A stretch of 63,980 nt of DNA, counting the filler, from Acidimicrobiia bacterium (GTDB lineage: Bacteria; Actinomycetota; Acidimicrobiia; Spongiisociales; SHLN01): the NCBI GenBank assembly GCA_041619515.1. It is 5 parts of 5 records of this genome, joined end to end, with 100 filler letters (N's around TTAATTAATTAA, not from the genome) between each part and the next. Parts side by side here need not be neighbours in the genome. Positions count along the whole stretch, not along the records: positions 31,435 to 46,023 come from JBFKDW010000074.1; 4 more parts are not named here. One strand, 5' to 3'. Positions 1 to 63,980 of this stretch are shown here, piece by piece. The translations under genes were made by a program, and so were the position numbers. Under the pieces are notes generated by a model. That model saw nothing but the letters and a program-made list of their open reading frames with translations. It searched no databases and had not been told where the DNA came from. The stretch's first letter is position 1; each line of letters opens with the position of its first letter.

Positions 1-1
1 G

Positions 2-238
2 GATGATGCCGCCATCGTCGTGTCCGACACGGGCTCGGGCATTCCGCTGAAGGACCTGCCCAGAATCTTCGAACGTTTCTACCGCGTGGACGACGCCCGC
101 GATCGCGACACCGGTGGCACCGGCCTTGGGCTCCCCATTGTTCGCCATGTGGCCGATCTACACGGGGGCTCGGTGACCGCCCACAGCGAGCTGGGGGAGG
201 GCTCCACATTTCAGATCGTCATTCCGCCGGTCCCCTGA
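2..238 (+). CDS. Sensor histidine kinase, C-terminal HATPase_c fragment (5'-truncated; SenX3-like)
   Basis: DTGSGIP, IFERFYRVD and GGTGLGL (G1/F/G2 boxes); frame is open to the window edge. Confidence 0.9.
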   Translation, partial: DDAAIVVSDTGSGIPLKDLPRIFERFYRVDDARDRDTGGTGLGLPIVRHVADLHGGSVTAHSELGEGSTFQIVIPPVP

Positions 239-305
239 GCGCCGGCGGGGGACAGGCACGCCCCGGTTACCATGGCCGCCGGAAGTGACGACCGAAAGGA
301 ATGCG

Positions 306-965
306 ATGGGCTTGTTCGACTTCGTGAAAGACGCCGGGGCCAAGATTGGGATCGGGAAATCGACCTCGGAGGAGGCCGCCGAGAAGGCTGCCCAGGCAGC
401 ATCGGCTTCCGCCGCTCGGGCTACGGCGGCTGCCGCTGCCGCCGAACGCAAGCAGGCGGCCGACCGGACTGAGCATCTCGCGGAAGTGAACAAGAGCTTC
501 GAGTTGGAGCGGCACGTCAAGAGTATGGGCCTCGACGTCGACGATCTCGACATTCGATACGACGACGGCAAGGCAACCGTCACCGGTTCGGTACGGGACG
601 AGGCCACCCGCGAGAAGGTCGTCCTGACCGTCGGCAACACCTCGGGGGTCGGACAGGTCGACGACCAGATGCGGGTGAAGACCCGCGGCGAGGTGCTGGC
701 CGATGAGGCGGCCGAGCGGGCCCGCCAGGAGGCGATCAGCAAGGCGCAATCGAAGTTCTATACCGTCGTCTCGGGAGATTCTCTTTCCAAGATCGCCAAG
801 GAGTTCTACGGCGACGCTATGAAGTACCCCGAGATCTTCGAAGCTAACAGGCCGATGCTGAAGGACCCCGATCTCATCTATCCGGGGCAGGTGCTGCGTA
901 TCCCGCCGCTCGGCGGCGACGACGGGGTGGCGGACCGCTCCGCCTCGTCCCGTCTCGCCGAGTAG
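306..965 (+). CDS. BON+LysM protein (Kbp/YgaU-like potassium/peptidoglycan-binding protein)
   Basis: MGLFDFVKDAG N-terminus, BON domain, LysM YTVVSGDSLSKIAK...IYPGQVLRIP; AAGGA RBS before ATG 306. Confidence 0.88.
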   Translation: MGLFDFVKDAGAKIGIGKSTSEEAAEKAAQAASASAARATAAAAAAERKQAADRTEHLAEVNKSFELERHVKSMGLDVDDLDIRYDDGKATVTGSVRDEATREKVVLTVGNTSGVGQVDDQMRVKTRGEVLADEAAERARQEAISKAQSKFYTVVSGDSLSKIAKEFYGDAMKYPEIFEANRPMLKDPDLIYPGQVLRIPPLGGDDGVADRSASSRLAE

Positions 966-1107
966 AGCGCCGGCCCTCCGCATTCACACCCGAGACGGAG
1001 GCGGCAAGGAAGCTGCTTGATGGCACCTCCCATCATGTGGCTCTCTTCCGCAGATCCGGCCTCAGACGCCCGAAACCAGCTCGCCTGTTCCTAACATCGG
1101 CTGACTC

Positions 1108-2358
1108 ATGCACTACGAATTGACAACCCTCGACAACGGCGTGCGGGTCATATCCGACTCCATGCCCGACGTCCGTTCGATTGCACTCGGCGTGTGGGCG
1201 GACACCGGGACGCGCGATGAGCATCCCAACGAGGCTGGTGCCGCCCATTTCCTCGAGCACCTGCTCTTCAAGGGCAGCGAACGGCTCTCTTCCCAGCAGA
1301 TCGCCGAGGCGTTCGACGCGGTCGGTGGCCGCTCCAACGCCTTCACCAGCAAGGAGCAGACCTGCTACTGGGCTCGCCTGCGCGACGACGACCTGCCACT
1401 TGGCATCGACATCCTGGCCGAGATGGTCCGCCGTCCCGCCTTCCGATCGCACGAGATTGAGTCGGAGAAACACGTCGTGCTCGAGGAAATCAACATGACC
1501 GAGGACGACCCCACCGACGTCGCCTACGAGGAGTTCGCCACGGCACTGTGGAAGGGGCACGACCTGGAACGGCCGGTGCTCGGCACCAGAGCCTCCATCA
1601 CCGAAATGACCCGCGACGACATCCACGGCTTCTGGGCGCGGCGCTATCACGCGGGTGCCACGGTCGTTGCCGTGGCGGGCAATCTCGATCATGAGGCGCT
1701 GGTGGAACTGGCCGAGAGGCACTTCGGTGATTGGCCCGCTCAGGACTCGACCCGCTCCCTCGGTTCGGCCGATTTCGAGTCCCGGGTCGCCATCCGGCAT
1801 CGCGAAACCGAACAGACCCATCTCATCATCGGCGGCGAGGGCTTCACTCGAAGCGACGAGCGCCGGTTCGCGTTTTCTCTCCTCAACCATGTGATGGGCG
1901 GAGGAATGTCGTCCCGGCTGTTCCGTGAGATCCGCGAGCAACGCGGGCTGGCGTATTCGGTCTACAGCTTCAAGGTTCCGTATGCGGATTCGGGCGGCTA
2001 CGGCGTGTACGTCGGCACCACTCCCAGCCAGACCGAGGAGGTGCTGCACCTGATTGGAGGCGAGTTCAAGAAGCTGATCGCCGACGGAATCAGCGCCAGC
2101 GAGCTGCAACGAGCCAAGGGCCACGTCCAGGGCAGCCTTGCGCTGAGTGAAGAAGACCCCAACAGCCGCATGATTCGTCTCGGGCGTGACGAAATCGCCG
2201 GTCTCGAGCACCTGAGCCTCGACGAGACCCTCGCCCGCTTCGAAGCCGTCACGCTCGACGACGTGCACGCAGTGGCAAGCGAAGTCCTCAGCGGCCCCAA
2301 AGTCATCGGTGCGACCGGTCCCAATGACGCCGGCGAGCTGGAGCCGTTCGTCGCATGA
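1108..2358 (+). CDS. M16 (pitrilysin) family zinc peptidase
   Basis: HFLEH (HxxEH), NAFTS, GGGMSSRLF.EIRE.RGLAY. Confidence 0.95.
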   Translation: MHYELTTLDNGVRVISDSMPDVRSIALGVWADTGTRDEHPNEAGAAHFLEHLLFKGSERLSSQQIAEAFDAVGGRSNAFTSKEQTCYWARLRDDDLPLGIDILAEMVRRPAFRSHEIESEKHVVLEEINMTEDDPTDVAYEEFATALWKGHDLERPVLGTRASITEMTRDDIHGFWARRYHAGATVVAVAGNLDHEALVELAERHFGDWPAQDSTRSLGSADFESRVAIRHRETEQTHLIIGGEGFTRSDERRFAFSLLNHVMGGGMSSRLFREIREQRGLAYSVYSFKVPYADSGGYGVYVGTTPSQTEEVLHLIGGEFKKLIADGISASELQRAKGHVQGSLALSEEDPNSRMIRLGRDEIAGLEHLSLDETLARFEAVTLDDVHAVASEVLSGPKVIGATGPNDAGELEPFVA

Positions 2359-3083
2359 CCCGGGTCGTCGTCTCCGGGGCCGCGGGCCGCATGGGGACGA
2401 TCGTATGTGCCGCCCTGGAAGAGCACCCGGATTATGAGCTGGTCGGGCGCTACGACCCGGTGGCCGGTGAGGGCGGTGACGCCGGCGACCTTCCCGAGGC
2501 CGACGTCGTCGTCGAGTTCACCCGGCCCGATGTTGTGCTGGCCAACCTGGAGCGGTGGCAGGCACGCGGCTGGCACGCAGTGGTCGGCACCTCGGGCTTC
2601 ACCGAGGAGCGGATTGCCCAGGTACGGGTGATGTTCGGGCCGGGACCGCCCAACTGCCTCATCGTGCCCAACTTCTCGATCGGGGCGGTCCTGGCGATGC
2701 GATTCGCCGGAGAAGCAGCCGCCTACTTCTCGGCGGCCGAGGTGATCGAGCTTCATCACGAGGGCAAGGTGGACGCGCCGTCGGGCACGGCGATCGCCAC
2801 CGCCGGCCGCATTGCCGCCTCCCGATCCGGCCCGGGTGCGCCGGAATCGAATCAGCTGATCGAAGGGGCCCGCGGCGCCCTGGTCGACGGAGTCCCCGTC
2901 CACTCGATCCGCCTGCCGGGCCTCGTTGCCCATCAGGAAGTCATCCTCGGCGGGACCGGTGAGACGCTGTCGATCCGCCACGACACCACCGACCGGCAGG
3001 CCTTCATGCCGGGGGTGCTGCTCGGAGTGAGTCGGGTGGGCGAGCTGCCCGGGGTGACCGTCGGGCTGGAGGCTCTCTTGTGA
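2355..3083 (+). CDS. dapB: 4-hydroxy-tetrahydrodipicolinate reductase
   Basis: GAAGRMG nucleotide-binding motif; ELHHEGKVDAPSGTA. Confidence 0.96.
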   Translation: MTRVVVSGAAGRMGTIVCAALEEHPDYELVGRYDPVAGEGGDAGDLPEADVVVEFTRPDVVLANLERWQARGWHAVVGTSGFTEERIAQVRVMFGPGPPNCLIVPNFSIGAVLAMRFAGEAAAYFSAAEVIELHHEGKVDAPSGTAIATAGRIAASRSGPGAPESNQLIEGARGALVDGVPVHSIRLPGLVAHQEVILGGTGETLSIRHDTTDRQAFMPGVLLGVSRVGELPGVTVGLEALL

Positions 3084-3430
3084 GCGCTCCCGCCTCCGGC
3101 ACCGACGATTTCCTTCCCGGCGAGTCGGTCGTCGAGCGTCGCATCCGCCTGGCGATGGAACGAGGTGAGTTCTCAGATCTGCCGGGCCGGGGTGAGCCGA
3201 TCGCAAGCCTGGAGGACTCCTACGACCCGCTGTGGTGGGTCAAGGCCTGGGCAGAGCGAGAAGGTGTCACCGCCGCCGAGCTGGCGGCCTTCCGGGCCGC
3301 GCGCCGGGGAAGGGCCTCAGCCATCCCCCGGCCGGGGCTTCCCGGTCGGGAGTCCGGGCATGATTTGGCCGGAGAGCCTGTTGGCCGTAGTACCTTCAGC
3401 GGCACGTACGTGAGGAGAAATCATGAGTGA
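3080..3430 (+). CDS. DUF1992-like protein
   Basis: VERRIRLAMERGEFSDLPGRGEP..WW signature; overlaps the dapB stop. Confidence 0.7.
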   Translation: MSAPASGTDDFLPGESVVERRIRLAMERGEFSDLPGRGEPIASLEDSYDPLWWVKAWAEREGVTAAELAAFRAARRGRASAIPRPGLPGRESGHDLAGEPVGRSTFSGTYVRRNHE

Positions 3431-4670
3431 CACGCCCAGGGTGGCCGTCGTTGCCGGCGCTCGCACCCCCTTCGCCAAGGCAGGCGCCCAGTTGCGCTCG
3501 TATCGAGCCCTCGATCTCGGTGTCCATGCCGTCGACGGGCTCCTCGAGTTGGCGGACATTGATCCCGCCATCGTCGACACGCTGGTATTCGGGATCGTGG
3601 TGGTCGACGCCCGCGTGCCGCACCTGGCGCGGGAGGTCAACTTCAAGAGCCGGCTCCCCGATTCGACACGTTCGCTCACCATCACCGACAACTGCATCAC
3701 CTCGGCCAGCGGCATCGAACTGGTCGTCGACTCGATCAAGGCGGGACGGGCCGAGGTTGGGATCGCCGGTGGCGTCGAGTCGATGTCGAACCCGTCGGTC
3801 CTCATGTCGAAGCGGGCCAGCTCGGTGTTCCTGCAGGCCGCCGCCGCCCGCTCGCTGGCCGATCGCCTCAAGATATTCTCGAGGCTGCGGCCCAAAGACC
3901 TCGTGCCGCAGGCGCCCGGCGTCGCCGAGCCGTCGACCGGCCTCACGATGGGCGAGCATTGCGAGCTCATGGTGAAGGAATGGAAGATCTCGCGTCAAGA
4001 ACAGGATGAGATCGCCTACCGGAGCCACATGAACGCGGCCGCCGCCACCGAAGACGGCCGTCTGCCGGCCGAGATCGTCCCGCTCGACGGTATCGATCGA
4101 GACACCATGATCCGGGCGGACACGTCGATGGAGAAGCTGGCCAAGCTGCGCCCCGTCTTCGATCCGACGCCGTCGGGTTCGCTGACGGCGGGCAACTCGA
4201 GCCCGTTGACCGACGGCGCCGCCGCCGTCATGCTCATGTCCGAAGAACGGGCCAAGGCCGAGGGTCTGGAGCCGCTCGCGTTCGTCAGGGACGTCGAGTT
4301 CGCGGGCATCGACCCGGCCGACGGCCTCCTGATGGGCCCCGGGGTGGCCGTGCCCCGGCTGCTGCGCCGGACCGGTCTCGACCTCGATGACATCGACATC
4401 ATCGAAATGCACGAGGCCTTCGGGGGCCAGGTGGCATGCAATCTGGCCGCCTGGGAGCAGGGTTGGCAAGACCCTCCCATCGGCAAGGTCGACCGGACGC
4501 GGCTCAACCCGCTCGGCAGCTCGATCTCCGTCGGCCACCCGTTTGCCGCAACGGGGGCGAGGATCGTCACCACGCTGGCGAACGAGATGGCCCGGCGTGA
4601 CGCCCGTTACGGACTGGTCAGCATCTGCGGCGCCGGCGCCACCGCCGCGGCCCTCGTACTCGAGCGATAG
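3423..4670 (+). CDS. Acetyl-CoA C-acyltransferase (thiolase, FadI-like)
   Basis: Catalytic Cys in DNCITS, HEAF, GHPFAATG, C-terminal ICGAG. Confidence 0.93.
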   Translation: MSDTPRVAVVAGARTPFAKAGAQLRSYRALDLGVHAVDGLLELADIDPAIVDTLVFGIVVVDARVPHLAREVNFKSRLPDSTRSLTITDNCITSASGIELVVDSIKAGRAEVGIAGGVESMSNPSVLMSKRASSVFLQAAAARSLADRLKIFSRLRPKDLVPQAPGVAEPSTGLTMGEHCELMVKEWKISRQEQDEIAYRSHMNAAAATEDGRLPAEIVPLDGIDRDTMIRADTSMEKLAKLRPVFDPTPSGSLTAGNSSPLTDGAAAVMLMSEERAKAEGLEPLAFVRDVEFAGIDPADGLLMGPGVAVPRLLRRTGLDLDDIDIIEMHEAFGGQVACNLAAWEQGWQDPPIGKVDRTRLNPLGSSISVGHPFAATGARIVTTLANEMARRDARYGLVSICGAGATAAALVLER

Positions 4671-4700
4671 AGGCCGGCGGGCGGCGTTGCCGGCCGGGCG

Positions 4701-4877
4701 CTATTTCCGGCTCTTGGCCGAGATCGCATGGAGGCTCTGGCGCGAGACGATGGAAACGTGCTCGTCTTCCCACTCAACTTCGACGGACTCGCCGTGCACC
4801 GCTTTGACCTTCCCATACCGGGGCACCTGTCCCACCTTCTTGGTGAGCTCCTCGACTCGCATCCCGGGCTTGAGCAT
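4701..4877 (-). CDS. Small SH3-like protein (DUF1918-like)
   Basis: MLKPGMRV..KKVGQVPRYGKV..VEVEWEDEH; GGAGG RBS before ATG 4877. Confidence 0.6.
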   Translation of the reverse strand: MLKPGMRVEELTKKVGQVPRYGKVKAVHGESVEVEWEDEHVSIVSRQSLHAISAKSRK

Positions 4878-4973
4878 GCTTCCCTCCTGGTATCGCTCGT
4901 GGACTAATCGTCCAAAGACTACGCGCACGGCGCCAGGGGCGAATGACCTTGCTCCCGGGGCTGTTCGTCGGGG

Positions 4974-5813
4974 CTAGTAGAGCGCGCTCGCCAACTGGCG
5001 TCGGTAGGCGAGTGAGAGCGGATGGTCGGATCCGAGCACCTCGAAGATGTCGATCATCGCGGTGCGAGCCTCGTCGAGACGATCGTTCTTCTTACGGACG
5101 ACGGCAAGCAGGTGATCGAGTGCCGGCTCGAACTCTGCGGAGGCCGCCAGGGCTCGCGCCAGCTCCATCCGCGCCGTGTCGTCTTCCGGGTTGGCATCAA
5201 CGGCGGCGCTGAGCGCCGGGATGTCGGCGTCCTCAGAACGCGTGAGGCGGGCCGTGGCCCGCAGTTTCTCGACGTCGGCGGTGGGGGAGAGCGGGGCGAG
5301 GACGTCGAGAGCCCGGGCGTTCTCACCTTGGGAGAGATAGAGAGAGGCGAGGGCGGTACCGGCCTCCTCATGGTCCATCTTCTCGGCCAGGACGGATCGA
5401 AGCAGGGCTTCGGCCCGGTCGTCATCACCGTCGAGCATGGCGGTGCGGGCCTCGTCGACCGTCAGGTCGAGACGCGACGGCACGATCGAGTCGAGCCAGG
5501 CCCGTACCTGCGGCTCGGGGAGCGCGCCGGTGAAGGTATCGACCGGCTGACCGCCCTTGAAGGCCATGACGAAGGGAATGCCCTGCACACCGAACTGCTG
5601 GGCCAGGGCTTTGTTGGCGTCGACATCGACTTTGACCAGCTCGAATCCGCCTGCGTATTCGCCGGCCAGCCGCTCCAGCAGCGGGCCGAGGGTCCGGCAC
5701 GGACCACACCATTCCGCCCAGAAGTCGACGACAACGGGCACGTCGTGGCTCCGCTGCACGACCGCTCGGGCGAAGTCCGGGGCGTTGACTTCCTGTACGT
5801 GCTCACCTGGCAT
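4974..5813 (-). CDS. Thioredoxin-TPR chaperedoxin (YbbN/CnoX-like)
   Basis: VDFWAEWCGPC thioredoxin domain, TPR C-terminus ending YRRQLASALY. Confidence 0.92.
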   Translation of the reverse strand: MPGEHVQEVNAPDFARAVVQRSHDVPVVVDFWAEWCGPCRTLGPLLERLAGEYAGGFELVKVDVDANKALAQQFGVQGIPFVMAFKGGQPVDTFTGALPEPQVRAWLDSIVPSRLDLTVDEARTAMLDGDDDRAEALLRSVLAEKMDHEEAGTALASLYLSQGENARALDVLAPLSPTADVEKLRATARLTRSEDADIPALSAAVDANPEDDTARMELARALAASAEFEPALDHLLAVVRKKNDRLDEARTAMIDIFEVLGSDHPLSLAYRRQLASALY

Positions 5814-5899
5814 TTCTCACCTCGATCATGTAAATCCTATTTCGTCGCCGAGCATTCCCGCGTATGTTGTGTGCGGCCGGCGGCTGCTACCGTCACGGT

Positions 5900-6787
5900 A
5901 TGAGCACGCCACCACTCGGCTCGGTACTCACCGCCATGATCACCCCCTTCGACGCCTCCGGCCGCGTGGATTACCAGTCCGCCTGGGACCTGGCCCGGCA
6001 CCTCGTTGCCTCCGGCAGCGACGGCCTCGTCGTTTGCGGCACCACCGGTGAGTCGCCCACCCTCAGCAACGAAGAGAAGCTGGGGATGTTCCGGACCGTC
6101 GTCGAGGCCGTTGGGGACAAAGCCGTTGTCGTGGCCGGCACCGGCACCTATGACACGGCTGCGTCTGTCGAAGCAACCCGCGCTGCCGCCGAGCTGGGGT
6201 GCGGAGCCGTCATGGCCGTGACGCCGTACTACAACAAGCCGCCCCAGGAAGGGCTCTATCGGCATTTTGTTGCCATCGCCGACGCCTCCGACCTTCCCGT
6301 CCTCGTGTACAACATCCCCGGCCGGACCAGCCGGCTCATCGAGGTGGAAACCCTGGTGCGGCTCAGTCGTCACGATCGGATCGTTGCCACCAAGGATGCG
6401 GTCGAGGATGTCGAGTTCACCCGGCGGACGCTCGATGCGGTGTCCGAGACGTTCGCGGTCTACTCGGGTCAAGATTCCTTCACCGTCCCCCTGATGGAGA
6501 TGGGTGCGGTCGGAGTCGTCTCCGTGGCTGCACACCTGGTCGGCGAGCAGATTCAGGAGATGACCGTCCGCGCCCGTGAAAAAGACTACGAGGGCGCCCG
6601 CCTGATTCACGACCGGCTCATGCCGCTCTTCGCGGCTTTGTTCGTCGAGCCAAACCCCATGCCGTTGAAAGGGGCGCTGTCGGAGCTGTGGCGGCCGGTC
6701 GGGGACCCGCGGCTGCCCTTGATTGCGCCGCAGGCCGAAACCGTGGCGGGCGTACTGGCGGCGTTGGAGGCGGCCCAGGCAACATGA
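5900..6787 (+). CDS. dapA: 4-hydroxy-tetrahydrodipicolinate synthase
   Basis: TAMITPF, GTTGES, PYYNKP, YNIPGRT; start set at ATG 5900. Confidence 0.96.
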   Translation: MSTPPLGSVLTAMITPFDASGRVDYQSAWDLARHLVASGSDGLVVCGTTGESPTLSNEEKLGMFRTVVEAVGDKAVVVAGTGTYDTAASVEATRAAAELGCGAVMAVTPYYNKPPQEGLYRHFVAIADASDLPVLVYNIPGRTSRLIEVETLVRLSRHDRIVATKDAVEDVEFTRRTLDAVSETFAVYSGQDSFTVPLMEMGAVGVVSVAAHLVGEQIQEMTVRAREKDYEGARLIHDRLMPLFAALFVEPNPMPLKGALSELWRPVGDPRLPLIAPQAETVAGVLAALEAAQAT

Positions 6788-8406
6788 GCGTGCGGGTCAC
6801 GTTCCTCGGCGGCCTCGGTGAGATCGGCCGAAACTGCGCTGCGGTCGAGATCGACGGCAGCATTGCTCTCATCGACTGCGGGCTCATGTTCCCCGAAGAG
6901 CACATGCTGGGAGTCGATCTCGTGCTACCCGATTTCAGCTGGCTGGTTGAGCGCAGCCAGGACGTCGCCTGCGTGATCCTCACCCACGGCCACGAGGACC
7001 ACGTCGGAGCCCTCTCGTATTTCCTCGCCGAGATCAACGTGCCCGTGTACGGCACCAAGCTATCGGTCGAGCTGGCGGCCAGCCGGGTCGAGGAGAACGG
7101 CATCGATGCGACCTTTCGCGCCATCGATGACAACAAATGGACCGAAGAGGGCCCGTTCCGATTCAAGCTCGTCCCCGTCTCCCATTCGATACCTCACGGT
7201 GCCGGGGTCGCTCTCGACACACCCGAAGGCATCATCGTTCACTCCGGAGATTTCAAGCTCGATCCGACGCCGGTCGATGGCCGGCCCACCGACCTGCCAA
7301 CGTTTGCCGAGTTGGGCCGAGCCGGCGTGCGGCTGCTGCTCGCCGACAGCACCAACGCCGAGCGCCCCGGTTTCGTCCCGTCCGAGTCGTCACTCGGTCA
7401 CAGCCTGTATGAGATCATCGCCGAGTCGCGGGGCCGGGTGATCGCCGCCTGTTTTGCGAGCCATCTCCATCGGGTTCAACAGATCGTCGACGCCGCCATC
7501 GATTCGGGCCGGCGGGTGGCCTTTCTCGGCAGGTCGATGGTGCGCAACGTCGACATTGCCGCCGGCTTGAGCCTGCTCTCGGTCCCCGACGACAAGATCG
7601 TCGAGATCGACGAGGTGGGCGAGATGGACGCGTCCGAGGTGTGCGTGGTCTCGACCGGCAGTCAGGGCGAGCCCTTCGCCGCCCTCTCCCTGATGGCGGC
7701 CGGGGAGCACCGCGCCGTCAAGCTGGAGGAGGGCGATACGGTGCTGATTTCCGCCACCCCCATACCGGGGAACGAGAAATCGGTGTCGCGCGTGATCAAC
7801 GGCCTCATCAGGCGCGGCGCCCGCGTCTTCCACGGCCGCAACGCCAACGTGCATGTTTCGGGACACGGCAGTCGCGACGAGCTGCTCACCTTCCTCAACG
7901 TGGTTCGCCCGCAGGCGTTCGTCCCCGTGCACGGCGAGTATCGGCATCTCAAGGCGCACGCAGATCTGGCGGAGATGATGGCGGTGCCCGACGTCGTGGT
8001 CTGCGAGGACGGCGATGCTGTGGTGCTCGACGGCGCAGAGACCATCGTCGAGCGACGGGCCGTTCCCGCCGGTTATGTGTATCTCGACGGGACCGTCGTC
8101 GGCGATGTTCGACGTGCGATCCGCGACCGCCGGCATCTAGCCGACGACGGTGTCATCGTGGTCACCGTTGGCATCGACATGCGAACCAGTGAGATCGTGC
8201 ATGGGCCGGACCTGGACAGTCACGGGTTCATGGACGCTCCCGACGACGTCCTGAAATCGGCGGCAATCGAGATCGTGGACCTGATCGGCGCTGGGAAGAC
8301 CGACGCCGACACCTGCCGGCGCAAGATCGTGCAGGCGGTCCGGACGGTGACTCGTCGCGAGACGGCCCGCCGTCCCGTCGTCATACCGGTGGTCATCGAG
8401 TTCTGA
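6784..8406 (+). CDS. rnj: Ribonuclease J
   Basis: LGGLGEIGRN, THGHEDHVG, HVSGH, PVHGEYRH; ATGA overlap with dapA. Confidence 0.96.
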   Translation: MSVRVTFLGGLGEIGRNCAAVEIDGSIALIDCGLMFPEEHMLGVDLVLPDFSWLVERSQDVACVILTHGHEDHVGALSYFLAEINVPVYGTKLSVELAASRVEENGIDATFRAIDDNKWTEEGPFRFKLVPVSHSIPHGAGVALDTPEGIIVHSGDFKLDPTPVDGRPTDLPTFAELGRAGVRLLLADSTNAERPGFVPSESSLGHSLYEIIAESRGRVIAACFASHLHRVQQIVDAAIDSGRRVAFLGRSMVRNVDIAAGLSLLSVPDDKIVEIDEVGEMDASEVCVVSTGSQGEPFAALSLMAAGEHRAVKLEEGDTVLISATPIPGNEKSVSRVINGLIRRGARVFHGRNANVHVSGHGSRDELLTFLNVVRPQAFVPVHGEYRHLKAHADLAEMMAVPDVVVCEDGDAVVLDGAETIVERRAVPAGYVYLDGTVVGDVRRAIRDRRHLADDGVIVVTVGIDMRTSEIVHGPDLDSHGFMDAPDDVLKSAAIEIVDLIGAGKTDADTCRRKIVQAVRTVTRRETARRPVVIPVVIEF

Positions 8407-8444
8407 CGGGTGGGTGGGCGGCGTTATTTCGCCGTCCACCGGCG

Positions 8445-8831
8445 CTACTCGGTGGCGTCCGATTGGCTCGCCAGCAGCCTGCGGATTTCCCGAATGCGGC
8501 GCTCGACCTCTCCGATGCCCGTCATTTCGTCGATCTGCCGGTTGGCCTTGTGGAGGAAGTTCGGGTCGATGCCACCGGCCAAGCCGAGGCCGCCGTGTGC
8601 GTTCGAGGGATCGATCCGGGACCCGAGCAGCCGCAATCGCTCGGCCTCCAGCGCCGCCAGCTCGCTTCTCAGGCTGTCCTCCCGCACCGGCGTCGCCGCC
8701 GCGATGGCTGCTCGCAGCTCGTTGATTCGCTGACGCAGAGTAATCCGATCATTGAAGGCCTCGGGCGGCAGCGTCTCGAGCTCCTCCTCGACCTGTCGCA
8801 ATTCCAGCTCGAGTTCGAAGGCGTCTTCCAT
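8445..8831 (-). CDS. Hypothetical coiled-coil protein (apparent paralog of 15336-15719)
   Basis: Heptad-rich ORF; TATGCT-N6-ATG leaderless signature at 8831; GGIDP..NRQIDE motif. Confidence 0.7.
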   Translation of the reverse strand: MEDAFELELELRQVEEELETLPPEAFNDRITLRQRINELRAAIAAATPVREDSLRSELAALEAERLRLLGSRIDPSNAHGGLGLAGGIDPNFLHKANRQIDEMTGIGEVERRIREIRRLLASQSDATE

Positions 8832-8987
8832 CGCGCCAGCATACGGGTGGCCCCTGCCAAAGTTGCCGCCTCCTCGCTCCGCCGACACGGTCGGTCTCCC
8901 GCCATTGCTGCGCAGCGCGCGAACTCAACCGGTTTGGGCGCGAATTTCCAACCCCTTGCCCGATCTGTCGGTTAGCCTCTGGGACCG

Positions 8988-11228
8988 ATGCCACAACGCA
9001 AACCCACCCGCGGTGGGGCTTCCGGGCGGAAGCGGGCATCCAAGTCAAAACAGCAGCCGAGCCGGTGGGCGCGCCTGCGGGCAGCCCTCCGGGAGCGCCT
9101 CGGGCGGCAAACCGACGACGTCTGGGGGCTGGTGCTGCTCGTCGCCAGTGCCGTCTTGTTTCTGGGGTTTCTCGGCCTGGCCGGCCCGTTCGGCCGCCTA
9201 TTCGTTCCCGGGTTGAGGATCCTGTTCGGCGTCTGGGCGGTGTTCGTCCCGGTGGCCATGACGGTGGTGGGCCTGACTCTGGTGTTTGGGCGGGCGAGCC
9301 GTGAGGTATCGCACATCCCACTCGGCCTGGCCGTCGTGTTCTTCGGCACCCTTGCTCTCTTTCACCTGCTGACCGGTACGATTCCGCTGGCCGAAGGCGT
9401 CGACCGCGTGACCACCCGCGGCGGGGTGGTGGGCTCGCTTGCCTCCTACCCGCTGCGACGCCTGATCGGATTGTGGGGGGCACTCATCGTCGTGTTCACC
9501 TCCATCTCGGTGGGAGTGATGCTGGCAACCCGCACCACGGTTCGCGAGGTAGCCGTGGCGGTCGCCGACCTCTGGCGATGGCTCCGGTTTCAGGTCGTGC
9601 GCCTCTGGAGGGCCCGCCGGCGGCCGGTCCCCGTTTCGGCTTCGGCCGCCCCGCCCCCCGTCGCCGATCCCAAACCGCCGGCCGCCGACCGTCCGGCCGC
9701 TGCCAAGCCCAAGTCGGCGCCGGCCAAGACCCGGCCGGCGGCCACCGCTAAGAAGGGCGCGGCGATACCCGTCACCACCCGCCCCGGGTCCTACAGCATG
9801 CCGCCGCTCGAGCTGCTCACCCTCGGCACCGGGGGCGGACAGAACAAGCGATCGCTCGAGAGCACCGGCCGGGAGCTCGAGGACACGCTCCGTCAGCACG
9901 GTGTCGACGCCAGGCTGACCCGGATCGTTCCGGGACCAACCGTGACCCGCTACGAGATCGAGCTGGCTCCCGGCGTCAAGGTGTCCAGGGTGACGAGCCT
10001 GGCCTCGGACATCGGCTACGCGCTTGCCACCCCCGATGTCCGGATCCTCGCACCGATCCCGGGCAAGAGCGCCATTGGCGTCGAGGTTCCCAACCTCCGG
10101 CGGCGCCTCGTCACCCTCGGCGACATCCTGTCGTCCAAGGAGGCGGAGGAGAACAGAAACCCTCTTGGTGTCGGGCTCGGCATGGACATCTCCGGGAACC
10201 CCACGATGCTCAACCTGAACGAGCTGCCGCACGTGCTCATCGCCGGGGCAACCGGCGCCGGAAAGTCGTCGTGCATCAACTCGATCGTCACCAGCCTGCT
10301 GATGCGATCGCGACCCGAGGACGTCCGCCTCATCATGGTCGACCCCAAGCGCGTGGAGCTCGGCCAGTACAACGGTGTGCCCCACCTGCTGACGCGGGTG
10401 ATCACCAACCCGAGGAAGGCGGCCGAGGCCCTCCGCTGGGCGGTCGACGAAATGGACCGCCGCTACGAGCTGGTGGCCGACAGCGGCGTGCGCGACATCA
10501 TCGGCTATCACGAGAAGTGGGATGCCGGCGGGCTCGATCCCGACAAGTTCGACAGGTTCCCGTTCATCGTGGTGGTGGTCGACGAGCTGAACGACCTCAT
10601 GATGGTGGCAGGCAAGATCGTCGAAGAGGCGATCGTCCGCATCGCCCAGATGGCGCGCGCGATCGGCATTCACCTGGTCATCGCCACCCAGCGTCCATCT
10701 GTGGACGTGATCACCGGGGTCATCAAGGCCAACATCCCGTCGCGGCTGGCGTTTTCCGTGGCCTCGCAGGCCGACAGCCGAGTGATTCTCGACGCTTCTG
10801 GAGCCGAGAAGCTCATCGGGCTCGGCGACATGCTCGTCGTCACCGCCCGCGATCCCAAGCCGGAGCGGATCCAAGGCGCCTGGGTGGAGGAAAGCGAAAT
10901 CCATGCCGTGGTGGCGTGGGTGAAGCAGCAAGCCAGAGCGGACTACGACGATTCGATGTTCGTCGCTGCCGAGCAACGAGAAAAGGTCGCCGCCGACAGT
11001 GAGGGCGAGGACCCAGACATGCTCCGCCAGGCGACGGAGCTGATCGTTCGATCCCAGCTCGGGTCGACCTCGATGCTGCAGCGAAAGCTCCGGATCGGTT
11101 TTGCCAGGGCCGGCCGGGTGATGGATATTCTCGAGAACAAAGGCATTGTCGGGCCGTCGGAGGGGTCGAAGGCACGCGAGGTCCTCATCACCCCGGAGGA
11201 GATCGAGACGGCGCTCACGCGCGGCTGA
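8988..11228 (+). CDS. ftsK: DNA translocase FtsK
   Basis: 4TM N-terminus, Walker A GATGAGKS, ATQRPSVDVITG, gamma domain LQRKLRIGFARAGR. Confidence 0.97.
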   Translation: MPQRKPTRGGASGRKRASKSKQQPSRWARLRAALRERLGRQTDDVWGLVLLVASAVLFLGFLGLAGPFGRLFVPGLRILFGVWAVFVPVAMTVVGLTLVFGRASREVSHIPLGLAVVFFGTLALFHLLTGTIPLAEGVDRVTTRGGVVGSLASYPLRRLIGLWGALIVVFTSISVGVMLATRTTVREVAVAVADLWRWLRFQVVRLWRARRRPVPVSASAAPPPVADPKPPAADRPAAAKPKSAPAKTRPAATAKKGAAIPVTTRPGSYSMPPLELLTLGTGGGQNKRSLESTGRELEDTLRQHGVDARLTRIVPGPTVTRYEIELAPGVKVSRVTSLASDIGYALATPDVRILAPIPGKSAIGVEVPNLRRRLVTLGDILSSKEAEENRNPLGVGLGMDISGNPTMLNLNELPHVLIAGATGAGKSSCINSIVTSLLMRSRPEDVRLIMVDPKRVELGQYNGVPHLLTRVITNPRKAAEALRWAVDEMDRRYELVADSGVRDIIGYHEKWDAGGLDPDKFDRFPFIVVVVDELNDLMMVAGKIVEEAIVRIAQMARAIGIHLVIATQRPSVDVITGVIKANIPSRLAFSVASQADSRVILDASGAEKLIGLGDMLVVTARDPKPERIQGAWVEESEIHAVVAWVKQQARADYDDSMFVAAEQREKVAADSEGEDPDMLRQATELIVRSQLGSTSMLQRKLRIGFARAGRVMDILENKGIVGPSEGSKAREVLITPEEIETALTRG

Positions 11229-11426
11229 CAATGCACCACTTTCGGTGGTACCACGGCGGAGGAGACGGTGCGAGCCGGCCGCTTCGGGGGTGGTGCAGAG
11301 CGATGAGAACCCGCCCAGTTTCAGCGTCGGCCGGCTTCCCCCGTACCGCCCCGCTCTGTCCTAAACTGACAGTGTCACCAAGAACGAATACTCTGAGTGT
11401 TCGACCCCTGAGAAGCGCTGGCACGG

Positions 11427-11909
11427 ATGCACAAGACCAAACTCCACACACCGCGAGGCGATGTGCGCCCGTCAGAGTTCCGCGGCCCTTTCGGAACCGT
11501 CCGGTTCACCAACAACACCAAGAACGACAACACAGACGCCATCGGGCCTACCGGTATCCACGGGGTGCTCGAATACGGGCCATCCAAGCCCGGGCCGTTC
11601 GGCGAGGTGATCGGTCTCATCGACGACAGCAAGGTCGTTTTCCGCTACCTTCCGTGGGGATCGGTCGAACCGGGCCGTCATGCGTTCGAGGTCCGCTACG
11701 AGGGAGCGGAGTATGTGCTGGCGAGCCGTGGTCGACGGCCAACTGCCGGACTCGAGGCGCTCGACGGATCCGTGTTGGCGACGTTCGGCGCCCGCGGCGG
11801 CAAGGTGAGTGACCGCCTCACGCCCGCCGAGTATGTCCTGGTGGCGCTCGTCGCCGCCTCCGGCCTCGCCGAGGTGACGCTTCCCCAGAGCTGGATGGCC
11901 CGTCACTGA
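11427..11909 (+). CDS. Hypothetical protein
   Basis: 160-aa ORF with coding-like composition filling the intergenic space; no recognised motif. Confidence 0.6.
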   Translation: MHKTKLHTPRGDVRPSEFRGPFGTVRFTNNTKNDNTDAIGPTGIHGVLEYGPSKPGPFGEVIGLIDDSKVVFRYLPWGSVEPGRHAFEVRYEGAEYVLASRGRRPTAGLEALDGSVLATFGARGGKVSDRLTPAEYVLVALVAASGLAEVTLPQSWMARH

Positions 11910-11974
11910 CTAGTCCGGCCGTCGGGCGGGCGTTTGACGCTCACGAAATCTCGACATCTGTCGTAGTTCCCGGT

Positions 11975-12163
11975 ATGAGCAGCGCGTGTGATCCTCGCAA
12001 CCGGCCCGGCTTCGTGAGCGGTGATCTCTCGGCACATCTTGCCGAACCGCTCAGCACCCAATCCCAGATGCCCGCCGACGGCCTCCAGACCGTGCTCCTG
12101 GCGGGATTCACCGCAGCCATGATCGTGGCGGTGGTTTTTGCCGTCGTTCTGTTCGCCCACTAG
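11975..12163 (+). CDS. Possible small membrane protein
   Basis: C-terminal hydrophobic helix; start uncertain. Confidence 0.35.
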   Translation: MSSACDPRNRPGFVSGDLSAHLAEPLSTQSQMPADGLQTVLLAGFTAAMIVAVVFAVVLFAH

Positions 12164-12202
12164 CAGATCGCAGTCGCGCTCCGGGCAGGTAGCCTCACGG
12201 CG

Positions 12203-13234
12203 ATGCTCGAGATCCTGTCACCCGACGGGTCGCTCGTCGGAGAGCCCCCGATATCGGCGGCCGAGGCGCGGCCCCTGTACGCCGCCATGGTTGCCGCCCG
12301 CACCTACGACCACAAGAGCACGGCGCTACAGAAGCAGGGCCGGCTTGCCACCTACGCATCGTTCGAGGGCCAGGAGGCCGCCCAGATAGGCACCGTTGCC
12401 GCGCTCAGGGCGGACGATTGGGTGGTTGGGACCTATCGGGATGCGGCCGCCATGTGGATGCAGGGCTATCCGTGGGTCAACCTGTTCCTGGGACGAACCG
12501 GCGATGAGCGGGGCGGATCACCTCCCGCCGGCGTCAATGTGCTTCCCCCGTCGATCACGGTCGGGGCCCACATGATCCACGCCGTCGGTCTGGGTTGGGC
12601 GGAGCGCCATCGGGGCAGCGATCGAATCGCGATGACACTCTTCGGCGACGGCGCCACCTCTGAGGGCGACTTCCACGAGGCGATGAACTTCGCCGCGGTG
12701 TTCCGTGCGCCCGTGGTATTCGTCTGTCAGAACAATCAGTACGCCATATCCACCCCGCGCGATCGCCAGACGGTCTCAGAGACGCTCGCCCAGAAGGCGG
12801 ACGCCTACGGCATGCCCGGGCTCCAGGTCGACGGCAACGACCTTTTCGCGGTGCTCACGGCGGCGGGTGAAGCCGTTGCCCGGGCCCGCACCGGGGAAGG
12901 TCCAACGCTCATCGAGGCGGTGACGTTTCGGGTGGGCGCTCACACCACCGCCGACGACCCGGGACGCTACCGGGATCCGGCTGAGGAGGCCGTGTGGAGG
13001 GACCGCGACCCCATCGATCGTGTCAGGCGCTTCCTCGAGCTCGAGCAGCAATGGACCCCGGAGTGGCAGGCGGAGCTGGAAAAAGAGTCGACCGAGGCGA
13101 TCGAGCTGGCTATTGCCCAGGCCGAAGAGCTCGATCCGCTCGAGGCCGGGGACATGTTCGATCGGATGTTCGCCACCCCGACCACCCAGCTCGAGCGCCA
13201 GCGGCGAATGCTGCTGGGGGAGCCGCATGACTGA
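12203..13234 (+). CDS. pdhA: 2-oxoacid (pyruvate/branched-chain) dehydrogenase E1 alpha
   Basis: GDGATSEGDF...NN TPP-binding motif; HTTADD. Confidence 0.92.
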   Translation: MLEILSPDGSLVGEPPISAAEARPLYAAMVAARTYDHKSTALQKQGRLATYASFEGQEAAQIGTVAALRADDWVVGTYRDAAAMWMQGYPWVNLFLGRTGDERGGSPPAGVNVLPPSITVGAHMIHAVGLGWAERHRGSDRIAMTLFGDGATSEGDFHEAMNFAAVFRAPVVFVCQNNQYAISTPRDRQTVSETLAQKADAYGMPGLQVDGNDLFAVLTAAGEAVARARTGEGPTLIEAVTFRVGAHTTADDPGRYRDPAEEAVWRDRDPIDRVRRFLELEQQWTPEWQAELEKESTEAIELAIAQAEELDPLEAGDMFDRMFATPTTQLERQRRMLLGEPHD

Positions 13235-14207
13235 GTGCAACCTTGCCCAGGCCGTCACAATGGCACTCGATCATGCACTCGCTTCGGATCCGGACGTCTT
13301 GCTGCTTGGTGAGGATGTTGGCGTTACCGGCGGCGTCTTTCGGATCACCGACGGCCTGCAGGCATCTCACGGCGCCGACCGTGTGATCGACACCCCCGTG
13401 GCCGAATCGGGCATAGTGGGAGCCGCCTTCGGGATGGCGGTGGCGGGGCTGCGCCCGATCGCCGAGATCCAGTTTCTCGGATTTGCCTACCCGGCATTCG
13501 ACCAGATCGTCAGTCATGTTTCGCGTATCCGAAATCGATCCCGCGGACGGTTCACAGCCCCGCTGGTGATTCGCATTCCGTACGGGGCAGGCATCGGCGC
13601 CGCCGAGCATCACAGTGAGTCGACCGAAGCGATCTTCGCCCACACCCCGGGGCTGAAGGTGGTGGTCCCGTCTACCCCGGCAGACGCTGCCGGGCTGCTG
13701 CTCACGGCCGTGGCCGACCCCGATCCGGTCGTCTTCCTGGAACCGATTCGCTCCTACCGGCGCACACGAGGCGATGTCTCCGACCCGCCCGAGCCCGTGC
13801 CCTTCGGCCGGGCTGCGGTCCGCCGCACCGGGCCCGACCTCACGATGGTTGCCTACGGCGCAATGGTGCCCGAGGTGCTCGAAGCGGCCGACCGGCTCTC
13901 CGATTCCGGCATCGAGGCCGAAGTGCTCGACCTGCGCACGCTGGTGCCGCTCGATCTCGAGACCGTCATCGAATCGGTGTCGCGCACCGGCCGGGCCGTC
14001 ATCGTCCAGGAAGGCCACCGGACGTGCGGCTTTGCGGCCGAGCTGGCGGCGACGATTCAGGAGGAGGCGCTGTACTCGCTGCTGGCGCCGGTGGCGCGAG
14101 TGACCGGGTGGGACACCGTCGTCCCGCTCCGCCGCTCGGAGCATCACTACGTTCCCGGCCCGGAGCGCATCGCAGCCGCCGCCACGGCGGTCGCACGGGA
14201 GGGATGA
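13227..14207 (+). CDS. pdhB: 2-oxoacid dehydrogenase E1 beta
   Basis: GEDVG..GGVFR.T.GL, DTPVAESGI, HHSES; ATG 13227 overlaps the E1a end. Confidence 0.93.
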   Translation: MTECNLAQAVTMALDHALASDPDVLLLGEDVGVTGGVFRITDGLQASHGADRVIDTPVAESGIVGAAFGMAVAGLRPIAEIQFLGFAYPAFDQIVSHVSRIRNRSRGRFTAPLVIRIPYGAGIGAAEHHSESTEAIFAHTPGLKVVVPSTPADAAGLLLTAVADPDPVVFLEPIRSYRRTRGDVSDPPEPVPFGRAAVRRTGPDLTMVAYGAMVPEVLEAADRLSDSGIEAEVLDLRTLVPLDLETVIESVSRTGRAVIVQEGHRTCGFAAELAATIQEEALYSLLAPVARVTGWDTVVPLRRSEHHYVPGPERIAAAATAVAREG

Positions 14208-14208
14208 G

Positions 14209-15339
14209 GTGGCCTATGAGTTCTCGCTTCCCGATGTCGGCGAAGGCTTGACGGAGGTCGTCATCGAGGAGTGGCTGGTTGCGGTCGGCGACGAGGTCGG
14301 GCTCGACGCCCCGATCGTGAGAGTGGAGACGGACAAGGCGGTGGTGGACATCCCCAGCCCGGTGGCCGGCACGCTGCTCCACCAGGGTGCCTCGCCGGGC
14401 TCGACCCTGGAGGTCGGCCGGGTGCTGGCGGTGGTCGGCGAACCCGGCGAGACCTGGCAGCCGTCAGCGCTTCCGGAGGCCCCGTCCCGCCCGGAGGCGG
14501 CTCCGATCGTGGGGACACTCCCCGAGGCACCGGCCGCCGCGGGCCCGGAGGCGCTGCCGGCGGTTCGCAAACTGGCGGCCGAGATGGGTGTCGACCTGGC
14601 CGCCATCACCGGCACCGGCCTGGGAGGGCGAGTGACCCGTGACGACGTCATGGCGGCTGGCGCAGGTCCCGTCGAGCGGATTCCGATGTCGCAGGTCCGT
14701 CGCACGATTGCCGAGCGCCTCTCGAAGTCCTGGCGCGAGATACCGCATGTCACCACGTTCGGGTCCGCCAGAGCCGAACGATTGCTGGCGGAACGCCGGC
14801 GGCTCCTGGAGGCGGCGGAGGGCCCGCTCCCGCTCGAAGCGCTGCTGGTGTCACTCGTGCTCCCACTCCTGGTCGAACATCCTGAGTTCAACGCCGCCGT
14901 GTCCGGCACCGATATTGTGCTCCGCAGGCACTATGACATCGGCATTGCCACCGACACGCCCGACGGGCTTCTGTTGCCGGTGTTGAAAGATGCCGCCGGC
15001 CGGAGCGTCACCGAGCTGGCCGACGGGGTGATTCGGCTCGCCAAATCCGCCAGGGGACGCTCCTTGACACCGGAGCAGATGCAGGGGGCGACCTTCACGA
15101 TCTCGAACATCGGTGCGGTCGGAGGGGGCTACGGCACCCCGATCGTCCCCTACGGCACGAGCGCCATCGCCTCCTTCGGGCGAGCGTCCGCCGAGCCGGT
15201 CATTGCCGACGGGGCGGTCGTTTCGGGAATCGTGCTGCCCATCTCACTGTCGTACGACCATCGCATCATCGACGGAGCCCTCGGCCGTGCCTTCATGGCC
15301 GATCTCGTCGACGCCATCGAGAACGCCTCGTTCCCGTGA
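14209..15339 (+). CDS. Dihydrolipoamide acyltransferase E2
   Basis: Lipoyl ETDKA, E3-binding GTGLGGRVT, catalytic DHRIIDG. Confidence 0.95.
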   Translation: MAYEFSLPDVGEGLTEVVIEEWLVAVGDEVGLDAPIVRVETDKAVVDIPSPVAGTLLHQGASPGSTLEVGRVLAVVGEPGETWQPSALPEAPSRPEAAPIVGTLPEAPAAAGPEALPAVRKLAAEMGVDLAAITGTGLGGRVTRDDVMAAGAGPVERIPMSQVRRTIAERLSKSWREIPHVTTFGSARAERLLAERRRLLEAAEGPLPLEALLVSLVLPLLVEHPEFNAAVSGTDIVLRRHYDIGIATDTPDGLLLPVLKDAAGRSVTELADGVIRLAKSARGRSLTPEQMQGATFTISNIGAVGGGYGTPIVPYGTSAIASFGRASAEPVIADGAVVSGIVLPISLSYDHRIIDGALGRAFMADLVDAIENASFP

Positions 15340-15719
15340 GCACGCTCGACGCACTCCTTGCCGAGCTCTCGCAGACACTCATGGCTCTCGACGAGGAAAC
15401 CGATCCTTCGCTGCGCCGCGAGCTCGAGGAGCGCCGTGATCGGCTGCGAACCGAACTGCGGTCGGTGGACATCGACGAGTCCCGGCCCACGTCCGAGCTG
15501 CTGGAGGAACACGCTCGCCTCGAGGCCCGGCTCAAGGCCGCTCGCAACGAGCGGGTGAAGAAGGTTCCCGGCAAGTACCTGGGAGCTACCAGGACGGTTG
15601 GCGGAGGCATCGAGCCGACCGAGATCAATCGCATGATCGATGAGGGAAACCGTTTCGACGAGCTGCTGGCACGGTACGAGCACCTCACCACCGTCCTCCA
15701 ATCACGGGGAGCGCTGTGA
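15336..15719 (+). CDS. Hypothetical coiled-coil protein (apparent paralog of 8445-8831)
   Basis: GTGA overlap with E2; GGGIEP..INRMIDE motif. Confidence 0.72.
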   Translation: MSTLDALLAELSQTLMALDEETDPSLRRELEERRDRLRTELRSVDIDESRPTSELLEEHARLEARLKAARNERVKKVPGKYLGATRTVGGGIEPTEINRMIDEGNRFDELLARYEHLTTVLQSRGAL

Positions 15720-15991
15720 TCGACGGGCAGCGCCAGCGCGAAGCGCTCACGGCCGCCGAGCGGGCCCTGACGCGCCTCGAGCAGAGCCGGTGGGACGAGG
15801 CGGTCGAGGCGGCTGACACGGCCCTCCGGCTCGATCAGGCCGGGGCCTTCGCCGAGCTGCCGGTCGCCGTTTCCCGGGTAGCCGACTTCGGCCGGGCGGG
15901 CGAAGAGGTCCCGGCGGCTGCCTGGGCATCGCTCAAGACGGCGGTGGGGCCCGGCCCGCTGTCGGTGCGCGTCGAGCGACTCGCATCCTGA
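15716..15991 (+). CDS. Hypothetical helical protein
   Basis: Overlap-coupled on both sides (GTGA and TGATG). Confidence 0.65.
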   Translation: MIDGQRQREALTAAERALTRLEQSRWDEAVEAADTALRLDQAGAFAELPVAVSRVADFGRAGEEVPAAAWASLKTAVGPGPLSVRVERLAS

Positions 15992-16061
15992 TGGGCGACT
16001 ACCACCTTCACCTCCATCGCCACGGCCCTGCCCATGAGCTCGACCCGCCGCCCGGCGAGTA
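15991..16061 (+). CDS. N-terminus of a PHP-domain protein (possible HisJ-type histidinol-phosphatase), truncated by the gap
   Basis: ATG 15991 in a TGATG overlap reads MGDYHLHLHRHGPAHELDPPPGE; DYHxH is PHP metal motif I. Confidence 0.55.
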
Positions 16062-16161
16062 NNNNNNNNNNNNNNNNNNNNNNNNNNNNNNNNNNNNNNN
16101 NNNNNTTAATTAATTAANNNNNNNNNNNNNNNNNNNNNNNNNNNNNNNNNNNNNNNNNNNN
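16062..16161. other. Artificial contig linker
   Basis: N44-TTAATTAATTAA-N44, with stops in all frames. Confidence 0.99.
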
Positions 16162-17538
16162 CCCCGCCACCCCGGCCGGGATCCAGAGAGTCTTGGTGGG
16201 GTCGTTCAGCTGATAGAGCCATTCGATCAGCCAGCCGATCCCGGCCCCGATGAGGGCGCCGGATGCGGCGGCCAGCGGGTAACGCAGCGTCGCCTTGACG
16301 GATTTCGGCATTCGGTTCTCGATCACATGGCCGATGCGGGTGCCGACTGCTGCCAGGCCAAACCCACCGATGAGCGAGGCAAACAGGACCACCAGCAGCT
16401 CGGCGATGTCACCCAGATTGGCCAGGAAGCGGCCAAAGAAATCGAAGGCTGCCAGGTTCCCGTCGAGCGTGCCGCCCACCCGGATGAACATGTCGGCGAG
16501 CACGTACAGCGCCGAGAGGGCTGTGAAGGCCGCCGCCAGCAATCCGCCGATGCGAGCCATCCGGACGTTGCGGGAGACCGCCTCTTCCTCCGCCTCCGGC
16601 ACCGAAACGGCGACGAGGGCCACCACCACCGCGCCGAGGACGGCCAAACCGAGCAGATTTGCCCAGATGTGCGCGTCGAACAGCCCGGCCACGTCCCTGG
16701 CCAGCCGGCTCATCAGGACTCCGGCGGCCACCCCGAACGGGAACGCCAGGACACCAAGCGCAATGGTGATCACCGGAGTGGTGATGTTCTTCATGAGGTT
16801 GCGGGCGGCGAAGAAGCTCAAGGGCACGGCGAGGATCGTGCCGATGGTGGTGGCGAGCAGTGCCATGAACACGGTCTCGACGATGCCTTCCCAGGTCTCG
16901 ATGGCGGTATCGGAGGGCCGGGGCGACAGGCGGGTACGTTCGGTGAAGCGGTCGGGGTCCTGGATCCCGTTGCCGTTGGTGTCGTCCCAGACCTCGACCC
17001 GGTTCAGCCACGACCCGGCGTTCTGGCGGGTCACCGCCAGGATTGCCTGCGCGGAGTCGCTCGGCCGGTTCTTGAGCCTGAGCGACACCGCGAAGTATCC
17101 GTCGCCGTCGGCCTGCATGTTGCCCATCTGCAGGCGGACCGTCCCGCCGGCTTCGGTGGTTCCGAGGAAATAGACCGGGCCTCCCTTGTTGGCCTCGAAG
17201 TTGAAGCCTTCGACGAGGACCTCGCTGCGCGGCTCGGCGCACGCCGGAGTGACCACGAGGTAGGCCCCGCCGGTGTCGGGCTCGGCGCCCTCGAAGCCAC
17301 CGTCCGGACACGGTGTGTACACGGGAGTGGTCACCTCGGTCTCGACCCGGTCATATGTCACGAGGTCGGGGTGAGCGAGCGCCCGGATGACCCGGATCAG
17401 GCTCTCCTGGCGGCTGGGCGACTCGATCTCATCGAGGTTGACGTCGGTCTTCTCGAAGCCATAGGCGTAGATGAGCACGAGGGCGATCATCCCGAGAATG
17501 AACAGCAGGGACTTTCTGAGCGACCGGTCCTTCTTCAT
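16162..17538 (-). CDS. phnE: Phosphonate/phosphite ABC permease PhnE-like, long form, 3'-truncated
   Basis: IVETVFMALLATTIGTILAVPLSFFAARN permease motif, many TM helices, follows phnC. Confidence 0.85.
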
Positions 17539-18287
17539 CCCAGCCGCTCGGCTTCCTGTCCGTAGATCTCCTTGAACTTCTCATCGGTGATCTCTTCAGG
17601 AGTGCCCTGGAACATCAGCTTGCCCTCGTTGAGGGCGATGACGAAGTCGGCGTAGCGATGCACGAGGTCGAGGAAATGGAGGCTGCAGAGAACGGTGACG
17701 TTGTCGTTCTTGTTGATGTCGACCAGGTAGGACATGATCGAATCCGCCAGCACCGGGTCGAGGCTGGCAACCGGCTCGTCGGCGAGGACCATCTCCGGGT
17801 CCTGCATCATGGCCCGGGCGATGCCGACGCGTTGCTGCTGGCCGCCGCTGAGCTCATCGGCCCGTGCCTCGGCTTTGCCGGCGATGCCAACCCTGTCCAA
17901 GGTCGCCATCGCTTTCTCTATGTCGGCCTTGGGGAATCGGTTGACGAGGCTGGCAAGTGGGTTGACATACCCGAGCCGCCCGGCCAGCACGTTCGTCATC
18001 ACTTTGGACCGGTGGACGAGGTTGAAGTGCTGAAAGACCATTCCGATCTTGCGTCGGATGCGGCGCATCTCCTCCTGGGAAGCGGCGGTGATGTCGACAC
18101 CGTTCCAGGTGATGCGTCCCTCGGTGGGTTCGATGAGCCGATTGACACAGCGCAACAGCGTCGATTTGCCTGAGCCGCTCAGGCCGATCACCGCCAGGAA
18201 CTGCTGCTCGGGGACCTCGAAGCTGACATCCTCGATGCCGACGACGCCGCCCTCGTACACCTTGGTGAGGTGCTCGACTTTCAGCAT
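17535..18287 (-). CDS. phnC: Phosphonate ABC transporter ATP-binding protein
   Basis: GLSGSGKS, NVLAGRLGY, LSGGQQQRVGIARA, ADEPVASLDP. Confidence 0.95.
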   Translation of the reverse strand: MLKVEHLTKVYEGGVVGIEDVSFEVPEQQFLAVIGLSGSGKSTLLRCVNRLIEPTEGRITWNGVDITAASQEEMRRIRRKIGMVFQHFNLVHRSKVMTNVLAGRLGYVNPLASLVNRFPKADIEKAMATLDRVGIAGKAEARADELSGGQQQRVGIARAMMQDPEMVLADEPVASLDPVLADSIMSYLVDINKNDNVTVLCSLHFLDLVHRYADFVIALNEGKLMFQGTPEEITDEKFKEIYGQEAERLG

Positions 18288-18333
18288 GGCTCAGCCGGGC
18301 AGGGTGATGGGACCACCCATCCTCCTTGGTTGG

Positions 18334-18367
18334 GAAGCCCGGGCGGGTGGTGGCCCGCCCGGGCTTC
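18334..18367 (-). terminator. Intercistronic hairpin after phnD (mRNA stabiliser or partial terminator)
   Basis: Perfect 14-bp stem gaagcccgggcggg/cccgcccgggcttc. Confidence 0.65.
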
Positions 18368-18378
18368 GGTGTGTGGCG

Positions 18379-19512
18379 CTAACCGCCGATGTTCTCGAGG
18401 TTGATCCCGACGATCTCGACGATCTCGCGGAGGTCGTCGTACTCGGAGTCGACCGCAGTGTCGATGCCGCTCCAGTCGTAGAAGTCGGCGTTTCCGATCG
18501 ACTCTTCCCAGTCCGGCGTTTCGGCAAAGGCCAGCAAGGCGGCTTCGATGTCGGCGCGGATGTCGGCCGGGAAGTCCGGACCGAACGACAGGGTGTCATT
18601 CGGGATCTCCGGCGAGATGGTCAGAATCTGGACCTTCTCGATCACGTCCGGCGCCTCAGTGCGCAGCCCGGCGCGGGCATCGAGGACCCGGAAGTCCTTG
18701 AGGCCGTCACCGTCCTCGTCGGTCCCGCAGCGGAGGTGGTCGCCGTCGCGCTGTACCTCGCAGGTGGGGATCAGCTCGTCTGGAACGTCCGGGAAGTCTC
18801 CGGGAGCCCACTGGGCACCGCCCGGCAGCAACGGCGGACTGAAGAAGGTGGTTCCGAAGTCGACCTCACCGAGGTACACGGCGCGCACCGTTCCGGTGTG
18901 CCCGCCGGCGGATACCTCTTCACCCGGTGCGATGTTGTTGTCCTGCCACATCAGGCTCGGGACCATGAAGCCGGACGTCGACCCGGCGTCGGGATATCCC
19001 CACTTGAGGCCGTCGAGGTCGGCAATCGACGTGTAGCCGGCCTCACGGGGCACGATGACCTGTGCCCAGTACACCGGCCAGCCGAACCGCACTGCCTTGA
19101 AGGCCACATCCACGTCGCACAGGTTGTTGGCCAGGATGTAACCGAGGCCGGGGATGAACCCCATGCTGTTCTCCGGTGACGAGCACATCTCCTCGATGGT
19201 CGAGGCGTAGCTCGTCGGCACGCTCACCTCGAAAGTGAGGCCGGTTGCCGCATTGAGAGCCTCGGCCATGATCTCGCCACCACTGACGATGACATCGGTG
19301 TTCACCGACGGTACGAACAGCACCCGAATCGGGTTCTCGGGGCTTCCGACGGTTGCCATCGGCTCGGTGGTCGTCGTGGTCGCCGGTGCCACCGTGGTCG
19401 TAGTCGCCGGCGCGGCCGTGGTCGTCGTCTCGTCGGCGGCGTCATCGCCCCCACACGCGGCGGCAACCATTGCCAGCACGGCAAATAGCGCTATCAGTTT
19501 CCGTAATCTCAT
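18379..19512 (-). CDS. phnD: Phosphate/phosphite/phosphonate-binding lipoprotein
   Basis: Lipobox VAAAC, Thr-rich linker, STSGF motif, operon with phnC/E. Confidence 0.88.
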   Translation of the reverse strand: MRLRKLIALFAVLAMVAAACGGDDAADETTTTAAPATTTTVAPATTTTTEPMATVGSPENPIRVLFVPSVNTDVIVSGGEIMAEALNAATGLTFEVSVPTSYASTIEEMCSSPENSMGFIPGLGYILANNLCDVDVAFKAVRFGWPVYWAQVIVPREAGYTSIADLDGLKWGYPDAGSTSGFMVPSLMWQDNNIAPGEEVSAGGHTGTVRAVYLGEVDFGTTFFSPPLLPGGAQWAPGDFPDVPDELIPTCEVQRDGDHLRCGTDEDGDGLKDFRVLDARAGLRTEAPDVIEKVQILTISPEIPNDTLSFGPDFPADIRADIEAALLAFAETPDWEESIGNADFYDWSGIDTAVDSEYDDLREIVEIVGINLENIGG

Positions 19513-19520
19513 AATTGCCT

Positions 19521-20120
19521 CTACTCCTTATCTTCCGCGGAGGCCCCCCGAAGGCTACTCCCTTCCCTCGCGAGGTCATTCACGAAACCCTCGAACTCCT
19601 CCCAATCCCTCACATCGTGCACGCCTGGAACCGGGTGATTCCAGGGCCGAACGAATCTGCAGACGTGGGACTCGGTCCTGTGCTGATGAATCACTTCGAT
19701 CTGGCCGGGGGCGTCGTCGAGGTAGACGTCGCAGGCAACGGGCCATTTGGGCTCGTGCATGCCGACGATGTGGACCTCCCGGGTGGGAAGCCGCCGATCG
19801 GCAATCCAGGCGAACGTGTCGGCAACCGCCCAGTCTGGCTTGGCGGTGATGATCACGATGTGGTGGTCGGCGGAGAGCCGCTCGAGGGCCGGCACCGCCC
19901 CGGCATGAGTTTCGAGGTGTCGAAACAGGCTGCCGTTCCCGAAGTCCTTCGCCCACTCCCAGAAGGCGTCCATGTCGGTGAAGTGGGTGAGCGGCTCGAT
20001 CCCATCCCAGGTGGTGACTGCGTCGATCGGGATCTCGGCGCCGAATTCGGCGTTGTACTGGTCGATCCAACCCTTGTTGAAGTCACTGACCACGCCGTCG
20101 AGGTCGATCCCGAGCCGCAT
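19521..20120 (-). CDS. 5'(3')-deoxyribonucleotidase (NT5C, HAD family)
   Basis: GIDLDGV motif I, YLDDAP motif IV, RPWN; TAGAAT-N7-ATG. Confidence 0.88.
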   Translation of the reverse strand: MRLGIDLDGVVSDFNKGWIDQYNAEFGAEIPIDAVTTWDGIEPLTHFTDMDAFWEWAKDFGNGSLFRHLETHAGAVPALERLSADHHIVIITAKPDWAVADTFAWIADRRLPTREVHIVGMHEPKWPVACDVYLDDAPGQIEVIHQHRTESHVCRFVRPWNHPVPGVHDVRDWEEFEGFVNDLAREGSSLRGASAEDKE

Positions 20121-20161
20121 CGCTGCGATTCTATGCCCACGCCGGACGGGGAGCGTAATGC

Positions 20162-20190
20162 TTGTTATCGAACACCTGTTCGGGTAGCGT
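20162..20190 (+). promoter_or_regulatory. recA distal SigA promoter with a LexA SOS box in the spacer
   Basis: TTGTTA-17-TAGCGT with TCGAAC-acct-GTTCGG at 20168-20183. Confidence 0.8.
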
Positions 20191-20273
20191 TGCCAGCGCC
20201 TGCCGGATAGACTTACACGCCTGTAGTTCTCGCGGTGGGGGCTCGTAGCAACAGGGCTCGCAGCAAGAGATTG

Positions 20274-20295
20274 TGTCACAGCCGGCTTGTACCTT
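20274..20295 (+). promoter_or_regulatory. recA proximal RecA-NDp/PafBC-type promoter
   Basis: TGTCAC-N10-TACCTT, matching TGTC(G/A)N-N10-TANNNT. Confidence 0.72.
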
Positions 20296-20326
20296 CGGGG
20301 AGAGTCGAATCAGGAAAGGGAAACCA

Positions 20327-22456
20327 GTGGAGCAAGACAAAGCCCTCGACATGGCCGTGTCCCAGATCGAGAAGCAGTTCGGCACCGGCGCCATCATGAA
20401 GATGGGCGAGGGTGCCATACGGAATGTGAAATCGATCTCGACCGGCGCCCTCTCCCTCGATATCGCCCTCGGCATCGGCGGCGTCCCGCGGGGGCGGATC
20501 GTTGAGATATTCGGACCGGAGAGCAGCGGGAAAACCACGTTGGCTCTGCATGTCGTCGCCGAAGCCCAGCGAAATGGAGGGATCGCTGCCTTCATCGATG
20601 CCGAGCACGCCCTCGACCCGGTGTATGCCAAGGCGTTGGGGGTCGACGTCGACGAGCTGTTCATCTCCCAACCCGATACCGGCGAGCAAGCGCTCGAGAT
20701 CGCCGACATGCTCATCCGCTCGGGTGCCCTCGATGTCGTGGTGGTCGATTCGGTGGCCGCGCTCGTGCCCCGGGCCGAGATCGAAGGCGAGATGGGTCAG
20801 AGCCACGTTGGGCTCCAGGCCCGGCTCATGTCGCAGGCGCTCCGCAAGCTGGCCGGGACCATCAACCGCTCCGATACCACTGCCATCTTCATCAATCAGC
20901 TGCGCGAGAAGATTGGCGTGATGTTCGGATGTTTCCAGTATTCGACCCGCGTCACGTTGGCAGACGGGACCCAGGAGAAGATCGGCAAGATCGTCAACCA
21001 GAAGATGGACGTCGAGGTGATGGCGGTCGATCCCGAGACCGGCGACGTCGGCGCCCGCCGGGTCGTGAACTGGTTCGACAACGGCAACGCCGAGAAGTTC
21101 CTGCAATTCACCGTCTACAAGCCAGCAGGAAACGGCCGGGCACAGTTCGCGGCCACCGAGCCACACCTCGTAGCCACTCCCGGTGGCTGGCGTCCTGCCG
21201 GCGAGCTCACGGTTGGGGACAAGGTGCTCATGCCGCTGCCTTCCTATCTCTCCGAGCAACAACGCCAGCTGGTGCTCGGCGGCCTGATGGGCGATGGCTC
21301 GATTTCCACGAAGCCCGTCCACGGCGCCGGCGTGACGATGAAATCGCGGTTCCGGTTCGGCCACGGGCCCAAGCAAGACTCCTATGCCACATGGAAAGCA
21401 GATCTCCTCGAGGGGGTTCCGCTCTCGATGAGCTCTCACTCCAAGGGTGGATTGATGGTCGAGACCACTCCACTGGTGGAGCTCGATGAGCTGCGAGAGG
21501 CCGTGTACGTCGGCGGGAAGAAGGTCTTCAGCTGGGACTACCTCAAAGAGCTGACGCCCTTCGCCCTGGCCATCTGGTACATGGATGACGGCTCGTTCGC
21601 GCTGCGGCGCAACGACGGGTCGGCCGGGCGCTCGGACATCGTGGTAGAGGCAATGGAGGCTTCGTCCCGGCGGAGGCTCGTGTCACTGCTCCGTGACAGC
21701 TTCGGCTTGTCTGTGAAGCTGCAACAGCGGGCGGGCAAAGCGGTCTTCGTCTTCGACCGGGACGGGACAGAAGCTCTGCATGCGCTGATCGCACCGTATG
21801 TGCCCGAATGTATGGACTACAAGCTCTTGGCGCATCATCGGGGCAAGTATGCCGTTTCCGTGGAGCCCGGCCGGAAACGGATGAAGCTCCATGCCACCCC
21901 CATATTGGACGTGCATGTGAAGCCGTCCACGCGGAGCATGCGTCGCTTCGACATCGAGGTCGAAGGACTGCACAACTACCTCGTGGATGGAGTGATGGTG
22001 CACAACTCACCGGAAACCACCCCCGGCGGCCGGGCGCTCAAGTTCTACGCCTCCACCCGCATCGATATCCGTCGCATCGAGTCGATCAAAGACGGGTCGG
22101 ACTTCACCGGCAACCGGGTAAAGGCCAAGATCGTCAAGAACAAGGTGGCGCCGCCGTTCAAGATCGCCGAGTTCGACATCATGTTCGGGAAGGGCATCTC
22201 CCGTGAGGGCAGCCTCATCGACGTTGCCGTCGAGCACGACATCGTGCGCAAGAGCGGTGCCTGGTACACCTACGACGGTGACCAGCTCGGTCAGGGCCGG
22301 GAGAAGGCCAAAGCCTTCTTGCAGGAGAATCCGGACGTGGCCATTCAATTGCAGGCCCGGGTGCTGGAGGCGGTCGGCCTTGCCGATCCGGTCGGTGCAC
22401 CGGAGGCCGAGGCTGTGACGGATGCCGACGAGGAGCTCGAGAAGGCGGACGAATAG
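20327..22456 (+). CDS. recA: Recombinase RecA precursor containing an intein
   Basis: [32 protein letters not shown]|intein|[17 protein letters not shown] 20327. Confidence 0.98.
20930..22006 (+). mobile_element. Intein with LAGLIDADG homing endonuclease (359 aa)
   Basis: Starts [13 protein letters not shown], ends VMVHN before Ser+1; LGGLMGDGS and AIWYMDDGS motifs. Confidence 0.95.
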
Positions 22457-22482
22457 TCGGGTTCGGTCCAGAGCGCGTACGG

Positions 22483-22665
22483 TACACTCATGAGCAGCAC
22501 ACAAACTCTTGAAACCTGAGAGCCAGCGAAAATGTTCAAAGCCACGCCACGGATGCCGGCGGTGATGTAGCGCACCCCGACGTTGTGTGCGTGGCTTTGT
22601 GTTTGTGTGCCGGGCACGGCGTTGCTTGGCATGCACTCGTTCTGGCCCTCTGAAATGGGGACATC
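22483..22665 (+). promoter_or_regulatory. rny promoter and structured 5' leader (putative cis-regulatory RNA)
   Basis: -10 TACACT at 22483-22488; perfect helices 22497-22506/22601-22610 and 22537-22547/22589-22599. Confidence 0.55.
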
Positions 22666-24165
22666 ATGGATTGGGTCGTTGCCATCATCGGTCTGGTTGC
22701 GGGCGTCAGTCTCGGCATCGGAATCGCCTGGCTGCGGGGCCGGAGCCAGACCTCGGATCGGGTCTTGCGCGAGGCGGAGCGGACACTGGAGCGTGCCGAG
22801 CTGGAGGCAAAGGAGAAGGCGCTCACCTACCGCGACGCCGAGGAGGCGGCTTTGGGTGCCAGGCGCCTCGAAGTGCAGGCAATCGAGGAGCGCCTCACCC
22901 AGCGCGAGGCAACCCTCGAGCAGCGCACGGCCAACCTGTCCCAACGCGAGGACCACCTCCACGCCCGCGAACAGGAGATCGCAGCCCTCCGGAGCGAGGT
23001 CGAGCAGCTCATGGAGCAAGCCCGGTCACAGCTGGAGGAAGTCAGCCAATTCGACAGCCAGGCCGCCAAGGCGGCCCTGCTCGAACGAGTTGAGGATGAG
23101 GCTCGTCGCGAGGCCATGGTGTTGGTGCGGGAGCTGGAGATCAAGGCCCGCGAGGAGGCCGACCGCCGGGCACGGCGCATCCTCACGACCTCGATACAAC
23201 GGCTGGCGGCCGAGGTCACCTCGGATTCGACCGTCTCGGTGGTGTCGCTGCCATCCGACGACATGAAGGGCCGCATCATCGGTCGCGACGGACGCAACAT
23301 CAAGGCGTTCGAGGCAATCACCGGCGTCGATCTCGTCGTCGACGACACGCCCGAGGCGGTAACCATCTCCACCTTCGACCCAATCCGGCGTGAGGTCGCT
23401 CGCGTAGCCCTGCAGAACCTGGTCGTCGACGGCCGAATCCACCCGGGATCGATTGAAGAGGCTCATGCGAAGGCGCAATCCGAGGTGGAGCAGAGTGTGC
23501 GGGACGCCGGGGAGTGGGCCCTGCTCGACGTCGGCGTGTCCCGGGTGCACGTCGAGCTGGTCACGCTCCTCGGCAGGCTCAAGTATCGCACGTCGTACGG
23601 TCAAAACGTGCTCGGCCACTCGGTCGAGGCCGCCCACATCGCCGGCATGCTCGCCTCCGAACTGGGCATCGACCCGACCGAGGCGAAACGGGCGGCGCTG
23701 CTCCACGATCTCGGCAAGGCCGTGAGCCACGAGGTAGGGGGCAGCCACGCCCTGGTGGGGGCCGAGATCGCCCGCCGGTTCGACGAGAGCCCGGCGATCG
23801 TCCATGCCATCGAGGCTCATCACAGCGAAGTCGAGCCGCGCACGCTGCTGGCGGTGATCACCCAGGCCGCCGACGCCGTCTCGGCTGCACGTCCGGGCGC
23901 CCGTCGCGAGACGCTCGAATCGTATGTGCGTCGCCTGGAGCGAATCGAGGAGATGGCAGGTTCCTTCGACGGAGTCGACCGGGTGTTTGCGATGCAAGCC
24001 GGACGCGACGTCCGGGTTGTCGTGGATCCCGGCAAGATCTCCGACCTGGAAGCCGGCGACCTCGCTCGCAGGATTGCCAAGCGGATCGAGGACGGCCTGC
24101 AGTATCCGGGCCAAATCCAGGTGACCGTGGTCCGCGAGCTGCGCGCAACCGCTTTCGCCCGCTGA
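22666..24165 (+). CDS. rny: Ribonuclease Y
   Basis: N-terminal TM, coiled coil, KH MKGRIIGRDGRNI, HD motif LLHDLGK. Confidence 0.97.
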   Translation: MDWVVAIIGLVAGVSLGIGIAWLRGRSQTSDRVLREAERTLERAELEAKEKALTYRDAEEAALGARRLEVQAIEERLTQREATLEQRTANLSQREDHLHAREQEIAALRSEVEQLMEQARSQLEEVSQFDSQAAKAALLERVEDEARREAMVLVRELEIKAREEADRRARRILTTSIQRLAAEVTSDSTVSVVSLPSDDMKGRIIGRDGRNIKAFEAITGVDLVVDDTPEAVTISTFDPIRREVARVALQNLVVDGRIHPGSIEEAHAKAQSEVEQSVRDAGEWALLDVGVSRVHVELVTLLGRLKYRTSYGQNVLGHSVEAAHIAGMLASELGIDPTEAKRAALLHDLGKAVSHEVGGSHALVGAEIARRFDESPAIVHAIEAHHSEVEPRTLLAVITQAADAVSAARPGARRETLESYVRRLERIEEMAGSFDGVDRVFAMQAGRDVRVVVDPGKISDLEAGDLARRIAKRIEDGLQYPGQIQVTVVRELRATAFAR

Positions 24166-24282
24166 GCCACCGTTCCCGTCCCTCAGGGAAGGTGGCCTCC
24201 GCGCATGGATTGCGCCGATGCCCGCCCCTCGGAGAACGGGTCTTCGCGCCCGCTTGAGGCCGAACCCGACTAACTTCGCCCC

Positions 24283-25650
24283 ATGACGATCCTCGGTTTG
24301 CCGCGCGTTCGCGAGCGGCGCACGCCCACCCGCACCGGCCGCACGTACCACCTGCGGACGTTCGGCTGCCAAATGAACGTTCACGACAGCGAAGGCATCG
24401 CCGGATTGCTCGAAGCCGACGGGATGGTCCCTGCCGGTGACCCGGATGCCGCCGACCTCGTCGTGTTCAACACCTGCTGTATCCGCGAGAACGCCGATGA
24501 CAAGCTCTACGGATCGTTGGGCATGCTCAAGCGGGTAAAGGATCAGCGGCCGGGGATGCTCATCGCCGTTGGCGGCTGTTTGGCGCAAAAGGACCGTGAC
24601 CTGGTTCGGGAGAAGGCGCCGTGGGTGGATGTGGTCTTCGGGACCCACAACCTCAGGCGGGTCGTGTCACTGCTCGACTATGCCGAGGAGTGGGGCCCGG
24701 TCACCGAGATCCTCGAGGAGAGCGAAGACGTCACCGTGGTGCCGACCAAGCGCGAGTCGGCTCACAGCGCCTGGGTCACCATCATGATCGGGTGCAACAA
24801 CTCGTGCACGTTCTGCATCGTCCCCTCGGTGCGCGGGGGAGAGATCAGCCGCCGCCCGGGTGACATCGTCCGCGAGGTGCAGGAGCTCGTGTCCGACGGC
24901 GTGGTGGAGGTGACGCTGCTCGGCCAGAACGTCAACTCCTACGGGCGCGACCTCGAATTGGGAGGCCGCAAACCGTTGTTCGCGGAGCTGTTGCGGCGGG
25001 TGGGAGCGGTCGATGGGCTCCGCCGGATTCGCTATACCAGCCCGCACCCGAAGGACTTCCGGGAGGATGTGGCGCTCGCCATGGCCGAGACGCCAGCGGT
25101 CTGCGAGCAGCTCCACATGCCGCTCCAATCGGGCAGCGATCGAGTGCTGGCCGCCATGCACCGTGGGTACAACGCTGAGCGGTTCCTCGCCAAAGTGGAG
25201 CTGGCGCGGGCCCACATACCCGGTCTGGCGCTGTCCACCGACGTCATCGTCGGGTTCCCAGGGGAGTCCGAGGCAGACTTCCAGGCCACCCTCGACGTTG
25301 TCTCCGCTGCCAGGTTCGACTCGGCGTTCACGTTCATCTTCTCGCCCCGGCCCGGCACCGCCGCCGCCGCCATGGAGGACGACTTCCTCGATCCCGCCGT
25401 CATCCAGGAGCGCTACGGAAGGCTGGTCGAGCTGCAGACCGCTATCGGCCTCGAGGCCAACGAGGCCCTCGTGGGCAGCACCGTCGAGGTCCTCGTCGAG
25501 GGGCCGTCGAAGACCGACGCCGCCATGGTCTCGGGCCGCACCCGTACCAACAAGCTCGTTCATTTTCCCGGTTCTGCCCCGGCCGGTTCCTTCGCAGCGG
25601 TCCGCATCGATCGGGCTGCACCGCACTTTCTCGTGGGGGCCCTCGCCTGA
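24283..25650 (+). CDS. miaB: tRNA-i6A37 methylthiotransferase
   Basis: TFGCQMN, NTCCIRE, GCNNSCTFC radical-SAM motif, TRAM domain. Confidence 0.97.
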   Translation: MTILGLPRVRERRTPTRTGRTYHLRTFGCQMNVHDSEGIAGLLEADGMVPAGDPDAADLVVFNTCCIRENADDKLYGSLGMLKRVKDQRPGMLIAVGGCLAQKDRDLVREKAPWVDVVFGTHNLRRVVSLLDYAEEWGPVTEILEESEDVTVVPTKRESAHSAWVTIMIGCNNSCTFCIVPSVRGGEISRRPGDIVREVQELVSDGVVEVTLLGQNVNSYGRDLELGGRKPLFAELLRRVGAVDGLRRIRYTSPHPKDFREDVALAMAETPAVCEQLHMPLQSGSDRVLAAMHRGYNAERFLAKVELARAHIPGLALSTDVIVGFPGESEADFQATLDVVSAARFDSAFTFIFSPRPGTAAAAMEDDFLDPAVIQERYGRLVELQTAIGLEANEALVGSTVEVLVEGPSKTDAAMVSGRTRTNKLVHFPGSAPAGSFAAVRIDRAAPHFLVGALA

Positions 25651-26540
25651 GCCTGCTGGCGGTAGTCGGCCCGACGGCCTCCGGCAAGAGTGCCCTCGCA
25701 TGCACCCTCGCGCAGCAAATCGGTGCTGAGATCATCTCGGTTGACTCAATGCAGGTGTATCGCGGCATGGACATCGGCACGGCCAAGCCGAACCTGGCCG
25801 AGCGGTCTCGCCTGCCGCACCATCTCATCGATGTCGTGGAGCCAGACGAGGAGTTCACGGTGGCGGAAACCCAGCGGTGCGGGCGCCGGGCCCTGACCAC
25901 CGCCCGCGGCCCGATGATCATCGCCGGAGGTAGCGGGCTGGCTTTCCGGGCGATCGTCGATCCCCTCGAGTTCCCAGGGCGCGACCCGCAGGCCCGGCGG
26001 CAGCTGGAGGCTCTCGACCTCGCCACGCTGCGCCGGCAATTGGAGGCGTTGGATCCGGACGCCGCCGACCATGTCGACCTCGCCAACCCCCGCCGGGTGG
26101 TGCGGGCCTTGGAGATTCATGCTGTGACCGGTGCGACCCCCAGCCGTCGGGCGAAATCACCGGAGGCGGCTGCCGTCCGGGAGTATGTCCCACTCCACCC
26201 GTTCCGGGCTGTCGGCCTCGACCCGGGCGATCGGCTCGAGACCCGTGTCGTCCGCCGTTTCGACGGGATGCTCGAGGCCGGGTTGCTCGACGAGGTGGCA
26301 GGGCTGGCGGGGCGTTTGGGGCGCACCGCCGCCCAGGCAGTCGGATACAAGGAGCTGCTGCCGGTGGTTGCGGGGGAGCGTCCCCTGGCGGCGGGCCGGG
26401 AGGAAGCGATTGCGGCCACCCTGGCCGTGGCTGCCCGGCAGCGGACCTATTTTCGGCGTGATCCACGAATTCGCTGGCTGGAGTGGGATGATGATCCGGC
26501 AGTGCGAGCCGAACGTGCTCGCCGGGAGCTTGATCTATGA
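25647..26540 (+). CDS. miaA: tRNA dimethylallyltransferase (apparent CTG start)
   Basis: LLAVVGPTASGKS P-loop is in frame upstream of DSMQVYRGMDIGTAKP; only CTG 25647 (CTGA overlap with the miaB stop) can include it. Confidence 0.93.
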   Translation: MSLLAVVGPTASGKSALACTLAQQIGAEIISVDSMQVYRGMDIGTAKPNLAERSRLPHHLIDVVEPDEEFTVAETQRCGRRALTTARGPMIIAGGSGLAFRAIVDPLEFPGRDPQARRQLEALDLATLRRQLEALDPDAADHVDLANPRRVVRALEIHAVTGATPSRRAKSPEAAAVREYVPLHPFRAVGLDPGDRLETRVVRRFDGMLEAGLLDEVAGLAGRLGRTAAQAVGYKELLPVVAGERPLAAGREEAIAATLAVAARQRTYFRRDPRIRWLEWDDDPAVRAERARRELDL

Positions 26541-27301
26541 GATTCGTGAAGATGGAAGGGCTCGGGAACGATTTCGTCGTCTTCGAGGGGCCCCTGCAAC
26601 CGTCGACGTCCAGTGTCGCGGCCTGGTGTGATCGGCGCCGGGGCATCGGCGCCGACGGTGTGCTGGTCGCCACTCCGCTCGACCGGGGCGTGGTTCGGAT
26701 GGAGTACTGGAACGCCGACGGCGGGCGGGCCGAGATGTGCGGAAACGGCCTGCGCTGTGTTGCCCGTCTCGGCTTCGACCGGGGCTGGACCGACGAGCGA
26801 GCGTTCGTTGTGCAGACGGATATGGGCGACTACCCGGTAGAGGTCAAGGAGTCGGGACGGGTTCGCGCCATGCTCGGGCGTCCTGAACCGGCCGGCGAGG
26901 AGGCGGCGATGTGGGTGGCGGGAGCCGAGGTGCGACCCATCAGTCTGGGGAATCCGCACGCGGTTCTCTTCGTGGAGAACACCAGGGAGGCACCGGTGAG
27001 GACGCTGGGTCCCGTCATCGAGGTGGCGGAACAGTTCCCGGGCCGCACCAACGTGGAATTCGTGCAGATCAAGGATGCGCGGCGGCTCGAGGTTCGCACC
27101 TGGGAGCGAGGTGTCGGCGAGACCCTCGCCTGTGGGACCGGCGCCGGGGCGGCGGCGGTGGTGGCGAACCGGGCGGGGCTGGCGGGCGATTCTGTGACTG
27201 TCGGTCTCCTGGGCGGTGACCTCGAAGTCGAGCTGGACGGGGACACCGTTTGGATGGAGGGCCCAGCCACCTATGTGTTCGAGGGGGAGCTGGCCAACTA
27301 G
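26537..27301 (+). CDS. dapF: Diaminopimelate epimerase
   Basis: GLGNDF, EMCGNGLRC, GNPH, ERGVGETLACGTG. Confidence 0.96.
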   Translation: MRFVKMEGLGNDFVVFEGPLQPSTSSVAAWCDRRRGIGADGVLVATPLDRGVVRMEYWNADGGRAEMCGNGLRCVARLGFDRGWTDERAFVVQTDMGDYPVEVKESGRVRAMLGRPEPAGEEAAMWVAGAEVRPISLGNPHAVLFVENTREAPVRTLGPVIEVAEQFPGRTNVEFVQIKDARRLEVRTWERGVGETLACGTGAGAAAVVANRAGLAGDSVTVGLLGGDLEVELDGDTVWMEGPATYVFEGELAN

Positions 27302-27672
27302 TCCTGGCTGTCCCGGGTGCCCTCGTCGATGAATTCGAGGCGGTTCCCGAACGGGTCGAAGGTGTGGAATCTCGTGCGCCCGGCGAGCGCCACCTCCCAT
27401 TCGACCGGATACCCTGCCGACTCGAGCAGGACGGCCAGCGCATCCGCCTCCTGCCAGCGGAACCCGGGATGGGCCTTGCGGGCGGGGGTGAACGCCTGGT
27501 CGACCCCGAGGTGCAGCTCGATATCGCCGAGGCGGAGCCACGCACCGCCCCGTGCTTGCAGCGCCGGTGGCTTGGGAATCTCTTCGAATCCGAGCAGATC
27601 GAGATAGAACGCCCTGGCTGCGGCCTCGCCGCCGGCCGGGATGGCGACCTGAACGTGATCGATTCGTTTCAG
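27298..27672 (-). CDS. VOC/glyoxalase family protein (apparent CTG start; absent from the ORF track)
   Basis: Manual translation: (L)KRIDHVQVAIPAGGEAAARAFYLDLLGFEEIPKP...KAHPGF...DPFGNRLEF, 124 aa; CTGA overlap with the lexA stop. Confidence 0.88.
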   Translation of the reverse strand: MKRIDHVQVAIPAGGEAAARAFYLDLLGFEEIPKPPALQARGGAWLRLGDIELHLGVDQAFTPARKAHPGFRWQEADALAVLLESAGYPVEWEVALAGRTRFHTFDPFGNRLEFIDEGTRDSQD

Positions 27673-28283
27673 CGAATCCCTCGCATCACGGCCACGACCT
27701 TGCCGATCAGCTCGACCCCGTCGGTGAACACCATCGGCTCGAGGGCCGGGTTCTCGGGGTGGAGGATCACGGCGCCGTCCTTGCGTTGGAGGCGCTTGAC
27801 CGTGGCTTCTTCTCCGTCGATGAGCGCCGCCACGATTTCTCCGTCGAGTGCGTCGGGCTGACGGTGGATGACCACCAGGTCGCCGTCCAGGATGCCGGCG
27901 TCGATCATGGAGTCGCCCTTCACCCGCAGCATGAAGATGGGGCCATCCCCAACCAGCTCGACCGGAAGTGGGTACACATCCTCGATGTCCTCCTCAGCCA
28001 GGATGGGTGATCCGGCGGCGATCCGGCCAACCAGAGGCACCCGGCGCACGTCGGCTGGGTGGGAGTCGTCGTCGAGCACCTCGATCGCCCGGGGCTTGGT
28101 CGGATCGCGTCGCAGATGGCCGGTGGCTTCGAGGGTGGAGAGGTGGCTGTGCACGGTCGAGGGTGAGCTCAAGCCCACAGCCTCGCCGATTTCCCGAACC
28201 GACGGCGGATAGCCCCGGTCGGCCACCGTGTCCCGGATGTAGTCGAGGATTTCCCGCTGCCGTGTCGAAATGTCTGTTCCCAC
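27669..28283 (-). CDS. lexA: SOS repressor LexA
   Basis: GYPPSVREIG wHTH, AG cleavage site (IAAG), GDSM Ser and ATVK Lys. Confidence 0.98.
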   Translation of the reverse strand: MGTDISTRQREILDYIRDTVADRGYPPSVREIGEAVGLSSPSTVHSHLSTLEATGHLRRDPTKPRAIEVLDDDSHPADVRRVPLVGRIAAGSPILAEEDIEDVYPLPVELVGDGPIFMLRVKGDSMIDAGILDGDLVVIHRQPDALDGEIVAALIDGEEATVKRLQRKDGAVILHPENPALEPMVFTDGVELIGKVVAVMRGIR

Positions 28284-28333
28284 GATCTACTCCTTTTGCT
28301 TGGCCTTGACCGTAGCAACCGGACTCTCGAAAA

Positions 28334-28406
28334 ACAAACATATGTTCGACCTTGACAAATCGAACATGCGTTCGTATAGTTCGTCGCGTACCGAACGTGC
28401 GTTCGT
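28334..28406. promoter_or_regulatory. Three LexA SOS boxes and a SigA promoter in the lexA/LysM divergent region
   Basis: ACAAAC-atat-GTTCGA 28334-28349, TCGAAC-atgc-GTTCGT 28360-28375, CCGAAC-gtgc-GTTCGT 28391-28406; TTGACA(28352)-17-TATAGT(28375). Confidence 0.88.
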
Positions 28407-28427
28407 GTCACACCCACCGGATACCGT
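28406..28427 (+). promoter_or_regulatory. RecA-NDp/PafBC-type promoter upstream of the LysM gene
   Basis: TGTCAC-N10-TACCGT. Confidence 0.62.
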
Positions 28428-28477
28428 GTGGGGACGCCACTGAAAATGGCACTGGTCGAGCACGGAGGAGAAACACC

Positions 28478-28756
28478 ATGAACGTCCGATCCATCCGCCT
28501 CAGGGCGTTGGTCCTCCCTCTGGCACTGGCGTTGGTGTTTCTCCTCCTTCTCGCCCAGCAAGTCCAGGCCGGCCCTACGGCGCCACCGACCGAGCCCTAC
28601 CGGGTGGTGAGTGGAGATACCCTGTGGGACCTGGCGGGTGATCGCGCCGAGCCGGGGGAGGACGTACGCGCGGTCGTCCGGCTCATTCAACGCATCAATG
28701 ATCTCGACGGCGGTCTGATCACCCCCGGTCAGCTCATCTTGCTGCCTGCAGCCTGA
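28478..28756 (+). CDS. Membrane LysM protein, SOS cell-division inhibitor-like (YneA/ChiZ type)
   Basis: TM helix plus LysM VVSGDTLWDLA..N...ITPGQ; divergent from lexA; GGAGG RBS. Confidence 0.85.
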   Translation: MNVRSIRLRALVLPLALALVFLLLLAQQVQAGPTAPPTEPYRVVSGDTLWDLAGDRAEPGEDVRAVVRLIQRINDLDGGLITPGQLILLPAA

Positions 28757-28799
28757 TTCGGCGGGTTCGGCGCTCGTGAATTCGAGTACCCTCACCGGA

Positions 28800-29243
28800 A
28801 TGCGCTGCCCCTATTGCAGCACCGAAGACACGCGAGTCATCGACAGCAGGCCTGCCGGCGAAGGGCGGGAGGTTCGGAGACGCCGCGCCTGTCCGGACTG
28901 TGGCCGGAGATTCACCACCTACGAGCGGGCCCAGCTCCCCATTCTCGTGCGCAAACGAGACGGCAGCACCGATCCGTTCGCCCTCGACAAGGTCCGCAGC
29001 GGCATCGAACGGGCGCTGGGGGGCCGAGAGATCCCGGCCGGGGCTATCGAAGGGATCCTGGAACGGGTCGAAGCGGCCGCGCAGGCCGGCGCCCCCGAAA
29101 TCGCCTCCGAGGAGATCGGGCGCATCGTCCTCGATGGGCTGAAACAGGCCGACGAGGTCGCCTACCTGCGTTTTGCCAGCGTCTACAAGGATTTCCAGGG
29201 AGCCAGGGACTTCGAGAAGGAAATGGCCAGCCTCGAGGAGTGA
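28800..29243 (+). CDS. nrdR: Transcriptional repressor NrdR
   Basis: MRCPYC..RRRRACPDC..RFTTYE, ATP cone, VAYLRFASVY. Confidence 0.97.
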   Translation: MRCPYCSTEDTRVIDSRPAGEGREVRRRRACPDCGRRFTTYERAQLPILVRKRDGSTDPFALDKVRSGIERALGGREIPAGAIEGILERVEAAAQAGAPEIASEEIGRIVLDGLKQADEVAYLRFASVYKDFQGARDFEKEMASLEE

Positions 29244-29258
29244 CGGTCGGTGCGGCCC

Positions 29259-30410
29259 CTACCCGGTTGCCAGCGCCGTCAGCGAGCTGTCGAGCAGCTC
29301 GTCGAGCTGGTCGAATCTGGTCTCGACCGCGCCCGCAACCAACCCGAGCGGTTCACCCACGCTGTTGCGCAAGGCGCTGATCCGGTCGTCGATCTCCACC
29401 TTCAGCTCGGTGGCCGCGTCGATGTCGCCCAAACGGAGGGCGTCGAGGTAACTGGCCTGCCATGTCTCGAGACGGGTGACGAGTGCCAGCGCGCTCGTCC
29501 GGTGGGCTTCGAAGGACGGTCCGATTGGCAGCTGGCGCACTCGCTCGCGTGTCGCCGACAAGCTGGTGGCGAGCGCCACGCCGAGGTCGGTTCGTGCGAC
29601 GTCGTCGGCGACTATCGGCAGCGACGGCAGGATGAACGACTGGTCGAGGAGGCTGCGATAGGTGAGGGCATCTGTGAGGCGTTCTTCGATGTCGACCGCC
29701 AGCGCAGCGCTCACGAGGAGATCGCCCTGAGCCGGCTTGAGAGCGTCGAAGGCGTCGCCCGATGCCAGCGGCGGAGGCGTCGGGAACGGCCGGGACACCA
29801 GTGCTCCGAGAGCGGTGGCGCCGCTGTCGAATCCGATGAGCGAGTTCCGAGCGGTGGCAAGGTCGTCGGCACCGGAGCCTGGATCTGTAATGACGATGGC
29901 CGCTTCCCGGGCGGCGGGCACGGTGGCTCGCACCTGCAGAACGGCCGCACTCCAATCCTGGCGGAGTCCGTCCGCCTGCCCGGCCGGGATGCTGCGAAAG
30001 CTCATGATGAGGAGGATGATCCCGATGACGAGTGCGCCGAGCAGGACGGGCCACCACGCCCAGCGGTAACGGCCCACCGTGCTGTCGACGGGAGCTTCCG
30101 GACCCCAATCATCGATCGCCAGGTCCTGATCTACCGCCTCGGAGGCCTGCCAGAGCCGCTGCACCAGGCCCTCGGTCCCCATCTCGTCGGTCGACTGGCG
30201 CCGCGAGGGGAGCTCTGCGATGCGCGGGAAGTGGCCCGCCTCTTCGCCAACGGTCGGGCGTTCGAGCACCACGTCGGTCCGGACCTGGGTGATGGCATGC
30301 TCGTAGGGGCTCGAAAACCCGAGCATGTCGAGCACCGAAGACCGATAGTCTTCGGCGGTGCGATTGGTTGGTGGTGGGGTCACGCGGGGTTTGCCCTCGA
30401 TATTTGCCAT
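29259..30410 (-). CDS. Hypothetical single-TM helical protein
   Basis: 383-aa ORF with one TM segment (WWPVLLGALVIGIILL); divergent from dut. Confidence 0.7.
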   Translation of the reverse strand: MANIEGKPRVTPPPTNRTAEDYRSSVLDMLGFSSPYEHAITQVRTDVVLERPTVGEEAGHFPRIAELPSRRQSTDEMGTEGLVQRLWQASEAVDQDLAIDDWGPEAPVDSTVGRYRWAWWPVLLGALVIGIILLIMSFRSIPAGQADGLRQDWSAAVLQVRATVPAAREAAIVITDPGSGADDLATARNSLIGFDSGATALGALVSRPFPTPPPLASGDAFDALKPAQGDLLVSAALAVDIEERLTDALTYRSLLDQSFILPSLPIVADDVARTDLGVALATSLSATRERVRQLPIGPSFEAHRTSALALVTRLETWQASYLDALRLGDIDAATELKVEIDDRISALRNSVGEPLGLVAGAVETRFDQLDELLDSSLTALATG

Positions 30411-30434
30411 GGGCCCTGTCAGAATCCTCTCGGC

Positions 30435-30863
30435 ATGGACATCCCGCTCCTGAAGCTAGACGTCGATCTTCCGACCCCGTCCCATTCTCATCCAGGCGAC
30501 GGGGGCACGGACCTGTATTCTCGCATCGATACCTTATTGGAGCCAGGGAGCCGCCGCCAGGTTCCCACCGGGATCGCCGTCGCGGTCCCGGACGGGTACG
30601 CCGGGTTCGTCGTCCCTCGCAGCGGCCTTGCCGCCCGCCAGGGTATCGGGGTCGTGAACGCACCGGGCCTCGTCGATGCCGGGTATCGCGGAGAGATCAG
30701 CGTGGTGCTCGTCAATCATGGTGACGAGCCGGTCAACATCGCCCGCGGTGATCGTATCGCCCAGCTGGTTGTGGTCCCGGTAGCGACACAGGAGTTCGTC
30801 GAGGTTGCCGAGCTGCCACCGTCGTCGCGAGGCGATGGGGGGTTCGGGTCAACAGGCCGGTGA
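30435..30863 (+). CDS. dut: dUTPase
   Basis: PRSGLA, GLVDAGYRGEI, GDRIAQL, RGDGGFGSTG. Confidence 0.97.
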   Translation: MDIPLLKLDVDLPTPSHSHPGDGGTDLYSRIDTLLEPGSRRQVPTGIAVAVPDGYAGFVVPRSGLAARQGIGVVNAPGLVDAGYRGEISVVLVNHGDEPVNIARGDRIAQLVVVPVATQEFVEVAELPPSSRGDGGFGSTGR

Positions 30864-30885
30864 GTGATAAAGTGGAGGCGATTCC

Positions 30886-30961
30886 GCGGACGTAGCTCAG
30901 TTGGTAGAGCGTCACCTTGCCAAGGTGAAGGTCGCCGGTTCGAGCCCGGTCGTCCGCTCCA
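30886..30961 (+). tRNA. tRNA-Gly(GCC)
   Basis: GCGGACG acceptor stem, anticodon arm CACCT-TGCCAA-GGTG, TTCGA, CCA encoded. Confidence 0.97.
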
Positions 30962-30991
30962 GCGGCGACCCGTCGGGTCGCCGTTTCCACT

Positions 30992-31065
30992 GGTGCCGTG
31001 GCCGAGTGGCGAGGCGCAGGACTGCAAATCCTGTCACACCGGTTCGATTCCGGTCGGCACCTCCA
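30992..31065 (+). tRNA. tRNA-Cys(GCA)
   Basis: GGTGCCG/CGGCACC acceptor stem, CAGGA-CTGCAAA-TCCTG anticodon arm, CCA encoded. Confidence 0.96.
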
Positions 31066-31085
31066 TCGCTACACTGCGATGCTCC

Positions 31086-31157
31086 GGGCGCTTAGCTCAG
31101 CGGGAGAGCGCTTCCTTGACGTGGAAGAGGTCACAGGTTCAATCCCTGTAGCGCCCA
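31086..31157 (+). tRNA. tRNA-Val(GAC), CCA not encoded
   Basis: GGGCGCT/AGCGCCC acceptor stem, CTTCC-TTGACGT-GGAAG anticodon arm. Confidence 0.96.
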
Positions 31158-31161
31158 CTCC

Positions 31162-31188
31162 GGAAACCCCCTGGAAATAGGGGGTTTT
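31162..31188 (+). terminator. Intrinsic terminator after the tRNA cluster
   Basis: aaaccccc-loop-gggggtttt hairpin. Confidence 0.7.
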
Positions 31189-31223
31189 CGCGCGAAGGGG
31201 TGTGGTGAGCCCGCTGAATCGGC

Positions 31224-31334
31224 TCAATTGGCCCTTTCGATGAACTCGACGGCCATTGTCAATTCCTCGACCACGGTTCCGTCCGACTCCGTCACCTCAA
31301 CCTTGGAGGGCCAGGCGTTTTCGAAGTTCCATCG
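31224..31334 (-). CDS. C-terminal fragment of a T4 gp19-like/Afp1-5 phage tail tube protein
   Basis: Manual translation RWNFENAWPSKVEVTESDGTVVEELTMAVEFIERAN*; truncated by the gap. Confidence 0.72.
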   Translation of the reverse strand, partial: RWNFENAWPSKVEVTESDGTVVEELTMAVEFIERAN

Positions 31335-31434
31335 NNNNNNNNNNNNNNNNNNNNNNNNNNNNNNNNNNNNNNNNNNNNTTAATTAATTAANNNNNNNNNN
31401 NNNNNNNNNNNNNNNNNNNNNNNNNNNNNNNNNN
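31335..31434. other. Artificial contig linker
   Basis: N44-TTAATTAATTAA-N44. Confidence 0.99.
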
Positions 31435-31451
31435 CACGTGGTGCATATCCA

Positions 31452-32078
31452 ATGAGCTCAACCCGGCCGAAACCGTCCTCTTCTCTCGCCACCGTCACTG
31501 AGGCGGTCGTCGGCGGCGTTGCTCTCGGTCTCTTCGCCGCTTTGGCGGACAAGTCGATAGTGACGACATCACTCGGGCAGATGGTGTCCCCGTGGGCCGC
31601 CCTCGCTGCTATCGTCGGAGGCCGCTCCCGCCGTGGCCGGGCGGAGGCTGCCATCGGCGGTGCCGTTTCGCTGACGGCCGCCAACGCCACGTACTACGTG
31701 TTCGGACTGCTTGCCGCCAACATACAGACGCCCCGGTACTGGGCCCTGTGGACGGTCATCGGCGTGCTGGTCGGCCCCCTGGCCGCGCTCACGGGATGGC
31801 ACTCCCGATTTGGACCGAGGCGCCTTCGTGTGCTCGGCGCAGCCTTGCTAGCGGCGGTGGCATTGGCCGAGGGAGTTGTTTTGTGGGGTCACATCGACCA
31901 CCCGGAGGCCCATATCACCTACGTGGCCGTCGGCCTCATCGGTCTTCTGCTGCCCTCGGCCTTGCTGCGTGACGAGGGAGCTCGCCTGAGGGCGGCCGCA
32001 ACCGGACTCTCGGTGGTGCTGGCCGTTCCGCTCGGATTCTTCTTCGAAGCTGCATTCAGCGCCATCGGCATCGTCTGA
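31452..32078 (+). CDS. Integral membrane protein (DUF6518-like)
   Basis: About 7 hydrophobic segments; PWA..A and YY motifs. Confidence 0.65.
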   Translation: MSSTRPKPSSSLATVTEAVVGGVALGLFAALADKSIVTTSLGQMVSPWAALAAIVGGRSRRGRAEAAIGGAVSLTAANATYYVFGLLAANIQTPRYWALWTVIGVLVGPLAALTGWHSRFGPRRLRVLGAALLAAVALAEGVVLWGHIDHPEAHITYVAVGLIGLLLPSALLRDEGARLRAAATGLSVVLAVPLGFFFEAAFSAIGIV

Positions 32079-32105
32079 TAGCAGCCCCGGGCATCGAGCG
32101 CACGG

Positions 32106-33770
32106 CTAGCGGGATTCCTCGAGGAACTCGCGCAGGAGATCGAGACCAACGGATCCCGCCGCCAGCACGTCACCGTGAAACGCCTTGAGGTTGAAATCGT
32201 CACCGAGCTCTCGCTTGCGACCGGCGCGCAAGTCGAGAATCACACGCTCGCCGATCTTGTAGGAAGCGGCTTGGCCGGGCCAGCCGAGATAGCGAGTGAC
32301 CTCCCCGCGCGCGTAATCGGGAAGCTGCCCGGCGTAGTCCATCAGCATCTCGACCGCCGTGTCATAGGTCCAAGCCTCCCCCGGATGGAACGGCTGGGAG
32401 TCGGGAATCGCCAGGCCGAGGTGCATGCCGATGTCGACGGCCACCCGGCAGGCGCGCAGCATCTCGGATGCCAGCATTCCGAACACATACTCGGGTTTCT
32501 CGAAATAGCCGAGCTCGCGCATGAGAGTCTCCGAGTACAACGCCCACCCCTCACCGCTGCCGCTGTACCACATCCACAGGCGCTGCAGCCGGCTGATTCG
32601 ATCCGCCAGGCTCATTTGCACGCCTGTCTGGAGGTGGTGACCGGGGAAGCCTTCGTGATAGGCGGTGCTCACGTTGTCCCAGACCGGAATGGTGAGGTTG
32701 TCCCCCACAGAAAACCAGACACTGCCCGGGCGAGTGAAGTCCTCGCTCGGGCTGATGTAGTAGGCGCCGATGAAGGCACCCGGGGGGGCCAGTTTGGTTT
32801 CGACCCGCCTGACCGGCTCCGGCACGTCGAAATGGGTCCCGTCCAGCTCGGCCAGCGCCACATCCTGGCGCTGCTGCATCAGGCGGAGGAAATCCGGCCG
32901 GGACGCTCGGCGGGCCGGGTCGGTATTGAGCATTTCGATCACACCCCGACGGCCGAGACCGGGACCGATCTCCTCGGCCAGTGCATCCATGCTGGAACCG
33001 ATCCGCTCGATCTCGGACCAGCCCCACTGGTAGGTCTCTTCCAGGTCGATTTCCGTTCCGAGGAAGTAGCGGGAGGCGGCCTTGTAGCGCTCACCACCAA
33101 CACCGTCTTGATCGGCGGCCCCGGGGACATACGCCTCAGCCAGCCAGTCGCCGAATTCCCCGAAAGCGATGGCGGCGGCCTCGGCGGCGGCCTCGGCGGC
33201 CGCCAGCTCTGCGCTGTCGGCACCGGCCTCGGCCATCGTCGGGACGAGGGATCGCAGCGATGATTCCGGGCCGGAATTGATCTGGCACTGTTCGATGGCT
33301 CCCACTACCTGGCGGCGGGCGGCATAGAGGGAGCGGTCGATTCCCAACTGGAGGGTCGAGCGTATGCCGGCCAGCGCGTCGGAGACACCGCCGAGGCGAG
33401 CGATGACGGCTGCCCTGCCCGGCCCCGAACCCGTGTCCATGACGTCGAACACCTCTCGCACCTCGTACAGGGGACAGGCAAGGGTCCGTAGTTCGCGGTA
33501 TGCGTCCTCGTGGGTGAGGTGGGCGAGCTGGGTATCGGCGAACATCCGGGCGGCCCTGGCCGCCCGGTTCGCCCATGGATCGGGGTCCTCGGGCAGAGCG
33601 TCGACCCGCCGCCGGAGATCTCTCAAGTATGCGACCCCGGCGTCCAAGCCGTCCGGGCTGTAATCGCTCCACCGGTCGTCGTGGCCGGCGATGCCGACGT
33701 AGGTGGCCGATACCGGATAGAGGGCAGCGAGCTGGTCGGCGGCTTCGTCGCTCAGCTCCCAGATATCCAT
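32106..33770 (-). CDS. DUF885 family putative metallopeptidase
   Basis: YHEGFPGHHLQ, EGWALYSE, WPGQAASYKIG; TAACAT-N7-ATG start. Confidence 0.92.
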   Translation of the reverse strand: MDIWELSDEAADQLAALYPVSATYVGIAGHDDRWSDYSPDGLDAGVAYLRDLRRRVDALPEDPDPWANRAARAARMFADTQLAHLTHEDAYRELRTLACPLYEVREVFDVMDTGSGPGRAAVIARLGGVSDALAGIRSTLQLGIDRSLYAARRQVVGAIEQCQINSGPESSLRSLVPTMAEAGADSAELAAAEAAAEAAAIAFGEFGDWLAEAYVPGAADQDGVGGERYKAASRYFLGTEIDLEETYQWGWSEIERIGSSMDALAEEIGPGLGRRGVIEMLNTDPARRASRPDFLRLMQQRQDVALAELDGTHFDVPEPVRRVETKLAPPGAFIGAYYISPSEDFTRPGSVWFSVGDNLTIPVWDNVSTAYHEGFPGHHLQTGVQMSLADRISRLQRLWMWYSGSGEGWALYSETLMRELGYFEKPEYVFGMLASEMLRACRVAVDIGMHLGLAIPDSQPFHPGEAWTYDTAVEMLMDYAGQLPDYARGEVTRYLGWPGQAASYKIGERVILDLRAGRKRELGDDFNLKAFHGDVLAAGSVGLDLLREFLEESR

Positions 33771-33828
33771 CCGGACGATGTTAGGAGGGGGACTGAGGCG
33801 AGGCGCCTTCCCCTGCGGCCAACTACAG

Positions 33829-35082
33829 CTAGCCGCGTGCTTCGGCCGCCCGGGCGTGTCCTTCGAGGCCCTCTTGGCGTGCCAGCCAGGCGGTGTCGCG
33901 CCGCAGCTCATCGGTTGGATTCACCTTCAGCCAGGTGCGAACCCGGAGGAACGTGAACACCGACAGCCCGCCGGTGAAGCGAGCGGTGCCGCCCGTGGGC
34001 AGGACGTGGTTGGGCCCGGCCCCGTAGTCACCGAACACCTCGGCCGACCCCTCCCCGACGAACACGGCTCCGTAGTTCACCAGCCGCTCCCGCACCCCCA
34101 CCGGGTCGGCCACCGACAGCTGGAGGTGCTCGGGGGCGATCTGGTCACAGATCGAGACCGCCTCATCGAGGGTTTCTGCCAGCACTGCACCGCCTCCGCG
34201 CAGTGCCGGGACGGCGACGGCGGCGGTGGGCAGGTCGGCGAGCCGAGCCGCCAGCTCCTTCCGCACCCGGCCGACGAGGGCCGGATCCGTGGTGACGAGC
34301 ACCGGGAACGCCTCAGGATCGTGCTCGGCCTGGGCGATGAGATCGGCGGCGACAATATCGGCGTCGGCTGTTGCATCGGCCAGGACCGCCAGCTCGGAGG
34401 GCCCTGCCAGCATGTCGATGCCAACCGTGCCGAACACCAGCTGCTTGGCGGCGGTCACGTAGCGGTTGCCGGGCCCGACGATCGTGTCGACGGCAGGGAG
34501 CGGCCCCGCCCCGAAGGCAAGGGCGGCAATGGCATGTGCACCGCCGGCCGCCAGCAGCCCGTCGGCGCCGGCCACGGCTGCCGCCGCCAGGGTGATGGGC
34601 GCCGGGCGGGGCGACGCAATCCATACCTCCCCAACCCCCGCCGCCCGGGCCGTGACGGCAGTCATCAGCACCGAGGACGGCAGCGGATACCTCCCGCCGG
34701 GCGCGTAGCACCCGGCGCGGGCCACCGCCGTAACGGTATGACCGGCCGTTCCTCCCGGCACGGAAAAGCCCGTCAGCGACGAGAGCGTTTCTCGCTGGGC
34801 GGTGGCGAACTTTCCGATGCGTCCGGCGATCCGCTCCAGCGCCTCGCGGTGGTCGTCCGGGAGCGAGCGCAGCGCCTCCTCCAGATCAGCGCGGGTGAGA
34901 AACAGCGGCGTCCCCATCGGCCGTTCGTCAAACTGAGCCGTGAGCTTCTCGAGGGCGGCGACGCCGCCCTCCTGCACCTCGGTGATGAGGTCCGCGGCAA
35001 CGGACAGGGCATCCTGGCCGATTGCGCGGTTGGGCCGGCTGATGATCTCCTCGACCGTGCGAGTGGGCAGAAAGCCGCTCAT
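33829..35082 (-). CDS. hisD: Histidinol dehydrogenase
   Basis: [36 protein letters not shown]. Confidence 0.96.
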
Positions 35083-36338
35083 GTCTTGGCCCTCATCGGC
35101 CGCCGGTAAACCCGGCCGTGCCGGCGCCCAAGCTCGGCGTTGACGTCCCGGAGAGAGCCGCCGGCCCGGCGCAACGCCACGAGGGCGAAATAGAGCAGGT
35201 CGGCGGTTTCGTGAATCGCCCCGGTGGTGTCGCCGGCGGCGGCCAGCTCTCCCGCCTCTTCGATCAACTTGGCAGCCAGCAACCCGGGGTCGTCGAGCAG
35301 TCGGTTGGTCCCCGAGCCGGGCTCAGGCGATTCGACTCTCTCTGCGACGGTGCGCTCGAGCGACATGAGGGAGAATTGCTCGTCCCAACAGGAGTGGGAT
35401 CCCGTGTGGCAAAAGCCGGTCCCGTGCTGGTGAACGGTGAAGCGCAGGGCGTCACCGTCGCAGTCGAGGTCCACCGCCAGCAGATCCTGATAGGCACCGG
35501 ACGTGTCGCCTTTCATCCACAGCTCGTTGCGAGAACGGGACCAGTACACGCCGCGACGCTGGGATACCGCCATCTCGAGCGATTCCCGCGTGCTCCATGC
35601 CAGGCCGAGCGAAACGCCGGCCTGGTCGACCACCACCGTTGGCCAGAAATCATCGTCGACGGGCCGGCTGAGCGGGGCGCCGATCGCCTGGCCGAGCGTC
35701 ATGTGGCCCGAGTACAGCGCCATGCCCACCTGGGCATCGGCACCCCGGGCGTGGAGGGCGGCTACCTCGGCAGGCTCGGTGATCCCGCCGGCTGCGGTCA
35801 CGCGGGCATCGCCCGCCGCCAGCACCGCCTGCTCTACGAGCGTGAGGTCGAAACCGGCCATGGCCCCCTCGTGCTCGACCTGTGTGAACAAGAATCCGCC
35901 CACCACCGGAGCCAGCTCGCTGATGCGCTCCAGCACGTCCACGCCGGTGGGAGTCTCCCAGCCGTCGACCACCACCTCACCGCGTTCGGCATCGACCGCC
36001 GCGATGACCCGGTCCCGGGGAAGCTGTGAGCAGAACCGGACGGAAGCAGCCGTGCCGATGATCACCCTGGAGGCGCCCGCGTCGAGCCAGTCCACCGCTG
36101 CTTCGAGGGTGCGGATCCCTCCGCCAACCCGGCAGCGAGCTTGCCGCACCATTTCTCGGATGAGCGCGCGGTTGTCGCCCGAGCCGCGAGCTGCATCCAG
36201 GTCTATCACCGCCACCTCGCCGGCCACCGAGAATTCGGCAAGGCGGTCGAACGGATCTCCGCCCTCGAGGACGAGCTCTCTTCCTCGCCGCAGTTGCACG
36301 GCGCGGCCTTCGGCGATGTCGATGCTGGGGATGATCAT
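35079..36338 (-). CDS. hisA-hisIE: HisA-HisI-HisE fusion (ProFAR isomerase / PR-AMP cyclohydrolase / PR-ATP pyrophosphatase)
   Basis: IIPSIDI..GRAVQL, VGGGIR (HisA); YWSRSR.LWMKG..SG, DCDGD, CHTG..SC (HisI); [17 protein letters not shown] (HisE). Confidence 0.92.
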
Positions 36339-37705
36339 CGCCGCACCGCCATTCCCAGGGCGGCCAGCTCCACCTTGGCTCCGGCCACGGTGTGGAGATC
36401 ATCGTGAAACAACGTCGCAGCCAGGACTGCGTCCGCCCCGGCATCGATTGCGTCGGCCATGTCTGCCACGGTGCCGACGCCGCCCGAGGCGATCACCGGC
36501 ACGGCCACTGCTTCACTTATGACCCTGAGCAGCGCCAGGTCATACCCGTCGCCGGTGCCGTCCCGATCCCAGCTGGTGAGCAGGATCTCCCCGGCACCCC
36601 GTTCGGCGCCCTCCCGTGCCCAGGCGGCAGCGGAGAGCCCGGTCGGCTCGCTTCCGCCGACTACGACGACCTCCCAGTCCGAACCGCGCCGGCGGGCATC
36701 GATGGCAAGCACAATGCATTGGGTCCCAAACTGCTCGGCCAGTTCGGTGATGAGCTCAGGCCGGCGGACCGCCGCCGTGTTGACGCTGACGCGGTCGGCA
36801 CCGGCTTCCAGCAGCCGTTTGGCATCGGCGATGCTCCGCACCCCACCGCCGACCGTGAGGGGGATCTGGAGGCGCTCTCGAATGCGGCGGACGGTATCGA
36901 CCCGGGTTTTCGCCTCTTCGGGCGAAGCGGCAATGTCGAGCATCACGATCTCGTCTGCGCCCTGATCCTGGTAGAGGGCGGCCCGCTCTGCCGGGTCGCC
37001 GGAATCACGCAGCTGCTGGAACCGCACACCCTTCACCACCCGCCCACCTCGCACATCGAGGCAAGGAATGACACGGTGCGAGTGGCGGCCACCGGCGGGC
37101 TGGTCGGCAGGAGCGGCTTCGTCCGCCAGCCAGCGCCGCAGCAGGTCCATTCCGTAGCGGCCGGAGAGCTCGGGGTGGAATTGGGTGGCCAGCAGCCGCC
37201 CCTGCTCCAGGGCCGACACAAACGACGTGCCGTGGGTGGTCCACGCCCCCTCCCATCCCGCCGGCAGGTCGGGGAGGCAGTAGCTGTTGGCGAAGGCAGC
37301 GTCGCCGCTGGCGAGAAGTCGACCACGGCCGGCCTCGACGCGATTCCATCCGAGGTGGGGAACCCGTACCGTGCTGGGCAGGGCCTCCAGCCGGCCGGGA
37401 ATGACGCCCAGACCGTCCACTCCGGGTGCCTCGGCACTGCCGGACGTCAGCATCTGCATGCCGAGACACACCGCCAGCAGCGGCCGACCGGTGGCCGTTC
37501 GGCCAAGAACGGCCGTATCGAGGCCGGTGCTGCGCAATGCCGCCATGCCTGCTCCAAAGGCGCCAACACCGGGAACGACGCCGAATGGGGCCTCTGCCAA
37601 GATCTCAGGATCGGAGGTGACCACGGTCTCGGCGCCCAGTGCCTGAAAGGCGCTTCGAATGGAAGCCAGGTTGGCTACGCCGGAATCGGCGATCGCCACC
37701 GTCAT
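36335..37705 (-). CDS. hisHF: HisH-HisF fusion (IGP synthase)
   Basis: PGVGAF, VCLGMQ, QFHPE (HisH) in frame with [21 protein letters not shown] (HisF). Confidence 0.94.
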
Positions 37706-38307
37706 CGGCTGCCTCCGTCGATACGGCCTTTGGTCGAGGGGATGCCCTGCTCCCCACTGCGGGCAACTGCCTGGCGGAGGGCGAGCGCCAGTGCCTTGAA
37801 GGCGGCCTCTGCCCGGTGATGATCGTTCTCCCCCTTCAGGACATCGACGTGAATCGTGATTCCGGCGGTGCGGGCGAGCGACTCGATGAAATGCGGGAGG
37901 TTCTCGGTGGAGAGTGCTCCGATCGATTCTCGCTGGAGGTTGAGGCTCACCCAGGCGCCCCCCCGGCCGGAGATGTCGACGACCGCCCGGGCGAGCGCCT
38001 CATCGAGGGGAGCGTAGGCGCTTCCAAACCGGGTGATGCCGCGCCGCTCGCCCAGCGCATCGTCGATTGCGGCTCCGAGCGCGAGGCCGCAGTCCTCGAC
38101 GGTGTGATGATCGTCGATCTCAATGTCACCTCGACAACGCAGCGACAGGTCGAACCGGGCATGCTTGGTGAGGCCGGCGAGCAGATGGTCGAGGAATCCG
38201 ACGCCGGTGTCGACGTCGGCAACCCCGGTGCCGTCGAGGGTGAGGTCCAGCTCGATGGCGGTTTCCGATGTCTCTCGCTTGACCTGGGCGTTGCGCATGT
38301 CGGTCAC
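37702..38307 (-). CDS. hisB: Imidazoleglycerol-phosphate dehydratase (monofunctional)
   Basis: [25 protein letters not shown]. Confidence 0.97.
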
Positions 38308-39158
38308 GGCACGATCTGTGACAGGCTCGTCACCACCACGTCGGTGCCTCCGGCCGCCTTGATGGCGGGAATGATGGCGGGGAGCGCTTCGCGCGGGACC
38401 GCCGCCCGGACGGCAAATCCCTGGCTGCCGTAGAGCGGGGCGACCGTGGCCTCACGCATGCTCGGAAGCAAGGTGACGACCTCCTCCAACCGGTCCGCCG
38501 GGGCGTTCACCTCGATCATCACCCGCTGTCGAGCATTGAGAACCGATTCGAGCAGCAGAGCCAGATCGCTGATGCGCTCCTTCCGGTAGGGATCGTCCAT
38601 CGCCCGGCGGCTGGCATAGAGGCGGGTGGATGACTCGCCGAGCACGTCGACCACCCGCAGCCCGTTGGCACGCAATGTGCTCCCGGTTGCCGAATTGTCG
38701 ACGATGATGTCGGCGTCTTCGGGTGGGAACACCTCGGTGGCCCCATAGCTGCGAATCACTTCCGCATCGAGGCCCCTGGCCCGCACCCAGGCCTCCGTGA
38801 GCAGTGGATACTCGGTGGCAACCACCAGCCGCCGGTCCGGGAGCTCGCTCCATTCTTCGGGTGATGCGGCGACGAGCTGCACGGTGTCCATCCCGGTGTC
38901 GAGGACTTCGACGATGTCGGCTCGCAGCTCCCGGACCCAGTCGGCGCCGGCAAACCCGACATCGCGAGTGCCGAGGTCGAGCATTTCGACGATGTTCTGG
39001 GGCTTGAGGATCTTGACCTCGAACCCGGGAAGCGAGAGCGTGGGCCGGTACCCGCGGGCAGACGGAGTCACGTCGATTCCGGCATCGGCCAGCAGATCCT
39101 TGACCCCCTGTGCCATGTGCCCTTTCGGGAGACCGAGGTGGATTGTTTGTTCGTTCAT
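38304..39158 (-). CDS. hisG: ATP phosphoribosyltransferase, long form
   Basis: LPKG, VATEYP, GATE, ADIIVDNSATGSTLRANGL, C-terminal regulatory domain. Confidence 0.96.
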   Translation of the reverse strand: MNEQTIHLGLPKGHMAQGVKDLLADAGIDVTPSARGYRPTLSLPGFEVKILKPQNIVEMLDLGTRDVGFAGADWVRELRADIVEVLDTGMDTVQLVAASPEEWSELPDRRLVVATEYPLLTEAWVRARGLDAEVIRSYGATEVFPPEDADIIVDNSATGSTLRANGLRVVDVLGESSTRLYASRRAMDDPYRKERISDLALLLESVLNARQRVMIEVNAPADRLEEVVTLLPSMREATVAPLYGSQGFAVRAAVPREALPAIIPAIKAAGGTDVVVTSLSQIVP

Positions 39159-39194
39159 GGTGTTCCTCCGGCTGGCCTGCGGAGGAACGGAACG

Positions 39195-39220
39195 AAAAAA
39201 CCGGCCTTCGCAGGCCGGCT
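39195..39220 (-). terminator. his attenuator terminator
   Basis: mRNA GCCGGCCU-GCGA-AGGCCGGU followed by a U-tract, between the leader and hisG. Confidence 0.85.
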
Positions 39221-39245
39221 GTGGTGCTGCGTCCCTGTGCGCGAG

Positions 39246-39308
39246 CTACACCTCCAGCCAGCCCTCCTGGGCATGGTGATGATGGAGGTGGCAGTTCGAG
39301 CTGTACAT
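39246..39308 (-). CDS. hisL: his operon leader peptide MYSSNCHLHHHHAQEGWLEV
   Basis: 20-aa ORF with 5 His in 6 codons, GAGG RBS, alternative 1:2/2:3/3:4 pairings. Confidence 0.85.
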   Translation of the reverse strand: MYSSNCHLHHHHAQEGWLEV

Positions 39309-39354
39309 GTGGGCCTCATGTTTACAGGAAGGCGCGTCGCTATGCAAACGGCGG

Positions 39355-39735
39355 TCAACCAACCCGGAACCTGACGAGCGGCGCCCCGCTCACCCAGCGA
39401 GGCAGGATGTGCTCGGCCTTGGTGGGCTCGTTGCCCCAGCTCTCGGTCAGGATGCGATAGAGCACGCGTGCCCGCTCCCCTTCATCGGCGATCGGCTCCG
39501 CCGTGGCGTCGAGGTCGGCGTCGACCCCACCCTTCAGATGCAGGGTGAACCGGGGGTTGGCATGCAGATTGGCGAGCCAGTCCCGCCTGAAGCCCGGCTT
39601 TCCTGTGATGAAATACTCCCCGTCGAACTGATGGAAGACGATTTCGATGCGGCGTTCCCGGCCGCTCTTGGCGCCGGTGGTGGTGATGTCGCAGATGCCG
39701 CCGGCGGCCAGTGCGGCCGCGATCTGTGGGTCCAT
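39355..39735 (-). CDS. F420-dependent nitroreductase-like (split-barrel) protein
   Basis: ITTTGAKSGRERRIEI, RDWLANLHANP. Confidence 0.8.
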   Translation of the reverse strand: MDPQIAAALAAGGICDITTTGAKSGRERRIEIVFHQFDGEYFITGKPGFRRDWLANLHANPRFTLHLKGGVDADLDATAEPIADEGERARVLYRILTESWGNEPTKAEHILPRWVSGAPLVRFRVG

Positions 39736-39878
39736 GATGGCTGGCAACCTTCAGGGCTGCCGTGCTATTCCGGCTCCGGACCGCACGGCGTCGCCGGGCC
39801 GGCGATGCGGGGCGTGCCGGGTGCCGCCGCCGGGCCGCGTCGCCTCACGACCCCGGGCGGGTCCGCTAGGTTCGGTGC

Positions 39879-40091
39879 ATGCGGATGCAGACAGGCCGAA
39901 TGGTGAGCCTGGGCTACAGCAAGTACGTGCGTTCGGATGACGTCACCGCCATCGAGCCGCTCACCGAGGGCCGGGGGCCGGGGCGCCGTACGCTCGTCTG
40001 GGTGCGCGGCCTCGACGACCCCATCGTGGCGTCCCGGTCGGTGGCCGCCATCGTGAACGACCTCACCAACCCGAGCCTCACCGACGAGTAA
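39879..40091 (+). CDS. Small hypothetical protein
   Basis: TAGGTT-N6-ATG leaderless signature; SLGYSKYVRSD...IVASRS. Confidence 0.7.
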   Translation: MRMQTGRMVSLGYSKYVRSDDVTAIEPLTEGRGPGRRTLVWVRGLDDPIVASRSVAAIVNDLTNPSLTDE

Positions 40092-40115
40092 CCATCGATC
40101 GCGGCGGGCGGGTGC

Positions 40116-40418
40116 TCAGGCCCCTCGCTGGACTTCGCCTTCGAACAGGTAGCGGGGCTCGGCCCGGCCGGTGACCCCGAGCCTGGCCGATACCGTGTTG
40201 ATCACATCCTGGTACGGCTTCGAATCCATCCAGTAATGGAAGCGCTCCTCCGAGGTCCACGTCGAGACCACCGCATATCTGCTGCCGCTCTGGGACACCA
40301 TGCTCTGCGAGCAGTCGGGGTTGTTCCGCAGCGCCGACCCGACCAGGTCATCCCATATCTCGAGCGCGTCGTGCGGAGCATCCTCGATTTCAAAGACCGC
40401 GATTCTCAGGAACGTCAT
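40116..40418 (-). CDS. Antibiotic biosynthesis monooxygenase-like (dimeric a+b barrel) protein
   Basis: YAVVSTWTSEERF..W..S motif. Confidence 0.7.
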   Translation of the reverse strand: MTFLRIAVFEIEDAPHDALEIWDDLVGSALRNNPDCSQSMVSQSGSRYAVVSTWTSEERFHYWMDSKPYQDVINTVSARLGVTGRAEPRYLFEGEVQRGA

Positions 40419-40490
40419 GGCGTCACACCCCTGTTGTTGGCTACCGATCACGCTACCCCTGCGGCGCCGGTGGTGCCGGGCGTGGCGTGG

Positions 40491-41375
40491 TCAGCGGTGG
40501 CGCGGGACCGTATGCTCCCAATCGGCCAGGATCGCCCGCAGCGCCGACACGAACGCAAGCGGCTGATCGATGATGAGGTGGTGGTGGGCCTCGGGGATTG
40601 CCACGACCGGGGCGTTTCTCCCCAGCAACTCGTGCATGTAGTCGCTCACGTCCGGGGTCACGAGGTCCGACAGCTCGCCGCGGAACAGGGCGACCCGGGT
40701 GTGGATGCCGGCCAGGTACTCGTGAATGGCGGCCGGCTTGAGGCGTGGAAAGATGTTCGGATCGAACTTCCAGGTCCAGCCATCCTCCACCCGTCGCAAC
40801 GAGTGGCGGGCAATGTAGTCCATCACATAGGGGGGTCCGGGTGGCTGGTCGGGCACGAGGCGGAAATGCTCGAGGGCGGTCTCGACGTCGGCGTAGGTCT
40901 TGGGATTGCGGAACGCCCTTCCCCGGACACCCTCTTCCCGTTCAGGATCCGGGCGATTCACCGGCGAGTCGACGATGATGGCACCGCGCAGCTTCTCCCC
41001 GTGGAGGGCTGCGGTCACGATCGAGACCAGGCCTCCCATCGAATGGCCGACGAGCACAGGAGGGCTGTCGATGCCGGTGGCGGCGCATACCGCCATGATC
41101 TCCTCGGCCCAGATGTCGAAGGCGTAGTCGGACCGGCGCCCGCTATCGCCGTGGCCGGACATGTCTATCGCAACCGGGTGGTAGCGCTCGATGAACATCG
41201 GCGCCAGATGGGTCCACCAGTGTGCGTGGGCACTGCCACCGTGCACGAAGACGATCCCGGGACGGTCGCGCTCCCCCCACTCCAGGTAGTGGATGGAGAC
41301 GTCCGCCACCTCGACGGTCCCCTCCTGAATCGGCGTCTCGATCGCCCGAGAGAACCAGCCAGGCGTGTCGCTCAT
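40491..41375 (-). CDS. Alpha/beta hydrolase
   Basis: HGG..H..WW, GHSMGG nucleophile elbow, HH..DQP. Confidence 0.92.
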   Translation of the reverse strand: MSDTPGWFSRAIETPIQEGTVEVADVSIHYLEWGERDRPGIVFVHGGSAHAHWWTHLAPMFIERYHPVAIDMSGHGDSGRRSDYAFDIWAEEIMAVCAATGIDSPPVLVGHSMGGLVSIVTAALHGEKLRGAIIVDSPVNRPDPEREEGVRGRAFRNPKTYADVETALEHFRLVPDQPPGPPYVMDYIARHSLRRVEDGWTWKFDPNIFPRLKPAAIHEYLAGIHTRVALFRGELSDLVTPDVSDYMHELLGRNAPVVAIPEAHHHLIIDQPLAFVSALRAILADWEHTVPRHR

Positions 41376-42076
41376 TCGACCCTGGGCATCGTGATGGCGT
41401 CCATGTCCTGGTCGAGCGTGGCCCGCACGTGGTCGGCAACCCTGCCCCGGACGCGCCGCTTCGAGGGCCCGTAGCCGCCGGGATCGAATTTGGCCATCTC
41501 GGTGGCCTGGCTCATGACCCGCTCCATGAGCTGCTTGGCCCCGACGGCCTCGTCCAGGTAACCGGCCTCGATCGCTCCGTCGGCGTCGAACATCCGGGCG
41601 TGCAGGGTTGCCGCGGTGAACACACGCGGGTCCAGCCTGGCTCGGGCGAGCTCCACGGCAAAAACCGGCAGCGGCATGCCGATGCCGACCTCGTTCAGCC
41701 CGATCCACCAGTCACCTTCGATGCCGATCCGGTAATCGGCAGCCAGCAGCAGCATGGCGCCGGCCGCGACGGCGTGGCCCGTGCAGGCGACGAGGAACGG
41801 CCGCGGGAACTCCCACACGCGCAACAGGAGCTCGGCGCCGGATCGAACCAGGGCCCGCATGGCGCCGACATCGGACCCCATCACCCCGAGGTCGAAGCCA
41901 CCTGAGAAACGGCCCGCCCGGCCCAGCAGGACGACGGCGCCGGCCTCTTTCTCGGCACGATCGAGGGCGGCGTGCAGCGCACCGATCGAGACGTCGTTGA
42001 GCACGTTGGCCTTGCCGTCATCGAGGACGACTACGGCAACGCTGCCCTCGAGGCGATACGTGAGCACATCGGACAT
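41372..42076 (-). CDS. Enoyl-CoA hydratase/isomerase
   Basis: DDGKAN, FSGGFDL, GHAVAAG, GLNEV. Confidence 0.92.
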   Translation of the reverse strand: MSDVLTYRLEGSVAVVVLDDGKANVLNDVSIGALHAALDRAEKEAGAVVLLGRAGRFSGGFDLGVMGSDVGAMRALVRSGAELLLRVWEFPRPFLVACTGHAVAAGAMLLLAADYRIGIEGDWWIGLNEVGIGMPLPVFAVELARARLDPRVFTAATLHARMFDADGAIEAGYLDEAVGAKQLMERVMSQATEMAKFDPGGYGPSKRRVRGRVADHVRATLDQDMDAITMPRVE

Positions 42077-42138
42077 GCCAGAAAGCTAGCCGACCTGCCC
42101 TGTGCACCGGCCCGACCGGAACGCTCGAGGCGAGAATC

Positions 42139-42160
42139 TGTCACACCCGGCCTGTACGTT
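42139..42160 (+). promoter_or_regulatory. RecA-NDp/PafBC-type promoter of a leaderless microprotein
   Basis: TGTCACACCCGGCCTGTACGTT, 19/22 identical to the recA proximal promoter. Confidence 0.68.
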
Positions 42161-42166
42161 GGGATC

Positions 42167-42307
42167 ATGAGAAACAACACTTCCACCATCGACCTCGCCG
42201 CCATCCAGCGCCTGCTCGCCGAGGCGGGCATCCCGGCCATCCCAGTGGAGGGCTGCGCGGACGAGCAATGCCCGTGGTGCCTGCCTTCCGGGGCAATGGC
42301 CGCCTGA
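42167..42307 (+). CDS. 46-aa Cys-motif microprotein (C-x4-CPWC)
   Basis: MRNNTSTIDLAAIQRLLAEAGIPAIPVEGCADEQCPWCLPSGAMAA; ATG 6 nt after the -10. Confidence 0.62.
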   Translation: MRNNTSTIDLAAIQRLLAEAGIPAIPVEGCADEQCPWCLPSGAMAA

Positions 42308-42355
42308 TCGCAGCCATCGGCCCCCCGGGCCGGAAGCCGGTAAGGTTCATGGGCC

Positions 42356-43492
42356 ATGTCGCTGCAACGGCCCTCTTTCACGGTAGGAATCGAGGAGGAA
42401 TACCTGCTCGTCGAGTCTGAGAGCCGCGATCTCGTGCGCGATCCTCCCGAGGAGCTGTGGGCCGACCTCACCGAGGCATTGGGCGAAGAGGTGGGGAGCG
42501 AGTTCATGCGGTCCCAGGTCGAGATTCAAACGCGGCCCTGCGCCTCCATCGCCGAGGCCCGTGAGGACCTCACCAACAAGCGGCGCACCGTATGCGAGAT
42601 CGCCGAGCGCTACGGCCTGCATTCGATCGCAGCGTCCACCCACCCCTTTGCCGACTGGGGGCAGCAGCTCCATACCGACAAGGAGCGGTACAACCTGCTC
42701 GCCCGCGACATGCAGGGCGTGGTCCGGCGCCTCCTGATCTCCGGGATGCACGTCCACGTGGGGATCGCCGATCCGGACACGCGCATCGACCTCATGAGCC
42801 AGGTCTCCTATTTCCTGCCCCACCTGCTGGCGTTGAGCACGTCGAGCCCCTTCTGGCACAGCGAGGATACGGGGCTGAAAAGCTACCGGATGAGCGTGTT
42901 CAAGGCGCTTCCCCGCACCGGGCTACCCGAACACTTCAACAGCTGGGCCGAGTACGAGCGGCATGTGAACGTGCTCGTCGAGGCCGGCATCTTCGAGGAT
43001 GCCAGCAAGGTGTGGTGGGACGTCAGGCCCAGCGCCCGCTACCCCACCCTCGAGATGCGGATCGCCGACATATGCACGACGCTCGAAGACGGTCTCGCCA
43101 TCGCTGCGGTCTATACCAGTCTCCTCAGCATGCTGTTCACGAAGCGACAGCAGAACCAACGCTGGCGCACCTACTCGAACTTCCTCATCTCCGAGAACCT
43201 GTGGCGGGCCCAGCGCTACGGCATCAACGAGCCGCTCATGGACTTCGGCATTGGCCGGCTCGTGGCCTTCCCCGAGCTGACCGAAGAGCTGATCGCGCTG
43301 CTCGCCCCCGAAGCTGCCCGCCTCGGCTGCGTTGCCGAAGTCGAGCATGTGCGGGAAATCGTCAAGCGGGGCACAAGCGCCGATCGCCAGCTGGCGGTGT
43401 ACGAAAAGGCGTTGGCCGAGGGCAACGACGGGCGGGGCGCCCTCACCAGGGTGGTCGACTTCCTCATCGAGGAAACCAAGGTCGGTCTCTGA
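42356..43492 (+). CDS. Carboxylate-amine ligase (YbdK/GCS2 family)
   Basis: TVGIEEE, GMHVHVG, SSPFW, WWDVRP...TLEMR. Confidence 0.94.
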   Translation: MSLQRPSFTVGIEEEYLLVESESRDLVRDPPEELWADLTEALGEEVGSEFMRSQVEIQTRPCASIAEAREDLTNKRRTVCEIAERYGLHSIAASTHPFADWGQQLHTDKERYNLLARDMQGVVRRLLISGMHVHVGIADPDTRIDLMSQVSYFLPHLLALSTSSPFWHSEDTGLKSYRMSVFKALPRTGLPEHFNSWAEYERHVNVLVEAGIFEDASKVWWDVRPSARYPTLEMRIADICTTLEDGLAIAAVYTSLLSMLFTKRQQNQRWRTYSNFLISENLWRAQRYGINEPLMDFGIGRLVAFPELTEELIALLAPEAARLGCVAEVEHVREIVKRGTSADRQLAVYEKALAEGNDGRGALTRVVDFLIEETKVGL

Positions 43493-43580
43493 CCCATCGG
43501 CGCCTGCCGCCGCCTGCACCCGCCCGGAAAGCCCGGTGACCACTGCCCTGTGGCGGGCGGCGCCCACCTACAATTACGCC

Positions 43581-45371
43581 ATGTCCACCGAGTACGCACC
43601 GCCGATCGCCGACATCGCCTTCGTCCTCGAACGCATCACCGACCTCGAAGGGCTCTCCAAGCTCGATGGCTTCGAGCACGCCGACCCCGAGACTGTGCGG
43701 GGCGCTCTCGAAGAGGCCGGCCGCTTCATGGCCGAGGTGATCGCCCCCACCAATCGCATCGGTGATCAGGTCGGCTCTCGCCACGACGGCGACGCCTCGG
43801 TCGTCACTCCAGAAGGCTTCCGCGAGGCTTACCGCAAGTTCGTCGATTCTGGCTGGGGAGCGGTCGGCTATCCGCCCGAGGCGGGCGGAGCCGGGCTGCC
43901 GTGGCTGGTTGGCCTGGCCGTTCAGGAGATGTTCACCTCTGCCAATATGGCGTTCTCCATCGGGCCCATGCTCACCCAGGGGGCGGTTGAAGCCCTCCTG
44001 TTCCACGGTTCCGACGAGCAGAAGGCGACCTATCTCGACAAGCTGTCGAGCGGTGAGTGGATGGGAACGATGGTCCTCACCGAGCCCGAGGCCGGTTCCG
44101 ACGTCGGAGCGCTGCGCTCCAGGGCGACCCGCAACGAGGATGGTTCCTATTCCATCTCCGGAACCAAGATCTACATCAGCTGGGGCGAGCACGACCTGGC
44201 CGAGAACATCATTCACATGGTGCTGGCGCGGACCCCCGACGGACCACCCGGAACAAAGGGTATTTCGATGTTCCTGGTGCCGAAGTTCCTCGTCAACCCC
44301 GACGGGTCCCTGGGAGCGCGCAACAGCGTCAAGGCGGTGTCGATCGAGCACAAGATGGGCATCCACGCCAGCCCCACCTGTGTGATGGCGTTCGAAGATG
44401 CCACCGGATACCTCGTCGGCGAAGAGAACCAGGGCATGGGCAACATGTTCACGATGATGAACAGCGCCCGGCTGTCGGTAGGCGTAGAAGGCCTGGCGCT
44501 GTCCGAACGGGCCTACCAGCAGGCCGTCGAGTTCGCCCGGGAGCGCCGCCAGGGGCGGGCCATCGGTGCCCCCAAGTCCGAGCATTCCCCCATCATCGAG
44601 CACCCGGACATCCGCCGCATGCTGATGACCATGAGGGCCTCCATCGAAGCGATGCGCTGCCTGCTGTATTCGACGGCGGCGGCCTTCGATGTGGCCCATC
44701 ATTCCAGCGACGAGGCGGTCCGCGCCGCAGCCGAGGAGTACATGGACCTCGTGACCCCGATCGCCAAAGCGTGGTGTACCGACCTCGGGGTCGAGATGAC
44801 CTCGCTGGCCCTCCAGGTGCATGGGGGCATGGGGTACATCGAGGAGACCGGGGTCGCCCAGCACTACCGCGACGCCCGCATCGCTCCCATCTACGAGGGC
44901 ACCAACGGGATCCAGGCAATCGACCTCGTAGCCCGCAAACTCCCCATGCGCGGAGGCGGGGTCGTACAGGACCTCATCGGCCAGATGACGGCTCTCGACG
45001 CCGAGCTTGCCGAAGCAGGCGACGACCTCGGCTCGGTCCGCAGCGGGCTGAGCGCTGCCGTCGCCGATCTCACGGCGGCGGTCCTATGGCTGGGCGAGCA
45101 CGGGCCGAACGACCCCAACGACGCGCTCGCCGGCGCCACCCCCTTCCTCCGACTCATGGGAACCACCCTCGGCGGTTGGTTCATGGCCCGCTCGGCCTTG
45201 GCCGCTCGCGAGCTGCTCCAGAAGGGTGACGGAGATGCCGGGTTCCTCGAGGCCAAGGTGGCGACTGCCCGCTTCTACGCCGAGCAGCTCCTCCCCCAGA
45301 CGAGAAGCCTCCTGCCGATGGTCACGGCCGGGTCGGACGGGTTGTACGAGGTACCGGCTTCCCAGTTGTAG
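43581..45371 (+). CDS. Acyl-CoA dehydrogenase
   Basis: TMVLTEP.AGSD, KMGIHASPT, IYEGTNGIQA; TACAAT-N6-ATG. Confidence 0.95.
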   Translation: MSTEYAPPIADIAFVLERITDLEGLSKLDGFEHADPETVRGALEEAGRFMAEVIAPTNRIGDQVGSRHDGDASVVTPEGFREAYRKFVDSGWGAVGYPPEAGGAGLPWLVGLAVQEMFTSANMAFSIGPMLTQGAVEALLFHGSDEQKATYLDKLSSGEWMGTMVLTEPEAGSDVGALRSRATRNEDGSYSISGTKIYISWGEHDLAENIIHMVLARTPDGPPGTKGISMFLVPKFLVNPDGSLGARNSVKAVSIEHKMGIHASPTCVMAFEDATGYLVGEENQGMGNMFTMMNSARLSVGVEGLALSERAYQQAVEFARERRQGRAIGAPKSEHSPIIEHPDIRRMLMTMRASIEAMRCLLYSTAAAFDVAHHSSDEAVRAAAEEYMDLVTPIAKAWCTDLGVEMTSLALQVHGGMGYIEETGVAQHYRDARIAPIYEGTNGIQAIDLVARKLPMRGGGVVQDLIGQMTALDAELAEAGDDLGSVRSGLSAAVADLTAAVLWLGEHGPNDPNDALAGATPFLRLMGTTLGGWFMARSALAARELLQKGDGDAGFLEAKVATARFYAEQLLPQTRSLLPMVTAGSDGLYEVPASQL

Positions 45372-45422
45372 GCGGCCTCGACCTGACTCCTGTACGATCT
45401 GCCCACTCAACGAGGGTACGAG

Positions 45423-45911
45423 GTGACAGGAATGCCGAAAAACCGGTCGATGATTGACGATCTGGATGCACGCCTGATCCTCGAGTTGCAGCAAGAGCCG
45501 CGGCTTGGGGTCATGGAGCTGGCCCGTCGCCTTGAGGTTGCTCGCGGGACCGCCAACGCCCGCTTGGAGAAGCTGCAGCGGTCCGGGATCATCCTGGGGT
45601 TCGGCCCCGACATCGGCCTGGACCCGCTCGGCTACCCGGTGATGGCCTTCACCACCCTCGAAGTGAACCAGGGCCGGACGGGGGATCTCCTCGACCGCCT
45701 CCGGTCGGTGCCGGAGGTTCTCGAGGTGCATGCCATCGCCGGGCAAGGGGACCTCCTCATCAGGGTCGTTGCCCGATCAAACGAGCATCTCTTCGCCGTG
45801 CTCGAAGAGGTCCTCGCCGCCCCCGAGATCAGCCGTACCTCAACCGCCATCGCCCTCGCCGAGCACATCGGCTACCGCACGGGCCCTCTCGTCGAGACGT
45901 TCCGCGAGTAG
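45423..45911 (+). CDS. Lrp/AsnC family regulator
   Basis: IDDLDARLI..ELARRL HTH, AGQGDLL; start may be 45432 or 45450. Confidence 0.92.
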   Translation: MTGMPKNRSMIDDLDARLILELQQEPRLGVMELARRLEVARGTANARLEKLQRSGIILGFGPDIGLDPLGYPVMAFTTLEVNQGRTGDLLDRLRSVPEVLEVHAIAGQGDLLIRVVARSNEHLFAVLEEVLAAPEISRTSTAIALAEHIGYRTGPLVETFRE

Positions 45912-45929
45912 CGAACCGCGCCCCAACCA

Positions 45930-46020
45930 CTCCCCTCCCCCGGAGGGGGAGGTGCCCGCAGGGCCGGAGGGGACCTTCTTTCTCCTCCCCCGCAGGGGGA
46001 GGTGGCCCGCAGGGCCGGAG
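45930..46020. repeat. Two tandem REP-like palindromic units at the contig end
   Basis: cctcccccg(g/c)agggggaggtg(g)cccgcagggccggag repeated at about 45934 and 45984. Confidence 0.7.
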
Positions 46021-46023
46021 AAG

Positions 46024-46123
46024 NNNNNNNNNNNNNNNNNNNNNNNNNNNNNNNNNNNNNNNNNNNNTTAATTAATTAANNNNNNNNNNNNNNNNNNNNN
46101 NNNNNNNNNNNNNNNNNNNNNNN
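46024..46123. other. Artificial contig linker
   Basis: N44-TTAATTAATTAA-N44. Confidence 0.99.
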
Positions 46124-47101
46124 GCGGGTATGTTCGGCTTCCTGGAGGACCTCGGCGGCGGCCGCCCGTATCCGCCCTGCCTCCGAGCGGGCATCGTGGA
46201 GGATCTTCTCGACGGTGCCCGCCGCGTCCTCCTTGGCCGCCTCCACCAGCTTGAAAGCCTCGCCGCGGGCTTGCTCGGCCTCCTTTTTGACCTGGTTGGC
46301 TTCGGTTCGAAGCTTCTGCGCCTCCCGCCTGGCCTCGGTGAGCGCAGCGGTCGCCTCGTCTCTGGCCGCTTCGGCCTGCTGGTTGATCTCGACGGCGCGC
46401 GCCTTCGCATCGTCGGCGGCAGCTGCCAGCGCTTCCGCTCCCTCCGCCAACTCCCGGCGCTGGGCCTCCACGTCTTGGTTGAACGAGGCTGCGTACTGTT
46501 CGACTTCGTTCCGCTTCGCCTCAGCATCCTTCTCGGCATCGGACCGAATCCGCTCGGCCTGCTCCTCGGTGTGGGCGATCATGTCGGCGACGATCTTGCG
46601 GGCCTCTTCGGTCTCGGCCTGGGCGGCGGCAATCACCTGGTCGGCTTGCTGACGGGCGGCGCGGACTATTTCGTCTGGCTCATGATCGAACGCGATCCTG
46701 TCGTCGGCCTGCCTCTGGAGCTGAGCCGCCTCCGCTCTGGCCGCTTCCAGAAGCTCTTCGGCCTGGCGGCGAGCTCCGTCGAGGATGGCGGAGGGCTTCG
46801 CTCCGCCGTGTGTCTCGACGGCTTTGGCCCGGTCACGAGCCTCGGCGAGAATCGTCTGCGCGCGGGCTTCGGCGCTGCTCAGGATGCGGTCCTTGACCTC
46901 GAGGAGCGAGAAGAACGCCTGGTCGATGGCGGCGGCTTCGGATTCCTTGGCCTTCTGACTTTCGATTTCGAGCTGGGCAATACGACGCGAAGCTTCGTCG
47001 AGCAGTTGCTCGTATCTGGCTATCGCCTTTTCGACTTCACTGCGGGAGTAGCCACGTCCCACGGTCTTGAAGCGCGCTGCGTCGTTCGACTTTTTCGCCA
47101 C
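46124..47101 (-). CDS. DivIVA-domain long coiled-coil protein (FilP/Scy-like), 3'-truncated
   Basis: FKTVGRGYSRSEVE DivIVA motif followed by Ala/Glu-rich coiled coil; GTG 47101. Confidence 0.75.
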
Positions 47102-47369
47102 GGTGTATTGGTCGGCAGCCCAGTTGGCTGCCTTGAGAGATGAGGGGATGCCCGGTAACTGCGGTCTCTCGAACCGCCCGGCCCGGCCCCGGCTCGTATG
47201 ATTCGCCGGAAGTCTACGCCGGTCCGGGAGATGCCGGCCGAGGCGCCCGCCACGCCACGATCGAGCTGATGCCCGACCGGCACAGCTCCACGGTCTGCAT
47301 GGTCCATCGCCGGATTCCAATGGCCGTCGGTCCCTAGTGCCGCCACCCCCGCGCCCGTACGTTCGCAGC

Positions 47370-48476
47370 ATGGATGTGGTGCTGTCCCGCGACGGGGTCG
47401 CCGATCTGGTCCGGCAGTTGCGGGCGGATGGCCGCCGTGTCATCGCCCCGGTTCGCCGCGATGGGGCGATTCGGCTGGATGAGGTCGAATCGCTCGACGA
47501 ACTGCCCACCGGGTGGACCGACGACCAGGACGGAGGCTCCTACCGACTGCACCGGATCGAACGCCCGGAGCTGTTCGGTTCCGCCACCCCGGCAATGCCG
47601 TGGAAACGCTGGGTGTATCCGGAGCGGACCCTGCTCATGACCGCCGAGCGCCGCGACGATGGCATCACCATCACGACGCCCGAGCCCGAGGCGGTTCCCC
47701 AAGCCTTCTTCGGGATCCGCTCGTGCGATGTGCACGCTCTGTCGATTCTCGATCAGGTGTTCCTCGATCCGGTAGATCCGACCTACGCGGCGATGCGCCG
47801 GTCCACGTTCATCGTTGCCGTCGGATGCGCCCGGCCGGGAGGCACCTGCTTCTGCGCCTCGATGGGAACCGGGCCCGCACCGACGGCCGGCTACGACATA
47901 GCGCTCACCGAGATCTGCACGGTGGAACGGCACGACTTCTACGCCGAATCGGGCAGCGAGCAGGGGGCCGTGATGCTGGGCCGCCTCGACGGACGCTCCC
48001 CCACCGACGAGGACCGTGCGGTGGTGAGCGGCCTCATGACCGACGCCGCCGACCAGATGGGCAGGCGGTTGGACCCGACCGATCCCACCGCAGCCAGGGA
48101 CCACTACGACCACCCCCGATGGGACGACGTTGCCGCCCGGTGCCTGGCGTGCGCCAACTGCACGATGGTGTGCCCAACCTGCTTCTGCAGCACCACCGAG
48201 GACACGAGCGACCTGGCAGGCGTGGTGAGCCGCCGATGGCGCACCTGGGACTCCTGCTTCACGCTGGACTTCTCCTACGTCGGAGGGGCCCCGGCCCGCA
48301 GCTCGACGCGATCGCGGTACCGCCAATGGCTGCTCCACAAGCTGGTGACCTGGCATGACCAATTCGGCACGTCGGGGTGCGTCGGCTGCGGGCGCTGCAT
48401 CACGTGGTGTCCGGTCGGCATCGACCTGACGGTAGAGATTGCGGCAATCGCTCGAGAGCCGGGAGGTTCCACATGA
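47370..48476 (+). CDS. Group 3b [NiFe]-hydrogenase beta subunit (4Fe-4S, AsrA-like)
   Basis: [45 protein letters not shown]6-ATG. Confidence 0.92.
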
Positions 48477-48937
48477 AATCAATCCGCGACTTGCTGGCCG
48501 AGCACCCCGTGTTCGGCAGCCTGGATTCATCGCTTCTCGAGCTCATGTCGGGCTGCGGCCGGAACGAGCACTTCGACAGCGGAGCCCAGATACTCAGGGA
48601 AGGAGCCGATGCCGACCACTTCTACCTGCTCCGCAGCGGCCGCGTCGCCCTCGAGGTGGCGATCCCCCACCGGGGGATAATCGTCATCGAAACACTCGGA
48701 CCCAGCGAGATACTCGGCGTTTCCTGGCCGTTCCCACCCTACCGATGGGCCTTCGATGCCAAAGCCATCGAACCGACATCGGCTATCTCGATCGACGCAG
48801 CCTGCTTGCGCCGCAAATGCGAAGAAGACCCGGTGCTCGGATATCAGGTCTTCAGCCGCTTCGCCCAGCTGATGCGAGATCGGCTGCAGGCCACCCGGCT
48901 CCAGCTGCTCGACGTGTACGGATCCCATGCCGGCTGA
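48473..48937 (+). CDS. Cyclic-nucleotide-binding domain protein
   Basis: [31 protein letters not shown]-coupled within the operon. Confidence 0.88.
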
Positions 48938-49775
48938 CCCCTCCTTCCTCAATGGGCAGGCGCCCATGGTGCCGATTGCCTACCGGGTCGAGTGGCGACG
49001 CCAGGACCTCCCCGACACCGTCACCCTCGGCATCGCCCCGGTCGAAGCCCCGCTGGCCACGCCCACTCCCGGGCAGTTCATGATGGTGTGGGCCTTCGGA
49101 GTCGGCGAAGTCCCGCTCTCGGTCAGCGGCATCGGAGAGGACGGCCGGCTCGAGCACACGGTTAGGAACGTCGGCGCCGTCACCGCCGCCCTCAGCCGCG
49201 CCAGGCCCGGCGAAATCGTCGGTGTGCGGGGCCCATACGGGGCGGGCTGGGACCTCGACCGGGCCACCGGACGCGATCTGCTGATCGTCGCCGGGGGCCT
49301 CGGGCTCGCCCCGCTGCGTCCGGCGATGCTCGAAGCGCTCGCCGAACGACACCGGTTTGGCCGGATGGCGCTGCTGGTAGGTGCCCGCGACCCGCAATCG
49401 CTCCTCTACACCGAGGAGCTGGAGCAGTGGCGGGGCCGCTTCGACATCGAAGTCGAAGTCACGGTGGACGCAGCACCGCCCTCCTGGCGCGGCGACGTCG
49501 GGGTCGTCACCAAACTGCTCGGCCGCGCCCCGGTCGACTACGCCGGCGCCACCGCCATCGTGTGCGGGCCCGAGGTGATGATGCGCTTCGTAGCCATCGG
49601 CCTGACCGATGCCGGCGTGCCACCGCACGAGATCTGGCTGTCGATGGAGCGCAACATGCGCTGCGGCATCGGGCACTGCGGACATTGCCAGCTGGGCCCG
49701 GAGTTCATCTGCAAGGACGGGCCGGTTCTTTCCTGGACGCGGATGGAGAAGCCGATGATGGTGAGAGAGCGATGA
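48927..49775 (+). CDS. Hydrogenase gamma subunit (FAD/NAD(P)-binding, 2Fe-2S)
   Basis: [34 protein letters not shown]. Confidence 0.93.
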
Positions 49776-50566
49776 CCACCGTGCGGTCCTCGAGCGTCAA
49801 GCCCAAGCTGGCGGTCTGGAAGTTTGCCAGCTGCGACGGCTGCCAGCTCACCCTGCTGGATTGCGAGGACGAGCTGCTCGACGTGGCCGGTCAGGTGGAG
49901 ATCGCCTACTTCCTCGAAGCTTCCAGCGCCACCGTCGCCGGCCCCTACGACCTGTCGCTCGTCGAGGGATCGATCACCACCCCCCACGACGTCGAGCGCA
50001 TCCACGAGGTGAGGGAGCAGTCGAAGTTTCTCGTCACCATCGGCGCCTGTGCCACCGCCGGCGGGATCCAGGCACTTCGCAACTTCACCGACGTCGACGA
50101 GCTGCTCTCCATCGTGTATGCCACGCCTTCGTTCCTGTCGACGCTCGACACCTCGACGCCCATCTCCGATCACGTCACCGTCGAGTTCGAGCTGCGAGGG
50201 TGCCCGATAGACCGCAGCCAGCTGCTCGAGGTCATCGGCTCGTTTCTGGCCGGGCGCACGCCCAACGTGCCGGCCTACAGCGTCTGCATCGAGTGCAAGC
50301 GGCGAGGCACCACCTGCATCCTGGTGGCGAACGGCACCCCGTGCCTCGGGCCGGTGACACACGCCGGCTGTGGCGCCCTCTGCCCGGCGTTCGACCGGGG
50401 CTGTTACGGATGCTTTGGCCCGATGGAGACCCCCAACGTCGACTCTCTGGTCGGCGCCCTGGTCGGCGCCGGCATGGACGCTGGTGATGTCGAGCGGGTG
50501 TTCCGCACCTTCAACGCATGGTCGGAGCCGTTCCGGGGCGCCGGCGTATCGGAAGGAGACCCATGA
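49772..50566 (+). CDS. Hydrogenase small (delta) subunit
   Basis: ASCDGC, GACA..GG, GCP, CIEC..C..CLGP..GC...CP..CYGC. Confidence 0.94.
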
Positions 50567-51870
50567 GTCACAAGGCCAGGCCGCAGCGGAGCCTCACAAC
50601 GGAGGCTCTTGCCCGGGTGGAGGGTGAGGGCGCCATGCGGGTGGAGATCCACGATGGGCGGGTCGAGCGCGTGGAGTTGAACATCTACGAGCCTCCCCGG
50701 TTCTTCGAAGCCTTCCTGCGGGGACGCCGCTTCTCGGAGCCGCCCGACATCACGGCCCGGATCTGCGGTATCTGCCCGGTCGCCTACCAGATGAGTGCCT
50801 GCCGGGCCGTCGAGGACGCCCTCGGCATGGAGGTCTCCGGCCAGCTGCGCGAGCTGCGCAGACTTCTGTATTGCGGCGAGTGGATCGAAAGCCACATCCT
50901 CCACATCCACTTTCTCCATCTGCCGGACTTCTTCGGCCTGGACAGCGCCATCGAGCTGGCCGGAGTCAACCGGCCCGCGGTCGAGCGAGCGCTCGAGTTG
51001 AAGAAGATCGGGAACGAGCTGCTGGAGCTCATCGGAGGACGCGCCATCCACCCGATCAACGTGAAGGTGGGCGGCTTCTACAAGGTACCGACCCGTCGCC
51101 GGCTGCTGAGCTTCCGGCCGGTGCTGGAGCGAGCCCGAGATCTGGCAGCTGAGGTGGTGGCCCTCGTGTCCGGGCTCGACTTCCCCGACCTTCAGGTTGA
51201 GCATGAGTTCGTGGCCCTCCGGCACCCCTCGGAGTACGCCATCCTGGAGGGGCGCATCGTCTCCGATCGGGGGATCGACATCACCGAACAGGAGTTCCCC
51301 GACCACTTCGCCGAGCATCAGGTCGAGCACTCGACCGCCCTCCACTCCCGGGTGCGGGCACGCGGCGCCTATATGGTCGGCCCCCTGGCCCGGTACTCGC
51401 TCAACTTCGACCGCCTGACGCCCGTCGCCGCCCAGGCCGCCGCCGAGGCCGGGTTGGGCCCCGAATGCCGCAACCCGTTCCAGAGCATCGTGGTGCGGGC
51501 GGTCGAGACCCTCGACGTCTGCGAGGTGGCGCTGGGGATCGTCGACGCCTACGACGAGCCGGACCACCCGTCGGTCGAAGCGGAGGTGGGTGCGGGGGTT
51601 GGTCACGGCGCCACCGAGGCGCCTCGCGGCCTCCTCTACCATCGCTATCAGCTCGATGCGGATGGGCTGATCACCGATGCGGTCATCACCCCGCCGACCT
51701 CTCAGAACCAGGCAGCCGTCGAGGACGACCTCGTGCGGTTTGTCGAAGCGAACATCGCCGAGGAAGACGACGACGTGCTGCGGCGGGGTGCCGAAGTCGT
51801 GATTCGCAACCACGACCCGTGCATCAGCTGTGCCACCCACTTCCTCGATCTCACGGTGGTGCGATCGTGA
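50563..51870 (+). CDS. Group 3b [NiFe]-hydrogenase large (alpha) subunit
   Basis: RVEGEG, L1 [11 protein letters not shown]2 DPCISCATH with cleavable tail FLDLTVVRS. Confidence 0.96.
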
Positions 51871-52325
51871 GGCGAGCGGCGGTCATCGGCATCGGCAACC
51901 TGTTCCGCCATGACGACGGCGTCGGGCTGGTGGCGGCGGAGTTCCTCGAACCAGTCCGGCTCGACGCCGACGTGCTGCTGGAGACGGGCGAGCCCACCCG
52001 TCTCATCGATGCCTGGGAGGGGCGTTCGGTGACGGTAGTGATCGACGCCATCAGGGCGGGAAGCGACCCGGGCACCGTCCATCGAATCGAGGCCGGCGTC
52101 GATGGTTTCCCCGATGGAGGCCATTACACCAGCACGCACGGCGCCGGGCTCGAAGCCGCCTTCCACCTGGCCTGCGCGCTCGGCCGGGCCCCCGACCGTC
52201 TGATTGTCTACGGGATCGAGCCGGCCGACGTCTCCGAGGGAAGGGGCCTCACGCCCACGGTGTCCGCCGCGCTGCCGGGCCTCATCGACCGGGTGGCCCA
52301 AGAGGTCAGGGCGCTATGTGTCTGA
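51867..52325 (+). CDS. Hydrogenase maturation protease
   Basis: GIGNLFRHDDGVG, IDA, STH. Confidence 0.93.
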   Translation: MRRAAVIGIGNLFRHDDGVGLVAAEFLEPVRLDADVLLETGEPTRLIDAWEGRSVTVVIDAIRAGSDPGTVHRIEAGVDGFPDGGHYTSTHGAGLEAAFHLACALGRAPDRLIVYGIEPADVSEGRGLTPTVSAALPGLIDRVAQEVRALCV

Positions 52326-52558
52326 GCCAGCTGCTGAGGGTCGACGAGGTGATCGACGACGGCGCCACCGCCCGCTGCGACCGCAGTGGTCGCCCCGTGG
52401 AGGTGTCGCTCGCCGTTCTCACCCTGGGGGGCAACACGCCGGTGGCGGGGGATTGGATTCTGGTCAGCACCGGCATGGCAGTCGAACGGCTGAGCACCGA
52501 AGAGGCCGCCCACATCGACCAGGCGCGTCGCGCGCTGTTACAGGAGGAGAACGGATGA
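52316..52558 (+). CDS. hypC: HypC/HupF family chaperone
   Basis: N-terminal MC, GDWILVSTGMA (His of the VHxG motif replaced by Ser). Confidence 0.8.
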   Translation: MCLSQLLRVDEVIDDGATARCDRSGRPVEVSLAVLTLGGNTPVAGDWILVSTGMAVERLSTEEAAHIDQARRALLQEENG

Positions 52559-53487
52559 TCGACCAGCTCACGCGCACCGCCCCCCGCCGCGCCGGTGTGG
52601 CCGTTGCCGCTGCGACTGCGGTGATCTCGGGGTTCGCCGTCTTCGTGAACGGGTACGGCGTGCGGCGGTTTCCCGACGCCACCACCTACACCACGGCCAA
52701 GAACCTGGTGGCCGCCTCGATCCTGATCGGGTTGCTGGCGGCGGCAACCGGGCGCCGGTCCGGCCACGGGCTCAAGCAGCCGGACGGCCCCCGCCAGTGG
52801 TGGGGTCTTGGCGCCGTCGCCGTGATCGGGGGCAGCCTTCCGTTCGTCCTGTTCTTCGAGGGCCTGAGCCGGGCATCGTCCACCGACGCCGCGTTCATTC
52901 ACAAGACCCTGGTGGCGTGGGTCGCCATCGGAGCCGTTCTGGTGCTGCGCGAGCGTGTGACCGCGGTCCACCTCGGCGCCATCGGCCTGATCATCTTCGG
53001 GCAGGCGGCGGCCCGCGGCGGGGTCGGGTTGCCGGAGGCAGGCAGTGGGGAGCTCATGATCCTGGCCGCCACCTGGCTGTGGGCCATCGAGGTCGTCGTC
53101 GCCAAGCGACTGCTGGCCACAATCACCCCACTGACCGTGGGCGTCGCTCGCATGGCGGGCGGATCGATGGTGTTGATCGCCTGGGTGCTGATCAGCGGCC
53201 GGCTGGATGATCTGGCCGGGTTGGGCGCGTCGCAGCTCGGATGGGCGCTGCTGACCGGTGCCATACTCGCCGGCTACGTCGCGACCTGGCACTACGCGCT
53301 CTCGATGGCACCGGCGCTGGACGTGACGGCGGTCCTCGTGGCCGGGGCGGTCATCACCGCCTTGCTCAACGCCGGCCTGGCCGGGGCAGCTCTCGCTCCG
53401 CAGGCTCTCGGCCTGATCCTGATCCTGGGAGGGTCGGCCACCTTCGCCCTCCTGGCCGGCGGGCGCCGGCTGCCTGCCCCCTCATGA
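52555..53487 (+). CDS. EamA/DMT family transporter
   Basis: About 10 TM helices, AAFIHKTL; ATGA-coupled to hypC. Confidence 0.88.
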   Translation: MIDQLTRTAPRRAGVAVAAATAVISGFAVFVNGYGVRRFPDATTYTTAKNLVAASILIGLLAAATGRRSGHGLKQPDGPRQWWGLGAVAVIGGSLPFVLFFEGLSRASSTDAAFIHKTLVAWVAIGAVLVLRERVTAVHLGAIGLIIFGQAAARGGVGLPEAGSGELMILAATWLWAIEVVVAKRLLATITPLTVGVARMAGGSMVLIAWVLISGRLDDLAGLGASQLGWALLTGAILAGYVATWHYALSMAPALDVTAVLVAGAVITALLNAGLAGAALAPQALGLILILGGSATFALLAGGRRLPAPS

Positions 53488-54245
53488 GCGCTCCGGGGGC
53501 GGCGATGTTCGCCCGCTTCGCGTTTCCACCCAACCGGCTGGGCTATTGCGGCCCCGGCCGGCCTGAGGAAGTGTTCGCCTACGGGGCCGGCCTCGTCGCG
53601 CCCGACCCCGGATTGGAGCAGCTGGCCCGGGCCTTCGACGGAGCCTGGCCCTACCTGGAGCTGCTCAACCGCGCCGCCGCCGAGGACGACCCGCTCAGCC
53701 GTAGGGTGGTTGAGGCCTACTGGCTGGGGAACGACTTGCTGGCGGCGGTCGACCGCGCCGCCTGGGGAGACCATCTCACCGATCGGTTCCGACCCCGCAG
53801 CGGTGCTCGGACCGGGCTGGTGACCGGCGGCGTTGGGCACGGTGCGGTTCCCAATCACGCCTATCACGTCTTCTGCGTCTATCCCTGGATCGGCCTGCTG
53901 CGCGAAGGTCGGGCCGGCACCGAGCCGCTGCGGATCATGGACCAGTGCCGCATCCGCCTCGGAACCGTTTCTCGCCTGGATGGGACGCAGGCGACGGTGG
54001 TGAGCAGGCCGTTGACGTGGGTCGACAACGCCCTCGGGCTGGGGAACCCCCGGGCCGAGACGGTCACCTGTGGGACCGGGGACGGCACCCTGGCTTCCGG
54101 CATCGTGCCGGGGGATGCGGTTGCCCTCCACTGGGATTGGCTGTGCCAGCGGCTCACCGTTGGCCAGGCCCGCTGGCTCGAGCGGGTGACGAGGTCGCAG
54201 ATGACGGTGGCGAACACCTATGCGGGGGTTCGAGCGTTGGCGTGA
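53484..54245 (+). CDS. DUF6390-like protein
   Basis: FAFPPNRLGYCGP, VVEAYWLGN, PNHAYHV, DQCRI, GD.VALHWDWLC. Confidence 0.8.
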   Translation: MSAPGAAMFARFAFPPNRLGYCGPGRPEEVFAYGAGLVAPDPGLEQLARAFDGAWPYLELLNRAAAEDDPLSRRVVEAYWLGNDLLAAVDRAAWGDHLTDRFRPRSGARTGLVTGGVGHGAVPNHAYHVFCVYPWIGLLREGRAGTEPLRIMDQCRIRLGTVSRLDGTQATVVSRPLTWVDNALGLGNPRAETVTCGTGDGTLASGIVPGDAVALHWDWLCQRLTVGQARWLERVTRSQMTVANTYAGVRALA

Positions 54246-54438
54246 CCCGTCCCGAAGCGGTCCTGCACCCGTACGGCGCCACCCGCCGTGACAAGGCGTT
54301 CCGGCTGGTAAGGTCCGAACTGCAAACTGCTTGCGATACCTCGAGTACCTCGCCGGTAGGCGGAATTGAGAAGCCACTCGGACCGGCGGAAGGCGCTTCC
54401 GGTCGATCTTCTTCTCCCCTAGATCAAGAGGAGAAAGA

Positions 54439-54690
54439 ATGCCGCTCTACATGGACACCCACAGGAAGGTAGAGGGCCTCACCGCAGAGGCGGTAGCAGG
54501 AGCTCATCAGGCAGACCTGGCTACTCAAGAGAAGTACGGCGTCGAGTACAAGCAGTACTGGTTCAACGAGGCGGAAGGCGCCGTCTACTGCTTGGTGGAG
54601 GCCCCCAACGCCGAAGCGGCAATGGCCGTGCATCAGGAAGCGCACGGTCTCGTGGCCGACGACATCATCGAGGTCCACGAAGGCCACTGA
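54439..54690 (+). CDS. DUF4242 / SCO4226-type nickel-binding protein
   Basis: MDTH, AHQAD, YW, YCL.EAP, VHQEAHG; AGGAG RBS. Confidence 0.85.
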   Translation: MPLYMDTHRKVEGLTAEAVAGAHQADLATQEKYGVEYKQYWFNEAEGAVYCLVEAPNAEAAMAVHQEAHGLVADDIIEVHEGH

Positions 54691-54708
54691 GGTTTCCGAG
54701 CCGCTCTC

Positions 54709-55518
54709 ATGAGCGATCCACTGCGCGGCTTCGACCCCAGGGGCACCTATGACGCGGCCTCGCTCGACTACGAGCGGGGCTCGCGTGACTTCTGGCAGCA
54801 GTTGTCGCTGCGGACCGTGGCTCTGGCGTCACCGTTGCCGGGCGAGTCGGTCCTGGATGTCGCCTGCGGCACGGGCCCGTCGGTTGCCGCGGCCGCCCGA
54901 GCGGTCGGTGCGGACGGCCAGGTATTGGGGATCGACTACGCAGACCAGATGCTGGCGATCGCACGCGAGAAGGTGATGGTCGCGGGCCTGACCAACGTCG
55001 AGCTGAGAGCCGGCGACATGACCGACCTGGATCTACCGTCGGGCTCGTTCGACGTTGTGGTGTGCGTGCTCGGACTGTTCTTCGTCGACGACATGCCGAG
55101 CTTCGTGCGGTCTCTGTGGGAGCTGCTCCGTCCCGGCGGGCGGCTCGTGGTCACCGTGCTGGGAGACCGGTTCTTCCCGCCGATGCTCGATGTCTTCGTG
55201 GATGCCGTCCATGCCCAGCGCCCCGGTTTCGATGTGATCGAACCCTGGAGACGCACAGAGGACCCGAGCACACTCCAGGCGATCATGCTTGAGGCCGGCA
55301 TCGCCGCATCCGAGATCCACAGCGAGGTGGACGTCATCCCGGTCGAGCCCGTCGACTGGTGGCGGATCGTGCTGGGCACGGGTCTGCGACGCACGGCGAT
55401 GGCCCTCGACCCGGATGAGGCCGAGCGGGTGCGGGGAGGTTGCGAGCAGTTCATGCGCGAGCATGACATCGATCGGGTCGAACTCGCCTCCCACTACGTC
55501 ATCGCCGTCAGGTCCTAA
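54709..55518 (+). CDS. Class I SAM-dependent methyltransferase
   Basis: VLDVACGTG, GDM, FDVVVC, LRPGGRL. Confidence 0.92.
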   Translation: MSDPLRGFDPRGTYDAASLDYERGSRDFWQQLSLRTVALASPLPGESVLDVACGTGPSVAAAARAVGADGQVLGIDYADQMLAIAREKVMVAGLTNVELRAGDMTDLDLPSGSFDVVVCVLGLFFVDDMPSFVRSLWELLRPGGRLVVTVLGDRFFPPMLDVFVDAVHAQRPGFDVIEPWRRTEDPSTLQAIMLEAGIAASEIHSEVDVIPVEPVDWWRIVLGTGLRRTAMALDPDEAERVRGGCEQFMREHDIDRVELASHYVIAVRS

Positions 55519-55856
55519 GCGGACGATGTCCTCGCCGAGGCTGGGATACCCGTCGGGGGGCCTTACCCATGGATGCGGGCTGGCAACCCATAACGACGTG
55601 TCGCAGCGGTCTTGGTCTCAGTGATACATGCTCAAGAACCGGCAGGGAGGATGGGTTGGTGCGCCTCGGCCGAGCGTCCCCCGCGATCGCTTCAACTGGA
55701 GCCGTATCACCGAGATACGGGCTGGTAGGCTCGCTGACCAACCCGACCCACCAAATCCGGGCTTTTGGTGATAGGGAATAGTTGCGGGAGGAACCCGGGC
55801 CGGGTGGACCAGCCATCGGCCGATCACCTTCCCACTGTCAGAGAAGGAGGTATTCA

Positions 55857-57389
55857 ATGTTGTCGAGGTTCCCAAGACTCCCCGCACTGGGAGTGATCAC
55901 CGTAGTCCTGCTGATGGGAGGCCTCCTCGCAGGCATCGCCATCGGCCAAACCACCCCCGACACCTACACCGGCTGTCTCACCGACGGTGGACAGATCAAA
56001 GACGTAGCCATCGGCGACGACCCCCGCAAACCCCCATGCGAACCCAACGAGACCCAAATCTCATGGAACGAAACCGGACCGCCCGGTGCTGACGGAGCCG
56101 ACGGAGCCACAGGTCCCGCCGGTCCCGCAGGTCCCGCCGGTCCCGAAGGTCCCGCCGGTCCCGAAGGTCCCGCAGGTCCCGCCGGTCCCGCAGGTCCCGC
56201 CGGTCCCGAAGGTCCCGCCGGTCCCACAGGAGCCGCCGGTCCCGAAGGTCCCGCCGGTCCCGCAGGTCCCGCCGGTCCCGCAGGTCCCGCCGGTCCCGAA
56301 GGTCCCGCAGGTCCCGCAGGAGCCGACGGAGCTGATGGCGCCGACGGAGCCACCGGTCCCGAAGGTCCCGCAGGTCCCGCTGGTCCCGCAGGTCCCGCAG
56401 GTCCCGCAGGTCCCGCAGGTCCCGCAGGTCCCACAGGAGCCGACGGACCTCAAGGACCAGCCGGAGCGGACGGTGCTGACGGCGGATCGTGCTCGGTGTC
56501 CACCAACGCGACGCTGGACGAGGTCACGATTTCGTGCCCGGATGGCTCGAGCGTTACCTACGGTGTAATTCCGATCCTCGACACGACGTGCACCGTGACC
56601 AACGTCGACACGGCTGCTGTGTTCGGCGACCTTCAGTCGGCACACGATGCCGCCGCCCTCAGCGGGCACACGCTCGAGGTCAGGGGCACGTGCTACGGCA
56701 CGACCACGCTCAGCAAGAACCTGACGATCAACGGGATCAGCGGCCCCGCATGGGGTCCCGCGACGCTCGACGGAGCGGGTTCGACGACCGCCAGAATCTT
56801 GGAGTTCGCGCCGAACTCAACCGGGGCGCCACGGACGAACCTCGATGGCCTGACGATCACCAACGGCGCAGCCGGCGGCATTCACTGCTTCAAGCATGCG
56901 CTGCGGATGAGCAACATGACAGTCACCGGAAACGCCAGCGCGACGGCGGGCGCAGGGGTGTCCCTCGACGAGTGCAGAGGCACCACGATCACCACATCGG
57001 TGTTCACGGACAACCACTCAACCTTCAGCGGGTCGAACCTCCGCGGGGGCGGCGCCATCCACAGCGAGCGGAGCTTGTCGAGCATTACCCACTCGACGTT
57101 CAGTGGGAACTCCGCCCGGCACGGCGCCGCACTGCACACGCTCGAAGATACCGGGGCGGTACTCGACAATGTCACGATGACCGACAACCAGGCGGGTGAG
57201 TTCGGGGGTGGGATCAGCACCCGGTACGCATTCTCACCTACCCTCACCAATTCCACCATTACCGGAAACTCAGCGGGCACCACTGGTGGCGGCATCTACA
57301 AGTGGATAGATGCGTTACCAGTCACCGTGGACCCGTCGTCGACCGTCACGGGGAACACACCCAACGACTGTGCGGGACAGGTCTGCTGA
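55857..57389 (+). CDS. Secreted collagen-like protein with a C-terminal Pmp-like beta-helix
   Basis: AAGGAGG RBS, signal peptide, about 45 Gly-X-Y triplets, then FxxN/GGAI/GGGI repeats. Confidence 0.85.
56076..56483 (+). repeat. 9-bp tandem repeat (ggtcccgcc/gca/gaa) encoding GPA/GPE collagen triplets
   Basis: Directly visible tandem array. Confidence 0.95.
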
Positions 57390-57428
57390 CGCCGGTCGTC
57401 GGGGCTGTCTGCCCGTCGGACCCGATAG

Positions 57429-57463
57429 GGAATGGCCCGGCTGCCCAGCAGTCGGGCCATTCC
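57429..57463 (+). terminator. Hairpin downstream of the collagen-like gene
   Basis: ggaatggcccggctgc-cca-gcagtcgggccattcc, 16-bp stem. Confidence 0.6.
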
Positions 57464-57599
57464 TTCGGCCGGTACGTGACCGTGCCCGACTCGACCGTGG
57501 CTGGCGGCGTCGACAACCATCACGCCACCGGCACGCCTACCCAGATGGATGCCGGTGATTGACCATCGTCGGGCAGCGCGGCGACAACTACCGACTCGT

Positions 57600-57891
57600 C
57601 CGTCACGTAGGCGGCACTGATGTCCTTATCCTCGAGCGGGGTGTAGCGCCGTTTGGGAAAGATGATGCTTACCGCAGGCCTGTGGACGGATCGATGCCGT
57701 TGCGCCGCTGTGGCGACGGCTTGCCGGAGGCGTTCTCGGACAACGTGAACACGTTCTGCTTGGCGGCGTCTGGGAAGGAAGCAGTGATCGCGGCGCCGGA
57801 CGGCTCGGTGTACCTGTCGGCGGACAACGGGGCCACGTGGGAGCAAGCGGCGGCGGGCCTTCCCGGGGCGTACTGCGCCGCCTACGCCTAG
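57600..57891 (+). pseudogene. C-terminal remnant of a BNR/Asp-box beta-propeller protein
   Basis: DGSVYLSADNGATW Asp-box and GLP motifs with no plausible N-terminus. Confidence 0.5.
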
Positions 57892-58022
57892 CCCGCCTCG
57901 TAGATCACGCCCACGAAGCTCTCCGGCGTCAGCACCGCCACCCCGAACTCGTCTTCCATCGGCCGTGGTTCGAGACCGATGGGTTGGGTACACAAGGTGA
58001 AGCATCGTTCGGGACGCGCCCT

Positions 58023-58043
58023 GGAGTTTGCGAAGCAAACTCC
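58023..58043 (-). terminator. Hairpin just 3' of the tRNA-Ile fragment
   Basis: ggagtttgc-gaa-gcaaactcc, perfect 9-bp stem. Confidence 0.55.
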
Positions 58044-58067
58044 CAAGGAACGCCGGAGGTGTTCCCG

Positions 58068-58114
58068 TGGGCCCACCTGGATTTGAACCAGGGACCTCAT
58101 CCTTATCAGGGATG
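58068..58114 (-). mobile_element. att site: duplicated 3' half of tRNA-Ile(GAT)
   Basis: CATCC-CTGATAA-GGATG-AGGTC-CCTGG-TTCAAAT-CCAGG-TGGGCCCA with no D-arm or 5' acceptor strand upstream. Confidence 0.85.
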
Positions 58115-58417
58115 ATCAGGGGGTCGCGGCACGCTTGGCGATCCCCGAAATCGTCAATCTCCATAAGGGTTTTCGGCACTCATCGGTTCGCAACGTTTCT
58201 GGCCGTTTCTCGTTCTCGTGCTGACGCAATGCTGATTCGGTCGAAGCCCGTTCACCGCCTCGCGTCGGCCGGCCCCGCCGGCGAAGCAGAGCCCGCACGA
58301 CTCCGGATCGATCAGCCGGGACCAGCCCTCCCCGACGGACACAAACCGGACTGGAACCGCACAATCGGCCCGTGAACTGTTCCGTCCTGTCATAACGTTG
58401 AGTACTATCCGGGTGGA

Positions 58418-58675
58418 ATGAGCACCACCGACCCCACCGAAGAACTCAGACGCCTCTACCCGCCCATCCTCACCACCGCCCACGTCGCCGACATGATGCA
58501 CTGCACCATCGGAGACGTCCGCGACAAGGTGCACCGCAAAGAGCTCCGCGCCATGCGGTGGGGTCAGCAGTTCCGGTTCTTCCGCGATGAGGTGATCGCC
58601 ACCATGACCCCCGTCACCAACACCGACCTCGAAGACGAGGAGCAACCGGAGGAGACGGGTGGGGATGAGACGTGA
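58418..58675 (+). CDS. Excisionase-like HTH_17 DNA-binding protein
   Basis: ILTTAHVADMM..V...ELRAMRWGQQFRF.RDEV. Confidence 0.8.
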   Translation: MSTTDPTEELRRLYPPILTTAHVADMMHCTIGDVRDKVHRKELRAMRWGQQFRFFRDEVIATMTPVTNTDLEDEEQPEETGGDET

Positions 58676-58893
58676 CCGGTGAGATTGACTATGACCGGTG
58701 GTACCCGGAGGTCCCGGCAGTCATGGACACCCGGCAGCTGGCGGAGTTGTTGAGTACCAATGAGCAGATCGTCCGGGCCTGGGTACGGGAAGGGATCATC
58801 CCAGCCCACCGCCGCCCCGGTGGCCGCAAGCTGTCCTTTCTGCGTCATGAGATCTTCGACTGGCTCATTAGCAACCGCTACGAGCCCGAGTAG
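58672..58893 (+). CDS. Excisionase-like HTH_17 DNA-binding protein
   Basis: VMDTRQLAELL...VRAWVREGIIPAHR..GRK..F.R.EI.DWL; GTGA overlap. Confidence 0.82.
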   Translation: MTGEIDYDRWYPEVPAVMDTRQLAELLSTNEQIVRAWVREGIIPAHRRPGGRKLSFLRHEIFDWLISNRYEPE

Positions 58894-58920
58894 ACGAGCC
58901 GGTGGGTCCTGGCTGCCCGA

Positions 58921-59424
58921 CTAGCCGCGTCGGAGGCGGGCCTCGAGTGGTGGGAGTGCCACGATGTCCTTTGGCCGTCCGGCGGCACGTTTGGATGCCA
59001 CAACATCCTCGAGCGACGCCACCGGCAGATCCACCGCGCCCACCACGATCGTGGATGCGTGTTCGCTGAGGCTGGGATACCCCTCGGGGAACCCGGCTGG
59101 GGTGAAGCACAGATCGAGCGGCCCGTGCTCGGTAATAAGCGTCATCATCGCCAGCTGCCCCAGCGTGTCCGGGTGTGGGTCAAACGGCACCCCGTCGGGA
59201 TCCCCCTCGACTCGGAGACGGGCCCCGAGTGCCTGCAAGGCATCGGCAAGCTTGGACAAGTTGGCGGCATCGGCTGAGGGGCATATGTCGATATCGATCG
59301 TGGTATGACCGGTGTCGTGGAGGCGGGCGGCCACGCCGCCGATGATGACAAACTGCACTCCATGGTCGAGCAAGACCCGGCAGATGGCGGCCACGTGCTC
59401 GTCTCTGAGCTCAGGCGGCATCAT
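58921..59424 (-). CDS. Pol-beta-like nucleotidyltransferase (putative TA component)
   Basis: FVIIGGVAA..H...T.DID, C-terminal SKRAAGRPKD. Confidence 0.8.
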   Translation of the reverse strand: MMPPELRDEHVAAICRVLLDHGVQFVIIGGVAARLHDTGHTTIDIDICPSADAANLSKLADALQALGARLRVEGDPDGVPFDPHPDTLGQLAMMTLITEHGPLDLCFTPAGFPEGYPSLSEHASTIVVGAVDLPVASLEDVVASKRAAGRPKDIVALPPLEARLRRG

Positions 59425-59728
59425 TCGCCAATCGGTAGCCCTGCGAACGCAGCCGCTGCCTGGTGGCCTCGTCAAGGGTCCGTTCCCACTCGGCGAGCAC
59501 CCGGTCGTGGGTGTCGAGCTCGGCGATCTCGAACCGCAGCTCGAGTCCGGCGTTGGCCAACATTCGCAACAAAGTGGGCACGGTCGGTTGGCGACGACCG
59601 GACTCATAGGCCGACAGGGTCGGCTGGGCGATCCCGAGCAGATCAGCGAACGCAGTTTGTGACAGTCCAAGCCGAAACCGTGCCGACTGAAGCAGGGACC
59701 CCGCAACGCGTTCTTCCATACGACTCAT
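59411..59728 (-). CDS. XRE-family HTH regulator (putative antitoxin)
   Basis: LSQTAFA..LGIAQPTLSAYESGRRQPT; TACGCT-N6-ATG; overlaps the NTase start. Confidence 0.88.
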   Translation of the reverse strand: MSRMEERVAGSLLQSARFRLGLSQTAFADLLGIAQPTLSAYESGRRQPTVPTLLRMLANAGLELRFEIAELDTHDRVLAEWERTLDEATRQRLRSQGYRLANDAA

Positions 59729-60232
59729 GTCAATAGCGTATCGTCTATGGACTGCCTGGACAAGACCCTTTTCCCCAGTCCACAAACCGAGCGCCGAAGT
59801 GCCGATCCCGGACACTGTCGGTCTTGGGTGATATCGCTCGTAATGAGTGATCGGGGCGGATCTGGTCGAGCCAATGACCGGCATGTCATGAAATCGGCGC
59901 TATCCGTCCCGTTGTCTGGAAAGGAAGCAGATGAGCCGCCTACAGATATCGCATCCAAAGTCGACCATGTTCGGGCGCGCTTGCGACCGCCCGACCCGGC
60001 GACCGTCAGCCAACGCGTCGCGAGATACTCGCGGGGCTCAGGCTTGGACCGTCGAGCCCTTTTCTCCTTCCAGGCTTTGCGACCCTCACTGACCGCGCCC
60101 CGAAACATGAGCGCCACGAAAAAGCTGAACCACCTCGAAGGCAGGGGGGTTGCTTGACGTGGCTTCGCTCCTCATGTGCCTCCCACTCGTCCCAAGCTCA
60201 TTGCGATCTCGCCCCTCGGTCATGGCCGTAGC

Positions 60233-60332
60233 NNNNNNNNNNNNNNNNNNNNNNNNNNNNNNNNNNNNNNNNNNNNTTAATTAATTAANNNNNNNNNNNN
60301 NNNNNNNNNNNNNNNNNNNNNNNNNNNNNNNN
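60233..60332. other. Artificial contig linker
   Basis: N44-TTAATTAATTAA-N44. Confidence 0.99.
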
Positions 60333-60342
60333 ACGGACGGCC

Positions 60343-61224
60343 ATGATCTCCGATCAACAGTTTGCCGACATCGTCGAAACCCGGGCCCGGCGCCCGGAAG
60401 TCCTTGCCGAAGCGGCCCGGGGGCGCAAGCGCCGCAGCGAGTTCGATGACGGTCGCGGCCTGTTTCTGATAACAGCCGACGACGGGGCGCGGGCCAATCT
60501 CCAGATCGGAGCCAATCCCGTGGCCCTCGGTGATCGCAAGCTCTTACTCGACCGCTTGTCGACGGCTCTCGAACACCCTTCGGTCGACGGGCTGGTGGCA
60601 ACCCCCGATATCGTCGACGAGCTTCTGCTGCTGGGCGCAGTCCATGACAAGCTGGTGATCGGGTCGATGAATCGCAGCGGCCTGGCCGGTTCGACCTGGG
60701 AGGTCGATGAGCGGTTCACCAGCTTCGACGCGGCCGCCATCGTCGACGGCAATCTCGACGGTGGGAAGATGACCCTGCGCCTCGATTGGAAGGATCCGGG
60801 CACCAATGATGCGATTGCGGCCTGCGCGGCAGCCGTGGGCGAGCTCAACCGACGCGGCATTCCTGCCCTCGTCGAGCCGCTGCCGGTATACCGGGACGGA
60901 GGGAGGTCGCGGGTGACCAATGATCCCGATCACCTGATCCGCGCGATGTCGGTGGCCGCCGGGCTGGGCGCGGTGTCGGCCCATACCTGGCTGAAAGTCC
61001 CGGTCGTCCAAAACATGGGCCAGGTGGTCGGGGCCACGTCGATGCCCACGCTGATCGTCGGCGGCGACCCCGGGGTGGACTCGGCCCAGATGGTTGAGCG
61101 CTGGCAGGCAGCCCTCGCCCTCCCGCAGGTTCGGGGGATCGTGGCCGGGCGCAGCATGCTGTTTCCGGCCGACGGCGACATGGATCGGGCTGTGTACGCC
61201 GTTGCCGCCTCCCTCGGGAGATAG
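60343..61224 (+). CDS. Cgl0159-like class I aldolase-fold protein (inositol-catabolism associated)
   Basis: GSMNRSGLAG..WE.D.RFT, DGGK, TWLKVP, GRS..FP. Confidence 0.8.
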   Translation: MISDQQFADIVETRARRPEVLAEAARGRKRRSEFDDGRGLFLITADDGARANLQIGANPVALGDRKLLLDRLSTALEHPSVDGLVATPDIVDELLLLGAVHDKLVIGSMNRSGLAGSTWEVDERFTSFDAAAIVDGNLDGGKMTLRLDWKDPGTNDAIAACAAAVGELNRRGIPALVEPLPVYRDGGRSRVTNDPDHLIRAMSVAAGLGAVSAHTWLKVPVVQNMGQVVGATSMPTLIVGGDPGVDSAQMVERWQAALALPQVRGIVAGRSMLFPADGDMDRAVYAVAASLGR

Positions 61225-61239
61225 CGGCGCCGACACGCC

Positions 61240-61614
61240 CTACGGAGCGGAGGTGCCTTCCCTGCCGAAGTCGTCTTCGAGCCGCACGACGTCGTCGAGC
61301 TCGGGAGTGGACACCTCGATGATCCTGGTATCGGTGACGGCCTCGAACCGGTGGCGCTTTCCGACCGGGACCCGCCGGAACTCACCCGCCCCCAGCCGGA
61401 GCGGCTCCAGCCGACCGTCCTCATCTTCCAGATGCAGCACCATCTCGCCCTCGATGACGAAGACAGATTCGTCCTTCTCATTGTGATACTGCAAGGACAG
61501 CCGTTGGCCGGCGTGGATGAAGATGACCTTGCCGACGTAGCGGTCGGTCACCGTCCACCACAGTTCCCAGCCCCACGGCTTGTCCACTCGCTGTGCCGGT
61601 TCGAGATGTTCCAT
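61240..61614 (-). CDS. Cupin (mannose-6-phosphate isomerase type II-like)
   Basis: VDKPWGWE, RLSLQYH..KDES, HRF, EVSTPELDDVVRLEDDFGR. Confidence 0.9.
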   Translation of the reverse strand: MEHLEPAQRVDKPWGWELWWTVTDRYVGKVIFIHAGQRLSLQYHNEKDESVFVIEGEMVLHLEDEDGRLEPLRLGAGEFRRVPVGKRHRFEAVTDTRIIEVSTPELDDVVRLEDDFGREGTSAP

Positions 61615-61734
61615 ACGTCCCATCATCATATGGTGAGTCTCCGGTCTCGTGAGGCCTGTTCGTCGGCGGGTCGCGTCCGGCACGGTCCCCGGGCAGGTGC
61701 GGCGGGGTTTGGTGTCATCCCGTAACCTGAGGGT

Positions 61735-62394
61735 ATGGATCAGACGCTTCACCGGGATTGGCCGGCCCCGGGGCCCGACGCCAAGCTCGTAATCGGATTG
61801 GCCGGCGGGACGGGAAGCGGGAAGACCACCGTTGCCGAAGCGATCGTCCACGCGCTGGACGGCGAACGGGTGGCCTTTCTGGAGCACGACGCCTACTACC
61901 GGGACCTGCGCCCGCTCCCATTCGAGGAGCGGGCCGCCCAGAACTTCGATCATCCCGATGCGTTCGAGACCGATCTCATGATCGACCATCTCCGCACGCT
62001 GCGGGCGGGTGAGGCGGTCGATAAGCCGATCTACGACTACGCGCTGCATCTTCGCACCGATCACACCGTCCCGGTCGAGCCGGCCTCGGTCATTGTCGTG
62101 GAGGGAATCCTGGTCCTGGCCGAGCCCGCCCTGCGTGATCTCATGGATCTGAAGATCTTCGTCGACACTGATGCCGATCTCCGCTTCGTGCGGCGGATCC
62201 AACGGGATATCAAGGAGCGGGGCCGGTCGCCCGAATCGGTGATCGAGCAGTACCTGGCCACCGTGCGGCCCATGCACATCCAGTTCGTGGAGCCCTCGAA
62301 GCGCCACGCCGACATGATCATCCCTGAGGGCTACAACCCGGGGGCAGTGGCGACGGTCATCTCGATGATCCGCGACTATCTGAGCCGGCACTGA
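61735..62394 (+). CDS. udk: Uridine kinase
   Basis: IGLAGGTGSGKTT, NFDHPDAF, VEGIL, RRIQRD..ERGR, VRPMH..FVEPSK. Confidence 0.96.
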   Translation: MDQTLHRDWPAPGPDAKLVIGLAGGTGSGKTTVAEAIVHALDGERVAFLEHDAYYRDLRPLPFEERAAQNFDHPDAFETDLMIDHLRTLRAGEAVDKPIYDYALHLRTDHTVPVEPASVIVVEGILVLAEPALRDLMDLKIFVDTDADLRFVRRIQRDIKERGRSPESVIEQYLATVRPMHIQFVEPSKRHADMIIPEGYNPGAVATVISMIRDYLSRH

Positions 62395-62743
62395 GCCGTT
62401 CGGCTAGGTATGCGGCCAGTGCCACTGCGTTGTTGTGCCGGCGGTCCTTGAGGGCGTACACCAGCGTGACCGGGCCCAGCTTCGCTTGACGCGCGATCGG
62501 TTCCCATCCGGCGGGGTCGGCGTCGAGCTCGGCGAAGTATTGCTGCTTGAATCGGCTCCACTCCGCCGGGTTGCGGCGAAACCATCTCATGAGCCGCCGG
62601 CTCGGGGCGGCCCGGCGCACCCACCCAACCAAACGCAGAGAGTCATGGCGCACGCCGGGCGGCCATCGCTCATCGATCAGGAATCTCGCTCCGTCATCGG
62701 ACTCATGCGGATCCCAGGCCCGCTTCGTTCTGATGTCGATCAT
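62357..62743 (-). CDS. DUF488 (YeaO-like) protein
   Basis: KRAWD...DG.R.LID..WP.GV, APS..L..WF, TLVYA.KD..HNNA. Confidence 0.9.
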   Translation of the reverse strand: MIDIRTKRAWDPHESDDGARFLIDERWPPGVRHDSLRLVGWVRRAAPSRRLMRWFRRNPAEWSRFKQQYFAELDADPAGWEPIARQAKLGPVTLVYALKDRRHNNAVALAAYLAERLSAGSDSRGSSR

Positions 62744-62977
62744 CGGGTCATCCAACACGACCGGGAGCCGCATCGTCAACCGCCGGCGCCCGCCCGCTCC
62801 GACCGGCAGCCGCCTCTTCTGGGAATATCTGGCTCGAAGGGGCGGGTCGCAGTGCACCGGCCCGCAACGGGGGCTAGGGTCGGGAGATCGAGCCATAGCC
62901 CTTTGCAGCCAGTTCTGGCAGCGTGCTATCTGCCAGACGGGTAGCAGACGCAAGGGGCCCGATCAGGGAGATAGTGC

Positions 62978-63184
62978 ATGGCGACATATCACTGTGACGT
63001 CTGCGACGTCGACGTGAAGGCAAACAAGCGAGCTGCGCATGACGCGTCGGCCGCCCATCTCGCAAAGGTCCAGGCTGCGGGGTCCGGCACCCTCGGCTTC
63101 TCGAGTGAAGGCACTGCGGGTTTCTCGAGTGAAGGCACGGCCGGCTTCTCCAGCGAGGGCACGGAGGGCTTCTCGAGCGACTGA
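62978..63184 (+). CDS. 68-aa C2H2 zinc-finger microprotein with four GTxGFSS(E/D) repeats
   Basis: AGGGAG RBS; CxxC-x11-H-x5-H; 24-bp repeats at 63086-63181 with synonymous divergence. Confidence 0.75.
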   Translation: MATYHCDVCDVDVKANKRAAHDASAAHLAKVQAAGSGTLGFSSEGTAGFSSEGTAGFSSEGTEGFSSD

Positions 63185-63255
63185 CGCATCGGGAGGCGAA
63201 ATCGCGGCCCGACCCGAGCTCTACGCTTCGTCGGACAACCGACTGGCGATGAGCG

Positions 63256-63980
63256 ATGGATGAGCGCGAACAGATCGAAGCGGCGATCGCCGCTCAGGAG
63301 GCGTTGCGCGGCGTACTGAGCGACGACATCGTCGACGCGACCGTGGCGGCCCTGCGGGGACGAATGGACGCCCTGCTGGGGGCCGGAGTCGTCGAGAAGC
63401 GGCGCAAGCAGGTCACGGTCCTCTTCGCCGACGTGTCCGGCTTCACCCGGGCCGCCGAGAACATGGATGCCGAGGATCTGGCCGACACGGTCAATGCCCT
63501 CTGGCACCGGCTGGACGCCGCCATCGTCGAGTACAACGGCCGGGTCGACAAGCACATCGGTGATGCCGTGATGGGCTTGTGGGGAACCGACGAGGCACGC
63601 GAGGACGACCCCGAGCAGGCGATTCGGGCGGCCCTCGCCATGCAGGCCTCAATCGAAGAGCTGGCCTCCGCAGCCGCAGCTTCCCAGCTCCGCCTCCGGA
63701 TCGGCATCAACACGGGCCCGGTGGTTCTCGGCGAGGTGGGTACCACCGGTGAGTACACGGCGATGGGCAACACCGTCAACGTGGCGTCCCGGCTCGAAAA
63801 CGCCGCACCGGTTGGTGGAATCCTCATCAACCACGACACCTATCGCCACGTCCGGGGGGTCTTCTCCGTCGAGATGCAGCCACCGCTCGAGGTCAAGGGC
63901 ATGTCCGAGCCGCTCCGCACCTACATTGTGAAGGCCGTTCGGCCGCGAGCATTTCGGCTGGAGACGCGGGGTATCGAGGG
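63256..63980 (+). CDS. Class III adenylate/guanylate cyclase (3'-truncated)
   Basis: Manual translation: VTVLFADVSGFT, DKHIGDAVM, RIGINTG, GNTVNVASRLE, VKG. Confidence 0.93.
   Translation, partial: MDEREQIEAAIAAQEALRGVLSDDIVDATVAALRGRMDALLGAGVVEKRRKQVTVLFADVSGFTRAAENMDAEDLADTVNALWHRLDAAIVEYNGRVDKHIGDAVMGLWGTDEAREDDPEQAIRAALAMQASIEELASAAAASQLRLRIGINTGPVVLGEVGTTGEYTAMGNTVNVASRLENAAPVGGILINHDTYRHVRGVFSVEMQPPLEVKGMSEPLRTYIVKAVRPRAFRLETRGIE

Follow-up and report, generated by a model that had tools for sequence, protein, structure and literature searches.

A small gene of 46 codons lies on the plus strand of an Acidimicrobiia genome, at positions 42167-42307 of the window, by which we mean the whole stretch of 63,980 nucleotides that was analysed (contigs of this genome joined end to end). 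A 22-mer promoter motif at 42139-42160 precedes its ATG at 42167, which follows 6 nt downstream, as the initial annotation had described. Neighbouring features and one comparison site are given by position and strand:

41372..42076, minus strand: enoyl-CoA hydratase family gene, divergent neighbour (NCBIfam PRK06213)
42139..42144, plus strand: PafBC-type -26 element TGTCAC with the GTC triplet, from sequence; a start site at 42167 would place it at -28 to -23
42155..42160, plus strand: -10 element TACGTT (TA-N3-T), from sequence and locus comparison
42167..42307, plus strand: gene of the 46-aa microprotein, predicted to be leaderless with its start site at the ATG
42194..42253, plus strand: core with amphipathic helix (residues 10-19), Gly21 and an alternating hydrophobic, strand-like segment to Val27 (helix by AlphaFold2, strand by pattern)
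42254..42280, plus strand: accessory C-x4-C-x2-C cluster, missing in many members (sequence comparison)
42299..42304, plus strand: C-terminal Ala-Ala, likely ClpXP degron (conservation across the family and PMC7142297, in part)
42341..42346, plus strand: separate -10-like hexamer ahead of ybdK, outside the microprotein unit, in 7 of 7 same-genus loci
42356..43492, plus strand: YbdK-family carboxylate-amine ligase, neighbour in this genus only (NCBIfam TIGR02050)
20274..20295, plus strand: comparison site with the same promoter motif upstream of recA, on a separate contig of the window

Sources that were available in part are cited with the words "in part". Searches of the locus for an RNA family, a sigma-70 promoter and a terminator found none. 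Read-through from the microprotein promoter into ybdK may therefore occur, and the hexamer of ybdK lies 9-10 nt before the ybdK start in all seven same-genus loci. That the flanking genes are metabolic was correctly stated before; these neighbours are probably a late accident, and the pairing with ybdK was seen in this genus only.

PafBC-type promoter and regulon

The motif has the form tGTC-N12-TA-N3-T of a PafBC promoter. The published consensus reads tGTCgg(N10)tA(N3)T, with an upstream element at -28 to -23 and a GTC triplet that is read by two arginines of PafB (PMC8635444, in part); with +1 set at the ATG, the upstream element in the window falls exactly at -28 to -23. PafBC-dependent (RecA-NDp) promoters, described in the same source under sigma adaptation, thus share the triplet, the 12-nt spacing to TA-N3-T and the position of the element, and they serve the same kinds of target genes. 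They differ at positions 5-6, which are gg in the consensus and here mostly AC (50 and 46 of 59 loci), and the motif described here is known from sequence. In this 59-locus comparison the GTC was demanded by the search pattern; positions 5-10 were conserved there as well.

The likeness to the recA promoter noted initially, at 19 of 22 positions, was reproduced: there are 3 mismatches to the recA site at 20274-20295, and 0 of 100 shuffles gave any match. It is not special to recA, since the nearest site genome-wide (2 mismatches) fronts a DUF222 gene, and the motif is therefore a shared regulon motif and not a copied recA promoter. At 20327 begins recA, which is interrupted by an intein; recA and the microprotein gene lie on different contigs of the joined window.

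TGTCAC-N10-TA-N3-T occurs at 21 sites in the 3.1-Mb host genome, compared with 0-4 sites for each of 13 other spacings. With a relaxed pattern, 47 sites were found, 23 of them with a start codon 5-9 nt later, while seven control spacings yielded 8-21 sites and 0-3 starts. The motif is enriched ahead of repair genes. Twenty sites were chosen by hand and 19 downstream proteins scanned with Pfam (L273 was left out); among them were UvrA, UvrB, a RadA-like ATPase, Lhr, Hrq1, RuvC, a ComM-like ATPase and four DUF222 proteins, further DnaX, YgjP, DUF2461 and an ECF sigma factor, and four without any family. The motif is likewise found upstream of recA, adnA and a RecB-type nuclease gene. Known PafBC targets include UvrABC, AdnAB, RecA, RuvC and SigH (PMC8223512).

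Two WYL genes (pafB/pafC) sit in the Pup-proteasome locus of the genome, another feature in common with the published system. The product of the first is matched by PafB of solved structure and retains the RMFER segment with its two DNA-reading arginines; PafC was identified by its WYL domain and position only. LexA boxes (GAAC-N4-GTTC) are absent from the contig of the microprotein gene, whereas recA and lexA have such boxes, which places the gene outside the LexA (SOS) regulon. By analogy with known systems, activation by PafBC is very probable, and we predict it for this gene.

Besides repair genes, the motif leads an integrase-like gene, small DNA-binding genes of a likely mobile element and LAGLIDADG-like endonucleases, all named by inspection (L315, L316, L324 of G019; L332, L333). 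It also stands ahead of a protein of 64 aa that contains two CxxC pairs and is not matched by Pfam (L274, G000:C55:16914). Directly after pafC follows an unnamed 93-aa protein with two CxxC pairs, no Pfam match and 24 homologs (L224:2363-2641, G000:C9), which ends with Ala-Ala in close relatives. Homology of the microprotein to this Zn-ribbon gene was rejected (8.8% probability).

An unnamed family found in one order

The ORF is almost certainly a real gene. It belongs to an unnamed family of proteins of 32-87 aa, labelled hypothetical proteins of 'Acidimicrobiia bacterium', and a profile of 138 rows gave matches in 170 of 251 genomes from the host order (E<=0.01). Weak profile matches were partly inspected, and the 20 that were fetched all looked real; two unpublished genomes (G017 and G028) are among those counted, and no claim depends on either. 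A 26-row profile gave 241 clusters at 50% identity, 150 of which were listed, and after dropping 2 long false hits 148 short representatives remained. No member was found outside the host order: in a phylum sample of 301 genomes, 21 matches comprised 6 in the order and 15 out-of-class matches, rejected on inspection as PASTA or shadow frames. Inspected matches in other orders were likewise judged spurious, and duplicate and spurious loci were dropped before counting.

Six of seven other same-genus genomes retain the promoter, the ORF and a spacing of 6-7 nt between them; the seventh is 72% complete. Substitution rates (pooled pN 0.36 vs pS 0.55; pN < pS in 21 of 21 pairs) indicate purifying selection on the ORF. 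The strict motif stands 6-8 nt ahead of the start in 76 of 86 inspected loci, and the motif in some form in 81; the ten loci beyond these 76 comprise two with a CA variant, three with the motif plus a leader, one near match and four with none. Promoter motif and leaderless start are thus conserved together, and the initial proposal of an undescribed small protein with its own PafBC-type promoter is borne out by this comparison, including conservation in related genomes. In family f12, the strict motif is missing from the loci L104, L107, L162 and L163; some of these, at the least, are second copies, and their regulation may differ.

Database searches assigned no function. Pfam recognised no family among the 138 members (RecX, Pup and others unmatched), NCBIfam gave two single weak matches (E ~0.007), the best hit of a PDB sequence search was insignificant (E 0.12), and two ESM Atlas searches returned no usable match. 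Longer or fused forms of the microprotein were not found, which is weak evidence.

Conserved core and accessory cysteines

Within the profile set (138 rows), Gly21 and Val27 are conserved at 98%, the CxxC at 98-99% and the last two alanines at 99-100%. AlphaFold2 predicts a helix at residues 10-19, in agreement with the amphipathic helix annotated initially, and leaves the strand unassigned in the monomer model (mean pLDDT 76 and 79 for the models, pTM ~0.4). Foldseek at E<=0.001 and VIA at Z>=2 found no match to the monomer models. The model consists of one helix and an extended, confidently placed segment without a strand partner, which suggests that the microprotein may fold on a partner. 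Inspection of sequence and model revealed only the 10-residue amphipathic helix and no transmembrane segment, so that the transmembrane helix of membrane division inhibitors (SidA, DidA type) is missing. Resemblances of the core to UvrD motif IVa and to PASTA and glutaredoxin helix-Gly-strand turns were rejected as generic, since AdnB scored only 5 bits and came 22nd among the called proteins of the genome.

C-x3/4-C-x2-C is present in 141 of 148 short representatives. As the profile set is biased towards Cys-bearing members, the region upstream of adnA was searched in 28 profile-missed genomes. Among the 27 of these with adnA, 16 have a motif-led leaderless ORF (37-73 aa), 8 have the motif fused directly to adnA and 3 have neither. 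All 16 of these positional members end with Ala-Ala; CxxC is absent from every one of them, and 14 are free of cysteine altogether. The profile built from Cys-free members aligned to the main profile at 96% probability; in the host genome, the window protein was outside its top 8 matches. Because the positional members keep Ala-Ala yet lack CxxC, the family core is helix-Gly-strand plus the Ala-Ala end, with accessory cysteines. The C-x4-CPWC motif reported earlier is present, but metal binding is not supported as the core of the family, since CxxC or all cysteines are missing from many members. With three cysteines in the window protein, none in many members and four only in a paralog, a Cys4 zinc finger is not common to these proteins either.

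AdnA has four conserved nuclease cysteines, which are kept also in genomes with Cys-free microproteins; the idea that cysteine loss tracks them was rejected for want of correspondence. The four-Cys paralog (57-77 aa) is motif-led, lies near the RecB-type nuclease or adnA in some genomes and ends with Ala-Ala in 6 of 7 cases (L109:3022-3192, L110, L111, L121, L153:4083-4280, L154:438-635, L165:3352-3582).

A near-invariant Ala-Ala end

The C-terminal Ala-Ala, which the initial annotation overlooked along with the adnAB link, is near-invariant, at variable distance from the core. It ends the protein in 85 of 86 loci and 147 of 148 short representatives, compared with 53 of 2805 proteins called in the genome (heuristic calls). 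Since the Ala-Ala columns count towards the score of the main profile, a wholly independent test is provided by the 16 positional members only. The genome has clpX and clpP, its tmRNA tag ends in LAA, and the microprotein carries Ala-Ala as a free C-terminus, as expected of a degron substrate. In the actinobacterial sigma factor sigma-AntA, two alanines at the C-terminus have been demonstrated to act as a ClpXP signal (PMC7142297, in part), and the damage-induced RecN of E. coli is limited by ClpXP via its C-terminus (PMC10714372, in part). Judged by these systems, the Ala-Ala end is likely a ClpXP degron. The conserved Ala-Ala is what the family shares with sigma-AntA, the SsrA tag and RecN, and RecN is in addition a parallel for a damage-induced protein restricted in this way. 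The microprotein differs from these substrates in that the whole protein measures ~45 aa and has no known domain, and its degron is predicted.

Link to adnAB

In 32 of 86 loci, adnA follows the microprotein gene on the same strand, within 200 nt in 30 of them and across seven families, with a RecB-type nuclease nearby in 15; the 16 positional members are additional cases. The adnA/adnB pair shows the tandem UvrD-helicase plus PD-(D/E)XK layout, and the best PDB matches of AdnA are 7sjr_A and 6ppj_A, which we take to be mycobacterial AdnA.

In families f1, f2 and f10, the host genome included, the microprotein gene lies away from adnA. None of 30 genomes with the gene elsewhere (29 with a located member) had a microprotein gene before adnA; instead, the motif was fused to adnA in 24, stood at the nuclease gene upstream in 5 and at neither in 1. 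Where it moved, the microprotein gene kept its promoter, and adnA has its own in these 24 of 30 genomes. In an AdnA tree (without L250, L251 and L255), non-adjacent genomes fall mostly in one derived clade with support 0.93; basal support is weak and the root distant.

Five f7/f9 genomes keep adnA, and neither the region before it nor 39 further sites with motif plus ATG showed a member, so AdnAB can do without the microprotein. Eight adnA-like loci of other classes have no such gene upstream (L276, from an unpublished genome, was left out). In 30 genomes of other orders of the class, no AdnA-level homolog was found, only PcrA-level ones (E 1e-32 to 1e-42), which raises the question of how those other bacteria resect DNA ends; the microprotein family was likewise not found there. 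The restriction of the family and AdnA to one order is a single evolutionary event. The adnA neighbourhood may merely represent clustering of co-regulated genes or sharing of one promoter.

Proposed role and alternatives

The PafBC-like promoter together with the likely destruction tag makes the microprotein probably a short-lived regulator of DNA-break repair; induction followed by destruction speaks for a regulator rather than for an enzyme. As its most likely target we tentatively propose AdnAB, whose helicase-nuclease activity the protein could modulate transiently. More speculative, and rather unlikely in its full form, is a host-encoded, damage-induced and self-destructing AdnAB regulator, which would act as a timer tuning the extent and duration of end resection. 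We know of no accessory-factor family of AdnAB, and no Chi-like control is known to us for this enzyme class. Upon damage, PafBC, which is activated by single-stranded DNA (PMC11804915, in part), would fire the leaderless promoter and cause a burst of peptide. The helix-strand unit would dock on its partner, tentatively AdnAB, through strand addition. For a short time the peptide would act on this enzyme while it resects DNA breaks, until ClpXP quickly clears the peptide via its Ala-Ala end; only in some lineages would the cysteines bind a metal and so make the protein more stable. Phage lambda Gam, an inhibitor of RecBCD (PMC5218532, in part), likewise is a small protein acting on an end-resection helicase-nuclease. 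Gam is phage-encoded, in contrast to the chromosomal, host-regulated microprotein, which is unrelated in sequence and for which AdnAB binding is proposed only.

Other targets were also considered. A transient modulator of RecA filaments, standing in for a missing RecX, is doubtful. RecX (PF02631) was not found in the host genome, only 3 of 151 Acidimicrobiia genomes had weak matches, 1 of them over the cut-off, and a Corynebacterium control has RecX; recA is followed here by a gene that we take to be Rny-like. RecA itself polymerises via a helix-strand unit. However, RecX is missing class-wide, yet the microprotein family was found in one order only, and an order-specific anti-correlation with RecX was therefore rejected; moreover, no annotated locus has recA as neighbour and the microprotein shows no sequence likeness to RecA.

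The tail could also serve as a ClpXP decoy or tethering adaptor, occupying the protease or dragging a partner to it and thereby reshaping turnover during damage. This would suit an Ala-Ala end that is the most conserved feature at variable distance from the core, and other damage-linked small proteins here end in the same way, e.g. the LysM protein beside lexA. The conserved helix-Gly-strand core would be superfluous in a pure decoy, however, and no candidate cargo was identified, which makes this reading rather improbable.

Feedback inhibition of PafBC or of its complex with RNA polymerase is improbable as well. In its favour, the gene has a strongly conserved PafBC-type promoter of its own that moved along with it, but the gene was not seen beside pafBC among annotated loci, it is not homologous to the gene after pafC, and PafBC is phylum-wide (PMC8635444, in part) while the family was found in one order.

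Similarly low is the probability of a SulA-like soluble checkpoint inhibitor of division or replication that is cleared by proteolysis after repair. Small division inhibitors are under the control of WYL activators in Caulobacter (DidA; PMC4211646, in part) and Acinetobacter (AciT; PMC13010146, in part), and the microprotein shares with these small size, LexA independence and the predicted drive by a WYL activator. Unlike them, it has no transmembrane helix, shows no sequence likeness and is linked to adnAB and not to division genes, a link that a checkpoint role leaves unexplained; furthermore, the LysM protein beside lexA, which is motif-led and hydrophobic at its N-terminus, already fits the role of division inhibitor. 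DidA as a ClpXP substrate was dropped as unsupported, as the available part of PMC4211646 makes no mention of it.

Very unlikely is a function mainly as metal or redox carrier or sensor, on which the initial annotation had laid emphasis: the cysteine motif of most representatives, the four-Cys paralog and the nuclease cysteines of AdnA would be consistent with it, but most positional members have no cysteine while AdnA keeps its own in the same genomes. That the ORF is a cis-acting leader or by-product with a functionless peptide, as its frequent position 7-200 nt ahead of adnA and its loss in some lineages might suggest, is highly implausible, because ORF and promoter stay conserved ahead of unrelated or opposite-strand genes, pN lies below pS, and many families retain the residue pattern and the Ala-Ala stop.

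Novelty and further observations

A literature search on Acidimicrobiia with PafBC, AdnAB or small damage proteins, thin on subscription papers, found no description of the family; the 2018 PafBC regulon study, whose regulon table could hold a distant relative, was outside this search. We therefore describe a new protein family within a known regulon, for which the case is strong regarding gene, promoter and degron and modest regarding the target. The LexA-independent damage response of actinobacteria thereby gains a family without match in Pfam, NCBIfam, PDB or the Atlas, and the PafBC motif variant of an uncultured order is defined. Also, the limits of AdnAB resection and the restraint of recombination in a class without detectable RecX become testable questions. 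The significance is limited by the occurrence of the family in one order only and by the AdnAB target being a proposal.

The recA region (20170-22456) contains an intein with a LAGLIDADG endonuclease and, upstream, a LexA box (20170-20181) as well as the PafBC motif; recA is not followed by recX. Divergent from lexA (27672-28283), a motif-led gene at 28406-28753 also has LexA boxes; its product, a LysM protein of 92 aa, is hydrophobic at the N-terminus, ends in Ala-Ala and is likely a division inhibitor of what we take to be the ChiZ/YneA type.
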